A stretch of DNA of 32,000 nucleotides from Clostridia bacterium (lineage in GTDB: Bacteria > Bacillota > Clostridia > TANB77 > RGIG9151): the NCBI GenBank assembly GCA_017934955.1, contig JAGBIO010000008.1:1-32000 (forward strand), written 5' to 3'. Positions 1 through 32,000 of this stretch are shown here, one piece after another. Numbering within the stretch: the first letter of the stretch is position 1; each line of letters begins with the position of its first letter. The position numbers were made by a program, and so were the translations under genes. The notes under the pieces are model-generated. The model ran no database searches and was not told the origin of the DNA. It saw nothing but the letters and a program-made list of their open reading frames with translations.

Positions 1-49
1 AGTCGCCCGTTGTAGAACGTCTGTCGGGCGATTAATAATCGCCCCTACA
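1..49. repeat. Partial inverted palindrome doublet, variant-stem member of the REP-like family
   Basis: The window opens inside the element. AGTCGCCC (1-8) is followed by a 17-nt spacer, then GGGCGATT-AAT-AATCGCCC (26-44) and CTACA (45-49). The architecture and CCCTACA tail match the main family, but the self-complementary stem is different. Confidence 0.6.
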
Positions 50-64
50 TCTTTGTTATCGTAC

Positions 65-232
65 GAGAAAAATCTAATTTGTACGGACAGCATTTATGCT
101 GTCCTAATTCTGCCTTTTCTGTGGACACAATAAATTGTGTCCCTACATATTTGGAGAAAAATGTAAGCTAATTTGTACGGACAGCATTTATGCTGTCCTA
201 ATTCTACTGGCTGCCTTTTTTGTGGACAGCAT
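65..232 (+). repeat. Tandem duplication (~89-bp units) of a REP-like palindrome doublet; the last copy is truncated
   Basis: The units span 65-153 and 154-232. Each unit starts GAGAAAAAT..TAATT, then TGTACGG and the hairpin GGACAGCAT-TT-ATGCTGTCC (85-104 and 179-198). A spacer TAATTCT..CCTTTT..TGT follows. Unit 1 then has GGACACAAT-AA-ATTGTGTCC-CTACA (123-147). Unit 2 ends after only the first arm, GGACAGCAT (224-232). Confidence 0.9.
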
Positions 233-335
233 TCGTAGTCGAAACTTCCCAATCACTTCGTTCTTGGAGTTTCTTTGCACAGGACGTACAAGCTGTTCAC
301 CTGCGGTTCACAGTGTTACGTCCGCATTGCCGCAG

Positions 336-363
336 GTGTTTTGCCTACGCAAAACACTTTTTT
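336..363 (+). terminator. Intrinsic-terminator-like hairpin, plus-strand orientation
   Basis: GTGTTTTGC (336-344), loop CTAC, GCAAAACAC (349-357), then TTTTTT (358-363). The U-tract exists only for plus-strand transcription. The same stem sequence recurs at 17792-17813. Confidence 0.6.
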
Positions 364-378
364 ACCTCATTTACTCAC

Positions 379-1065
379 TTATCTTTGCAAAAAATTTTTA
401 CTCCCTGTAGAAATTACTTTTTCTTTTGCATTTTGCTCTTTTGTTAAATAATGAAAATCAGCAGGTCGCTTTACACCAGCACCAAAAAGCGCTTGATGAC
501 AAGTATCGTCCCATTTTTCCCCCAGTTCTTCTTTCGTAAAAATAGTTTCTGTATCGATTACTACCAAAGTCCCTTCATCATTTCTTCCAACATTTGAAAA
601 CGGGTTTTCCATATCACAAACAATGATTCCGTCACTAATTAATGCGTTCATCATTTGACAAACTTCATGCCCACTCATATCAGTTTCTCCATAAATTTTC
701 ACTCTGTCCTGAATCACTACAGTTAAAACGCAGTTGCCCTCTGCATCTATAATTTCCCGTTCCAACATACTACTTAATAAATGTTTATGTTTCACCGGCG
801 AACCTTTCCTTAAATTCTGCATTCCTATTTTCAAGACAATAGAATGTTGTGATGAATCCTTTATCTCCAAACAAACTGCCGCGCTTCCCGCGCCCAAATA
901 GCTTATATCCTGTGCAAAATCAAACTCGGGATACACACTTTTTATTAATGCAAGCAATCTATCCGCCAATGTTTCATCTTTTTTTAACGCGCTTATTACA
1001 ATATTTCCTGACGAACGGGTTGTTTTTTTCGCTAATTCTATTAGTTTTTGTGCAAAATCACTCAT
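379..1065 (-). CDS. Hypothetical protein, possibly an atypical protein-kinase-like fold
   Basis: 228-aa ORF lying 16 nt downstream of the GHL10 gene, so probably in the same operon. A purine-rich AAAGGGAAAAG precedes the ATG. VLKIG ... CDMENPFSNVG ... VVIDTE loosely resemble the kinase beta3-Lys, catalytic-loop and DFG-like elements. The functional call is weak. Confidence 0.6.
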   Translation of the reverse strand: MSDFAQKLIELAKKTTRSSGNIVISALKKDETLADRLLALIKSVYPEFDFAQDISYLGAGSAAVCLEIKDSSQHSIVLKIGMQNLRKGSPVKHKHLLSSMLEREIIDAEGNCVLTVVIQDRVKIYGETDMSGHEVCQMMNALISDGIIVCDMENPFSNVGRNDEGTLVVIDTETIFTKEELGEKWDDTCHQALFGAGVKRPADFHYLTKEQNAKEKVISTGSKNFLQR

Positions 1066-1081
1066 TTCTTCTTTTCCCTTT

Positions 1082-2593
1082 CTACAAATTAATTAAAATC
1101 GTCTGATACGCTCCATACCACTCTACTACTGAATTTAACGCCTCCGAAACCGCACGTAGCGGGATTAACGTCCTCCCGTTTACCAATCTTGCCGATACAT
1201 CCAGCTTTTTCGTTGTACCGTTTACCTGCATTTCTTTCTCTCCGACCTTCAAGGAAAGCAAATCGGAACCTCTTCTTGCCGTAACTGTTTGCGAAGCCTG
1301 CTCCCAGTCCACATTCGCCTGCAACGCCTCGAAAATAGCACGCAGCGGTACCATCGTTCTTCCTGCAATCAGCAGTGGTTTTTGATCCGACAACAATTTC
1401 TTCCCATTTACGTAAATCACAATATCTCGGTCTTTATACTCTTCTTTCAGCAAACTTGACAAGGAGCTTTCCGAAATAAGCGAAGAGTACCGGTAATGAA
1501 TTTCACCCGAAACAATCTTAGCCGTATTATTCATCGTCAATTGACGCTTGATTTCCTTTCCACTATACCACACACTGCTCTTCCCGGCACCTACCGTCTT
1601 ATAATCCGCCATTCCGATATACAATTTCGTCTTACTATCCTTTAAAGTATTCGTCCACCAATCAAATAACGTCTTATAATCGGCGCTCTTATGACCTACT
1701 TCCCAGTAAATTTGTGGTGCAATATAATCAATCCATTCATTTAACGCCCATTTTCTCGTATCCGCATAATGCGAAGAATAGGACTCGGTTCCGTTAGTAT
1801 TACTGCCTAACGGATTATTTTTGGAATTTGCCCAAATGCCAAAAGGACTGATTCCGAAAGAAATATCTTTATCTGCCTTATGTAACTCGGTATTCAATTC
1901 CTGTATCAATAAATCCACATTATTCCGACGCCAATCCTCAATCGAAAGCCCTGCCCCATATTTTTGGTAAGTCGCCGCATCCTCAAAAGAAGTTCCCGGA
2001 TAAAAATAATCGTCCATATGAATACCGTCTACATCATAACGGCGCACAATTTCCAAAGCGCCTTCTACTACAAGTTTCCGGACCTCCGGAATTCCGGGAT
2101 TAAAGTAGTAGTTTCCGTCTGAATACCGAACCACATATTCCGGGTAGCGTTTCGCCGGACTACTTTCACTGATTGCGGCAAATTCACTATCTCCGTTTTT
2201 GGTAATCCGATAAGGATTAATCCACGCATGCAGCTCAATTCCACGTTTATGTGCTTCCTCTACCCAAAAAGCAAGAGGGTCAAAGCCGTTTTGAGGAACT
2301 AATCCATTCTGACCGGTAAGATACTTACTCCACGGAAAAATTTCAGAAGCATATAACGCATCCGCCGAAGGGCGCACCTGCAAAAACACTGCATTTAACC
2401 CCATACTATGTACATTATCCAAAATTTCAATTGCCTCTTGCTTTAATGTCCAACTATCTGTTGTCCCGCTTGACGGATAATCCAAGTTATAAACCGAAGC
2501 AACCCACACGCCACGCATATCATCGCTTACATACGCATTTCCGGTAGAAACCAGTAAAAGAACGCAAAGCAAACTCAGCACAATTTTTCTCAT
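1082..2593 (-). CDS. Secreted glycosyl-hydrolase-like family 10 (GHL10/YngK-type) protein with two C-terminal copper-amine-oxidase-N-like stalk repeats
   Basis: 503 aa. Signal peptide MRKIVLSLLCVLLLVSTGNA. The RGVWVASVYNLDYP opening of the TIM-barrel-like core is typical of GHL10. C-terminal repeats are GRTMVPLRAIFEAL and GRTLIPLRAVSEAL. SD GGGGAGAGG lies 5 nt upstream of the ATG. Confidence 0.85.
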   Translation of the reverse strand: MRKIVLSLLCVLLLVSTGNAYVSDDMRGVWVASVYNLDYPSSGTTDSWTLKQEAIEILDNVHSMGLNAVFLQVRPSADALYASEIFPWSKYLTGQNGLVPQNGFDPLAFWVEEAHKRGIELHAWINPYRITKNGDSEFAAISESSPAKRYPEYVVRYSDGNYYFNPGIPEVRKLVVEGALEIVRRYDVDGIHMDDYFYPGTSFEDAATYQKYGAGLSIEDWRRNNVDLLIQELNTELHKADKDISFGISPFGIWANSKNNPLGSNTNGTESYSSHYADTRKWALNEWIDYIAPQIYWEVGHKSADYKTLFDWWTNTLKDSKTKLYIGMADYKTVGAGKSSVWYSGKEIKRQLTMNNTAKIVSGEIHYRYSSLISESSLSSLLKEEYKDRDIVIYVNGKKLLSDQKPLLIAGRTMVPLRAIFEALQANVDWEQASQTVTARRGSDLLSLKVGEKEMQVNGTTKKLDVSARLVNGRTLIPLRAVSEALNSVVEWYGAYQTILINL

Positions 2594-2700
2594 TCGTACC
2601 TCTCCCCTATACTTTTCTTCTACTTATTTTTTCGCTAAAGTTATACAAAATCCTTTAGGAAAATATCTTCCAATAATAGCAGTTATATATCCGATTAAAC

Positions 2701-2878
2701 GTTACAAGTCATAATATATATCGGGACGTCGAAGACGCCGTCCTCTACAATGACGGCATAATCCTTGTAGGGACACAATTCATTGTGTCCTAAACCTACC
2801 TTCTGCCAATTTCTCGGACACCATAAATGGTGTCCCTACAAGGATTAAGGCATTATTTACGTACATTTGCATTGTAAT
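2701..2878 (-). mobile_element. MITE copy in inverted orientation that carries a nested GC-rich repeat; right boundary uncertain
   Basis: The TIR-like end GTTACAAGTCAT starts at 2701. The GC-rich repeat lies in reverse orientation at 2722-2749 (CGGGACGTCGAAGACGCCGTCCTCTACA). The palindrome doublet spans 2766-2840: TGTAGGG-GGACACAAT-TC-ATTGTGTCC, a 25-nt spacer, then GGACACCAT-AA-ATGGTGTCC-CTACA. Its inverted flanks extend as AATCCT / AGGATT. The far end is only weakly TIR-like (TGCATTGTAAT ending at 2878), and I found no TSD. Confidence 0.65.
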
Positions 2879-3008
2879 TTATTTACTATAGAACCAATTA
2901 TTGTTAGACTTTTTTTTACCCTATGCATGTCATACTTTGTACATCAAATTTATCCTTTTTCATGATTTTCTCCTACTGTAATTTTTTTAATTAATAACAT
3001 TACATCCT

Positions 3009-3218
3009 CTATGCTTTTCTTTGAACAATCAACCCATATAGCATCGTATGTAACGTTTGACGGCACAATTCGTTATGTTCTTCCATCTGTCGCGCCTCAT
3101 AACCGCCATTTTTCAAGTACGCATTTACAAAGTCCTCAAACAGCTGAAGCTGGCGGATCGCACTTTGGATACTAACTCCCTCTTGTAATGTTTCCTTTTC
3201 CAAAAAAGCAATAAGCAT
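3009..3218 (-). CDS. Small hypothetical ORF, doubtful
   Basis: 69-aa ORF with no recognisable motif. The purine tract GAAAGG abuts the ATG with no spacing. It lies in a gene-poor patch next to a MITE and may be a gene remnant or non-coding. Confidence 0.25.
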   Translation of the reverse strand: MLIAFLEKETLQEGVSIQSAIRQLQLFEDFVNAYLKNGGYEARQMEEHNELCRQTLHTMLYGLIVQRKA

Positions 3219-3272
3219 CCTTTCATTCAGTTCGTCAAAAGAAGCACGGCAAACTGCGATTCTTTCTTTTAG

Positions 3273-3890
3273 GTGCGGTTGCTAATTCACTACGTTATCA
3301 CAAAAAAGGCGTTGATGGAAAAAGCACTTGGGCAAGCGGGATACGGATGGATTCGCTTCTCACTGAATAAAGACGGTACCGAAATCATCGCTTCTGCCCC
3401 TTTGGGTAAATCTCTTGAAGAATGTGTTACTGCAATTAATGAAAGTTTTCGTTTAGGTAATGAAATTCTATCTCAAATTCTTACAGACAATATGACGGAT
3501 CTTGAAAAAATACAGGCAGCTTATCGTTATATTACGGAAAATGTTACCTATGATTTCCGCTATTATACAGATCACAGTAATATGCCTTATGAATCAATGG
3601 TAGCATTAGGTGCTTTACAAGATAATCTTGCCATCTGCGGCGGATATGCACAAAGTTTTGAAGCACTACTGGATATGCTGCAAATCGAAAATTATACAGT
3701 ATCCGGTAAATCTCATAGAGAAAACCATATGTGGAATTATGTTGTGTTGGATGGGAAAGGATACTATTGTGATCCTACCGCTGATCATGGCGGAAGAAAT
3801 AACTATTTTATGCTGTCGGAGAAAGAAATAACAGCTAACAGGGGATATTCATGGGATTCTTCCTTCCTGAAAAAAATCTCCGAAAAATAA
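3273..3890 (+). CDS. Transglutaminase-like cysteine-protease domain protein, possibly N-terminally truncated
   Basis: The Cys-His-Asp core is CGGYAQSFEALL, HMWNYVVL and YYCDPT. The ORF opens with GTG at 3273 directly after an in-frame TAG. ATG 3315 (MEKALG, with AAGG 6 nt upstream) is an alternative start. There is no signal peptide. Confidence 0.7.
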   Translation: MRLLIHYVITKKALMEKALGQAGYGWIRFSLNKDGTEIIASAPLGKSLEECVTAINESFRLGNEILSQILTDNMTDLEKIQAAYRYITENVTYDFRYYTDHSNMPYESMVALGALQDNLAICGGYAQSFEALLDMLQIENYTVSGKSHRENHMWNYVVLDGKGYYCDPTADHGGRNNYFMLSEKEITANRGYSWDSSFLKKISEK

Positions 3891-4006
3891 ATAAAATGAA
3901 CATTATCTGCGATACATTTGACAAAAATTGATTGTAATGCCTAATGTATCGCAGTAATCAGAATGGTGAGGGAAATAACGAAAATTACTTTTATCCAATC
4001 AATCAT

Positions 4007-4129
4007 TTTACAGAAGACTTCTATGATGATGCTACAAACGTTGTAGGGACAGCATTTATGCTGTCCACAGAAAAGGCAGAATTTAATAGTCCGATTCTTA
4101 ACTTAAGGACATTGAGTCTGATCTGTAAC
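4007..4129 (+). mobile_element. Decayed MITE copy
   Basis: The left end is TTTACAGAAG (first base G to T) at 4007. An intact left palindrome TGTAGGG-GGACAGCAT-TT-ATGCTGTCC spans 4042-4066. The family spacer ACAGAAAAGGCAGAATT spans 4067-4083. The second hairpin has eroded (AATAGTCCG). The right TIR TCTGATCTGTAAC ends at 4129. There is no clear TSD. Confidence 0.6.
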
Positions 4130-4152
4130 TAATAGGAAACGTCAAACATACT

Positions 4153-5187
4153 CTACCTTCCGCCGTTAAATCTTATAAATTCTTCCAAAAATTCATCAAT
4201 TACTTTTAATTTAGATTTAATCGTCACTTCAATATTAGCTAAATCAGCAATTTCTTGCAATGCAACTTTTGTTTCTATGTCTCGCACATAAATCCTCTTT
4301 GGTCTACCAAATTCAAAGAAAAAACGTACCAAAAGATCTAATGTTTCGTCTATATACTCCTGTTCGCCTTCGTAATTATTTTTATCAATCATATCTCCCT
4401 CATACATCAATTTTTTTGTATGGTCTGCTATAAATCTAATTTTAGGGAAATAAAACCTGCCGTTCTCTTTCACGTCCTTCAAACTTAACGGAAAATAATT
4501 TAAAAACTCAAATTCTATTGACATGTTTTTCTTTGGAATTTTCGTCACATCCGCCTTAAATCGTTTTTTCTCTTGCCCTTCAAAAATGATTGTACGAAGC
4601 TCTATATCCGGTACTAATAACTTGTCTATCTTATTCACATATTCCTTTTTTTCTTCATCAAAAGCTCTTATTAATGTTTCTCCTGCTTCAAAATCAATCG
4701 TAAGCTTTTCTTCTTTTATCTGTTTTAACATATTGTATAAATTACTTAAAATTTCAATCATTTTGTTTACCTGCACGCTATTTAAAGTTGCAGGTTGATA
4801 CCCTTTTTCCAAGTGTTCAAAAGAAATCCATGTACCTCTAAATCTAAGACCCAACTCCTTTATTAAGGCACGATTCTCTTTCAATGTATCTTCTCTGCTA
4901 TCAAACCTGCACATCAAACCCTCTTGATAGTTTAACATCATATAGCTTGGAAAATCGTTATCAATTAGTTCATAAAATCTATGAAGTTGCTCAGAAGTAT
5001 AAATCCCAATCGCATTTATTTCACCAAATAGCTCTATTATGCAAAAATAAAACGTTTCTTCATATTTTTTGCTCTCATATTGTAGCCATTCAAAGTCCGA
5101 TAAATACTCCTGTGGTCTTAATGCTTTTATATCTTTCGCAATTTCATATAATTTTAACCAATCATTTCGCTCTTTTAAATTCATCAT
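4153..5187 (-). CDS. Hypothetical protein (344 aa), no recognisable domain
   Basis: Long uninterrupted ORF. SD GGAGGTG lies 4-7 nt upstream of a tandem ATG ATG. The sequence is acidic and Lys-rich, with no catalytic motif that I recognise. Confidence 0.75.
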   Translation of the reverse strand: MMNLKERNDWLKLYEIAKDIKALRPQEYLSDFEWLQYESKKYEETFYFCIIELFGEINAIGIYTSEQLHRFYELIDNDFPSYMMLNYQEGLMCRFDSREDTLKENRALIKELGLRFRGTWISFEHLEKGYQPATLNSVQVNKMIEILSNLYNMLKQIKEEKLTIDFEAGETLIRAFDEEKKEYVNKIDKLLVPDIELRTIIFEGQEKKRFKADVTKIPKKNMSIEFEFLNYFPLSLKDVKENGRFYFPKIRFIADHTKKLMYEGDMIDKNNYEGEQEYIDETLDLLVRFFFEFGRPKRIYVRDIETKVALQEIADLANIEVTIKSKLKVIDEFLEEFIRFNGGR

Positions 5188-5215
5188 TCTACACCTCCAA
5201 CAACATAAATTTTCT

Positions 5216-5263
5216 TAAAAAATGTCTCTAAGGTGTGAAAATATCATAAAACGCCTTAGAGAC
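5216..5263 (-). terminator. purA intrinsic terminator
   Basis: On the minus strand, GTCTCTAAGG, a 20-nt loop and CCTTAGAGAC (a 10-bp stem) are followed by ATTTTTT. It starts 6 nt after the purA stop. Confidence 0.8.
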
Positions 5264-5269
5264 AAACTT

Positions 5270-6550
<1,281 letters not shown>

Positions 6551-6592
6551 TCATTCCCCCTGTACAAATGTATTAAAAACAACACAGTTAAC

Positions 6593-6621
6593 ATTTTACC
6601 ATTCTTTGCGATTATTGTCAA
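6593..6621 (-). promoter_or_regulatory. Sigma-A-type promoter of purA
   Basis: Minus strand: TTGACA (6621-6616), a 17-nt spacer, then an extended -10 TGG-TAAAAT (hexamer 6598-6593). This predicts a leader of about 40 nt before ATG 6547. Confidence 0.7.
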
Positions 6622-6649
6622 TTATTGCGATAATAAAGATATGACGATG

Positions 6650-6803
6650 GTTACAAGTAATACTATATCTCCTATAATACCGGTACACCCATTGTACGGA
6701 CAGCATTCATGCTGTCCTGCCTTTTTGATTTTTCCATGGACAGCATAAATGCTGTCCCTACACTATTTGTGCCATTTTTATAATTTTAAGTCTGAACTAT
6801 AAC
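6650..6803 (+). mobile_element. 154-bp MITE with a palindrome-doublet core
   Basis: The left TIR is GTTACAAGTAATAC (6650-). The right TIR is the reverse complement of ..TCTGAACTATAAC (ending 6803), which reads GTTATAGTTCAGA. The core doublet spans 6693-6762: TGTACGG-GGACAGCAT-TC-ATGCTGTCC, a 20-nt spacer, then GGACAGCAT-AA-ATGCTGTCC-CTACA. Its length equals that of the 17293-17446 copy. The flanks gACGAtGg and aACGAgGt look like a decayed TSD. Confidence 0.85.
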
Positions 6804-6810
6804 AACGAGG

Positions 6811-7209
6811 TTATATTTGATTTTTAACATACGCTTCGATTCTATTCACAAATTTAACGGCATTATCACATTGTTCTATCGCTTCTTGCCTTGAAATACG
6901 ATAAAAATCAGAATAATCACTTTGAATTTTCACAGAAAAAGCCTCCTTCGCCATTTTCGCATATTCCAATCCAATCAATCCCGTTTTAATATAATCCGAA
7001 TTAAAATTTACAAAAGCACAAGAGTGTTTCTTAAAACCAATCCCTCTTAACGCCAAAAGTACATTCATCGAATGAAATATGGCATAATACGCACAATTAA
7101 CACTATCTGTATAAACTTCACCATCCAACAACAGCTTTGCTGCATTAAGAGAATCTCTTGCTTTTTCAAGCTTATACTTTCCACACGTAATTTCCTCTTG
7201 ATTAGGCAC
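6811..7209 (-). CDS. HEPN-domain protein (putative toxin of an MNT/HEPN type VII TA pair)
   Basis: The helical HEPN-like sequence has an Rx6H motif (LRGIGFKKHS) and SDYSDFY. I place the start at GTG 7209, with AGGGAG 9 nt upstream. This gives an 8-nt overlap (GTGCCTAA) with the MNT gene stop. The ORF-track start at 7272 would overlap the MNT gene by 71 nt; ATG 7251 is another option. Confidence 0.8.
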   Translation of the reverse strand: MPNQEEITCGKYKLEKARDSLNAAKLLLDGEVYTDSVNCAYYAIFHSMNVLLALRGIGFKKHSCAFVNFNSDYIKTGLIGLEYAKMAKEAFSVKIQSDYSDFYRISRQEAIEQCDNAVKFVNRIEAYVKNQI

Positions 7210-7543
7210 ACAAATCCACTCCCTCTGCTTCAATATTCTTAAATAACGCATAAGTAGCCTTATATCTTTCATAAGTAGCCTTATCCTGAATCAAAAGAGA
7301 TAAAACAACACCATATTTCAAATCAATCTCTACTGAAAAATCCGAAAACTTCTTTATTTGTTTCTTAACTTCATCACTCGTTATATCCGCAATAATCATA
7401 ACATCTATATCAGATTCTTTATCATAGTCACCTCGTGCATAAGAACCATATAAAATAACCGAATTCAGTAAATCCCCCAATTCACTCTTAGCATATCTTA
7501 AAACATCTTCCAATATCATTCGTAACGTATCTTCCTTACACAT
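7202..7543 (-). CDS. Minimal nucleotidyltransferase (MNT) domain protein (putative antitoxin)
   Basis: 113 aa with the polymerase-beta-type signature GSYARGDYDKESDIDVMII. SD GGAGG lies 7 nt upstream of the ATG. It sits immediately upstream of, and overlaps, the HEPN gene. Confidence 0.9.
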   Translation of the reverse strand: MCKEDTLRMILEDVLRYAKSELGDLLNSVILYGSYARGDYDKESDIDVMIIADITSDEVKKQIKKFSDFSVEIDLKYGVVLSLLIQDKATYERYKATYALFKNIEAEGVDLCA

Positions 7544-7712
7544 ACTTTAACCTCCGATAATTTTCATAGTATCACTAACTATTTTCCCCTTTTTTTGCAT
7601 TTCAAAACATAGTTTGAATAAAAAAGCAGATGACCATTATCGAATTTACTAAACTTTTATGTTTATTCTATCTTTTATAAACGATGGTTTTAACGAAAAA
7701 TTTAATAAACTA

Positions 7713-7754
7713 CAAAAAATAATCGCCCTCCACTCTGAAGTACGCGATTATTTT
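7713..7754 (-). terminator. Intrinsic terminator of the 7774-8208 gene
   Basis: Minus strand: AATAATCGC, a 17-nt loop, GCGATTATT, then TTTT. It starts about 20 nt after the stop codon. Confidence 0.7.
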
Positions 7755-7773
7755 ACATTCACCGTTTTTTCAA

Positions 7774-8208
7774 TTATAAATAATTTCGAATATCTATCGC
7801 TAACTTTTCCTCTAAATTAATTAATCTCTTCGTAATATCTTTCGCTTTTTCTTCTGCCGCCTCATATTCATTCAAATAACGATTCAGCGACTTAACTCCC
7901 ATATTACAACCATCTGTAATCAAGTCACTAATTGTTTCATCCGTCGGCGCTGCCAATAATTTTGTATTTGTCTTCATCGAAGACATCATCGATGCAAACG
8001 GATTTGGCTCTTTTCCGGAATCATGATATTGATTCAATAAATTTTTAGTCTCTTCACCAAGATTCTCATGTTCCGTCTTACAATCCACCAGTCGCTGCCT
8101 TAATGTATCATTTTTTACATGTGGTAAAACTTCATCGATTGATGCTACCCCCATTTTTACACCAGCATTACACTCTTTTAATAACTGAATCGTATCATCT
8201 TCTATCAT
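7774..8208 (-). CDS. Small all-helical protein (ferritin-like/DUF2383-like four-helix bundle?)
   Basis: 144-aa ORF with its own terminator. The heptad-like helical sequence has the same general layout as PA2169/DUF2383-type proteins. That family call comes from memory of the pattern, not from an alignment. Confidence 0.65.
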   Translation of the reverse strand: MIEDDTIQLLKECNAGVKMGVASIDEVLPHVKNDTLRQRLVDCKTEHENLGEETKNLLNQYHDSGKEPNPFASMMSSMKTNTKLLAAPTDETISDLITDGCNMGVKSLNRYLNEYEAAEEKAKDITKRLINLEEKLAIDIRNYL

Positions 8209-8331
8209 AACAACACATCCTTTACAAATAGTTTCGACAAGTTTTTCAAAAATATACGAAAGAGCGTGTTGTCATAAATTTTTTTTTAATCAGAAATCGT
8301 CTTAATTAAAAGGGTTTGGAATTTTTTTGAA

Positions 8332-9870
8332 CTACTCCCACTCAATCGTAGCCGGAGGCTTACTTGTCACATCATACACAACCCTATTAATCCCCTTCAC
8401 CTCATTCACAATTCGGCTCGACACCTTATCCAGCACATCATACGGAATTCTCGCCCAATCTGCTGTCATAAAATCTGTCGTCGTCACACCGCGAAGAGCC
8501 AAGGTATAATCATAGGTTCTACCGTCCCCCATAACGCCGACACTACGCATATCGGTAAGCACGGCAAAATACTGATTGATACTTCTCTCCAATCCCGCAT
8601 TCTTAACCTCTTCTCTGAAAATCGCATCCGCTTCCCGTAAAATAGCAAGCTTCTCCTCCGTCACTTCCCCAATCACACGGATTCCCAAGCCAGGCCCCGG
8701 GAATGGTTGTCTCCAAACTAAGTTGTCCGGCAAACCAAGTTCGATTCCCATTTCGCGTACTTCATCCTTAAACAACATACGAAGAGGCTCAATCAGCTCA
8801 TCAAAATCCACCACATCCGGCAAACCGCCTACATTATGATGGCTCTTAATCACCGCACTATGCCCTAAGCCACTCTCAATCACATCCGGATAAATCGTAC
8901 CCTGCACCAAGAAACCAACCTTACCGATCTTCTTCGCTTCATCCTCAAAGACACGAATAAATTCCTCGCCAATAATCTTTCTCTTCTTCTCCGGCTCGGT
9001 AACGCCCTTCAATTTACTCAAAAAACGTTCCTGCGCATTGGCACGAACAAACTTCGACTGAAAGAACTTACCAAACGCTTCCTCTACTTCGTCTCCCTCG
9101 TTCTTTCTCATCAAACCGTTATCTACAAACACACAAGTCAACTGCTCGCCAACCGCTTTTGACACCAAAGCCGCAGCCACACTCGAATCTACACCGCCGG
9201 ACAACGCACACAAAACCTTCCCGTCGCCAACTTTATCACGAATCGCCTTAAGCTGTGCCTCTATATACCCTTCCATTGTCCAGTCGCCGGAACAACCGCA
9301 CACTTCAAACAAGAAATTACGGATCATGTCTTTTCCATATGGCGTATGATTTACTTCCGGATGAAATTGCACGCCGTACAGCTTCTTCTCCGCATTCTCC
9401 ATAGCCCCTGTCGGACAATTCTCTGTCTTCGCTGTTACTCGAAATCCTTCCGGCAACGTCTCCACAAAATCCGTATGACTCATCCAACAAGTTTCCTCTG
9501 CCTCTAAGCCGGCAAACAACTTACTCTCTGTATCTAAATGAATCGCAGTCTTCCCGTATTCTCTCTTCTCCGGCTGACTAATAACTTGTCCGCCCAAAGT
9601 ATATGCCATCAACTGACAACCGTAGCAAATCCCCAAAACCGGAATTTCCAATTCAAAGATTTCTTTATTAATATGCGGAGACTCCTCACAATACACACTA
9701 TTCGGGCCACCGGTGAAAATAATACCCTTCGGATTTAACGCCTTTAGCTCCTCCAATGAAATCGTATATGGCTTCACCACACAATACACATGGCACTCCC
9801 GCACACGTCTCGCAATCAACTGATTATACTGCCCGCCAAAATCCACTACCACAATCGTTTCATTCCTCAT
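8332..9870 (-). CDS. guaA: GMP synthase (glutamine-hydrolysing)
   Basis: It has a GATase domain ([14 protein letters not shown]), the ATP-pyrophosphatase motif SGGVDSS, and the C-terminal ...KPPATIEWE. The preferred start is ATG 9870 ([15 protein letters not shown]), with GGAGGG 7 nt upstream. The ORF-track start at 9885 is 5 codons further upstream. Confidence 0.97.
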
Positions 9871-9920
9871 AATTAGACCCTCCAAAAGACTTACTTCGCA
9901 AGAAATAATAAAGAATATTG

Positions 9921-9997
9921 AAAAAAGAATAAATAATAAATTTTGTTGTTTTTCGGTAAACCGAAAAACTTCATTATTTCTTCTTTATTATTTATTC
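9921..9997 (-). terminator. Long AT-rich compound hairpin terminator between the kinase-family gene and guaA
   Basis: The inner stem is GTTTTTCGG-TAAA-CCGAAAAAC (9948-9969). The outer stem is GAATAAATAATAAA (9927-9940) paired with TTTATTATTTATTC (9984-9997). On the minus strand the structure is followed by TTTTTT. Confidence 0.7.
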
Positions 9998-10020
9998 TCT
10001 ATTCTTTATTCTCTCATTTC

Positions 10021-11679
10021 TTATTCCTCCTGAAAACAGCTACCTCCGATAAACTCACGAATAATCGAATTTTCCGGCACACGCTCCGACTCAATCGGCT
10101 CAAAATACTGTAAAAAGTCCAATAGCTTCTTTGCCTGCGGATAATACTCCGACTTCTTCGTAATCTCTCTTAATAACGGCTCTGCCACTACCTTCAAAAT
10201 ACCGATTTCATAAAACATCGCCGAATTAAACATCGCATCCGCATCCTCCTGATAAGGGAAAATATTCTTCTCCTCACCACGGCGCACCGCATCCCAAAGT
10301 TCTAACGTTCTCTCCGGTGAATGTCCTCTATACTTATAGTCCCGCACCATTCTTCTTAACAATCTCGTATCCGACGTACCAATCGAATTGTGATCATCAA
10401 TATTAATCGAAGTTAAAGCACTGATATAAATCTTAAACTTATTCTCACGCGGAATACTCTCCGTAAGCTTCTCATTTAACGCATGAATTCCTTCAAAAAT
10501 CAAAACCTGATTTTCCTCTAACTTTAACTTCTTACCGGTTAACTTTCTGGTACCGGTCATAAAATCAAATAACGGAAGTTCCACTTCCTCTCCGTTTAAT
10601 AACTTCGTCAAATGTTCATTAAACAACTCCAAATCCACCGCATACAAACTCTCAAAATCCGGCTTTCCGGTTTCATCAAGCGGCGTCCGATCCCGATTTA
10701 CAAAATAATCGTCTAACGCAATCGGAATCGCATTAATGCCATTTACCATCAACTGAATCGCAAGTCTGTGGGAAGACGTTGTCTTTCCTGACGAAGAAGG
10801 ACCCGCAATCAACACAATCTTCTTCTTCGGATCCGACTTAATCTTATCCGCAATCTCCGCATACTTTTTCTCTTGCAAAGCCTCCGCAATTCGCATATAC
10901 TGCCCCATTTTATTGTTTCGAACAATTTCATTTAGCATCGAAACGTTCTCAACCCCTAAAATACGATTCCACGTCTTAAACTCACGAAAAATCTCAAACA
11001 ACTTCTTTTGATCATAATACGGCGGTAAATGATAAAAATCTCCCTTTTTCGGATAGCGCAAAATAAATCCGCCCTCATATAGCCGCAACTCAAACATCGT
11101 AAGATACCCGCTATTCGGAACCAAATAACCGTAAAAATAATCGTTCCAATCTCCGCAGGAATAAATCGTCACCATGTCCATATCCAAAGAATCCAACACT
11201 CCGATTTTATCCGGTTGCTGTAAACTCATATAAATCTTCTTAGCCTCTTCCTTCGTCACCTTACTCTTAATAAACGGAATCTTCTCCGCCACCAACTCCC
11301 GCATTCTATCTTCAATTTGCTTACGAAACGTCTCATTCACCGGACAATCTGCATTTCGAAGTTCGCAAAAAACGCCTTGATTAATAGAATGTTCTACCAC
11401 GACATTCGCACTCGGACAAAATTCCTCACAAACCTTAATAAACAAGAACAATAAGCTCCTCCTGTAAATGCTGACTCCCTCGGAAGAATCATAATCCACA
11501 AAACGAATTTCCGCATCCTCATCCATTTTATGCCGCAAACTTCTCGACTCATTATTCACAATCGCCCCTAAAATCGGAGACGCATTTTGAATCCCAAAAG
11601 AATTAATAAAATCAATAATTCTCGTATTTTTCTCTACTTCAAACTCTCTACCCTGCACTTTTATCTTTACTGTATCCAT
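10021..11679 (-). CDS. Uridine kinase/phosphoribulokinase-family nucleoside kinase with a long N-terminal TGS/ThrRS-like extension
   Basis: 552 aa. The P-loop IAGPSSSGKTT and the downstream DDYF lie in the C-terminal half. The N-terminus (VKIKVQGREFEVEKNTRIIDF) resembles a TGS-type beta-grasp. It lies 19 nt downstream of the ligase gene. Confidence 0.8.
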   Translation of the reverse strand: MDTVKIKVQGREFEVEKNTRIIDFINSFGIQNASPILGAIVNNESRSLRHKMDEDAEIRFVDYDSSEGVSIYRRSLLFLFIKVCEEFCPSANVVVEHSINQGVFCELRNADCPVNETFRKQIEDRMRELVAEKIPFIKSKVTKEEAKKIYMSLQQPDKIGVLDSLDMDMVTIYSCGDWNDYFYGYLVPNSGYLTMFELRLYEGGFILRYPKKGDFYHLPPYYDQKKLFEIFREFKTWNRILGVENVSMLNEIVRNNKMGQYMRIAEALQEKKYAEIADKIKSDPKKKIVLIAGPSSSGKTTSSHRLAIQLMVNGINAIPIALDDYFVNRDRTPLDETGKPDFESLYAVDLELFNEHLTKLLNGEEVELPLFDFMTGTRKLTGKKLKLEENQVLIFEGIHALNEKLTESIPRENKFKIYISALTSINIDDHNSIGTSDTRLLRRMVRDYKYRGHSPERTLELWDAVRRGEEKNIFPYQEDADAMFNSAMFYEIGILKVVAEPLLREITKKSEYYPQAKKLLDFLQYFEPIESERVPENSIIREFIGGSCFQEE

Positions 11680-11698
11680 AAATCCGCAAACCTCCCAC

Positions 11699-13411
11699 TT
11701 AATACCTTTTTATTTTATGCGTCGTCGTCTTCGCAAACTCCGTCTCTTGTATTTCAAACTGTTTTACAGCCTTATAAGTCGGCATCTTTCTATTCGCCTT
11801 CTTCACTTGCTCCGCAATCATCTTACGGATCTCATCTGCACTTAAATTAAACGTTCCGGTAGAATTTCGAATCTCATCGTAATCCGGCACAATCTTCGCA
11901 TATACTTGCGGTTCAAGCTCTCCCTCAACTTCTTTTCCGTACACCATACTCTCCTTAATAATCGGACTATCATTTAAATAAGATTCCACTTCTTCCGGGA
12001 AGATATTCTTCCCATTCTTCGTCACAATGACATTTTTCTTTCTTCCGGTAATATAGTAAAAACCATCTTTATCCACATAACCCAAATCACCGGTTTTAAG
12101 CCATCCATCTGAAGTCAGCGTCTTCTTTGTCGCTTCCTCGTTCTCATAATATCCCTGCATCACAATATTGCCCTTAACCCAAATTTCTCCGATACCCGAA
12201 GCATCCGGATCATGAACCTGTGCCTCCACTCCCGGTAACGCCAAGCCAATCGACGCATTCTTATAATAATCTACCTGATTGACAAATGCAATCGGAGATG
12301 CCTCCGTCAGCCCGTAACCTTGAATTACGAAAAAACCCATATCCTGAAGCCCCTTCAAAACTTCCGGCTTACTCGCTGCACCTCCCGCAATCGCCAAACG
12401 AATATTTCCACCGAAAGTATCTAAAATATCCGCAAAAAACTTCTTACGCATATCCACATTCACTTTTCGTAGCATATTGCTGATTTTTAACCCCTTCTGC
12501 AATTTCTCCGCTCTTCCCGTCTTTTTCGCCTGTTCCCAAATCTTCTTATACATATTCTCATAGATAAGCGGTACCGCAATCATGACCGTTGGCTTTACTT
12601 CCTTTAAGTTTTGCACGATATGTTTTAATCCTTCACAGAAGGAAATCGTCGCACCGTTGTATAGCATTAATAAGAACGACACAGTACATTCGTATGTATG
12701 ATGCAACGGTAAAATCGAAAGGATTGTATCCTCCTCCGTAACATTTACAACCTGCGACGTATATACAATATCCGAACAAATATTTCTTTGGCTCAACATA
12801 ACCCCTTTGGCCAACCCTGTCGTTCCCGACGTAAACAATAAAATCGTCGGCTCTTCCGGATCTACCTTAGCATTAATAAACTTCTTATCTCCGATTTTAA
12901 TCAAGTTATTTCCTTTTTTTAAAATCTTATTAAAGGAAAGACAACCTGCTTCATCCTCTGCCAAATCCATATTAATAAAATACTTTAACTCATGAAGTCC
13001 CGCAACCGCTTCCGCTACTTTATCCTTATATTTGGCAGAAAAGACAATCGCACGAACTTTCGAAACCTCTAACAAATATCTTAATTCATTCGCGGGAAGC
13101 TCCTTATCCAAAGGAACAATTGTCCCTGTTCCCGCCGTCGTCGCCAAATACGTCAAACACCACTCATAACGATTTTCTCCTAAAACCGCAATCTTCTCAT
13201 GCTTTAGTCCCATATTAATAAATTCCGTTCCCAAAGCCTCCACATCTTTCTTCAAATCCTTGTAACGAATCCCTGTATACTCCCCCATGATTCCTTTTAA
13301 CAAAAATGCATTCTTATTTCCATAAATCCCCGCACTTTGATTTAATAAATCCTTAAAATCCGTAATATCTCTTTTATTGTAAATCGGCTGAGTCAAAGGA
13401 AATCCCTCCAT
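11699..13411 (-). CDS. Long-chain-fatty-acid--CoA ligase (AMP-forming, FAA1/FadD-like)
   Basis: 570 aa. It has the AMP-binding signature LLFTSGTTGLAKGVMLS, plus GYGLTE and TGDLGYVDKDGFYYITGRKKNVI. There is no SD before ATG 13411. Confidence 0.9.
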   Translation of the reverse strand: MEGFPLTQPIYNKRDITDFKDLLNQSAGIYGNKNAFLLKGIMGEYTGIRYKDLKKDVEALGTEFINMGLKHEKIAVLGENRYEWCLTYLATTAGTGTIVPLDKELPANELRYLLEVSKVRAIVFSAKYKDKVAEAVAGLHELKYFINMDLAEDEAGCLSFNKILKKGNNLIKIGDKKFINAKVDPEEPTILLFTSGTTGLAKGVMLSQRNICSDIVYTSQVVNVTEEDTILSILPLHHTYECTVSFLLMLYNGATISFCEGLKHIVQNLKEVKPTVMIAVPLIYENMYKKIWEQAKKTGRAEKLQKGLKISNMLRKVNVDMRKKFFADILDTFGGNIRLAIAGGAASKPEVLKGLQDMGFFVIQGYGLTEASPIAFVNQVDYYKNASIGLALPGVEAQVHDPDASGIGEIWVKGNIVMQGYYENEEATKKTLTSDGWLKTGDLGYVDKDGFYYITGRKKNVIVTKNGKNIFPEEVESYLNDSPIIKESMVYGKEVEGELEPQVYAKIVPDYDEIRNSTGTFNLSADEIRKMIAEQVKKANRKMPTYKAVKQFEIQETEFAKTTTHKIKRY

Positions 13412-13416
13412 ATTCC

Positions 13417-13445
13417 ATTATATTTATATATACTAACTTTATCAT
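13417..13445 (-). promoter_or_regulatory. Candidate promoter giving a leaderless ligase mRNA
   Basis: Minus strand: ATGATA (13445-13440), a 17-nt spacer, TATAAT (13422-13417), then GGAAT and ATG 13411. No Shine-Dalgarno sequence is present. Confidence 0.35.
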
Positions 13446-13509
13446 AACAAAATAAAACTGTAAAGAAAGATTTTGATTACTTTTCAGCCTTAAAATTATC
13501 GCAAATAAT

Positions 13510-13537
13510 TGTAAGGAACAACATCCTCGACGTCCCG
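13510..13537 (+). repeat. Degenerate copy of the GC-rich repeat (REP-B)
   Basis: TGTAAGGAACAACATCCTCGACGTCCCG compared with the consensus TGTAGGGGACGGCGTCCTCGACGTCCCG. The 3' half is intact and the 5' half has mutated. It ends 4 nt from the spoIIIAA stop codon. Confidence 0.6.
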
Positions 13538-13541
13538 CACA

Positions 13542-14423
13542 CTAATTTTCTTTTCTTTTTTCAACACATTCAAACCCCTCCTGCTTTAAAACAATAATCC
13601 TCTCAAACACTCCCATCCCAATCAACTCTTTCAATCGCGTGCTTCGGTTCAAATCCTCCAACGATCCGCCATGTGCTGTCGCTAAAATCTTCACACCGGA
13701 ATTTACAGCATATAAAATTGCCTCTGCATCTTCATCCGTTCCTATCTCATCCGTCGCAATAAAATCCGGTCGCATTGATCGCACCATCATTCGAATTCCC
13801 TCCGATTTCGAGACCGAATCCATCACGTCGGTCCGTAATCCGACATCATTTTGTGCCTCTCCCCGATATACCGCCGCAATCTCAGAACGCTCATCTACCA
13901 ACGAAACATCATACCCTGCATTGCTAATCCGCCGCACCAAATCCCGCAAAATTGTTGTTTTTCCCAATCCCGGAGGAGCTACCAACAAAGTACTCAAAAA
14001 CTCGCCATTCTTTATAACAGAAGGAATGAGTTTATCCGCCGCGCCAATTACCTGCCTTGCGATACGGAAATTCAATCCTGAAACATCGCGAATATTATAC
14101 AACCGATTTTCTTTATATAACGCCTTTCCCACAATTCCAATCCGATGCCCACCAAATACCGTCACAAAGCCATTTACAATATCTTCCTGAAACGCATAAA
14201 TGGAGTTTTCGCATACTGCTGAAAAAATACTTTCCACTTCACTCTTTGCCATTTTCTTTTCCAATACTCTTTCCCCTCGGCTGCTTTTTAATATCACCGG
14301 GCGATTCGTCCGAACACGAATTTCCTGTAAATCGTTTAAAAATGAGTCGCCTACGTTTAAAATATCCTCCCTGACCTCCGATGTAAAAAAACGCAAAAGC
14401 TCCCGATTGATTCTATCTTTCAT
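13542..14423 (-). CDS. spoIIIAA: Stage III sporulation protein AA-like ATPase
   Basis: It has Walker A APPGLGKTT, Walker B-like DFIATDEIG, and SGVKILATAHG. The preferred start is ATG 14423 (MKDRINREL), with GGAG 8 nt upstream. The ORF-track start at 14528 runs into the palindrome array. Confidence 0.85.
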   Translation of the reverse strand: MKDRINRELLRFFTSEVREDILNVGDSFLNDLQEIRVRTNRPVILKSSRGERVLEKKMAKSEVESIFSAVCENSIYAFQEDIVNGFVTVFGGHRIGIVGKALYKENRLYNIRDVSGLNFRIARQVIGAADKLIPSVIKNGEFLSTLLVAPPGLGKTTILRDLVRRISNAGYDVSLVDERSEIAAVYRGEAQNDVGLRTDVMDSVSKSEGIRMMVRSMRPDFIATDEIGTDEDAEAILYAVNSGVKILATAHGGSLEDLNRSTRLKELIGMGVFERIIVLKQEGFECVEKRKEN

Positions 14424-14456
14424 TGGCATAACTCCTTTCTTTTGTATTATATTTGC

Positions 14457-14636
14457 GGACACAATAAATTGTGTCCCTACGTTAATTGTGCCTCTTCCTT
14501 CCGTACGGACAGCATTCATGCTGTCCACACGTTAATTGTGCCTCTATCCTTCTGTACGGACAGCATTCATGCTGTCCACACGTTAATTGTGCTTCTATCC
14601 TTCTGTACGGACAGCATTTATGCTGTCCACTCTACA
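14457..14636 (+). repeat. Tandem array of 3.5 units (50-51-bp period) of palindrome plus constant spacer
   Basis: The hairpins are GGACACAAT-AA-ATTGTGTCC (14457-14476) and GGACAGCAT-TC-ATGCTGTCC (14507-14526 and 14558-14577). A fourth, GGACAGCAT-TT-ATGCTGTCC, lies at 14609-14628. The spacers are near-identical (ACACGTTAATTGTGCCTCTATCCTTCTGTAC). Confidence 0.95.
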
Positions 14637-14660
14637 AAATCCGCCAATTTTCTCCCTCAA

Positions 14661-14698
14661 TAAAAAAGAGACACTGTCAAAATCAACAATGTCTCTTC
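14661..14698 (-). terminator. trpS intrinsic terminator
   Basis: Minus strand: AAGAGACATTGT, a loop, ACAGTGTCTCTT, then TTTTTT. It begins about 5 nt after the trpS stop. Confidence 0.8.
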
Positions 14699-14702
14699 CT
14701 TC

Positions 14703-15776
14703 TTATATTGTCATATTCATTGCCTTACGAACTTTATCTAACGTATCCGAAGCCTCCGCACGGGCTTTTTCAATTCCTCTTGTTAAAACGCTTCTGATAT
14801 AATCATCGTTTCCTTCCAATTCCAAGCGTTTCGCTCTTAGAGGAGCTAAATACTCATTCAAGCTCTCTGTCAAAACTGCTTTCAACTTACCGGCACCGCC
14901 ATCTCCGATTCTCTCTGCAATCGCCTCCGGCGCCTCTCCGGTACACAAAGACGTAATCTTTAACAAATTCGCCACTTCCGGACGATTTTCCGGATCATAG
15001 GTAATGACTCTCTCCGAATCCGTCTTTGCCTTCTTAATTAGCGCCGCCGTCTCATCTGCCGTTGCTTTTAACATAATGGTATTTCCGCGACTCTTACTCA
15101 TCTTCTGGAATCCATCCAATCCCATAATCATAGGAGCTTCACTCAATAACGGCTCCGGCGCATAAAACGTCGGTTTTTCCATCGGAAATCTCTTATTAAA
15201 ACGTTTTGTAATGGTACGCGCAATCTCTAAATGCGGTAACTGATCTTTTCCTACCGGAACCAAATTTCCCTTTACCGCCAAGATATCCGCCGCCTGATGA
15301 ACCGGATAAATGTAAGTACCCGAGCTGATTGCTCTCCCTTCCGTCGCTTTAATCTCTTCCTTAACAGTAGGATTGCGATCCAATTCTGAATTTGTTACCA
15401 AGAACAAAAACGGGAGTAATAATTGATTTAACTCCGGAACATGACTGTGCGGAAAAATAAAGGTTCTTCCGTTTTCCGGATCCAATCCCGCCGCAATATA
15501 GTCCTTCGTCAATTCCTTAATATTCTCCGAAATCATCGCCGCACTTTCCCGATCGGTAAGTACCTGATAATCTGCAATAACAATAAAGGTCTCAATTCCT
15601 TCATTTTGAATTCTCACACGATTTCTTAAAGAACCGAATAAATGCCCGATATGTAAACTACCGGTAGGACGGTCCCCCGTCAAAACACGATATCTTTCTT
15701 TATGTTCCTTAATATCTTCCTCTATCATTCTGCTTCTTTTTAATGCCTCTTCAAAACTTGCATTTTCTTCTGCCAT
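14703..15776 (-). CDS. trpS: Tryptophan--tRNA ligase
   Basis: A class I synthetase with a HIGH-type motif (GSLHIGHL) and an exact KMSKS. The preferred start is ATG 15776 (MAEEN), 9 nt after AGGAG. The ORF-track start at 15794 is a GTG that overlaps the SD. Confidence 0.95.
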   Translation of the reverse strand: MAEENASFEEALKRSRMIEEDIKEHKERYRVLTGDRPTGSLHIGHLFGSLRNRVRIQNEGIETFIVIADYQVLTDRESAAMISENIKELTKDYIAAGLDPENGRTFIFPHSHVPELNQLLLPFLFLVTNSELDRNPTVKEEIKATEGRAISSGTYIYPVHQAADILAVKGNLVPVGKDQLPHLEIARTITKRFNKRFPMEKPTFYAPEPLLSEAPMIMGLDGFQKMSKSRGNTIMLKATADETAALIKKAKTDSERVITYDPENRPEVANLLKITSLCTGEAPEAIAERIGDGGAGKLKAVLTESLNEYLAPLRAKRLELEGNDDYIRSVLTRGIEKARAEASDTLDKVRKAMNMTI

Positions 15777-15851
15777 AATCTTCATCTCCTTCACTACAAA
15801 TTACTTATCTTCTATTTTATTCTAACTTTCCAAAATTTGCAATAATTACTA

Positions 15852-15880
15852 TGTACTTTTTCATTTTATTTTGTTAGAAT
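15852..15880 (+). promoter_or_regulatory. Candidate extended -10 promoter for the nfeD-SPFH operon
   Basis: TG-T-TAGAAT (TG at 15872-15873, hexamer at 15875-15880) with a weak -35 TGTACT (15852-15857) at 17-nt spacing. Confidence 0.4.
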
Positions 15881-15902
15881 GAAGATAAAAGGTGGTGAAA
15901 AA

Positions 15903-16325
15903 ATGGCTAAGTACTGGTTGATATTTTCTATCATATTAGGAGTCGGTGAAATTCTTACTCCAAATTTCTTTTTACTCTGGTTCGCAATCGGAGGCGTAAT
16001 TGCTTGTATCGTGTCCTTTTTTATTGACAATATAGCGATTCAATTAGCAATCTTTGCAATTGTTTCCCTTGCGCTTCTTGTTTTCACGAAACCACTTGTA
16101 AAAAAGATTACAAAATCCGATGAACGCGTCGCTTCCAATTATATGGCTTTAATCGGGAAAAAAGCTCGTGTCATTGAAAAGATCGATGCTTCTAAAGAAA
16201 CCGGAAAAATAAAACTAAACGGTGAAGTTTGGAAAGCAATTCCACAAGAAGAAGGAACTACTTTCGAAATAGATTCTGAGGTAGAAATTATCGCAATCGA
16301 TGGTGTAAAACTAATTGTAAAATAA
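15903..16325 (+). CDS. NfeD-family membrane protein
   Basis: Hydrophobic N-terminal helices are followed by a C-terminal OB-like segment (GKIKLNGEVWKA). It lies directly upstream of an SPFH gene, which is the classic pairing. The start is ATG 15903, 7 nt after AAAGGTGGTG. Confidence 0.85.
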   Translation: MAKYWLIFSIILGVGEILTPNFFLLWFAIGGVIACIVSFFIDNIAIQLAIFAIVSLALLVFTKPLVKKITKSDERVASNYMALIGKKARVIEKIDASKETGKIKLNGEVWKAIPQEEGTTFEIDSEVEIIAIDGVKLIVK

Positions 16326-16343
16326 TTAAAAGGAGGAGTTAAA

Positions 16344-17270
16344 ATGGAAGTTATTCTTATTATTTTATTAATCGCAGCCGTAATTATCGCTTTTAGCAGT
16401 ATCGTTACGGTGCACCAAAGTGAAGTTTGTATTATAGAAAGATTCGGAAAATACCACAAGTTAGCACATGCAGGACTGAACTTTATATGTCCGTTCGTTG
16501 ACAAAATTCATCACAGAGTTGATTTACGTCAACAAACAATGGATGTACCGCCACAAGGCGTTATTACAAAAGATAACGTTACAATTACAATCGACACCGT
16601 TGTATTCTATCAAATTATGGATCCCTATAAAGCGGTTTATGAAATTAACAATTTAAGAGCCGGTATTTCTTACTTAGCTATCACTACCATTCGTGATATT
16701 ATCGGTAAAATGGAACTCGACAGCACCTTTAGTTCCAGAGATGTTATTAATACCCAACTTCGTGATATCTTAGACGAAGCAACCGATAAATGGGGCTGTA
16801 AAGTCGATCGTGTGGAAGTAAAAGATATTCGTCCGCCGGCAGATATCCGTGATGCCATGGAAAAGCAAATGAACGCAGAAAGAAATAAAAGAGCTGTTAT
16901 CTTAGAAGCCGAAGGTGAAAGACAAAGTGCCATCACTCGTGCGGAAGGTGAAAAAGAGGCTGCAATTTTAAGAGCAGAAGCTCAAAAACAATCGAATATT
17001 CGTCTTGCTGAAGGTGTAAAAGAAGCAAAAATCTTAGAAGCAACCGGTGAAGCCGATGCGATCCGTCAAATTGCCGAAGCAAAAGCAAAAGAAGTAGAAT
17101 TGGTTTATGACGCTATTATGAATGCAAAACCAAACGATAAATTAATTGCGATTAAGTCACTCGAAGCGCTGGAAAAAGTCGCTGACGGTCAAGCAAATAA
17201 AGTATTTATCCCATTCGACGCAACCCAAACCCTCGCTTCTGTTTCTGCCATGTTCGAAGCAAAAAATTAA
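16344..17270 (+). CDS. SPFH/band-7 (stomatin-like) protein
   Basis: 308 aa with an N-terminal TM helix, an SPFH core (VPPQGVITKDNV...VEVKDIRPP) and a C-terminal Ala/Glu-rich coiled coil. SD AAAGGAGGAG. Confidence 0.93.
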   Translation: MEVILIILLIAAVIIAFSSIVTVHQSEVCIIERFGKYHKLAHAGLNFICPFVDKIHHRVDLRQQTMDVPPQGVITKDNVTITIDTVVFYQIMDPYKAVYEINNLRAGISYLAITTIRDIIGKMELDSTFSSRDVINTQLRDILDEATDKWGCKVDRVEVKDIRPPADIRDAMEKQMNAERNKRAVILEAEGERQSAITRAEGEKEAAILRAEAQKQSNIRLAEGVKEAKILEATGEADAIRQIAEAKAKEVELVYDAIMNAKPNDKLIAIKSLEALEKVADGQANKVFIPFDATQTLASVSAMFEAKN

Positions 17271-17292
17271 TTCTTGATATCAAACCTTTTTC

Positions 17293-17446
17293 GTTACAGC
17301 TCAAACTATATCGTCCTACAACGATGGTGCAACCATTGTAGGGACAGCATTTATGCTGTCCTGCTTTCTGCTTTTTCTGTGGACAGCATGAATGCTGTCC
17401 CTACAGCGTTTGTGCCTTCTCTATAAATTTGGTTCTGACTTGTAAC
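17293..17446 (+). mobile_element. 154-bp MITE with TIRs and a perfect 8-bp TSD
   Basis: The left TIR is GTTACAGCTCAAAC (17293-). The right TIR reads GTTACAAGTCAGAAC as the reverse complement of the end at 17446. The core doublet at 17337-17405 is TGTAGGG-GGACAGCAT-TT-ATGCTGTCC, a 19-nt spacer, then GGACAGCAT-GA-ATGCTGTCC-CTACA. Direct repeats CCTTTTTC lie at 17285-17292 and 17447-17454. Confidence 0.93.
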
Positions 17447-17475
17447 CCTTTTTCTACAAAAAAGGATCAGAATCA

Positions 17476-17504
17476 TTGACTTTTATTGTAATATATGATA
17501 TCAT
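17476..17504 (+). promoter_or_regulatory. Sigma-A-type promoter of abrB
   Basis: TTGACT (17476-17481), a 17-nt spacer, then an extended -10 TG-A-TATCAT (hexamer 17499-17504). It lies about 30 nt upstream of the abrB SD. Confidence 0.7.
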
Positions 17505-17533
17505 TTGGAAGTTAAAAGAAGGAGGAATTAATT

Positions 17534-17776
17534 ATGAAATCAACCGGTATTGTAAGAAAAGTAGATGAATTAGGTCGTGTTGTTCTCCCTATCGAGTTAA
17601 GACGTAATCTCGATATCGAAGAAAAAGATGCTTTGGAAATTTATGTAGATGGAAATTCCGTAATCTTAAAGAAATATGAGCCGGATTGTATCTTCTGCGG
17701 AACAGCAAAAGATGTAACCACCTATAAAGGAAAAAATATTTGTGCAAACTGCATGAATGAATTAAAAAAAGCATGA
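17534..17776 (+). CDS. abrB: AbrB-family transition-state regulator
   Basis: 80 aa. The N-terminus MKSTGIVRKVDELGRVVLPIELRR is the SpoVT/AbrB swapped-hairpin DNA-binding domain. SD AAGGAGG. Confidence 0.93.
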   Translation: MKSTGIVRKVDELGRVVLPIELRRNLDIEEKDALEIYVDGNSVILKKYEPDCIFCGTAKDVTTYKGKNICANCMNELKKA

Positions 17777-17830
17777 AAAGGTACAAAAAAAGTGTTTTGC
17801 GTAGGCAAAACACTTTTTTTGTACCTTTTT
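17776..17830. terminator. Bidirectional intrinsic terminator between convergent abrB and the yycI-like gene
   Basis: A 25-bp stem AAAAGGTACAAAAAAAGTGTTTTGC, loop GTAG, then GCAAAACACTTTTTTTGTACCTTTT. U-tracts are available on both strands. Confidence 0.85.
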
Positions 17831-18333
17831 TACTCCACTCGACTTCCGACATAAGCATTATACAAATAGGTATTCTCTCCCGTCACAATCCTCCAAACCG
17901 GAATTGCCTCTCCCACCAACACACTTTCATTAATCTGCGCCATCTCCGGATAATAGCCCAGCTCAATACTCGTTATAGTGGTGTCCTTCAAATCGGTATC
18001 CCTCAAAAATAAAGAAATAACGGACGTAAGAGAAACAATTTCACGACGTCTGCCCTTGTAGTTCCATTCTTTCTCTTCTGAAAGCGGAATAAATTTTTCC
18101 ACGATTTCTTTCTCGTTAGAAATCGAAATTTTTCGCATATATCGTTTCGTCGTCACTTTCTCCAAATCGCAGGAAAGTGAAATATGACGTTTTTCTAATA
18201 TCTCTTTTACCGCCTCAACCACTTCCGGCTTTAACATATGTTCTTTGTTATCCCGATACACCATAATACCCAAAACTACATCAATACAAAGAAATATCAC
18301 AATCAGTAACGTTTTTATCCATTTCCACTCCAT
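17830..18333 (-). CDS. YycI-like membrane-anchored regulatory protein (short form)
   Basis: 167 aa. The N-terminus MEWKWIKTLLIVIFLCIDVVLGIMVY matches the YycI-type opening (M.W...K..FI..FL.L). It lies directly downstream of a YycH-like gene. SD AGGAG lies 7 nt upstream. Confidence 0.6.
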   Translation of the reverse strand: MEWKWIKTLLIVIFLCIDVVLGIMVYRDNKEHMLKPEVVEAVKEILEKRHISLSCDLEKVTTKRYMRKISISNEKEIVEKFIPLSEEKEWNYKGRRREIVSLTSVISLFLRDTDLKDTTITSIELGYYPEMAQINESVLVGEAIPVWRIVTGENTYLYNAYVGSRVE

Positions 18334-18349
18334 CGCATTACTCCTACCA

Positions 18350-19765
18350 CTAATTTTTTGTTGTCTTCAGCATTGCATTTCCATGCGTATTCTCTGTTTT
18401 ATATTCAATATACCAAATCGGATAATTTCCTCCCAAAACGTCAATATCATACGACATTTGAATACAATTCACAACCATAGTCTGTTTTTCCGGAATTTTA
18501 GGAATCAATTCATTCAAAATACCACTTGTCAAATTGGTTACAAAAGAAGAAAGGTTTTCTAAATCATACCGAATCAATTTCCCCTTAAAATACCGAATGC
18601 TGCCATTCTTCACTTTAAGCTGTGCAATCGCTCGAAAATCATCTTCAATTATTTTCTTAGAAGAAATCAAAGGAATTCCGTCTGCCGCAAGGAAAAAACG
18701 GAAATCATACTCATCTTCCGATTTTTTTACCGATAACAAGTAAATATCTTCATAGGCATGAAACATATCAATAAAATCCAACGCCATATTGTAAGCTATC
18801 GCAGGAGAAACATTCTCTGTATTCTCCAACTTTCCCTTATTAATATACTCCACCAAACCATCTGTATCAATTTGAACATAACTTTTATCATCGTTGATAT
18901 AAATAGTTCCATTATCGCCGGTAATAAACTTCGCATAATCGGTATTTTGAAAAATTTGCACTGCTAAATGATCCGCCGAATAAGCATCGTTCTGCTTAAA
19001 ATATTCTTTAATACTCAATTTTTTTACATAATCTCTCAAATTCACCTTATTTGAAATCGGAAATAAAACATCGGTATTCGGCTCAATAATTCGCTCCGAA
19101 TAAAACTTTGTTGTCCCGGTTTCCTCTAACGTCACATATTTTGCATCCGCAACTTTATCGATATAACCGTCAATAAAATTCTCAATATCCGCCATTTCTT
19201 CTTTCAACAAAATCTTATATAATAAATCCTTATCTTCAATCTTGCAATCCACATAAATAACAGCACCATCAATCGACTTCGTAACCGCAAGTTTATTGAT
19301 ATTATTAAAATCCGGTTGATTAATTCGAATTAAATTCGGTAAGACCAATTTCAAAATCTCAACATCAACCGTATTTCCAAACTCCAATATAATCGATTTT
19401 CGGTGAATCAAATCTTTCCACTCCGAAATATTTCCTGTAATCACTTCAGTCTTTTCACCAATATGATCAAATTTCACTTTCACTAAATTCCATGCTTCCA
19501 TCACATCCGGCGAATCACAATACAACATCCATTTTCCGTTATCCGGACTCGCTATCGTCAACTTATAAGGAACAATTGACTCCGCATATTTTTGAGAATA
19601 CTCCACTTCCTCCGTTATAAAAGTTCCCCTAAGATTTTTCGGAAAATTTGCCAAAACCAAAGAAAGCCCTTGGTAATTATCAAACCATAGGCTTCCCGTC
19701 AAATATATACTTAATCCGATTAAAAAACATAAAAACAAAGATTTAATATTTTCCCAAATACGCAT
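18350..19765 (-). CDS. YycH-like extracytoplasmic regulatory protein
   Basis: 471 aa. The N-terminus MRIWENIKSLFLCFLIGLSIYLTGSLW fits the YycH family opening (IKS...L..LS..LT..LW). It has a single N-terminal TM helix and a large extracellular part. Confidence 0.65.
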   Translation of the reverse strand: MRIWENIKSLFLCFLIGLSIYLTGSLWFDNYQGLSLVLANFPKNLRGTFITEEVEYSQKYAESIVPYKLTIASPDNGKWMLYCDSPDVMEAWNLVKVKFDHIGEKTEVITGNISEWKDLIHRKSIILEFGNTVDVEILKLVLPNLIRINQPDFNNINKLAVTKSIDGAVIYVDCKIEDKDLLYKILLKEEMADIENFIDGYIDKVADAKYVTLEETGTTKFYSERIIEPNTDVLFPISNKVNLRDYVKKLSIKEYFKQNDAYSADHLAVQIFQNTDYAKFITGDNGTIYINDDKSYVQIDTDGLVEYINKGKLENTENVSPAIAYNMALDFIDMFHAYEDIYLLSVKKSEDEYDFRFFLAADGIPLISSKKIIEDDFRAIAQLKVKNGSIRYFKGKLIRYDLENLSSFVTNLTSGILNELIPKIPEKQTMVVNCIQMSYDIDVLGGNYPIWYIEYKTENTHGNAMLKTTKN

Positions 19766-19767
19766 AA

Positions 19768-20244
19768 TTATTTATCCTTATACATTTCTGAAACAAACGA
19801 TTGAATATTCAAAATTCTATGTCTTCTTGTTGTTTTCTCTTTTTCCTTCACAATAATCGTTCTAAAACCCGACTGATAATTTTCACCGTTTTCCGCGAAA
19901 ATCATAATTTCATTTGTGCTGTTCGGTTCAAAAGTAACATCCGCCAAAAACATTCCGGAAGGTCCTACAATCCCCGTAATTGCCTCACCATCCACCATCA
20001 TCGGCACAAACAAAGAATCTTCAAATCTTTCATATAACGTAATTTCTGTATACGGCTCCGCCATACAAGAAATCAAATAAGTCTCCGCATAATTAATCGT
20101 TTCTTCCTCTTCCGGATTCAAAATATCCAAAATTTCAGAATTGCTTCCGATATCTTCCGGTAGCGACTCATAAAACGCAAAAGACGCTCCTGTAAAACTA
20201 TTTATCATTAACATGAATAACAAAACAAATATAAACCTCTTCAT
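19768..20244 (-). CDS. Secreted hypothetical protein
   Basis: 158 aa with signal peptide MKRFIFVLLFMLMINSFTGASFA. Its stop lies 2 nt from the YycH-like start, so it is the first gene of the operon. SD GGGAGTG. Confidence 0.75.
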   Translation of the reverse strand: MKRFIFVLLFMLMINSFTGASFAFYESLPEDIGSNSEILDILNPEEEETINYAETYLISCMAEPYTEITLYERFEDSLFVPMMVDGEAITGIVGPSGMFLADVTFEPNSTNEIMIFAENGENYQSGFRTIIVKEKEKTTRRHRILNIQSFVSEMYKDK

Positions 20245-20313
20245 CTCTTTTTCACTCCCATGCTTTTATTATAGAGGCATATTGTTACAAAATGATTACA
20301 AATACTTTACTCT

Positions 20314-20901
20314 TCAATTAAAATACCGAAAAAAATCATCAAAAGTCTTAAAATCACCAATTGTATCATTTAACGATTGCATAAACAAACTTAAAAATAC
20401 CCCAACTGCAATCGCACCAATTAAAATTACCAGTGCCACCATAATCCACTTTTTCGAAGAAACCAATTCTTCAAAAGAAATAAACTTACTCTTTTTCTTC
20501 TCCTCAAAATATCCCTCTTCATTATACGGTGTATAATTCGCCCGCGCATAACCATTTCTGTCGTAATAAGTTCCCGTACGATTTTGATGATACTTCACGT
20601 TTCTCATCATATCATTATACGTCTTATAAGGATTCGATTCCGTCTCACTTCGGCTTTCCTTCCGGTGATGTTCCACCGATTCTTCCGCTTTAATCCCCTC
20701 CGCCACGTCATAAGACTTTCTTAACTCCACATTCGAAAGCACGTCATAAGCACGATTAATCTCCTGCATCCTCTCTTCCGCAAAAGACTTGTCCCCTTTA
20801 TAAGTATCCGGATGATACTTCTTCGCAAGCGCTCGATACGCCTTTTTTATCTCACTCTGTGACGCCGTCGGTTTTACACTTAACACCTCATAATGATTCA
20901 A
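20314..20901 (-). CDS. J-domain (DnaJ-like) membrane protein
   Basis: J-domain [35 protein letters not shown] with the HPD tripeptide, and a C-terminal TM helix [22 protein letters not shown]. The start is TTG 20901, 7 nt after GAAGGAG. The ORF-track ORF (ending at 21087) reads through the tRNA and its terminator. Confidence 0.85.
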
Positions 20902-20926
20902 AAGAATCACTCCTTCATGCAATAAC

Positions 20927-20957
20927 GAAAAAGCACTTGCGTTCGCAAGTGCTTTTT
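20927..20957 (-). terminator. Intrinsic terminator after tRNA-Leu
   Basis: Minus strand: AGCACTTGCG-AA-CGCAAGTGCT followed by TTTT. It begins 7 nt after the tRNA CCA end. Confidence 0.8.
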
Positions 20958-20963
20958 CTCCTT

Positions 20964-21048
20964 TGGTGCCGCTGGCCGGAGTCGAACCGGCACTCCTCTC
21001 GGAACTTGATTTTGAGTCAAGCACGTCTGCCAATTCCATCACAGCGGC
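20964..21048 (-). tRNA. tRNA-Leu(CAA), type II, with encoded CCA
   Basis: 85 nt: GCCGCTGTGATGGAATTGGCAGACGTGCTTGACTCAAAATCAAGTTCCGAGAGGAGTGCCGGTTCGACTCCGGCCAGCGGCACCA. The acceptor stem is GCCGCTG/CAGCGGC. The anticodon stem is CTTGA/TCAAG with loop CT-CAA-AA. It has a long variable arm and the T-arm GCCGG-TTCGACT-CCGGC. Confidence 0.95.
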
Positions 21049-21058
21049 AAGTGAATTT

Positions 21059-21087
21059 AGTATACCGAAAAAATAAAAAAAAATCAA
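21059..21087 (-). promoter_or_regulatory. Promoter of tRNA-Leu
   Basis: Minus strand: TTGATT (21087-21082), a 17-nt spacer, TATACT (21064-21059). The tRNA 5' end lies 10 nt downstream. Confidence 0.7.
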
Positions 21088-21156
21088 TAGATTTTTTAAA
21101 TATTTTTTAAATTTTAGTTACTATTCGGACTTATCTCTTTTCATTTGTATGATTCA

Positions 21157-21190
21157 TTAATAGAGGAGAGGTTTCCCTCTCCTCTATTAA
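21157..21190 (-). terminator. GC-rich stem-loop downstream of the 21196-21966 gene (no canonical U-tract)
   Basis: TTAATAGAGGAGAGG-TTTC-CCTCTCCTCTATTAA is a perfect 15-bp stem lying 5 nt after the stop codon. No T-run follows it on the minus strand. Confidence 0.55.
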
Positions 21191-21195
21191 ACGTT

Positions 21196-21966
21196 TTATT
21201 TCACTTCCATATACGGAAAAGTCTTCGCAATTGTTCTTGCCGCCGCCGGGAATGTAACCATCAGTTCTTCCCTTTTCTCATAGAAATAGTCGTAACCGGC
21301 TTTCACCAAATAATACGAATACAACTTAAGTTCGGGATATTCATCGCACTGAAGAAGTGAGATTCGCGCCACATCACTCCTAATCGCCTCACGCAGTTCA
21401 ACGTAAGACATACCGAAACGATTCTCCAACAACCAAAGAGCACTCAGAATACATTTATTCGTCTCGAAAAACAGGACATTCTCGACAATCGGGCCAACAT
21501 TCTCATGAATCAAGTCCACCAATTCTTTATTCTGTTCAGGCGACAATTCATAAGAATAGTCATCAATGGTCTGCAACAAATCTGAAGTTACATTTCCATT
21601 GCTCAACAAGGCTTTGAAGAGTTCGAATACCACTTCCGGAAAAAGCTCAAAAAACTCCGTCTTTTTCTCCGAAAAAAGCATATAGATTTCCTCAGGATCC
21701 TCCAAAAGGATTTCTTTAAATGCCGGATCATCTGCCATAAAACAAACAATCTGCCAACCCACCTCGGTAGACGCATTCTCCAGAACGTCCATCACATCAG
21801 CCCTAATCTCAAGCATATCAAGGTGAGAAACGGCACCGCTAAGATGACGCTCCTTTTCACGCTCCACCTTGCAGACAAAGCGATAAATCTGTCCCTCTCT
21901 CTCCAAGCGCTCCATAAACGCCATCAGTTCTTTACCCATACCAAGCTGTTCCGAGAAATCTCTCAT
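21196..21966 (-). CDS. Hypothetical acidic protein (256 aa), no recognisable domain
   Basis: Uninterrupted ORF with a strong SD (TAGGAGG 7 nt upstream), its own promoter (22023-22051) and its own stem-loop (21157-21190). Confidence 0.8.
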   Translation of the reverse strand: MRDFSEQLGMGKELMAFMERLEREGQIYRFVCKVEREKERHLSGAVSHLDMLEIRADVMDVLENASTEVGWQIVCFMADDPAFKEILLEDPEEIYMLFSEKKTEFFELFPEVVFELFKALLSNGNVTSDLLQTIDDYSYELSPEQNKELVDLIHENVGPIVENVLFFETNKCILSALWLLENRFGMSYVELREAIRSDVARISLLQCDEYPELKLYSYYLVKAGYDYFYEKREELMVTFPAAARTIAKTFPYMEVK

Positions 21967-22022
21967 AACAACGACCTCCTAAAAAAATTTTTTAGAATTG
22001 TAGGAATAAAATCCTCCACCAC

Positions 22023-22051
22023 ATCATATCACAACTTATGTCTACCGTCAA
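22023..22051 (-). promoter_or_regulatory. Sigma-A-type promoter of the 21196-21966 gene
   Basis: Minus strand: TTGACG (22051-22046), a 17-nt spacer, then an extended -10 TG-A-TATGAT (hexamer 22028-22023). Confidence 0.7.
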
Positions 22052-22068
22052 CCAAAAAATATTCTTTT

Positions 22069-22311
22069 CTATAAAACTTCCTCCAATGCTTTCGCCAACT
22101 GATCCGGACAAGATGTTCCTCTTCCGTTGCAATTAATTCCCTTCAACTTCTCAATAACTTCTTCCGCCTTCATTCCTTCCACTAAATGTGCAATCCCCTG
22201 CAAATTTCCGTTGCAACCGCTGTAAAACTTCACATTACTCACAATACCGTCATTTACCTCAAACTCAATTTTCACTGAGCAAGTTCCTCTCGTCTTATAC
22301 GTATATATCAT
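22069..22311 (-). CDS. TIGR03905-type TSCPD-domain small Cys protein
   Basis: MIYTYKTRGTCSVKIEFEV...GCNGNLQGI...CNGRGTSCPDQLAKALE matches my memory of the TIGR03905 4-Cys family. The start is ATG 22311, 8 nt after GGAGG. The ORF-track start at 22326 overlaps the SD. Confidence 0.8.
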   Translation of the reverse strand: MIYTYKTRGTCSVKIEFEVNDGIVSNVKFYSGCNGNLQGIAHLVEGMKAEEVIEKLKGINCNGRGTSCPDQLAKALEEVL

Positions 22312-22331
22312 ATTCATTACCTCCATTTTAA

Positions 22332-24209
22332 CTACAATAACTTCTCATATTCTTCAATCGACGCACCACGCATAAACGCATCAATAATCTCTCTTCCCAA
22401 AGGATCCAACTCCGAGGTCAAATACTTCTGCAATTCCTTTCTGAAGAAATCATCCAGCATCTTAGCGCCCTTACAATACGCCTCTTCACCAACTTCCGGC
22501 TGAAGATTTACTTCCACAAACTCCTGTGGTACCATAACATCCGGCAACTCAATTCCCTTCAAAACATATCCCAAAATCGGATCCTTCGCCGGTTTTAGCA
22601 TATTCTTAAAAATCGGTTTCTTTCCGTATAACACTAAAAATTCTCTTGCCAACCACTGCGGCATAAATCCAACACTCCAAGCCCCGATATGCTGATTCGG
22701 TGTCAAAATATATTTCACATTATAAGAATCTTTAATCTGCTTCAAAAGAATATTCGCTTGCGTTACCATTTTTCCCGTCGCAAACGGCCAGTAAGAACCA
22801 ACTCCTTCACTGCTCATCCCCTTTGTGTCTACGATACTCGGATTACTGTACCCTCTCGGCGCAATCAATCTCCAAAGCCAAGCAATGGCCGGCGGCAACA
22901 TATGAAACATCCCGATAATCCCATACGTCGGATTCTCCTTCGTACAAGGCGGCGTCCGCACACCAAAACTACGAATATCCACCGAAACGGTAGAATCCAC
23001 GACTCTCGGGAAATTCTTCTTCGGCATAACCACACGCGGATTTGAACATTTCTTTCCGTTCTCTTCCTCAATCGGTTCCCAAATCAAAGCACTTGTCTTA
23101 GGGACTGCCTCCAAATTCAAATACAAAATTTGCTCCGGCGGATGCACGCACAAACGCTCTAACTCCGGATCGGTACCACACTGTAAAATATTATCGGTAC
23201 GAATAAACCAAGCATCTTCCGCATCTCTTACCACCAATTTTCCGTTATCCTTCTGCATATCCGGATGCGCAATCGCCATATCATCTGTTACCGGACGAAT
23301 CTTACAAATACTATGAAACTTCATCCGATATTTTTCTCCGGTCACGGTATTTACCCCAAAAGTAATTCTTCCGCTGACATCTCCTCCAACGTGTTGCGAC
23401 ATCTCCGTCTTACCGCTTCCGCTCGCACCCTCATGCATAATCGTAATCACATTTTTATGCGGCACCAAAACCTTTACGGTAGAGGCATGCAACGTTGTCC
23501 AGCCTTCTTTTTCTCCTTGATTTAACAACACGCCGTAAATTCCTTTTTTCGCACTCGGACCCGGGTACATATTATAAGAATACACCTCATGAATTTCATC
23601 TTCCCGATTGTGCACTACTACTTGTTTTCCGTTAAAATGTGTTAACCGGAAGGTCGGTGCCAAAAACAAAATCGCTTTCGGAGAAAAATTCCCCGGTATT
23701 TCGTCCGCCGGAATAAATGATTGCATATCCGCTAAACACCAAGCAAAAAACGCTGCATTTAACGGACCGATGTAAATTGACTGATAACCGTACTTATTAT
23801 CTCCCGACATAAACGGCATAATAATTAAATCCTGCTCACTCAGCCAATCCAACGTCTCCTTCTTCAAAAGTTTAAAATCATATCCGAACGCATCCTTAAA
23901 CTTCGGTTTATCGGTAGGCTTATCATCCGCAATAAACAAACAATTCGGCTCTCTTTTTCGCATATAAGGATCGGTATAATTTACCACAACCCCATTCTTT
24001 ACCTTTGTTGCCCAAGCCTCCTTAACAAGACCTTTTCCCGGAATATTAAACTCAATATCATAATAATCGTTATGTCCGCCCATCGAAAGTTCAATCAATT
24101 CCTCCCGACTATTCGGTATAATATACTTCCTACCGGACTTAAAAATTCTCTTCACATCCTCCGGCATTCCCAACTTTTCAAGAAACTTCTCCAATACAAA
24201 ATCCCGCAT
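22332..24209 (-). CDS. DUF4914-like large P-loop protein (PEP-carboxykinase/HprK-like Walker A)
   Basis: 625 aa with Walker A GASGSGKT in HEGASGSGKTEMSQH. Its size and overall pattern fit my memory of the uncharacterised DUF4914 family. It lies 20 nt upstream of the TSCPD gene. Confidence 0.7.
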   Translation of the reverse strand: MRDFVLEKFLEKLGMPEDVKRIFKSGRKYIIPNSREELIELSMGGHNDYYDIEFNIPGKGLVKEAWATKVKNGVVVNYTDPYMRKREPNCLFIADDKPTDKPKFKDAFGYDFKLLKKETLDWLSEQDLIIMPFMSGDNKYGYQSIYIGPLNAAFFAWCLADMQSFIPADEIPGNFSPKAILFLAPTFRLTHFNGKQVVVHNREDEIHEVYSYNMYPGPSAKKGIYGVLLNQGEKEGWTTLHASTVKVLVPHKNVITIMHEGASGSGKTEMSQHVGGDVSGRITFGVNTVTGEKYRMKFHSICKIRPVTDDMAIAHPDMQKDNGKLVVRDAEDAWFIRTDNILQCGTDPELERLCVHPPEQILYLNLEAVPKTSALIWEPIEEENGKKCSNPRVVMPKKNFPRVVDSTVSVDIRSFGVRTPPCTKENPTYGIIGMFHMLPPAIAWLWRLIAPRGYSNPSIVDTKGMSSEGVGSYWPFATGKMVTQANILLKQIKDSYNVKYILTPNQHIGAWSVGFMPQWLAREFLVLYGKKPIFKNMLKPAKDPILGYVLKGIELPDVMVPQEFVEVNLQPEVGEEAYCKGAKMLDDFFRKELQKYLTSELDPLGREIIDAFMRGASIEEYEKLL

Positions 24210-24253
24210 CTGCCTTAACCTCTTTTCCTTAGTAAAAAAATTTTCTTTTTATT

Positions 24254-24354
24254 GCGTCCATACACCTACTATCATCTCTTTCCGTACGGACACAATTCAT
24301 TGTGTCCGTACACCTACCATCATCTCCTTCCGTACAGACATATTCATTATATCC
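24254..24354 (+). repeat. Tandem palindrome array (~48-bp period) that reaches the rsmA stop codon
   Basis: A partial unit ..GTCCATACACCTACTATCATCTCTTTCC comes first. It is followed by the perfect 28-bp palindrome GTAC-GGACACAAT-TC-ATTGTGTCC-GTAC (24284-24311). The spacer ACCTACCATCATCTCCTTCC and a decayed hairpin AGACATATTCATTATATCC (24336-24354) complete the array. Confidence 0.85.
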
Positions 24355-25202
24355 TAAGCCCGCTCATACGCATTCGTAATCGCAGCAAAATTTTCCAAAC
24401 TCAAACGTTCCGCTCGGCAATTCAAATCAATCTCCAAATCATCTAATATTTTAGCCAATTTTTCCTTATTGATTCCATGAATTCCCGCACTTCCAAGCGA
24501 ATTCAACAAAGTTTTCCGCTTCATCGCAAAACTTGCCTTCACAATCTCAAAAAACAACTTTTTATCTACCTGCACTCTCGGCTTCTCCAAAATATCCAAT
24601 CGTATTACAGCCGAATCCACCGCCGGTGGCGGTAAAAACGCATTACTCGGAACGGTCTCCATATATCTCGGTTCCGCATAATAATTCACCGCAACCGTAA
24701 TGGCACCGAACTCGCGTCCCGTCGGCTTTGCACAAATCCGATCCGCCACTTCCTTCTGCACCATAATCTCAATCAGTGAAATTCCCGGTTCTTCCTCTAA
24801 AAGTTTCATCAAAATCGGGGTTGTAATATAGTAAGGCAAATTCGCCACTACTTTTACTTTTTTTCCTTCCGCCTTCGCTACAAGCTCTTTTAAGTCAATT
24901 TTCAAAATATCCGCTTCGATAATCTCCAAATTATGAATATAGGAATATTCTTTCTTTAAGATTTCCACCATCTGCTTGTCAATCTCAATTACCGCCACAT
25001 ATCCTGCCTTTTCGCAAAGTCGCTTTGTCAAATTTCCCAACCCCGGTCCGATTTCAATCACAAAATCATTCGGTTCAATCTCCGCATTCGCCACAATATT
25101 CTCCAAAATCGTCTCATCTGTCAGAAAATTCTGACCATACTTCTTCTTCGGAATAATCCCATATTTCTTCATCATCTGTCGATTTTCTTCGTATAAACTC
25201 AT
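24354..25202 (-). CDS. rsmA: 16S rRNA (adenine1518/1519-N6)-dimethyltransferase
   Basis: It has KKYGQNFLTD, the SAM motif VIEIGPGLGNLT, and NLPYYITTPI. The start is ATG 25202 (MSLYEEN), 5 nt after GGGAGG. The ORF-track start at 25256 lies inside a palindrome. Confidence 0.95.
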   Translation of the reverse strand: MSLYEENRQMMKKYGIIPKKKYGQNFLTDETILENIVANAEIEPNDFVIEIGPGLGNLTKRLCEKAGYVAVIEIDKQMVEILKKEYSYIHNLEIIEADILKIDLKELVAKAEGKKVKVVANLPYYITTPILMKLLEEEPGISLIEIMVQKEVADRICAKPTGREFGAITVAVNYYAEPRYMETVPSNAFLPPPAVDSAVIRLDILEKPRVQVDKKLFFEIVKASFAMKRKTLLNSLGSAGIHGINKEKLAKILDDLEIDLNCRAERLSLENFAAITNAYERA

Positions 25203-25242
25203 CTCAGCCTCCCGAAATATCTCGCTTTGCATATCTTTTTTC

Positions 25243-25267
25243 TGTACGGACAGCATTCATGCTGTCC
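25243..25267 (+). repeat. Solo REP-like palindrome
   Basis: TGTACGG-GGACAGCAT-TC-ATGCTGTCC, lying 41 nt upstream of the rsmA start codon. Confidence 0.9.
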
Positions 25268-25297
25268 ATCCTACTAATCGCTTCTTTATAAAGTAAT

Positions 25298-25505
25298 GTT
25301 ACAGGTCAAACTATAATCTTGTATCTTTCAAAAAATATCGTCAGAATGTAGCTTGTAGGGACACAATTCATTGTGTCCTAATCTAATGTCAGGCTATTTC
25401 GCGGACACAATAAATTGTGTCCCTACAACGTTTGTACCGTCATCGTAGGGGACGGCGTCCCTGACATCCCGATATATTTACAACAATTTTACTCTGAACT
25501 GTAAC
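25298..25505 (+). mobile_element. 208-bp MITE (doublet core plus nested GC-rich repeat) with a perfect 8-bp TSD
   Basis: The left TIR is GTTACAGGTCAAACTATAAT (25298-). The right TIR reads GTTACAGTTCAGAGTAAAAT as the reverse complement of the end at 25505. The doublet spans 25354-25427 and the REP-B copy GTAGGGGACGGCGTCCCTGACATCCCG spans 25445-25471. Direct repeats AAAGTAAT lie at 25290-25297 and 25506-25513. Confidence 0.93.
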
Positions 25506-25520
25506 AAAGTAATTCATTAA

Positions 25521-26195
25521 TTATATATCCTCAATCAACTTCGTTTCTCTCACCTTCAAATATCGCTTCGCCCCATACACGCCTTCCACCAAAATATGCG
25601 TCGGTGCAGAAGCCTTATCATGCTGCACAAACTGTAACACCTTCGGTTCAATTTTATAATCCCGCATACAACAAAGAATATCACACAAACGATCCGGTCG
25701 ATGTACCATAAAAAACTTACCAAGCGGCTTCAAGAGTTCTGCACTCACCCGAATAACGTCCTCCAACGAACAATAAATCTCATGCCGTGCAATTGCCTTC
25801 GTATCAGCCTCATTTTGAATTCCGCAACCGTTGGTCCGATACGGCGGATTACAAGTCACCACATCTGCCACCGATTTTCCCAAAGCATCGGAAACTGTCT
25901 TCAAATCTTGATTTAGAATTCTAATTTTATCCTCTAACCGATTCAACTTCACATTTTCCTCCGCCAATTCCGCCACCTTCGGTTGTATTTCCACACCAAG
26001 AATCTCCTCCGCCGGCACTTTTTCCGACAAAAGAATCGGAATCACACCATTTCCGGTACATAAGTCGATAATTTTTGCACCCTTCTTGCAATTCACAAAA
26101 TTCGCCAACATCACCGCATCAATTCCAAAACAAAACATATCGGTATCCTGTATCAATTTCAATCCGTTTAACTCTAAATCATCCAATCTACGCAT
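25521..26195 (-). CDS. tRNA (adenine-N6)-methyltransferase, TrmN6/YfiC-like
   Basis: It has the SAM-binding motif IIDLCTGNGVIP and the catalytic VVTCNPPY. The start is ATG 26195 (MRRLDDLEL), 5 nt after AGGAG. The ORF-track start at 26327 lies in the palindrome array. Confidence 0.85.
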   Translation of the reverse strand: MRRLDDLELNGLKLIQDTDMFCFGIDAVMLANFVNCKKGAKIIDLCTGNGVIPILLSEKVPAEEILGVEIQPKVAELAEENVKLNRLEDKIRILNQDLKTVSDALGKSVADVVTCNPPYRTNGCGIQNEADTKAIARHEIYCSLEDVIRVSAELLKPLGKFFMVHRPDRLCDILCCMRDYKIEPKVLQFVQHDKASAPTHILVEGVYGAKRYLKVRETKLIEDI

Positions 26196-26227
26196 AATTA
26201 CTCCTAAAATTGTTACCATTCCATCAC

Positions 26228-26338
26228 GGACAGCATAAATGCTGTTCCTACAAATATCCTCTTTCTCCGTACGGACAGCATTCATGCTGTCCTTTACAAA
26301 TATCCTCTCACACCGTATGGACGGCATTCATGCTGTCC
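26228..26338 (+). repeat. Tandem array of three palindromes (45-46-bp period)
   Basis: The first hairpin is GGACAGCAT-AA-ATGCTGTTCC (26228-26248, with a 1-nt insertion, followed by TACA). The second is GTAC-GGACAGCAT-TC-ATGCTGTCC (26273-26292). The third is GTAT-GGACGGCAT-TC-ATGCTGTCC (26319-26338). The spacers are similar: TTTACAAATATCCTCT..CC. Confidence 0.93.
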
Positions 26339-26339
26339 T

Positions 26340-26489
26340 TTACTCGTCTTTCTTTATCTCCACTCTCGCCAATAATCCCAAAAGCTTAATCACAATATAT
26401 AAAATTGCCAATACACCAAAAACAGCCGCCATTCCAATCCCCATAATTTGAAAACCCGACCGAAAATTCGCCATCATCTCACTTGACAT
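26340..26489 (-). CDS. OadG-like small membrane subunit (49 aa), absent from the ORF track
   Basis: Hand translation gives MSSEMMANFRSGFQIMGIGMAAVFGVLAILYIVIKLLGLLARVEIKKDE. The G-F-x-I-M-G-x-G-M-x-x-V-F pattern is typical of the OadG N-terminal helix. SD GGAGG lies 7 nt upstream and directly after the beta-subunit stop. Confidence 0.6.
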   Translation of the reverse strand: MSSEMMANFRSGFQIMGIGMAAVFGVLAILYIVIKLLGLLARVEIKKDE

Positions 26490-26501
26490 CTTACCGCCTC
26501 C

Positions 26502-27620
26502 TTACACAAACATTTGCGCAATCGCAATAATAACACCCCCGGCAATCGCCGAGCCCAATTGTCCCGAAACATTCGCACTAACTGCCTGCATCAAAATAAA
26601 GTTATTCGGATCTTCCTCATGCGCAATTTTCTGAACCACTCTCGCCGACATCGGAAACGCCGATACCCCTGCTGCCCCAATCATCGGGTTAATCTTTTTC
26701 TTCAAGAAAAGATTCGCAATCTTTCCGAAAATAACCCCTGACGCCGTTCCAAAAACAAACGCCAACAATCCCATCAAAAGAATCATCAAAGTCTGCGGTC
26801 TTAAAAACGCCTCCGCCGTCATCGTAGAGCCAATTGTAATTCCAAGCAGCAACGTCACCAAATTCGACAACTCATTCTGCGCTGCTTGCGATAATTTCTC
26901 CAATACACCACAAACACGAATCAAATTACCAAACATCAACAAGCCAACCAAACTTACACTCATCGGCGCAATAATTCCCGAAACTAACGTGACAATAATC
27001 GGAAATAAAATCAAAAGCCACTTAGGAGCGGGATCTTCGGTATATTCCATTCGAATTTGTCTTTCTTTTTTCGTCGTCAAAAGCCGAATTACCGGCGGTT
27101 GAATAATCGGCACCAATGCCATATAAGAATACGCCGCAACCGTAATTGCCGGAAGAAGAGCCGGAGCCAATCGATTTGCCACATAAATCGAAGTCGGACC
27201 ATCCGCCGAACCGATAATTCCGATACCGCAAGCCTCCGAAATATTAAAGCCCATCGCAATCGCTAAAAGTACCGTCAAGAAAATCCCCATCTGCGCCGCC
27301 GCGCCAAAGAAAATCATAAAAGGGTTCTTTAATACCGGCGTAAAATCCACCATCGCACCAATCGCAATAAAAATCAAAATCGGAAAAAGTTCCGTCGTAA
27401 TTCCGACATTATACATAATCTTCAAAAATCCCGGTTCCTCCGCTGTCCCCAACACCGCAGAAAACGGAATATTCGCCAAAATCGCACCAAAACCAATCGG
27501 CAATAACAACATCGGCTCATACTTTTTCTTAATCGCCAAATAAATCAAAATTCCGCCAATTAAAAACATCACACCGGCCTGCCAAGTCAGCCCGGTGACT
27601 CCCTTTAGTAACTCCTCCAT
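26502..27620 (-). CDS. Sodium-ion-translocating decarboxylase beta subunit (OadB/GcdB/MmdB family)
   Basis: 372-aa polytopic membrane protein. IKKKYEPMLLLPIGFGAILANIP and the overall sequence match the OadB family. Confidence 0.92.
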   Translation of the reverse strand: MEELLKGVTGLTWQAGVMFLIGGILIYLAIKKKYEPMLLLPIGFGAILANIPFSAVLGTAEEPGFLKIMYNVGITTELFPILIFIAIGAMVDFTPVLKNPFMIFFGAAAQMGIFLTVLLAIAMGFNISEACGIGIIGSADGPTSIYVANRLAPALLPAITVAAYSYMALVPIIQPPVIRLLTTKKERQIRMEYTEDPAPKWLLILFPIIVTLVSGIIAPMSVSLVGLLMFGNLIRVCGVLEKLSQAAQNELSNLVTLLLGITIGSTMTAEAFLRPQTLMILLMGLLAFVFGTASGVIFGKIANLFLKKKINPMIGAAGVSAFPMSARVVQKIAHEEDPNNFILMQAVSANVSGQLGSAIAGGVIIAIAQMFV

Positions 27621-27704
27621 AACTCCTCCTCATTTGTACAAATAATACTTCCTATAATAAAAGCATCATAGAATATCTCTCATTCGAAAAAATTTACAAT
27701 CCTC

Positions 27705-27729
27705 TGTACGGACACAATTCATCGTGCCC
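27705..27729 (+). repeat. Decayed solo REP-like palindrome
   Basis: TGTACGG-GGACACAAT-TC-ATCGTGCCC, with two mismatches in the second arm. It lies 7 nt from the cdd stop codon. Confidence 0.7.
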
Positions 27730-27736
27730 TAATTTC

Positions 27737-28180
27737 CTACAAATTCTCCGCATTAAAAGAATAAGGCAACAACTCTCCTAACGTAAACTTCCGAACCTTG
27801 TCTCCCGTTTCATTCATTCCCAACACAATGGTATCTTTACTGCAAAATTCGCTCAATCTCTGCCTACAACTGCCACACGGTGTACAAAACGTATCCGCTC
27901 TTTTCTCCTTATTCACCGGCGTGCCATAGGTTACGATATATTCAATCTTCTTCCTGCCGGAAAGCAAATAAGAAGAAACAGCACCAACTTCACCGCAAAC
28001 CGTCGCACCATTTACCGGTTCCCAATTTACTCCCTCAAAAAAATTACCCTCTTCATCAATCAAAATCGCACACACATGATAATGATAATACTCGGAAACT
28101 GCCTTTTCTGACAGTACAACAGCCTTTTCCAAAGCCATTTTCACTCTACCGGAAAACTCCGTAATCTCTAACTCTGTCAT
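27737..28180 (-). CDS. cdd: Cytidine deaminase
   Basis: 147 aa with zinc and catalytic motifs VCGEVGA (C-x-E) and TPCGSCRQRLSEF. It aligns in layout with the small homotetrameric Cdd. SD TAGGAGG. Confidence 0.85.
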   Translation of the reverse strand: MTELEITEFSGRVKMALEKAVVLSEKAVSEYYHYHVCAILIDEEGNFFEGVNWEPVNGATVCGEVGAVSSYLLSGRKKIEYIVTYGTPVNKEKRADTFCTPCGSCRQRLSEFCSKDTIVLGMNETGDKVRKFTLGELLPYSFNAENL

Positions 28181-28216
28181 AAACCGCCTCCTAAAATTTA
28201 TAAAATCTCCAACTTA

Positions 28217-28245
28217 AATTTATCACAATAATTTACAAAAAACAA
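28217..28245 (-). promoter_or_regulatory. Candidate promoter of cdd
   Basis: Minus strand: TTGTTT (28245-28240), a 17-nt spacer, then an extended -10 TG-A-TAAATT (hexamer 28222-28217). Confidence 0.4.
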
Positions 28246-28445
28246 GTTATATAAAATAAAAAGAACGAGGCATTTGCTACACCCCGTCCTACCTTATCTG
28301 CGCCATTCATAAAAACCAATACGCGATAAGAAATCCAAAATTTTTTCTAAGACTCTTTGTAACATCAGAAACTTACCATGTCCCTTCTAATATATTAGTT
28401 ATCACTATTTTTAAAAGCTTTTTGCTTTAATGTTACGTTGACCGG

Positions 28446-28862
28446 TTATGAAATTAATGCAAATGAAAACTCCGCACTCACGTGTACTTTTCCATTTACC
28501 TTTCCCTTCGCTGCTGCAAAATAAAACGGATGACGAGACTTTACCAATTCACATTCTGTTACAAGTTCATCTCCCGGTAGTACCTTATCCTTAAATTTAA
28601 CATTATTCAAACTTGTAAAGTAAGGAGTCGCTTTCTCAGCTCGATCCGCAAGTAACACACAACATGCCTGTGCCATCATCTCGCACAACACAACTCCCGG
28701 CACAACCGGATTTCCCGGGAAATGGCCCTGTAAAAACCATTCATCTCCACGAACTTTATACTTTCCGATTGCTTTATTTTCTTCAACCTTCTCCACTTCA
28801 TCCACCAAAAGCATCGGTTCACGATGCGGAAGAATCTGCTTAATCTCCTCTTTATTCATCAT
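28446..28862 (-). CDS. fabZ: 3-hydroxyacyl-ACP dehydratase
   Basis: 138 aa with ILPHREPMLLVDEV and GHFPGNPVVPGVVLCEMMAQ, the FabZ hot-dog signature. Confidence 0.95.
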   Translation of the reverse strand: MMNKEEIKQILPHREPMLLVDEVEKVEENKAIGKYKVRGDEWFLQGHFPGNPVVPGVVLCEMMAQACCVLLADRAEKATPYFTSLNNVKFKDKVLPGDELVTECELVKSRHPFYFAAAKGKVNGKVHVSAEFSFALIS

Positions 28863-28915
28863 GCCATCTCCTAACTATCCTAAAAATTTCCTTCAAGTAC
28901 CATCTCCAGCGTTGC

Positions 28916-28940
28916 GGACAGCATAAATGCTGTCCCTACA
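28916..28940 (-). repeat. Solo REP-like palindrome between accA and fabZ
   Basis: GGACAGCAT-AA-ATGCTGTCC-CTACA, in the orientation opposite to the TGTAGGG-first copies. It lies 12 nt from the accA stop. Confidence 0.9.
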
Positions 28941-28952
28941 AGTCGTTATAAA

Positions 28953-29720
28953 TTAAAACTTTCTGAATCGTTCATATCTCGCCGCAAGCATCTCTTCCTC
29001 CGTCATTCCCTTTAACAAAGAAAGTTCCGTACGAAGATTTTCCTTCAACGCTTCATACACTTTATCCTGATTACCGGAAAACTCCGGAATTACTTTTTCA
29101 ATAATATTTAACTTTAGCAAATCGTCCGCTGTCAACTTCAGGCACTCTGACGCTTCCCGAACTTTTGTCGCATCCTTCCACAAAATGCTGGCACAACCTT
29201 CCGGGGAAATTACCGAATAAATCGCATTTTCCAACATCCATACACGATCTGCTACCGCCAACGCCAAAGCACCGCCGCTTCCGCCTTCTCCGATAAATAT
29301 CGAGATAATCGGAACCTTTAATGTCATCATTTCCATTAAATTCTCCGCAATCGCCTGTCCTTGCCCTCTTTCCTCTGCCTCAATACCGCAGTATGCCCCG
29401 GCTGTATCCACAAAGCAAATCACCGGACGAAGAAACTTCTCCGCCAACTTCATTTGACGAAGTGCTTTTCGGTAACCGTCCGGATGCACCGATCCAAAGT
29501 TTCTTTCAACACGTTCCTTTGTTGTAACGCCCTTCTCAATTCCAATTACCGTCACCGGTTTTCCGTCAAACTTAGCAATACCGCTCACGATTGCTTTATC
29601 GTCTGAAACACGTCGATCCCCATGCATCTCCACAAAGCTGTCAAATAAATTCTTAATATAACTCATACTCGTTGCACGACCCTTTGCACGAGCCATACAT
29701 ACTCTATCATAAGCTTCCAT
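28953..29720 (-). CDS. accA: Acetyl-CoA carboxylase carboxyltransferase alpha subunit
   Basis: 255 aa with FVDTAGAYCGIEAEERGQGQAIA and GEGGSGGALALAV. Its start overlaps the accD stop. Confidence 0.95.
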   Translation of the reverse strand: MEAYDRVCMARAKGRATSMSYIKNLFDSFVEMHGDRRVSDDKAIVSGIAKFDGKPVTVIGIEKGVTTKERVERNFGSVHPDGYRKALRQMKLAEKFLRPVICFVDTAGAYCGIEAEERGQGQAIAENLMEMMTLKVPIISIFIGEGGSGGALALAVADRVWMLENAIYSVISPEGCASILWKDATKVREASECLKLTADDLLKLNIIEKVIPEFSGNQDKVYEALKENLRTELSLLKGMTEEEMLAARYERFRKF

Positions 29721-30580
29721 CAGGCATTCTCCTTTCTGTGAAGAGATAAGAGCTTTCCTAAAATTTCCTTTTGATCTTTTCGATTTACAATCAAATCCAC
29801 AAATCCTTTATCTAATAAAAATTCCGCTCTTTGGAATCCATTCGGAAGTTTTTGACGAATCGTTTGCTCAATAACACGAGGTCCCGCAAAACCGATTAAC
29901 GCCTTCGGTTCGGATAAAATAATGTCCCCCTCCATCGCAAAACTTGCCGTCACACCACCAGTTGTCGGATCTGTCAACACCGTAATATATAATAATCCTG
30001 CGTCACTATGCTTCTTTACCGCCGCACTCGTCTTTGCCATTTGCATCAAGGACAAGATCCCCTCCTGCATTCTGGCACCGCCGGACACCGTAAACCCAAT
30101 CACAGAAAGTCCTTGTTCCGTTGCTGTTTCAAATAATCTTGTAATCTTCTCACCAACGACGCTTCCCATCGTTCCCATCATAAAATACGGATCCATCACA
30201 AAAATTGCTGTATCCTGTCCGTGAATCTTCGCCACCCCGCAGATAACCGCTTCATGTTCCGCACTTTCCAACTGCGCTTGATTCAGCTTCTTTTTATAGT
30301 TCGGAAAATCCAAATTTTTCTCCGTCACCATCTCTGCGTCCATCTCAACAAACGTGCCCTCATCGCAAATAATATTTAGTCTCTGCCGAGCGTTAATCCG
30401 AAAATGATGTCCGCAGTTTGTGCAAACATTCAAATTATCGTTTACATCACTGGTAAAAATCTGTTTTTGACACGACGGACAAACAATACACATATCGTCC
30501 GGAACATCCGGAGACGCCACTTTCGTATGCTTTCCGTAACTCTCCAACTTATTGGCCGGTTTCTTAAAAAGAAATTTCAT
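29720..30580 (-). CDS. accD: Acetyl-CoA carboxylase carboxyltransferase beta subunit
   Basis: 286 aa with an N-terminal zinc ribbon (CPSCQK...CTNCGHH) and a carboxyltransferase core (GGARMQEG). Confidence 0.95.
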   Translation of the reverse strand: MKFLFKKPANKLESYGKHTKVASPDVPDDMCIVCPSCQKQIFTSDVNDNLNVCTNCGHHFRINARQRLNIICDEGTFVEMDAEMVTEKNLDFPNYKKKLNQAQLESAEHEAVICGVAKIHGQDTAIFVMDPYFMMGTMGSVVGEKITRLFETATEQGLSVIGFTVSGGARMQEGILSLMQMAKTSAAVKKHSDAGLLYITVLTDPTTGGVTASFAMEGDIILSEPKALIGFAGPRVIEQTIRQKLPNGFQRAEFLLDKGFVDLIVNRKDQKEILGKLLSLHRKENA

Positions 30581-30676
30581 ACTCTCATCCTTTCAAAAAA
30601 GATTACTCTGTTTCATTTTATTATAGATGCAGAAAGTATATTCTACACTCTTACAATCTGCCCATTTGTATATTTT

Positions 30677-30704
30677 TGTAGGGGACGGCGTCCTCGACGT
30701 CCCG
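30677..30704 (+). repeat. GC-rich repeat (REP-B), consensus copy
   Basis: TGTAGGGGACGGCGTCCTCGACGTCCCG. It has internal complementarity (GGGACG...CGTCCC and GGACG-G-CGTCC). It abuts the accC stop codon (30705-30707) with no gap. Confidence 0.9.
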
Positions 30705-32000
30705 CTATTCTGCTTTCCTCTCGTTCAAAAAATTCGTTCCATATTTTCCGCTCCTAAATTCCGCTTCATCCAAAAGTTCCGCCTGAAAATCAATATTGGT
30801 ATCAATCCCCTCAATCACAAGCTCACATAAAGCCGCCTTCATCTTACGAATCGCTTCGCTTCTTGAAGGTGCAGAAACAATCAGTTTTCCAATCATAGAG
30901 TCATAAAACGGCGGCACAAAATAATCTTGATACAACGCCGTATCAAATCTCACCTTTGGTCCACCCGGAACGTGTAATAACGTAATATTTCCGGCATTCG
31001 GCATAAAATTCTTTTCCGGATTCTCCGCATTGATACGACACTCAATCGCATGTCCCTTTAACGAAATATCTTTCTGTTTAAAATCAATCGGAACTCCTGC
31101 CGCAATACGAATCTGCCATTTTACAAGGTCAATTCCCGTAATAATTTCCGTTACAGGATGTTCTACCTGCAATCTTGTATTCATCTCCATAAAATAAAAG
31201 TTATTATCTTGGTCCAATAAAAACTCAATGGTACCGGCATTTGTATAGTTAACAGCCTTAACCGCCTTTACTGCCGCCTCCATCATCTTTTCTCTTACCT
31301 TATCCGAAACCGCCGAGCAAGGACTCTCCTCCAAAACTTTTTGATTCTTTCTTTGCATCGAGCAATCTCTTTCTCCCAAGCATACAACATTTCCGAAGCT
31401 GTCCGCTAAAATCTGCATTTCCACATGCTTTACCGGAAATAAATATTTTTCTAAATATACTTGCCCGTCTCCAAAAGCATTTAACGCTTCAGATGAGGCT
31501 GATAAAAAGGCATTTTGGAAATCTTCCTTCTGTTTTACCAAACGAATTCCTTTTCCTCCGCCACCGGCACGTGCCTTAATCAGTAACGGATAACCGATTT
31601 TATCCGCTTCCTTCATTCCTTGTTGTAACGATTCTACCAAATCGCATCCCGGAATAATCGGAACACCGGCTTTCTTCATGGTTTTTCTCGCCATATCCTT
31701 ATCGCCCATCTTGGTAATCAACTCAGAAGATGGCCCGATAAAGGCAATATGACATTGTGCACACAAATTAGCAAAACGAGCGTTCTCGGATAAAAATCCA
31801 TAACCCGGATGAATTGCATTCGCGCCTGTCGCAACCGCCGCCGCCAAAATTGCAGAAATATTTAAATAACTATCCTTCGCCATTGCAGGACCGATACAAA
31901 CACTCTCATCCGCCAAACTTACATGGAGGGCATCCCGATCCGCCTCAGAATATACCGCAACCGTCGAAATTCCCATTTCTTTACATGCTCTTATAATACG
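30705..32000 (-). CDS. accC: Biotin carboxylase (acetyl-CoA carboxylase), N-terminus beyond the window edge
   Basis: ATP-grasp motifs GGGGKGIRLV and EMNTRLQVEHPVTE. The reading frame stays open upstream of the ORF-track Met (..RIIRACKEMGI..), so the gene continues past 32000. Confidence 0.95.
   Translation of the reverse strand, partial: RIIRACKEMGISTVAVYSEADRDALHVSLADESVCIGPAMAKDSYLNISAILAAAVATGANAIHPGYGFLSENARFANLCAQCHIAFIGPSSELITKMGDKDMARKTMKKAGVPIIPGCDLVESLQQGMKEADKIGYPLLIKARAGGGGKGIRLVKQKEDFQNAFLSASSEALNAFGDGQVYLEKYLFPVKHVEMQILADSFGNVVCLGERDCSMQRKNQKVLEESPCSAVSDKVREKMMEAAVKAVKAVNYTNAGTIEFLLDQDNNFYFMEMNTRLQVEHPVTEIITGIDLVKWQIRIAAGVPIDFKQKDISLKGHAIECRINAENPEKNFMPNAGNITLLHVPGGPKVRFDTALYQDYFVPPFYDSMIGKLIVSAPSRSEAIRKMKAALCELVIEGIDTNIDFQAELLDEAEFRSGKYGTNFLNERKAE

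Follow-up and report, generated by a model that had tools for sequence, protein, structure and literature searches.

The window (the whole 32-kb stretch of DNA that was analysed) carries an SPFH/Band_7 gene at 16344-17270 (+) and an abrB/MazE-fold gene at 17534-17776 (+), and between these two housekeeping genes lies a 154-bp non-coding element, 17293-17446, which ends in GTTACAG...TTGTAAC and is bounded on both sides by the octamer CCTTTTTC. The preliminary description had read this element as a MITE with terminal inverted repeats (TIRs), a perfect 8-bp target-site duplication (TSD) and a palindrome doublet in its core, and every sequence detail was confirmed by direct reading. The repeat is exactly 8 bp long, and the adjoining outer base is unlike on the two sides. 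The CCTTTTTC target lies 14 bp past the SPFH/Band_7 stop codon; the insert, including the right repeat copy, is followed after 21 bp by the -35 box of the abrB-like gene, the promoter of which (TTGACT-17-TATCAT) is a good match. The parts of the element are as follows:

17285-17292, no strand: left copy of the 8-bp repeat CCTTTTTC, matching 17447-17454 at 8/8 positions
17293-17446, + strand: the 154-bp putative MITE, GTTACAG...TTGTAAC, its ends set by the limits of homology with the paralog at 6650-6803
17293-17312, + strand: left TIR, GTTACAGCTCAAAC with subterminal TATATC (nine-termini consensus GTTACARNTCARACTATAAT)
17323-17361, + strand: left REP unit, with a 5' arm, the GTAG head at 17338-17341 and the hairpin GGACAGCAT-TT-ATGCTGTCC
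17362-17380, + strand: T-rich 19-nt spacer between the REP units, read directly in the sequence
17381-17419, - strand: right REP unit, inverted, with the hairpin GGACAGCAT-GA-ATGCTGTCC, CTAC at 17401-17404 and an arm, 82% complementary to 17323-17361
17432-17446, - strand: right TIR (reverse complement GTTACAAGTCAGAAC), from direct reading and comparison of termini
17447-17454, no strand: right copy of CCTTTTTC, read directly in the sequence

The TIRs of this copy taken alone are weak, with six perfect bases followed by about 11/14 matches with one indel, and the match is imperfect inside single copies in general (11/14 to 15/20). Across nine termini from related copies the ends are conserved and yield the consensus GTTACARNTCARAC(TATAAT). 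The core consists of two hairpins, GGACAGCATTTATGCTGTCC (17342-17361) and GGACAGCATGAATGCTGTCC (17381-17400), which lie within inverted 39-nt arms with 82% complementarity; similar T-rich spacers occur in the doublets at 6718-6737 and 105-122. As single-stranded DNA the element folds at -32.8 kcal/mol (z = -8.3) and as RNA at -77.5 kcal/mol (z = -9.3), and its first hairpin with the T-rich tail has a terminator-like score on the + strand. Its longest ORF encodes 50 aa; a stop-free translation of 51 aa that includes this ORF had no relative in the protein collection, and a six-frame chimera of the MITE peptides gave one insignificant match there. No Rfam family matched the element, a local E-value scan returning only chance matches to miRNA-type hairpins, and BLASTN against the plasmid and phage collections detected no similarity.

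The core hairpin is of the REP type written GTAGGGACAGCAT. In the window, 23 hairpins fit the pattern GGACA-NNNN-loop-NNNN-TGTCC, where none is expected by chance, and each is preceded by GTAG or GTAC. They occur in most intergenic regions as singlets, as inverted doublets and as one array, and about 14 of them are not part of a TIR-bounded copy. The array, at 14446-14648 between spoIIIAA and a tRNA-synthetase gene, consists of four hairpins arranged head to tail, the last three at an exact 51-bp (17-codon) period. The longest SpoIIIAA ORF, which at 328 aa equals the L005 and L019 gene calls in length, extends back into this array, and the gene calls differ among assemblies (328, 326 and 325 aa); the SpoIIIAA N-terminus may thus be a spurious extension from the array. 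That ORFs as long as some gene calls run into repeats suggests spurious N-terminal extensions. Other GTAG-type palindrome classes, GTAGGGGACGGCGTCC...GACGTCCCG and GGGCGATTAATAATCGCCCCTAC, were seen at positions 1-60, 2716-2750, 25443-25475 and 30676-30708 of the window; several REP families are thus present in this genome, and the longer MITE copies have one of them in their interior. In addition, a REP hairpin is broken in mid-stem at 225-245 (GGACAGCATTC/GTAGTCGAAACTTCC...), apparently by insertion or recombination.

A profile was built from the two 154-bp copies and run against the repeat loci of the window. Full or near-full matches were found only at the MITE copies, and the remaining repeat loci matched the core alone; the TIR arms (profile positions 1-43 and 120-155) were confined to the MITE copies, and REP units and doublets occurred solo as well. 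The related loci are as follows, the last being an object of comparison and not part of a MITE:

6650-6803, + strand: full-length 154-bp paralog, GTTACAAG...CTATAAC, matching profile positions 1-155 (E = 1e-48)
25290-25513, + strand: 208-bp paralog, GTTACAGG...CTGTAAC, with its TSD; the element itself is 25298-25505 (profile and flank comparison)
2701-2878, + strand: degenerate copy with an intact left TIR, GTTACAAGTCATAA, and a REP doublet, matching profile positions 1-128
4007-4129, - strand: degenerate copy with a consensus TIR at 4116-4129 (reverse complement GTTACAGATCAGAC)
79-152, + strand: naked REP doublet with a similar spacer and without TIR arms, matching profile positions 44-119 only

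The paralog at 6650-6803 is 78-81% identical to 17293-17446, with homology extending from GTTACA to TAAC and flanks that are unrelated; no clean TSD was recognised at its flanks, TGACGATG and AACGAGGT. The 208-bp paralog carries an extra internal hairpin, which is a second REP type, and is flanked by a perfect 8-bp TSD of its own, AAAGTAAT, at 25290-25297 and 25506-25513; its predicted empty junction is TTTATAAAGTAATTCATT. The expectation that other copies would share the TIRs and show a TSD was thereby borne out, this one independently. The two remaining copies have decayed: that at 2701-2878 is decayed at its right end and has no TSD, and that at 4007-4129 has lost one REP and is decayed at its non-TIR end. 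When TSDs were sought at shifted boundaries of the copies at 6650, 2701 and 4007-4129, the best match was 5/8, which is not significant. In total, at least three intact and two decayed copies lie in 32 kb. Furthermore, an independent MAG contig from water-deer caecum (L013) holds a half-copy at its end with the same right end, ...TCTGAATTGTAAC/TCTTTTTT.

A chance origin of the duplications was assessed by counting. Only seven GTTAYA...TRTAAC pairs spaced 100-400 bp apart occur in the 32-kb window, and two of them (17293-17446 and 25298-25505) have flanks that match at 8/8 positions, although random 8-mer flank pairs at such spacing match in full at a frequency of 6.6e-5. By our own arithmetic, the expected joint probability of two such matches among seven pairs is about 1e-7. 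The two duplications, CCTTTTTC and AAAGTAAT, are equal in length (8 bp) and different in sequence. Chance does not explain them.

The orthologous site was examined in relatives. In another lineage (L002-L004), the AbrB-like protein is identical to that of the window and Band_7 is 76% identical; the intergenic region measures 109 bp as against 263 bp in the window and has ...TTAGACACTAACCTTTTCTACAAAACATGG... ahead of the same promoter and leader. A single CCTTTTC and no GTTAC are present at this site. The empty site inferred beforehand, AAACCTTTTTCTACAAAA, was therefore right in its single target and not in its exact sequence, since L002-L004 carry TAACCTTTTCTACAAAAC, which has one T fewer; with one target copy in the relatives, no element lacking a duplication boundary was met at the locus. 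A second outgroup (L080; Band_7 79% and AbrB 84% identical) lacks the element, the two genes being only 71 bp apart. These empty-site lineages are distant (76-79% Band_7 identity). All assemblies of the own lineage that extend to this site carry the insertion (L001, L005, L006, L007, L008, L019 and L020), and among these no presence/absence polymorphism within the species was seen. Moreover, the relatives at 75-80% Band_7 identity showed neither REPs nor MITEs in the approximately 100 kb examined, and the relatives with Band_7 homologues P0009, P0011, P0005 and P0008 had a different synteny and no REP or MITE.

The conserved TIRs, the fixed-length TSD at two sites and the single-copy target in a relative are together the footprint of staggered-cut transposition. 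In such a process, a transposase supplied in trans would recognise the imperfect TIRs of approximately 14-20 bp (consensus GTTACARNTCARAC) and would make an 8-bp staggered cut in the target CCTTTTTC; gap repair would then leave the 8-bp duplication, and the non-autonomous unit would move by cut-or-copy-and-paste. The interior that would be carried is a REP doublet, that is, two inverted GTAG-tagged hairpins with a T-rich spacer, and not IS-derived coding sequence. The transposase would presumably be of the DDE type, an assignment made only from the TIRs and the variable-sequence TSD. An 8-bp TSD is compatible with several IS families, namely IS256, ISL3, IS6, IS66/ISBst12, IS1595, ISAs1 and IS1; none of these is known to have GTTAC among its canonical ends.

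The element at 17293-17446 is, with high probability, a copy of a previously undescribed, non-autonomous MITE family with a REP doublet as its core. It is short and non-coding, has TIRs that are conserved among copies and a TSD of fixed length and variable sequence, occurs in dispersed copies and has an empty orthologous site with one target copy in relatives. Against this reading count the short, imperfect TIRs and the one of three intact copies (6650-6803) that has no recognisable TSD. The lack of a transposase or of an autonomous IS with such ends among the window genes, the uniform presence of the insertion in the assemblies of the species, the distance of the empty-site lineages and the GTTAC termini, which are unlike the ends known for the IS families named above, also weigh against it. 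As an element it is of an ordinary kind, and it is unusual only in its core, a pair of REP hairpins; the MITE consists of TIR arms plus a REP doublet. Because doublets without TIR arms exist, the proposal that the REP doublet is the cargo of a MITE is the best reading. The same armless doublet occurs elsewhere in the genome, and the family thus has the appearance of transposon ends that have captured a REPIN-like doublet between them. The doublets at 79-152 and 173-232, the latter also matching the profile in the core, fit the cargo or two-layer arrangement that had been proposed at the outset. The REPs would then have entered a MITE rather than having been released from MITEs.

The principal competing explanations concern a different transposase, a different history of the hairpins and a different function. 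Under the Y1 explanation, the unit would be a REPIN or PATE, and its transposase a Y1 (HUH) enzyme of the RAYT or IS200/IS605 type, which places single-stranded DNA beside a short target motif; the octamer repeat would be coincidental or part of the target. In agreement with this, every copy begins with GTTAC, which contains TTAC, the target of IS608. Y1 transposition, however, produces no duplication and needs a constant target motif, and the perfect 8-bp duplications found at two copies, CCTTTTTC and AAAGTAAT, are unlike each other. Moreover, with GTTAC as the target, a GTTAC and both copies of CCTTTTTC would be expected at the empty site, whereas the relatives show one CCTTTTC and no GTTAC. 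No Y1 gene was found in the window, nor by a crude motif scan of the ORFs of L009-L016. The core is a textbook GTAG-headed REP doublet by the definition of such repeats (PMC3733652), with GTAG-GGACAGCAT..ATGCTGTCC present twice in inverted orientation, but this architecture is confined to the core, and the 154-bp unit as a whole has an 8-bp TSD and a single-target empty site instead of insertion without target duplication. The constant tetra- or pentanucleotide at the left flank and the lack of TIRs and TSD that mark PATEs are likewise not seen, the flanks CCTTTTTC, AAAGTAAT and TGACGATG being different. The unlike sequences of the two duplications and the lack of GTTAC at the empty site lead us to reject Y1/RAYT insertion, which we regard as very improbable; the earlier suggestion of a mechanism other than Y1/RAYT agrees with both observations.

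It is also conceivable that all of the REP hairpins are debris of the MITE family after loss of the arms, in which case a single mobility system would suffice and no REP/RAYT layer would exist. The copies at 2701-2878 and 4007-4129 have indeed lost an arm or a hairpin, truncated Coxiella QMITE2 copies resemble REPs (PMC10969869), and the relatives that lack the MITE also lack REPs. Yet the approximately 14 of 23 hairpins outside TIR-bounded copies include naked doublets and the 51-bp-period array at 14446-14648, and tandem arrays are not explained by MITE decay; in addition, hairpins with the GTAGGGACA...TGTCCCTAC stem occur without MITE arms in MAG contigs labelled as other phyla. We consider this explanation unlikely, though less so than the other two. 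An immobile, selected structural element (a terminator, an mRNA stabiliser or a regulatory RNA), with the repeat arising by chance in a T-rich spacer, would account for the strong RNA fold, for the terminator-like hairpin and T-rich tail on the + strand and for the location of four of the five copies 7-23 bp past a stop codon. It is scarcely compatible with the absence of an Rfam family, with two 8/8 duplications beyond chance, with the unlike orientation of the copies at 17293 and 6650 to the upstream gene and with two related lineages in which the gene pair and the promoter are conserved and the element is absent, and its probability is accordingly very low. Given the inconstant orientation and the relatives without the element, any terminator or insulator role is secondary; such an effect is possible and would not explain the origin of the element.

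Several known systems are comparable. The MITEs Chunjie (Geobacter uraniireducens), Nezha, the Correia element, RUP and bcr1 are, like this element, small (approximately 100-250 bp), non-coding, AT-rich and fold-back, with TIRs and direct repeats; as in this family, they are intergenic near gene ends and size-variable and leave decayed copies. Chunjie-type elements are closest in form, Chunjie itself measuring 178-235 bp with 21-bp TIRs and 9-bp direct repeats (PMC3184786; PMC10969869). The present family differs from those MITEs by its 8-bp duplication, GTTACAG termini and GTAG-type REP hairpin core. The core resembles REPINs/BIMEs, the REP doublets associated with RAYT transposases, which have two inverted REPs around a short spacer and GTAG-head hairpins and also occur as singlets or clusters in intergenic regions; the unit as a whole is distinguished from them by extra TIR arms of approximately 40 bp and the 8-bp TSD, and no RAYT lies in the window. 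We know of no report of a TSD-forming REPIN with TIR arms. A GTAG head with a hairpin is the defining architecture of GTAG-tagged REPs (PMC3733652), and REPINs/BIMEs are arranged as such an inverted doublet around a spacer (PMC3337134). A blurred border between MITEs and REPs has a precedent in Coxiella QMITE2, truncated copies of which are REP-like (PMC10969869), and a mosaic construction has one in Pseudomonas, where TIRs are degenerate REP units joined to unrelated stem-loops in hundreds of copies. In those cases, however, the resemblance to REPs arises by truncation, or mosaics flank a tyrosine-transposase gene, whereas here intact REP doublets lie in a TSD-forming element. The PATEs derived from IS200/IS605 are likewise short, non-coding and hairpin-rich; unlike this element, they have no TIRs or TSD and a fixed target motif.

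The family is new, and the MITE itself is a known kind. When the TIR and REP sequences were searched as strings in the literature, the only matches were unrelated primers; searches on RAYT/REPIN in Firmicutes and on 8-bp-TSD MITEs in Clostridia found nothing, and no description of a TSD-forming MITE that contains intact GTAG-REP doublets was found. The 2013 survey does not list GTAG REPs for Firmicutes (PMC3733652), and neither that GTAG-REP survey nor the 2024 MITE review mentions such an element in this Clostridia group. The locus thus provides a checkable MITE insertion, with TIRs, TSD and empty site, in an uncultured gut Clostridia bacterium (a ruminant gut being inferred from sample and contig names). 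Furthermore, the family is a concrete case for the exchange of parts between REP/REPIN sequences and TIR transposons, and for the question whether more than one transposition mechanism can disperse REP-like repeats.

No transposase of any kind, RAYT, Y1 gene or autonomous IS with matching ends was present among the window genes (Pfam listings, 32 kb), and the crude HUH...Y motif scan of ORFs in loci L009-L016 found none. The sequence of the own genome covered was the 32 kb plus short related contigs, and the genome and metagenome scans covered the TIR plus REP pattern only. In the genome_contigs collection, the pattern GTTACA, 30-60 nt, GTAG-REP gave five matches, one of which was the true half-copy on L013; the others were discarded as REP hairpins with a chance GTTACA. 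The TIR-plus-REP pattern gave three matches in metagenome_contigs, none of them a MITE, and no match in viral_contigs. A further 47 single TIR-only matches in viral_contigs, without an inverted partner or a REP, were attributed to chance.

MAG contigs labelled as other phyla also contain hairpins that share the GTAG head and the lower stem, GTAGGGACA....TGTCCCTAC, and have no MITE arms. They lie at L011 3147-3219, L010 2286-2312 (the same as L015 1007-1033), L009 1028-1056, L012 5553-5610, L014 2576-2665 and L016 2610-2638. The contig labels are Muribaculaceae, Defluviitaleaceae, Latescibacterota and Chloroflexota, plus a high-GC metagenome contig. The apical 4 bp vary and yet stay complementary (GCAT, CAAT, CCAT, GAAT). 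A REP type common to several phyla would be unusual, and mis-binning is possible. If the recurrence of GTAGGGACA...TGTCCCTAC in several phyla is true, it would point to a horizontally spreading REP system.

A possible TIR-bounded composite of 1448 bp was noted at 2682-4129 (region 2674-4137). Its left end, GTTATATATCCGATTAAAC, agrees with the reverse complement of the right arm, GTTACAGATCAGACTCAAT, at 13/19 positions, and its flanks, TAATAGCA and TAATAGGA, agree at 7/8; it contains a transglutaminase-core gene (3273-3890, +) and a 69-aa ORF (3009-3218, -). The composite could be a gene mobilised by MITE ends, or it could be chance (about 0.03 by estimate). Tentatively, a wider proposal may be drawn, which we hold to be possible and rather doubtful: a REPIN-like REP doublet would have been captured between the ends of a TSD-generating, presumably DDE transposon, these ends may mobilise the gene at 2682-4129 as well, and REPs would spread horizontally. 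If this were true, sequences presumed to depend on RAYT (HUH) enzymes would be dispersed by a second, unrelated transposition chemistry.

The repeats also affect assembly, since REP and MITE repeats break short-read assemblies at their own sites; the contigs L007, L008, L013, L017 and L018 end inside REP or MITE copies. Apart from these repeats, a 28-nt perfectly complementary pair was found at 336-363 and 17786-17813 (GTGTTTTGCCTACGCAAAACACTTTTTT and its reverse complement). The two sequences are bidirectional terminator-like hairpins located after two unrelated genes 17 kb apart, and the relative L002 has a different terminator after abrB; the pair may represent a third small repeat family. 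The sole Rfam match in the window was a tRNA gene (RF00005, 20967-21048, - strand, 52.6 bits), and the 257-aa ORF that overlaps it (20314-21087, - strand) is probably over-extended.

Follow-up and report, generated by a model that had tools for sequence, protein, structure and literature searches.

The stretch of DNA analysed here (the window, 32,000 nt) derives from an uncultured Clostridia lineage, and its intergenic regions carry short tagged palindromes. Between the Band7 and AbrB-like genes lies a REPIN-like head-to-head doublet (17338..17404) that consists of GTAG-GGACAGCATTTATGCTGTCC, a 19-nt T-rich spacer and GGACAGCATGAATGCTGTCC-CTAC. Its parts are T-GTAG (17337-17341), a first hairpin (17342-17361), the spacer, a second hairpin (17381-17400) and CTAC-A (17401-17405). 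As a whole, the doublet folds into one 25-bp hairpin, computed at -26.7 kcal/mol (z = -9.4) for ssDNA and at -47.6 kcal/mol (z = -10.6) for RNA. It is one of five inverted head-to-head doublets with spacers of 18-25 nt, all of which had been named in an earlier note on this DNA and proved to be real. The others are found at 81..146 (GTAC-hairpin with a CAGCAT stem, spacer TAATTCTGCCTTTTCTGT, CACAAT-stem hairpin-CTAC), at 2767..2839 (CACAAT and CACCAT stems) in the divergent region between the GHL10 and transglutaminase-like genes, at 6694..6761 (GTAC ... CTAC) between the HEPN and purA genes, and at 25355..25426 (CACAAT stems). The stem variants and their coordinates are as the note had claimed. 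Its spacer consensus is exact at 105-122 alone, whereas the remaining spacers are merely pyrimidine-rich and partly alike.

Besides head-to-head doublets, the units are arranged as singles and as tail-to-tail and head-to-tail arrays. Single GTAG-tagged units lie at 4043..4066 (plus strand) in a convergent intergenic region, where the reversed doublet spacer ACAGAAAAGGCAGAATTT follows and the partner hairpin is absent, and at 28916..28939 (minus strand) between fabZ and accA. A single GTAC-tagged unit is located immediately upstream of the true ksgA start (25244..25267, plus strand), and a degenerate one with two stem mismatches at 27706..27729 (plus strand). At 175..240 (plus strand), a GTAC-tagged unit (175-198) is followed by a spacer and a truncated partner, GGACAGCATTCGTAGTC (about 224-240). 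Four units are arrayed at 14457..14628, where the terminator of trpS lies on one side and the true start of spoIIIAA on the other, i.e., a hairpin-CTAC unit (14457-14480) and then three head-to-tail GTAC units (14503, 14554 and 14605) with a period of 51 bp. The short array at 24240..24330 has a period of ~44 bp and contains one intact unit at 24284-24311, which is flanked by GTAC at either end, and a truncated copy, GTATGGACGCAAT. Another array (26228..26338) begins 1 nt past the stop codon of the OAD-gamma gene and is located upstream of the position at which the methyltransferase truly starts (26193). Its hairpin-CTAC unit (26228-26251) is degenerate (GAAC) and is followed by units tagged with GTAC (26269-26292) and with GTAT (26315-26338), the latter containing one G.T pair.

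Most of these units belong to what we call family A, next to which two related types occur. Family B is represented by the right half of a head-to-head doublet at 1..48 (GTAG-GGGCGACTATTAGTCGCCC ... GGGCGATTAATAATCGCCC-CTAC), as the window begins within the left unit. Stems measure 8 bp and loops 3 nt in each unit, and the ssDNA fold reaches -9.7 kcal/mol. Family C, whose intact copies read GTAG-GGGACG-N10-CGTCCC, is present as a degenerate copy at 2724..2749 (minus strand; GGACGTCGAAGACGCCGTCC then TCTACA) and as a unit at 30679..30702 (plus strand; GTAGG-GGACGGCGTCCTCGACGTCC), with identical copies at positions 12590 and 14154 of locus L142.

The pattern GGAC-N12-GTCC has 24 exact matches in the window, while shuffled sequences gave an expectation of 0.13 and a maximum of 2. 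Twenty of these matches are perfect 20-bp palindromes (9+2+9), starting at 85, 123, 179, 2771, 2816, 4047, 6698, 6738, 14457, 14507, 14558, 14609, 17342, 17381, 24288, 25248, 25359, 25403, 26273 and 28916. The copy at 26319 has a single mismatch, those at 26232 (GAAC) and 27710 are degenerate, the palindromes at 2724 and 30683 are of another type, and a non-palindromic match within a CDS at 16473 is due to chance. In total, ~26 units of three related types reside in 12 intergenic regions, if the GGGC-type unit at 26-48 is counted. The earlier note, which had reported at least 26 perfect copies in 11 regions, was thus close in number but generous with "perfect", as 20 copies are. The 12 kb of same-contig flanks contain ~13 additional units, and the local density is ~0.8 units per kb over 44 kb. 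An Rfam scan of the window returned a tRNA and nothing else, and the doublet had no BLAST match in plasmid and phage collections.

All 26 units lie within the 4.6 kb of intergenic DNA and none within the 27.4 kb of coding DNA, once the start codons are corrected. Because only 14.5% of the window is intergenic, the chance probability of this placement is about 1.5e-22. The correction concerns three ORF calls that seemingly overlap units, KsgA, MTase and SpoIIIAA, whose start codons are over-extended. We judged this for KsgA from an alignment with homologues, and for MTase and SpoIIIAA because a ribosome-binding site adjoins the downstream start. The ksgA call itself begins at an ATG in the loop of the unit at 25244..25267. 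The statement of the note that no confident CDS contains a copy was thereby borne out.

Each unit consists of an unpaired 5' (T)GTA[G/C] foot and an 8-9-bp hairpin with an asymmetric loop (TTY). When a single unit is folded as ssDNA, it forms an 8-bp stem with a 4-nt loop and leaves GTAG unpaired (-8.5 kcal/mol, z about -4 to -5); as RNA, the hairpins reach -14 to -20 kcal/mol. Family A comprises 23 units, which are tagged with GTAG (12), GTAC (10) or GTAT (1), and all family B and C units seen carry GTAG. The note had observed that the side of the tag goes along with the central dinucleotide. We found this polarity in 22/22 informative units, in which a 5' GTAG, GTAC or GTAT is accompanied by a TT or TC loop; the unit at 24284-24311, with GTAC at both sides, is uninformative. 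The two arms also change together, as had been noted. We assembled 32 distinct tagged units from several organisms, chosen by their fixed outer bases alone, and found 98.6% of cells paired and both-side changes at 5/9 pairs; the covariation score was reached by 0/500 shuffles. Slid controls all dropped to at most 45% paired. Among GTAC-tagged copies, it is the C-rich strand that bears the tag in 18/18 cases, i.e., the strand opposite to that of most genes. Two features thus stand out, the palindromic tag variant GTAC and the complete strand bias of the units with this tag.

With the anatomy at hand, we compared the repeats to known systems. The GTAG superfamily, with 24 GTAG families described by Di Nocera et al. 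2013 (PMC3733652), shares an unpaired GTAG at one stem end with 12/23 family A units of the window and with the family B and C units seen. As described in that paper, its members have 6-13-bp stems and very short loops, many with the consensus TY as in the window, show complementary stem changes between subfamilies as well as G.T pairs, and occur as singles, HH, TT and HT dimers and clusters, HH being the commonest dimer. The comparison rests on these descriptions of the families. In the same paper, GTAC does not appear among the tag degeneracies given for GTAG repeats, and the hosts are Proteobacteria, Cyanobacteria, Chloroflexi and PVC, whereas the window is from a Firmicute. No description of GTAG REPs in Firmicutes was found in the searchable literature, and the word Firmicutes is absent from the REP/RAYT papers examined, in which Clostridia are named only for IS200-type or group 1 transposases and never for a REP family. 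Literature searches for the motif GTAGGGAC and, separately, for RAYT in Firmicutes returned only noise. This agrees with the note, which could name no described equivalent in a low-GC Firmicute.

The REPIN-RAYT systems known from Pseudomonas and E. coli (Bertels and Rainey 2011; Ton-Hoang et al. 2012), i.e., RAYT groups 2 and 3 or subclasses 2.2 and 2.5, resemble the window repeats in their inverted doublets that form a long hairpin, high copy number, extragenic location and lineage-specific subfamilies, and in the proposed action of the RAYT in trans on single-stranded DNA. The window differs in its 39% G+C Clostridia host and in a RAYT that is likely of another subclass (2.4 / group 4). Its stems are shorter, perfect and bulge-free, its doublets have only partly conserved spacers whereas Pseudomonas REPINs are more uniform as whole doublets, and its local density (~0.8 units per kb over 44 kb) is much higher. 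Densities in E. coli or Pseudomonas are several times lower than this value.

IS200/IS605 elements (IS608, ISDra2) likewise have subterminal hairpins, of which one strand is recognised by an HUH/Y1 enzyme, and a tetranucleotide 5' of the hairpin foot that serves as guide, but they carry their own tnpA (and tnpB) between two unlike hairpins, whereas the window elements are non-coding and 24-70 bp long. The small repeats known from Firmicutes, i.e., BOX, RUP and SPRITE (Streptococcus), bcr1 (Bacillus cereus group) and EFAR (enterococci), are also intergenic, structured, multi-copy and lineage-specific. Unlike 20-bp GTAG-tagged palindromes linked to Y1 transposases, however, they measure 70-300 bp, are MITE-like or modular, and have terminal inverted repeats or target duplications.

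Based on these features, we consider the repeats to be, with good probability, REP elements of the GTAG-tagged superfamily, many of them as REPIN-like inverted doublets, and thus non-autonomous ssDNA mobile elements. The note had read them as REP/BIME/REPIN elements, and a compensatory stem-loop, extragenic sites, inverted doublets and coexisting subfamilies were all found, as was a GTAG foot in about half of the units. Against this reading stand the GTAC or GTAT tags, which replace GT[AG]G in nearly half of them. Elements of this kind, miniature and mobile and copied by a RAYT transposase, are known above all from Proteobacteria; what is new in the window is the host lineage, whereas the kind of element is known.

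We also inspected close relatives. In L138-L140, whose TrpS is 94.7% identical, there are 0 copies where the window has 6. Their AbrB-like protein is 100% identical, and the orthologous intergenic region measures 109 bp without a REP versus 263 bp in the window; L138 retains the trpS terminator and has no REP between trpS and spoIIIAA. In L141 (DUF4914 88.5% identical), the ksgA-DUF4914 spacer is 20 bp long versus 144 bp in the window, and L141 together with L146-L152, which come from the same 90% protein cluster, contains 0 tagged copies in 128.6 kb. These relatives (L138, L141) lack copies at orthologous intergenic regions and anywhere in 136 kb. Relative to them, the window has additional DNA around its REPs and no clean insertion footprint. 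This shows a lineage-specific gain of copies and not a clean insertion event. Since copies are absent from syntenic intergenic regions of the relatives, the repeat family has expanded recently in this lineage.

Next to the repeats themselves, we considered the enzyme that might move them. In subclass 2.4 TnpA-REP (Quentin et al. 2018, PMC6006769), equivalent to the Bertels group 4 RAYT, the transposase gene itself contains in-frame REPs. Taxa reported for this subclass are Cyanobacteria, Bacteroidetes, Chlorobia, Caldilineae and "various phyla". We recovered 80 metagenomic RAYT loci with alignment A1, nearly all of which have GTAG-GGGC...GCCC repeats beside and within the gene. Their RAYTs fall into Quentin subclass 2.4 / Bertels group 4, and their repeat architecture, GTAG-GGRC...GYCC, is shared with the window. 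The likeness across the 80 genes extends to the GTAG, the GGRC/GYCC stem base, the variable stem middle and the short loop, and the foot on both sides described for subclass 2.4 REPs in PMC6006769 is seen in some window copies, too. RAYT-internal arms include GGAC...GTCC (L099, L105), and the RAYT-internal repeat GTAGGGGCGCAATTCATTGCGCCC (L085, L107) has the same 20-bp ATTCAT-loop design as the window's. An Oscillospiraceae (Clostridia) MAG locus (L135) encodes an intact RAYT with an internal REP and has 8 GGGC/GGAC REPs in 18 kb; both its HUH and its Y motif agree with those of E. coli TnpA-REP (4ER8), and this RAYT is matched by the NCBIfam model REP_Tyr_transpos (E = 7.6e-16). On an IMG/VR contig (L155/L157), the internal REP of the RAYT, GTAGGGGCGATCATTGATCGCCC, is of the window's family B type. 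Contigs L128 and L134 each combine GGGC and GGAC repeats. When viral contigs were scanned for both repeat types, 29 loci were obtained, with a RAYT on one contig only. An identical 20-mer in Chloroflexota and Clostridia was considered as a trace of recent inter-phylum transfer, which we did not adopt; convergence is easy because, with the conserved base and loop fixed, just three base pairs vary.

The window differs from subclass 2.4 loci in lacking such a gene. No RAYT or any Y1 gene was present in the window, in the 12 kb of same-contig flanks or in ~540 kb of other loci except L135, and phmmer with the E. coli RayT plus HUH/Y motif patterns found nothing in the window and the first 26 loci. 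Among 507 family proteins, none had an internal repeat exactly of the window's GGAC/ATTYAT type. An exhaustive phmmer search with an Oscillospiraceae RAYT fragment (P0331) gave 150 relatives, none with a GGAC/ATTYAT-encoded insert, and a short probe of GGAC-type REP-encoded peptides (VGTAFMLS, GQHECCPY and others) retrieved only fragments <100 aa from which the peptides were absent. The flanking 16-mers of group 4 RAYTs are modestly repeated, about 14 per replicon (Bertels 2017), whereas the window genome appears saturated. The RAYT link proposed in the note is thus supported at the family level in other loci and not by a RAYT within the ~44 kb of this genome. Because that stretch contained no RAYT gene, we infer, rather than demonstrate, that the mobilising enzyme of the window repeats is a RAYT.

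Could the repeats be orphan or fossil REPs, spread by a RAYT since lost or rarely acting, and now immobile intergenic hairpins? We regard this as unlikely. No RAYT occurs in any sequence of this genome read, but this absence rests on only ~44 kb. REPtrons are missing from some REP-bearing strains (Di Nocera 2013, PMC3733652), and degenerate or truncated copies do exist in the window (26228, 27706, about 224-240 and about 24312-24330). On the other hand, 20 of the ~23 family A copies are perfect palindromes and the linkers in local arrays are near-identical, which argues for recent or continuing copying.

It is still less probable that the repeats are structural signals evolved by the host, i.e., terminators or attenuators, mRNA-stabilising hairpins, or binding sites of nucleoid or regulatory proteins. 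Units between co-directional genes would be transcribed, their RNA hairpins are stable (-14 to -20 kcal/mol), and E. coli REPs have known secondary effects of this sort (background text of PMC6006769). However, most copies lack a T-run after the stem on the transcribed strand; the copy at 6698 appeared terminator-like in a simple scan, and it was the only one of 26 units flagged for intrinsic terminator features, on the non-transcribed strand. Moreover, an intrinsic terminator of trpS itself precedes the array and is retained in the relative, which has no REP there. Copies are also found before start codons and within a divergent promoter region, form tandem arrays, and are absent from relatives with 88-95% identical proteins. 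In other loci, repeats of this tagged design are associated with RAYT genes.

Mobilisation by another enzyme is similarly improbable. Candidates would be the group 1 / TIRYT-type RayT, which is common in gut Firmicutes, or a TnpA of the IS200/IS605 type, and the repeats would then be end-derived (palindrome-associated transposable elements). A group 1 RayT probe retrieved genuine RayTs of Firmicutes. Genes of this group abound in Clostridia and also occur in the same ruminant project (P0078, SRR12529390), and they are likewise flanked by hairpin-forming repeats. At 12 loci, though, these flanking repeats were GGAGACAAGGGGACGGTTCTCTTGTCTCC, with no GTAG foot and no GGAC-N12-GTCC unit, and the window design agrees with the subclass 2.4 RAYT repeats instead. 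A group 1 / TIRYT RayT was therefore rejected as partner. A CRISPR array was rejected as well, since the tandem arrays (14503-14628 and 26269-26338) have near-identical linkers and their spacers are not unique.

Returning to REP elements moved by a RAYT, we propose the following scheme by analogy to E. coli TnpA-REP and IS608 (PMC3333891 and PMC6006769). An HUH/Y1 nuclease of the RAYT type (subclass 2.4 / group 4), encoded elsewhere in the genome, would bind the folded hairpin on single-stranded DNA, which would be exposed most likely at the replication fork or by transcription. The GTAG foot may be read as a guide by the RAYT, which would cleave and rejoin DNA via its catalytic tyrosine, so that units or doublets are copied or moved to new intergenic sites. 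Units within operons would be transcribed as stable RNA hairpins, with a possible side effect on mRNA decay or read-through. IS200/IS605 elements are biased to the lagging-strand template (PMC3333891), and such a bias could account for the strand lock of the window units. A more far-reaching proposal, which we put forward only tentatively and consider rather doubtful in its entirety, is that this might be the first REPIN-RAYT type system in Bacillota at ~0.8 units per kb, driven by a group 4 / subclass 2.4 RAYT, a class so far credited with small repeat populations only, and including a subfamily with a palindromic GTAC guide. In this proposal, strand-specific insertion, linked either to replication or to transcription, might have left the 18/18 strand lock as its direct footprint in the genome.

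Work on REP/REPIN-RAYT systems has been confined almost entirely to Gammaproteobacteria. If an uncultured lineage of gut Clostridia harbours a saturated population, this would widen the host range of REP/REPIN elements, and it would connect abundant REPs with subclass 2.4 RAYTs, which have been little studied and have in-frame REPs in their own genes. The repeat-free sister lineages would offer a natural before/after comparison for the invasion of such elements and their effects on operon expression. At a practical level, metagenome assemblies break at clusters of REPs, binning may be misled by them, and at least three genes of the window were called from ATG codons within REP loops.

The motif GGAC-N12-GTCC has 24 exact matches in the window, compared with 0.13 from shuffles. 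Twenty are perfect 20-bp palindromes and a few others are near-perfect or degenerate; the match at 16473 is non-palindromic, lies within a gene and is a chance match. Orienting the copies by their flanking tetranucleotide yielded 23 units of this main family (family A), which take the form (T)GTA[G/C/T]-GGAC-NNN-AT-TY-AT-NNN-GTCC and are tagged by GTAG (12), GTAC (10) or GTAT (1). Read from the tag, 22/22 informative units have TT or TC as their loop, which bears out the polarity between tag and centre claimed in the earlier note. The GTAG foot is common to two further palindrome types. Family B (GTAG-GGGCGAYT-ATT-ARTCGCCC; window 1-48 and, in the flank L142 of the same contig, 11022-11080 and 19055-19113) has an 8-bp stem and a 3-nt loop and forms head-to-head doublets. 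Family C (GTAG-GGGACG-N10-CGTCCC, including GACGTC) is present in four copies in ~44 kb (window 2724-2749 and 30679-30702; L142 12590 and 14154). The 12 kb of retrieved flanks hold ~13 more units, and the density is ~0.8-1 unit per kb over the 44 kb of window and flanks.

Folded as single-stranded DNA, a single unit has an 8-bp stem closed by a 4-nt loop, and its GTAG stays unpaired (-8.5 kcal/mol). The doublet at 17338-17404 folds into one 25-bp hairpin (-26.7 kcal/mol as DNA, -47.6 as RNA; z about -10). The earlier note had also held that the arms co-vary and that copies keep to intergenic DNA, and both claims stood. A set of 32 distinct tagged units, drawn from the window and other organisms on their fixed outer bases only, kept pairing in 98.6% of stem cells, and 5/9 stem pairs showed changes on both sides. 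The observed covariation was reached by 0/500 shuffles, and pairing fell to 26-45% when the partner was slid by 1-3 columns. In some copies, the tag-bearing strand has T.G pairs where its complement would have C.A mismatches, an indication that one specific strand does the folding.

With gene starts corrected, 26/26 units are intergenic, intergenic DNA being 14.5% of the window (P about 1.5e-22). This extragenic saturation extends over 12 regions, of which 10 are co-directional, one divergent and one convergent. Five head-to-head doublets have their tags outermost and spacers of 18-25 nt (81-146, 2767-2839, 6694-6761, 17338-17404 and 25355-25426). All other copies occur singly or in arrays, tail-to-tail plus head-to-tail, that repeat every 44-51 bp (14457-14628, about 24240-24330 and 26228-26338). 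Three ORF calls seemed to overlap copies, each opening at an ATG or GTG inside a REP hairpin (loop CATGAATG): ksgA at 25256, a methyltransferase gene at 26327 and spoIIIAA at 14528. The true starts lie downstream at ~25205, ~26193 and ~14424, respectively, each with a ribosome-binding site; that of ksgA was placed by alignment to a relative's protein, the other two by a good ribosome-binding site. Public gene calls as well as ORF finders place all three starts in the hairpins, and the N-termini are thus inflated in the annotation. Elsewhere, the 5' end of a DnaJ-domain ORF call (20314-21087) overlaps a minus-strand tRNA-Leu(CAA) gene (20964-21048), and the real start of this protein is probably downstream of the tRNA. 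Two overlapping genes at 6811-7543, encoding a HEPN protein (153 aa) and a nucleotidyltransferase (113 aa), directly adjoin a REP doublet and look like a HEPN-MNT toxin-antitoxin module.

The design is strand-specific. The C-rich strand, which is antisense to most genes, bears the tag in 18/18 GTAC/GTAT units: 11 in the window (81-27729), four in the flanks (L001 205, 2029 and 2075; L142 17331) and three on an independent contig (L016 1250, 5431 and 5482). They form head-to-tail arrays with a period of 44-51 bp, with a single hairpin-CTAC unit as the cap. In the head-to-head doublets, the pyrimidine-rich spacer likewise lies on the C-rich strand. Since nearly all genes here are co-oriented, replication and transcription are indistinguishable as the cause of this bias. 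The GTAC tag, itself palindromic, is not among the described tag variants (Di Nocera 2013, PMC3733652).

The window repeats belong to the GTAG-tagged REP superfamily and have a REPIN/BIME-like organisation. They differ from the textbook REPIN/BIME systems in host, apparent density, the GTAC subfamily and the probable subclass of RAYT, the transposase of REPs. In the text available to us, GTAG REPs are reported from Proteobacteria, Cyanobacteria, Chloroflexi and PVC (PMC3733652), and group 4 RAYTs from Cyanobacteria, Chlorobia, Caldilineae, Bacteroidetes and 'various phyla'. The searchable text of the REP/RAYT literature yielded no description of a REP family in Firmicutes, an earlier listing in figures or supplements being possible; as far as that text goes, a Firmicute host is new for a known kind of element.

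No Y1 transposase is encoded in the window and these 12 kb of flanks. We probed two candidate RAYT classes with approximate query sequences, taking only the real proteins recovered as evidence. The group 1/TIRYT class, common in gut Firmicutes, was rejected as partner, as its flanking hairpin repeat differs (GGAGACAAGGGGACGGTTCTCTTGTCTCC) and GGAC units never flank it in the 12 loci compared. A group 1 RayT of 248 aa recurs unchanged in no fewer than eight distinct gene neighbourhoods of gut metagenomes, which indicates insertion-sequence-like behaviour; GGAGACAAGGGGACGGTTCTCTTGTCTCC hairpins lie on both sides of the gene, and stuttered, partial copies are also present upstream. The second class starts HHRRSIRLKGYDY and carries MPNH[FIV]H, WQRNYYEH and YIxNNP, the motifs given by Quentin et al. 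for subclass 2.4, equivalent to group 4 of Bertels. We fetched 80 metagenomic loci of this kind, and nearly all have GTAG-GGGC...GCCC repeats beside the gene. The seemingly conserved RAYT peptides VGADLRVCP and GRTHRFAPT (G(A/R)(H/T)H..APT) proved to be a translated in-frame REP doublet; a REP inside the RAYT gene is a feature of this class and matches subclass 2.4 as described (PMC6006769). In a Clostridia-like subgroup, the REP arms are split, one following the first beta-strand (LFG..VGAAPCGRP) and the other the HUH motif.

At the family level, the repeats are tied to subclass 2.4 RAYT genes. RAYT-internal arms with GGAC...GTCC are found in two loci (L099, L105), the window's own 20-bp design with its ATTCAT centre, GTAGGGGCGCAATTCATTGCGCCC, likewise RAYT-internal, in two others (L085, L107), and GGGC- and GGAC-type units share a contig in L128 and L134. 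In Clostridia, the RAYT gene of an Oscillospiraceae MAG is intact (179 aa), contains an internal REP and is surrounded by eight GGGC/GGAC REPs in 18 kb, a head-to-head doublet among them. Its product can be aligned to E. coli TnpA-REP (4ER8) across both catalytic motifs and matches NCBIfam REP_Tyr_transpos at E = 7.6e-16, under the model's strict cut-off. A RAYT of the same subgroup on IMG/VR contig 3300029305_005738 contains, in frame, two internal repeats of the family B type (GTAGGGGCGATCATTGATCGCCC). Among the 507 RAYT-family proteins inspected, none carried exactly the family A sequence of the window.

The most likely mechanism follows what biochemical work has shown for E. coli TnpA-REP and IS608 (PMC3333891, PMC3479197, PMC6006769): a RAYT whose gene lies elsewhere in the genome would bind the folded hairpin on single-stranded DNA, with the 5' tetranucleotide as its guide, cleave, and rejoin through its tyrosine. 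Units or doublets could thereby be excised or copied into other intergenic sites, and local arrays may expand by re-cleavage and joining inside clusters. Effects on mRNA are plausible by-products and are not why the repeats exist. A T-run is missing from most copies, a separate terminator precedes one array, and relatives do without the repeats.

Exact copies of the 20-mer GGACAGCATTYATGCTGTCC, GTAG foot included, also occur in Chloroflexota (a 4.95-Mb Phototrophicaceae contig and several Anaerolineae), in a 63% G+C Clostridiales MAG (RUG103), partnered there by GGACGCCATTCATGGCGTCC, and on short, doubtfully binned contigs assigned to Spirochaetales, Bacteroidales and Patescibacteria. Such cross-phylum identity need not mean recent transfer, since fixing the conserved parts leaves just three stem pairs free. 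In a Bacillota MAG, GGACAGCATAAATGCTGTCC occurs without a tag and with GCTTTTTT after it (L017 5051-5070), most likely as an ordinary intrinsic terminator matching the 20-mer by chance; thus, not every match counts as a REP.

The window (39.3% G+C; plus-strand GC skew strongly negative, -0.14 to -0.40) belongs to a 165-180-kb contig of a ruminant-gut MAG labelled 'Clostridia bacterium' at NCBI, and its gene content (SpoIIIAA, SLH-domain proteins, copper amine oxidase-like domains) is consistent with Clostridia. A close relative (L138-L140) shares gene order, an AbrB-like protein (100% identical) and TrpS (94.7%), and is free of copies over 7.7 kb, against six in the window. In this relative, the Band7-AbrB spacer measures 109 bp versus 263 bp in the window, and the trpS terminator is kept without the four-unit array. 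More distant relatives (L141, L146-L152), whose DUF4914 proteins fall in the same 90%-identity cluster (88.5% identity for L141), have no tagged copies in 128.6 kb. The family was thus gained, or expanded, in the window's lineage. The closest REP-free relatives have 31-34% G+C, compared with 38-40% in the window's genome (skew down to -0.40); the REPs, at ~50% G+C, do not account for this gap, because they fill only ~13% of intergenic DNA.

Follow-up and report, generated by a model that had tools for sequence, protein, structure and literature searches.

The 208-bp element at positions 25298-25505 (minus strand, the REP-B side being the left end in the family alignment) of the 32,000-nucleotide stretch of Clostridia DNA analysed here (the window) is, in our judgement, a copy of a non-autonomous DNA transposon (MITE) with a REP core, in which a second hairpin, REP-B, was inherited and which was mobilised in trans; we put the probability of this reading at about 0.78. 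The insertion lies 7 nt past the stop codon of a TrmN6-like gene and 87 nt ahead of the rsmA start, and has duplicated the 8-bp target AAAGTAAT. At the sequence level the element has all the features of a bacterial MITE, short only of an identified partner IS. Its core has the structure that defines a REPIN; terminal inverted repeats (TIRs) and a target duplication take the whole element out of that definition. The family is an undescribed one from an uncultured Firmicute, apparently a spore-former and probably from the gut, and its transposition is cleanly documented by an 8-bp duplication and an exact empty site. The family shows that REP hairpins are able to hitch-hike inside a TIR-bounded element. 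The current understanding of MITEs and REPs is unchanged by these data, and we regard the element as an ordinary if tidy case of bacterial junk-DNA mobility.

Ends, target duplication and copies of the element

The element starts with GTTACAGGTCAAAC at 25298 and ends with ...TCTGAACTGTAAC at 25505. Its TIRs are GTTACAGGTCAAACTA at the end without REP-B (25298-25313, plus strand) and GTTACAGTTCAGAGTA at the REP-B end (25490-25505, read on the minus strand); over 16 nt the two termini match as inverted repeats at 13 of 16 positions, the outermost 7 nt (GTTACAG) perfectly. Immediately outside both termini stands the octamer AAAGTAAT, with the left copy at 25290-25297 and an identical right copy, read from the sequence, at 25506-25513. 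A preliminary description of this DNA had given the positions of the element, of this perfect target-site duplication, of REP-B and of the TrmN6-like stop codon, and every one of them is correct. Within the window, identical 8-mers surround an interval of 100-229 bp at a frequency of 6.6e-5, which is the chance of the 8/8 match seen here, and matches of 7/8 or better do so at a frequency of 1e-3; the 14-nt terminus occurs three times at two or fewer mismatches, against 0.10 expected. Because of these frequencies and counts, a chance origin of the ends and the flanking repeats is excluded. The 208 bp contain no ORF of 60 aa or more. As single-stranded DNA the whole element folds end to end (dG = -38.4 kcal/mol, z = -6.4).

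The family has at least eight copies in ~46 kb, made up of the window and two stretches of the same strain that flank it (L067 and L077, both 100% identical to the window in the overlap). Besides the 208-bp copy, the window holds 154-bp siblings at 17293-17446 (plus strand, perfect CCTTTTTC on both sides, 8/8, spanning 17285-17454 with the duplication) and at 6650-6803 (plus strand, duplication decayed), a 178-bp sibling at 2701-2878 (c2701; plus strand, one terminus degenerate) with REP-B at 2723-2748 on the minus strand, and a partial or decayed sibling at 4006-4129 (plus strand) that has one REP-A and one good terminus. The flanking stretches add L067:14098-14196 (99 bp, internally deleted, flanked by GAAAAAAT and GAAAAAAG, 7/8), L067:17238-17386 (149 bp) and L077:1362-1516 (155 bp, TGTTATTA on both sides, 8/8). 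Across the eight copies the duplication is 8/8 in three, 7/8 in one and decayed in the other four. The target 8-mers are A/T-rich and differ in sequence from copy to copy, which is the pattern of a target-site duplication and not of a part of the repeat. The termini are conserved, with TIRs of ~16 nt that end in (G/C)TTAC, and the gene contexts are unrelated (tandem, divergent and convergent). Pairwise identity between copies is only 65-80%; the family is therefore not a recent burst. The identification as a MITE made in the preliminary description stands on these properties, namely a small, non-coding unit with TIRs, a fixed-length 8-bp duplication and dispersed copies, and is further supported by relatives, one of which has an exact empty site for the sibling at 17293 and three lineages of which have a TrmN6-rsmA spacer without the element.

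The relative with the empty site (L075/L076, DUF4914 protein 93% identical) is syntenic with the window over ~13.5-28 kb. At the 17293 locus L075 reads AACCTTTTCTACAAAA where the window reads CCTTTTTC, the 154-bp element and CCTTTTTCTACAAAAAA; over the Band7-MazE interval it reads ...TTAACCTTTTCTACAAAAC... where the window reads ...AAACCTTTTTC, the 154-bp element and CCTTTTTCTACAAAAAAG.... With its single target copy (CCTTTTC), L075 has an exact empty site here. The TrmN6-rsmA spacer measures 318 bp in the window, 24 bp in L075/L076, 21 bp in L004 and 78 bp in the closest lineage (L002/L073/L074, 95.7% DUF4914 identity), where it contains a REP-A singlet only. The 208-bp element is missing from this spacer in all three related lineages, whose spacers are too diverged to show a single AAAGTAAT; its predicted empty-site junction is GCTTCTTTATAAAGTAATTCATTAATTATATATCC on the plus strand.

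In the parts retrieved, same-species contigs of three samples match the window at 100% identity, so the element is not an assembly artefact; an identical TrmN6-like ORF is encoded by four contigs. None of the available same-species assemblies, all of them identical, has an empty AAAGTAAT site or shows a presence/absence polymorphism of the 25298-25505 copy, whose recent mobility is therefore no more than a possibility. A metagenome search with RsmA returned only relatives at 38-45% identity. In the ~46 kb of this genome that were reached (the window, L067 and L077), there is neither a cognate autonomous IS with matching termini nor a gene encoding a transposase. BLAST of the element against plasmid and phage collections gave no match, nor did two pattern scans of viral contigs. 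IS families that duplicate 8 bp include IS6, IS256, ISL3, IS1595 and IS66; the termini found no convincing match among the 8-bp-duplicating families. A pattern scan of genome contigs across many phyla, which was swamped by GTAGGGACA...TGTCC hairpins with a chance GTTACA upstream, found the end-to-end MITE architecture of the window at 0 of 56 loci.

REP-A doublet and REP-B hairpin

Inside the TIRs the element has short subterminal regions and a core built from two REP-A units. Unit 1 (25355-25378, plus strand) consists of a GTAG head and the 20-nt hairpin GGACACAATTCATTGTGTCC; a 24-nt spacer (25379-25402) separates it from unit 2 (25403-25426, minus strand), which is inverted and reads GGACACAATAAATTGTGTCC followed by CTAC. 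Together the units form a REPIN-like doublet (25355-25426), an inverted REP pair with a spacer and a hairpin fold. In the copies that keep two GTAG-headed hairpins the two arms have identical or near-identical stem variants (GCAT/ATGC or CAAT/ATTG), and matching arms are what is expected of a doublet that behaves as a single hairpin unit (PMC3116915). REP-A is also found outside the family: of 23 REP-A hairpins in the 32-kb window only nine lie inside TIR-bounded elements, and the 14 that lack any TIR occur as singlets, as doublets and in an array with a 51-bp period at 14446-14648. One stand-alone singlet (25244-25267, plus strand) lies in the TrmN6-rsmA spacer itself, outside the MITE. In the closest related lineage the same three spacers contain REP-A singlets and no MITE, and more distant relatives have neither; since the singlets occur there without the MITE, REP-A spreads independently of it. 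To judge from these sequences, REPs have been at the TrmN6-rsmA locus for at least as long as the MITE. No RAYT motif was found in the ~46 kb of this genome that were reached.

REP-B lies between CCCTACAACGTTTGTACC (25421-25438) and the right terminus, and reads GTAGGGGACGGCGTCCCTGACATCCC(G) at 25445-25470(71) on the plus strand, with 2-3 changes relative to the family consensus GTAGGGGACGGCGTCCTCGACGTCCC. It has the GTAG head and GC-rich palindrome of a GTAG-tagged REP and is repeated extragenically. Stand-alone copies at 30678-30703 (plus strand, no MITE around it) and at ~13511-13536 (decayed) support the earlier view of REP-B as a separable repeat. A local nesting into the 25298-25505 copy is not supported, as c2701 and L067:14098-14196 have the same hairpin at the matching position. 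The hairpin body (~21 nt, GGACGGCGTC[C/T]TCGACGTCCC) is present in these three of the eight copies, each time in the same column and orientation, between ...ATGACGG..TTGTAG(G/A) and GATATA in the oriented alignments, in which the family is asymmetric. The flanks of the three carriers are unrelated, and the L067 copy has its own 7/8 duplication. The three are also mutually closest, with 45-49 of 52 columns shared among them, against 43-44 shared by L067:17238 and 35-41 by the 154-bp class. The shared place and orientation, the different flanks and this mutual closeness put REP-B in a common progenitor before transposition to the present locus. On these alignments REP-B is shown to be an inherited subfamily module, which the MITE carried to the locus, and not a secondary hit. 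An arrangement in which the REP-B copies are paraphyletic, implying a loss in L067:17238, was considered and dropped, as the pairwise counts cluster the REP-B trio.

Copies without the hairpin keep a GTAG/ATAG-type head at the point where it starts in the others, namely GTAGGAC-GATA in 17293, ATAGGA-GATA in 6650, GTAGAG-AATA in L067:17238 and GTAGAAGAA-GATA in L077. As the head is common to all copies, the two forms differ by the bare hairpin body 3' of it. The preliminary description had looked to an alignment of the copies for the point at which REP-B entered and for short duplications around it; the point maps to the shared GTAG/ATAG head, and no short duplication was found around it. It had also named a history that would overturn its own, with the 154-bp form as a deletion derivative and no insertion signature at REP-B. 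No such signature was found, and a deletion derivative is equally possible. Compared on eight copies only, three scenarios fit: (a) the ancestor already had REP-B, and a later deletion of the palindrome produced the 154-bp form as a derivative; (b) the hairpin was gained once beside a pre-existing GTAG; or (c) a RAYT-type enzyme adds and removes the hairpin recurrently. GTAG is the guide and recognition tetranucleotide for RAYT-type enzymes (PMC8266576). Around the stand-alone REP-B sites the spacers of relatives are too short or too diverged to tell whether those hairpins lie 3' of a pre-existing GTAG.

The 208-bp copy is 54 bp longer than the 154-bp copies. REP-B was first thought to make up most of this difference, and it accounts for only ~21-26 bp of it; the remainder is a 13-nt insertion private to the 208-bp copy (TTTACAACAATTT, 25477-25489, columns 17-29 of alignments A1 and A2), together with ~12-16 nt located in the other half and 5 nt within the spacer. 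In the half without REP-B, ATATCGTCAGAATGTAGC at 25340-25358 resembles the outer edge of the element's own mutated REP-B (ATATCGGGATGTCAGGG..., 25470-25445); it may be the remnant of a second, inverted REP-B, or chance.

Mobilisation, rival explanations and known systems

A transposase encoded at another place in the genome, working by cut-and-paste or copy-in and cutting with an 8-bp stagger, would have mobilised the element in trans. Staggered cuts of 8 bp are made by DDE enzymes and not by Y1 enzymes of the IS200/IS605 type. The mobilising transposase is most likely DDE-type, a class read only from the 8-bp duplication. At least three copies descend from a progenitor that already had REP-B, placed directly 3' of the family-wide GTAG head; a gain or loss of the hairpin would fit either RAYT-type (Y1 HUH) activity or the simple deletion of a palindrome. 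A more elaborate version, conceivable though on balance unlikely, makes the element a chimera of two transposition systems, in which a DDE-type MITE shell that duplicates 8 bp ferries a REPIN, with REP-B as an additional hairpin in one subfamily, through a Firmicute genome, and the presence or absence of the REP-B body at the kept GTAG is the footprint of insertion or excision by a RAYT.

A different history for REP-B, in which the 154-bp MITE inserted first and the hairpin then entered the 25298-25505 copy alone, would suit a separate repeat that has stand-alone copies and a family whose 154-bp copies lack the hairpin. We consider it improbable in view of c2701 and L067:14098-14196, where the position and orientation of the hairpin are the same and the flanks different, of the clustering of the trio, of the GTAG/ATAG-type head already present in hairpin-less copies, and of the lack of any duplication or other insertion signature at REP-B. 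The MITE reading itself would fall if the whole 150-210-bp unit were an extended palindrome of the REPIN/BIME type spread by a RAYT, with the 'TIRs' as the base of its hairpin and no DDE transposase involved. The end-to-end fold would be expected of such a unit, as would a core that is a REP doublet whose arms always carry the same hairpin variant (GCAT or CAAT). Further afield, a RAYT-like gene stands beside GTAGGGACA-type REPs in another phylum, and Anabaena variabilis has GTAG REP dimers in longer palindromes with no free 'target' palindromes (PMC3733652). Four of the eight copies, on the other hand, have 8-bp duplications, an exact empty site exists, and fourteen REP-A hairpins without a TIR indicate a REP system that spreads without these ends. 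It is established that HUH/Y1 transposition of the IS200/IS605 type leaves no target duplication, and we give spread of the whole unit by a RAYT little chance of being correct.

The element would probably be co-transcribed with TrmN6-rsmA as a long RNA hairpin, whose effect is modulatory at most. The flanking genes are 21-78 bp apart in relatives and probably co-transcribed, so that a long structured insert in the transcript is the likely consequence; the sense-strand RNA of the TrmN6-rsmA spacer has a predicted fold of -103 kcal/mol (z = -8.5). So stable a fold, situated between co-oriented genes, could also be that of a selected cis-regulatory RNA or DNA element of the operon (an attenuator, an mRNA stabiliser or a protein-binding site), and REPs and MITEs are known to change mRNA stability (PMC3733652, PMC3184786). 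We regard this as very improbable indeed: the element is missing from the locus in all three related lineages, its copies lie in tandem, divergent and convergent gene contexts that are unrelated, it matches no Rfam family, and no promoter-like or terminator-like site is found in it. We infer that it is selfish DNA and not a conserved regulator.

Among the known bacterial MITEs, Chunjie (Geobacter uraniireducens), Nezha (Anabaena/Nostoc), Correia and RUP share with this family a length of 100-235 bp, TIRs and fixed-length direct repeats; intergenic or intra-operon insertion, strong hairpins, size variants and decayed copies without TIRs or direct repeats are likewise common to both (Chen et al. 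2008, as summarised in PMC3184786 and PMC10969869). There is no detectable sequence relationship to any of the four, and in contrast to them the core here consists of paired GTAG-type REP hairpins, which spread alone as well, in an uncultured spore-former-like Firmicute whose ~46 kb reached here contain no partner IS. Chunjie duplicates 9 bp, against 8 bp here. REPINs, which are mobilised by RAYT/TnpAREP, resemble the central 70 bp in their two inverted GTAG-headed REPs with a spacer, their matching arms and their hairpin fold (PMC3116915, PMC8266576), whereas TIRs and an 8-bp target duplication of the whole element are not described for them. Insertion without TIRs or target duplication by a Y1 HUH enzyme, as in a REPIN, is not what the whole element displays.

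The nearest published architecture is that of the A. variabilis GTAG REP dimers in longer palindromes (Di Nocera et al. 2013, PMC3733652). In GTAG-15 the dimers lie, as in our family, within a longer conserved palindromic element that has no REP-free copies; target duplications and an empty site are shown for our family, and neither is mentioned for GTAG-15 in the passage cited. Nor are Firmicutes listed in that survey of GTAG REPs. REP-A and REP-B are members of the GTAG-tagged REP class, which is defined by a 5' GTAG (or GTAC) head and a perfect or near-perfect short palindrome and is, like them, multi-copy and extragenic, present as singlets and doublets, with several families per genome. 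Our contig scan found GTAGGGACA...TGTCC(CTAC) hairpins in Bacteroidota, Chloroflexota, Abditibacteriota, Ignavibacteria, Spirochaetes, Planctomycetota and other phyla, and TnpAREP-like genes are documented in "various phyla" (PMC6006769); the REP type itself is therefore not new.

Gene context and other repeats

The genes around the element lie on the minus strand and encode OAD beta and gamma, the TrmN6-like methyltransferase, RsmA/KsgA and DUF4914. The TrmN6-like tRNA methyltransferase gene occupies 25521-26192 (minus strand), and its stop codon (25521-25523) is 7 nt from the right-hand AAAGTAAT. The rsmA/ksgA gene occupies 24354-25202 (minus strand), with its true start ATGAGTTTATAC at 25202, 87 nt from the left AAAGTAAT. 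The element and its 318-bp spacer thus separate two co-oriented genes. The TrmN6-like protein is called at 268 aa and its homologues have ~223 aa; the real start therefore lies near 26192, the true length is ~223 aa, and the 268-aa ORF results from an upstream extension across REP hairpins. RsmA is called at 300 aa against 282-284 aa. REP hairpins are translated as spurious N-terminal extensions at 26227-26340 and 25203-25256 of the window. Four REP-A units arrayed in tandem at a 50-51-bp period (14446-14648) overlap the 5' end of a 328-aa SpoIIIAA ORF call (13542-14528), the start of which is probably inflated by the REPs; SpoIIIAA of relatives is called at 288 aa. The repeats thus have a practical side, in that they inflate ORF calls (TrmN6 268 versus ~223 aa, rsmA 300 versus 282 aa) and probably disrupt or mislead the assembly of metagenomes.

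Genes for SpoIIIAA and for proteins that have Cu_amine_oxidN1 and SLH domains, and a GC content of ~40%, point to an uncultured spore-former-like Firmicute as host; the sample labels suggest a gut metagenome as the source. REPs and MITEs have expanded together in this lineage, and there are few or none in sister lineages whose proteins are 88-96% identical. A third REP family, REP-C, forms inverted doublets of GTAGGGGCGATTATTAATCGCCC ... GGGCGACTAATAGTCGCCCCTAC at L067:11019-11082 and L067:19050-19114; together with REP-A and REP-B this brings the GTAG-headed REP families of the genome to at least three. Two JGI contigs of the closest lineage (L002:3672-3760 and L003:3672-3804) are near-identical, with two mismatches, up to the REP-A 3' of the TrmN6-like gene. 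Beyond that REP-A they diverge completely, one running into rsmA and the other into a different gene, through either recombination or an assembly breakpoint at the REP.

The MITE copy at 6650 adjoins a HEPN gene that overlaps a 113-aa ORF annotated as a nucleotidyltransferase in L067 (window 6811-7543), and the copy at 17293 adjoins a gene for a MazE-like antitoxin (17534-17776); that two copies lie beside small genes of toxin-antitoxin type is probably a coincidence. A perfect 28-nt inverted repeat pair, GTGTTTTGCCTACGCAAAACACTTTTTT, occurs at 336-363 and 17786-17813 of the window, 17.4 kb apart, and looks like one terminator-like hairpin reused 3' of two unrelated genes. A long AT-rich palindrome at 9902-10015, with two 56-nt arms that are 79% complementary and 2 nt apart, lies between the GMP synthase gene and a PRK-family gene and has no relation to the REP and MITE families.

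The GTAGGGACA-N10-TGTCC(CTAC) hairpins of other hosts (loci L005-L060) form full palindromes or inverted doublets, for example at L052:3110-3240, L010:7265-7400 and L055:2700-2970, and their hosts also include Bacteroidales/Prevotella and Pontibacter MAGs. The class has a fixed head and outer stem and an inner stem in which the changes compensate one another. In a Muribaculaceae MAG (L052) the stem GGACACAAT..ATTGTGTCC is identical to that of the present Firmicute and the loop alone differs. A Bacteroidales MAG (L055) has on the minus strand, at ~2100-2690, a 196-aa ORF with NHIH...WQ...YILTNP motifs. Its sole family hit is to the NCBIfam 'REP-associated tyrosine transposase' (E = 4e-13, below the cut-off), with a weak hit to TnpAREP (PDB 4ER8) and none in Pfam; both hits, though weak, are specific. 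The ORF directly abuts a cluster of five GTAGGGACA-type REPs (2700-2970), and by its sequence the locus looks like a REPtron.
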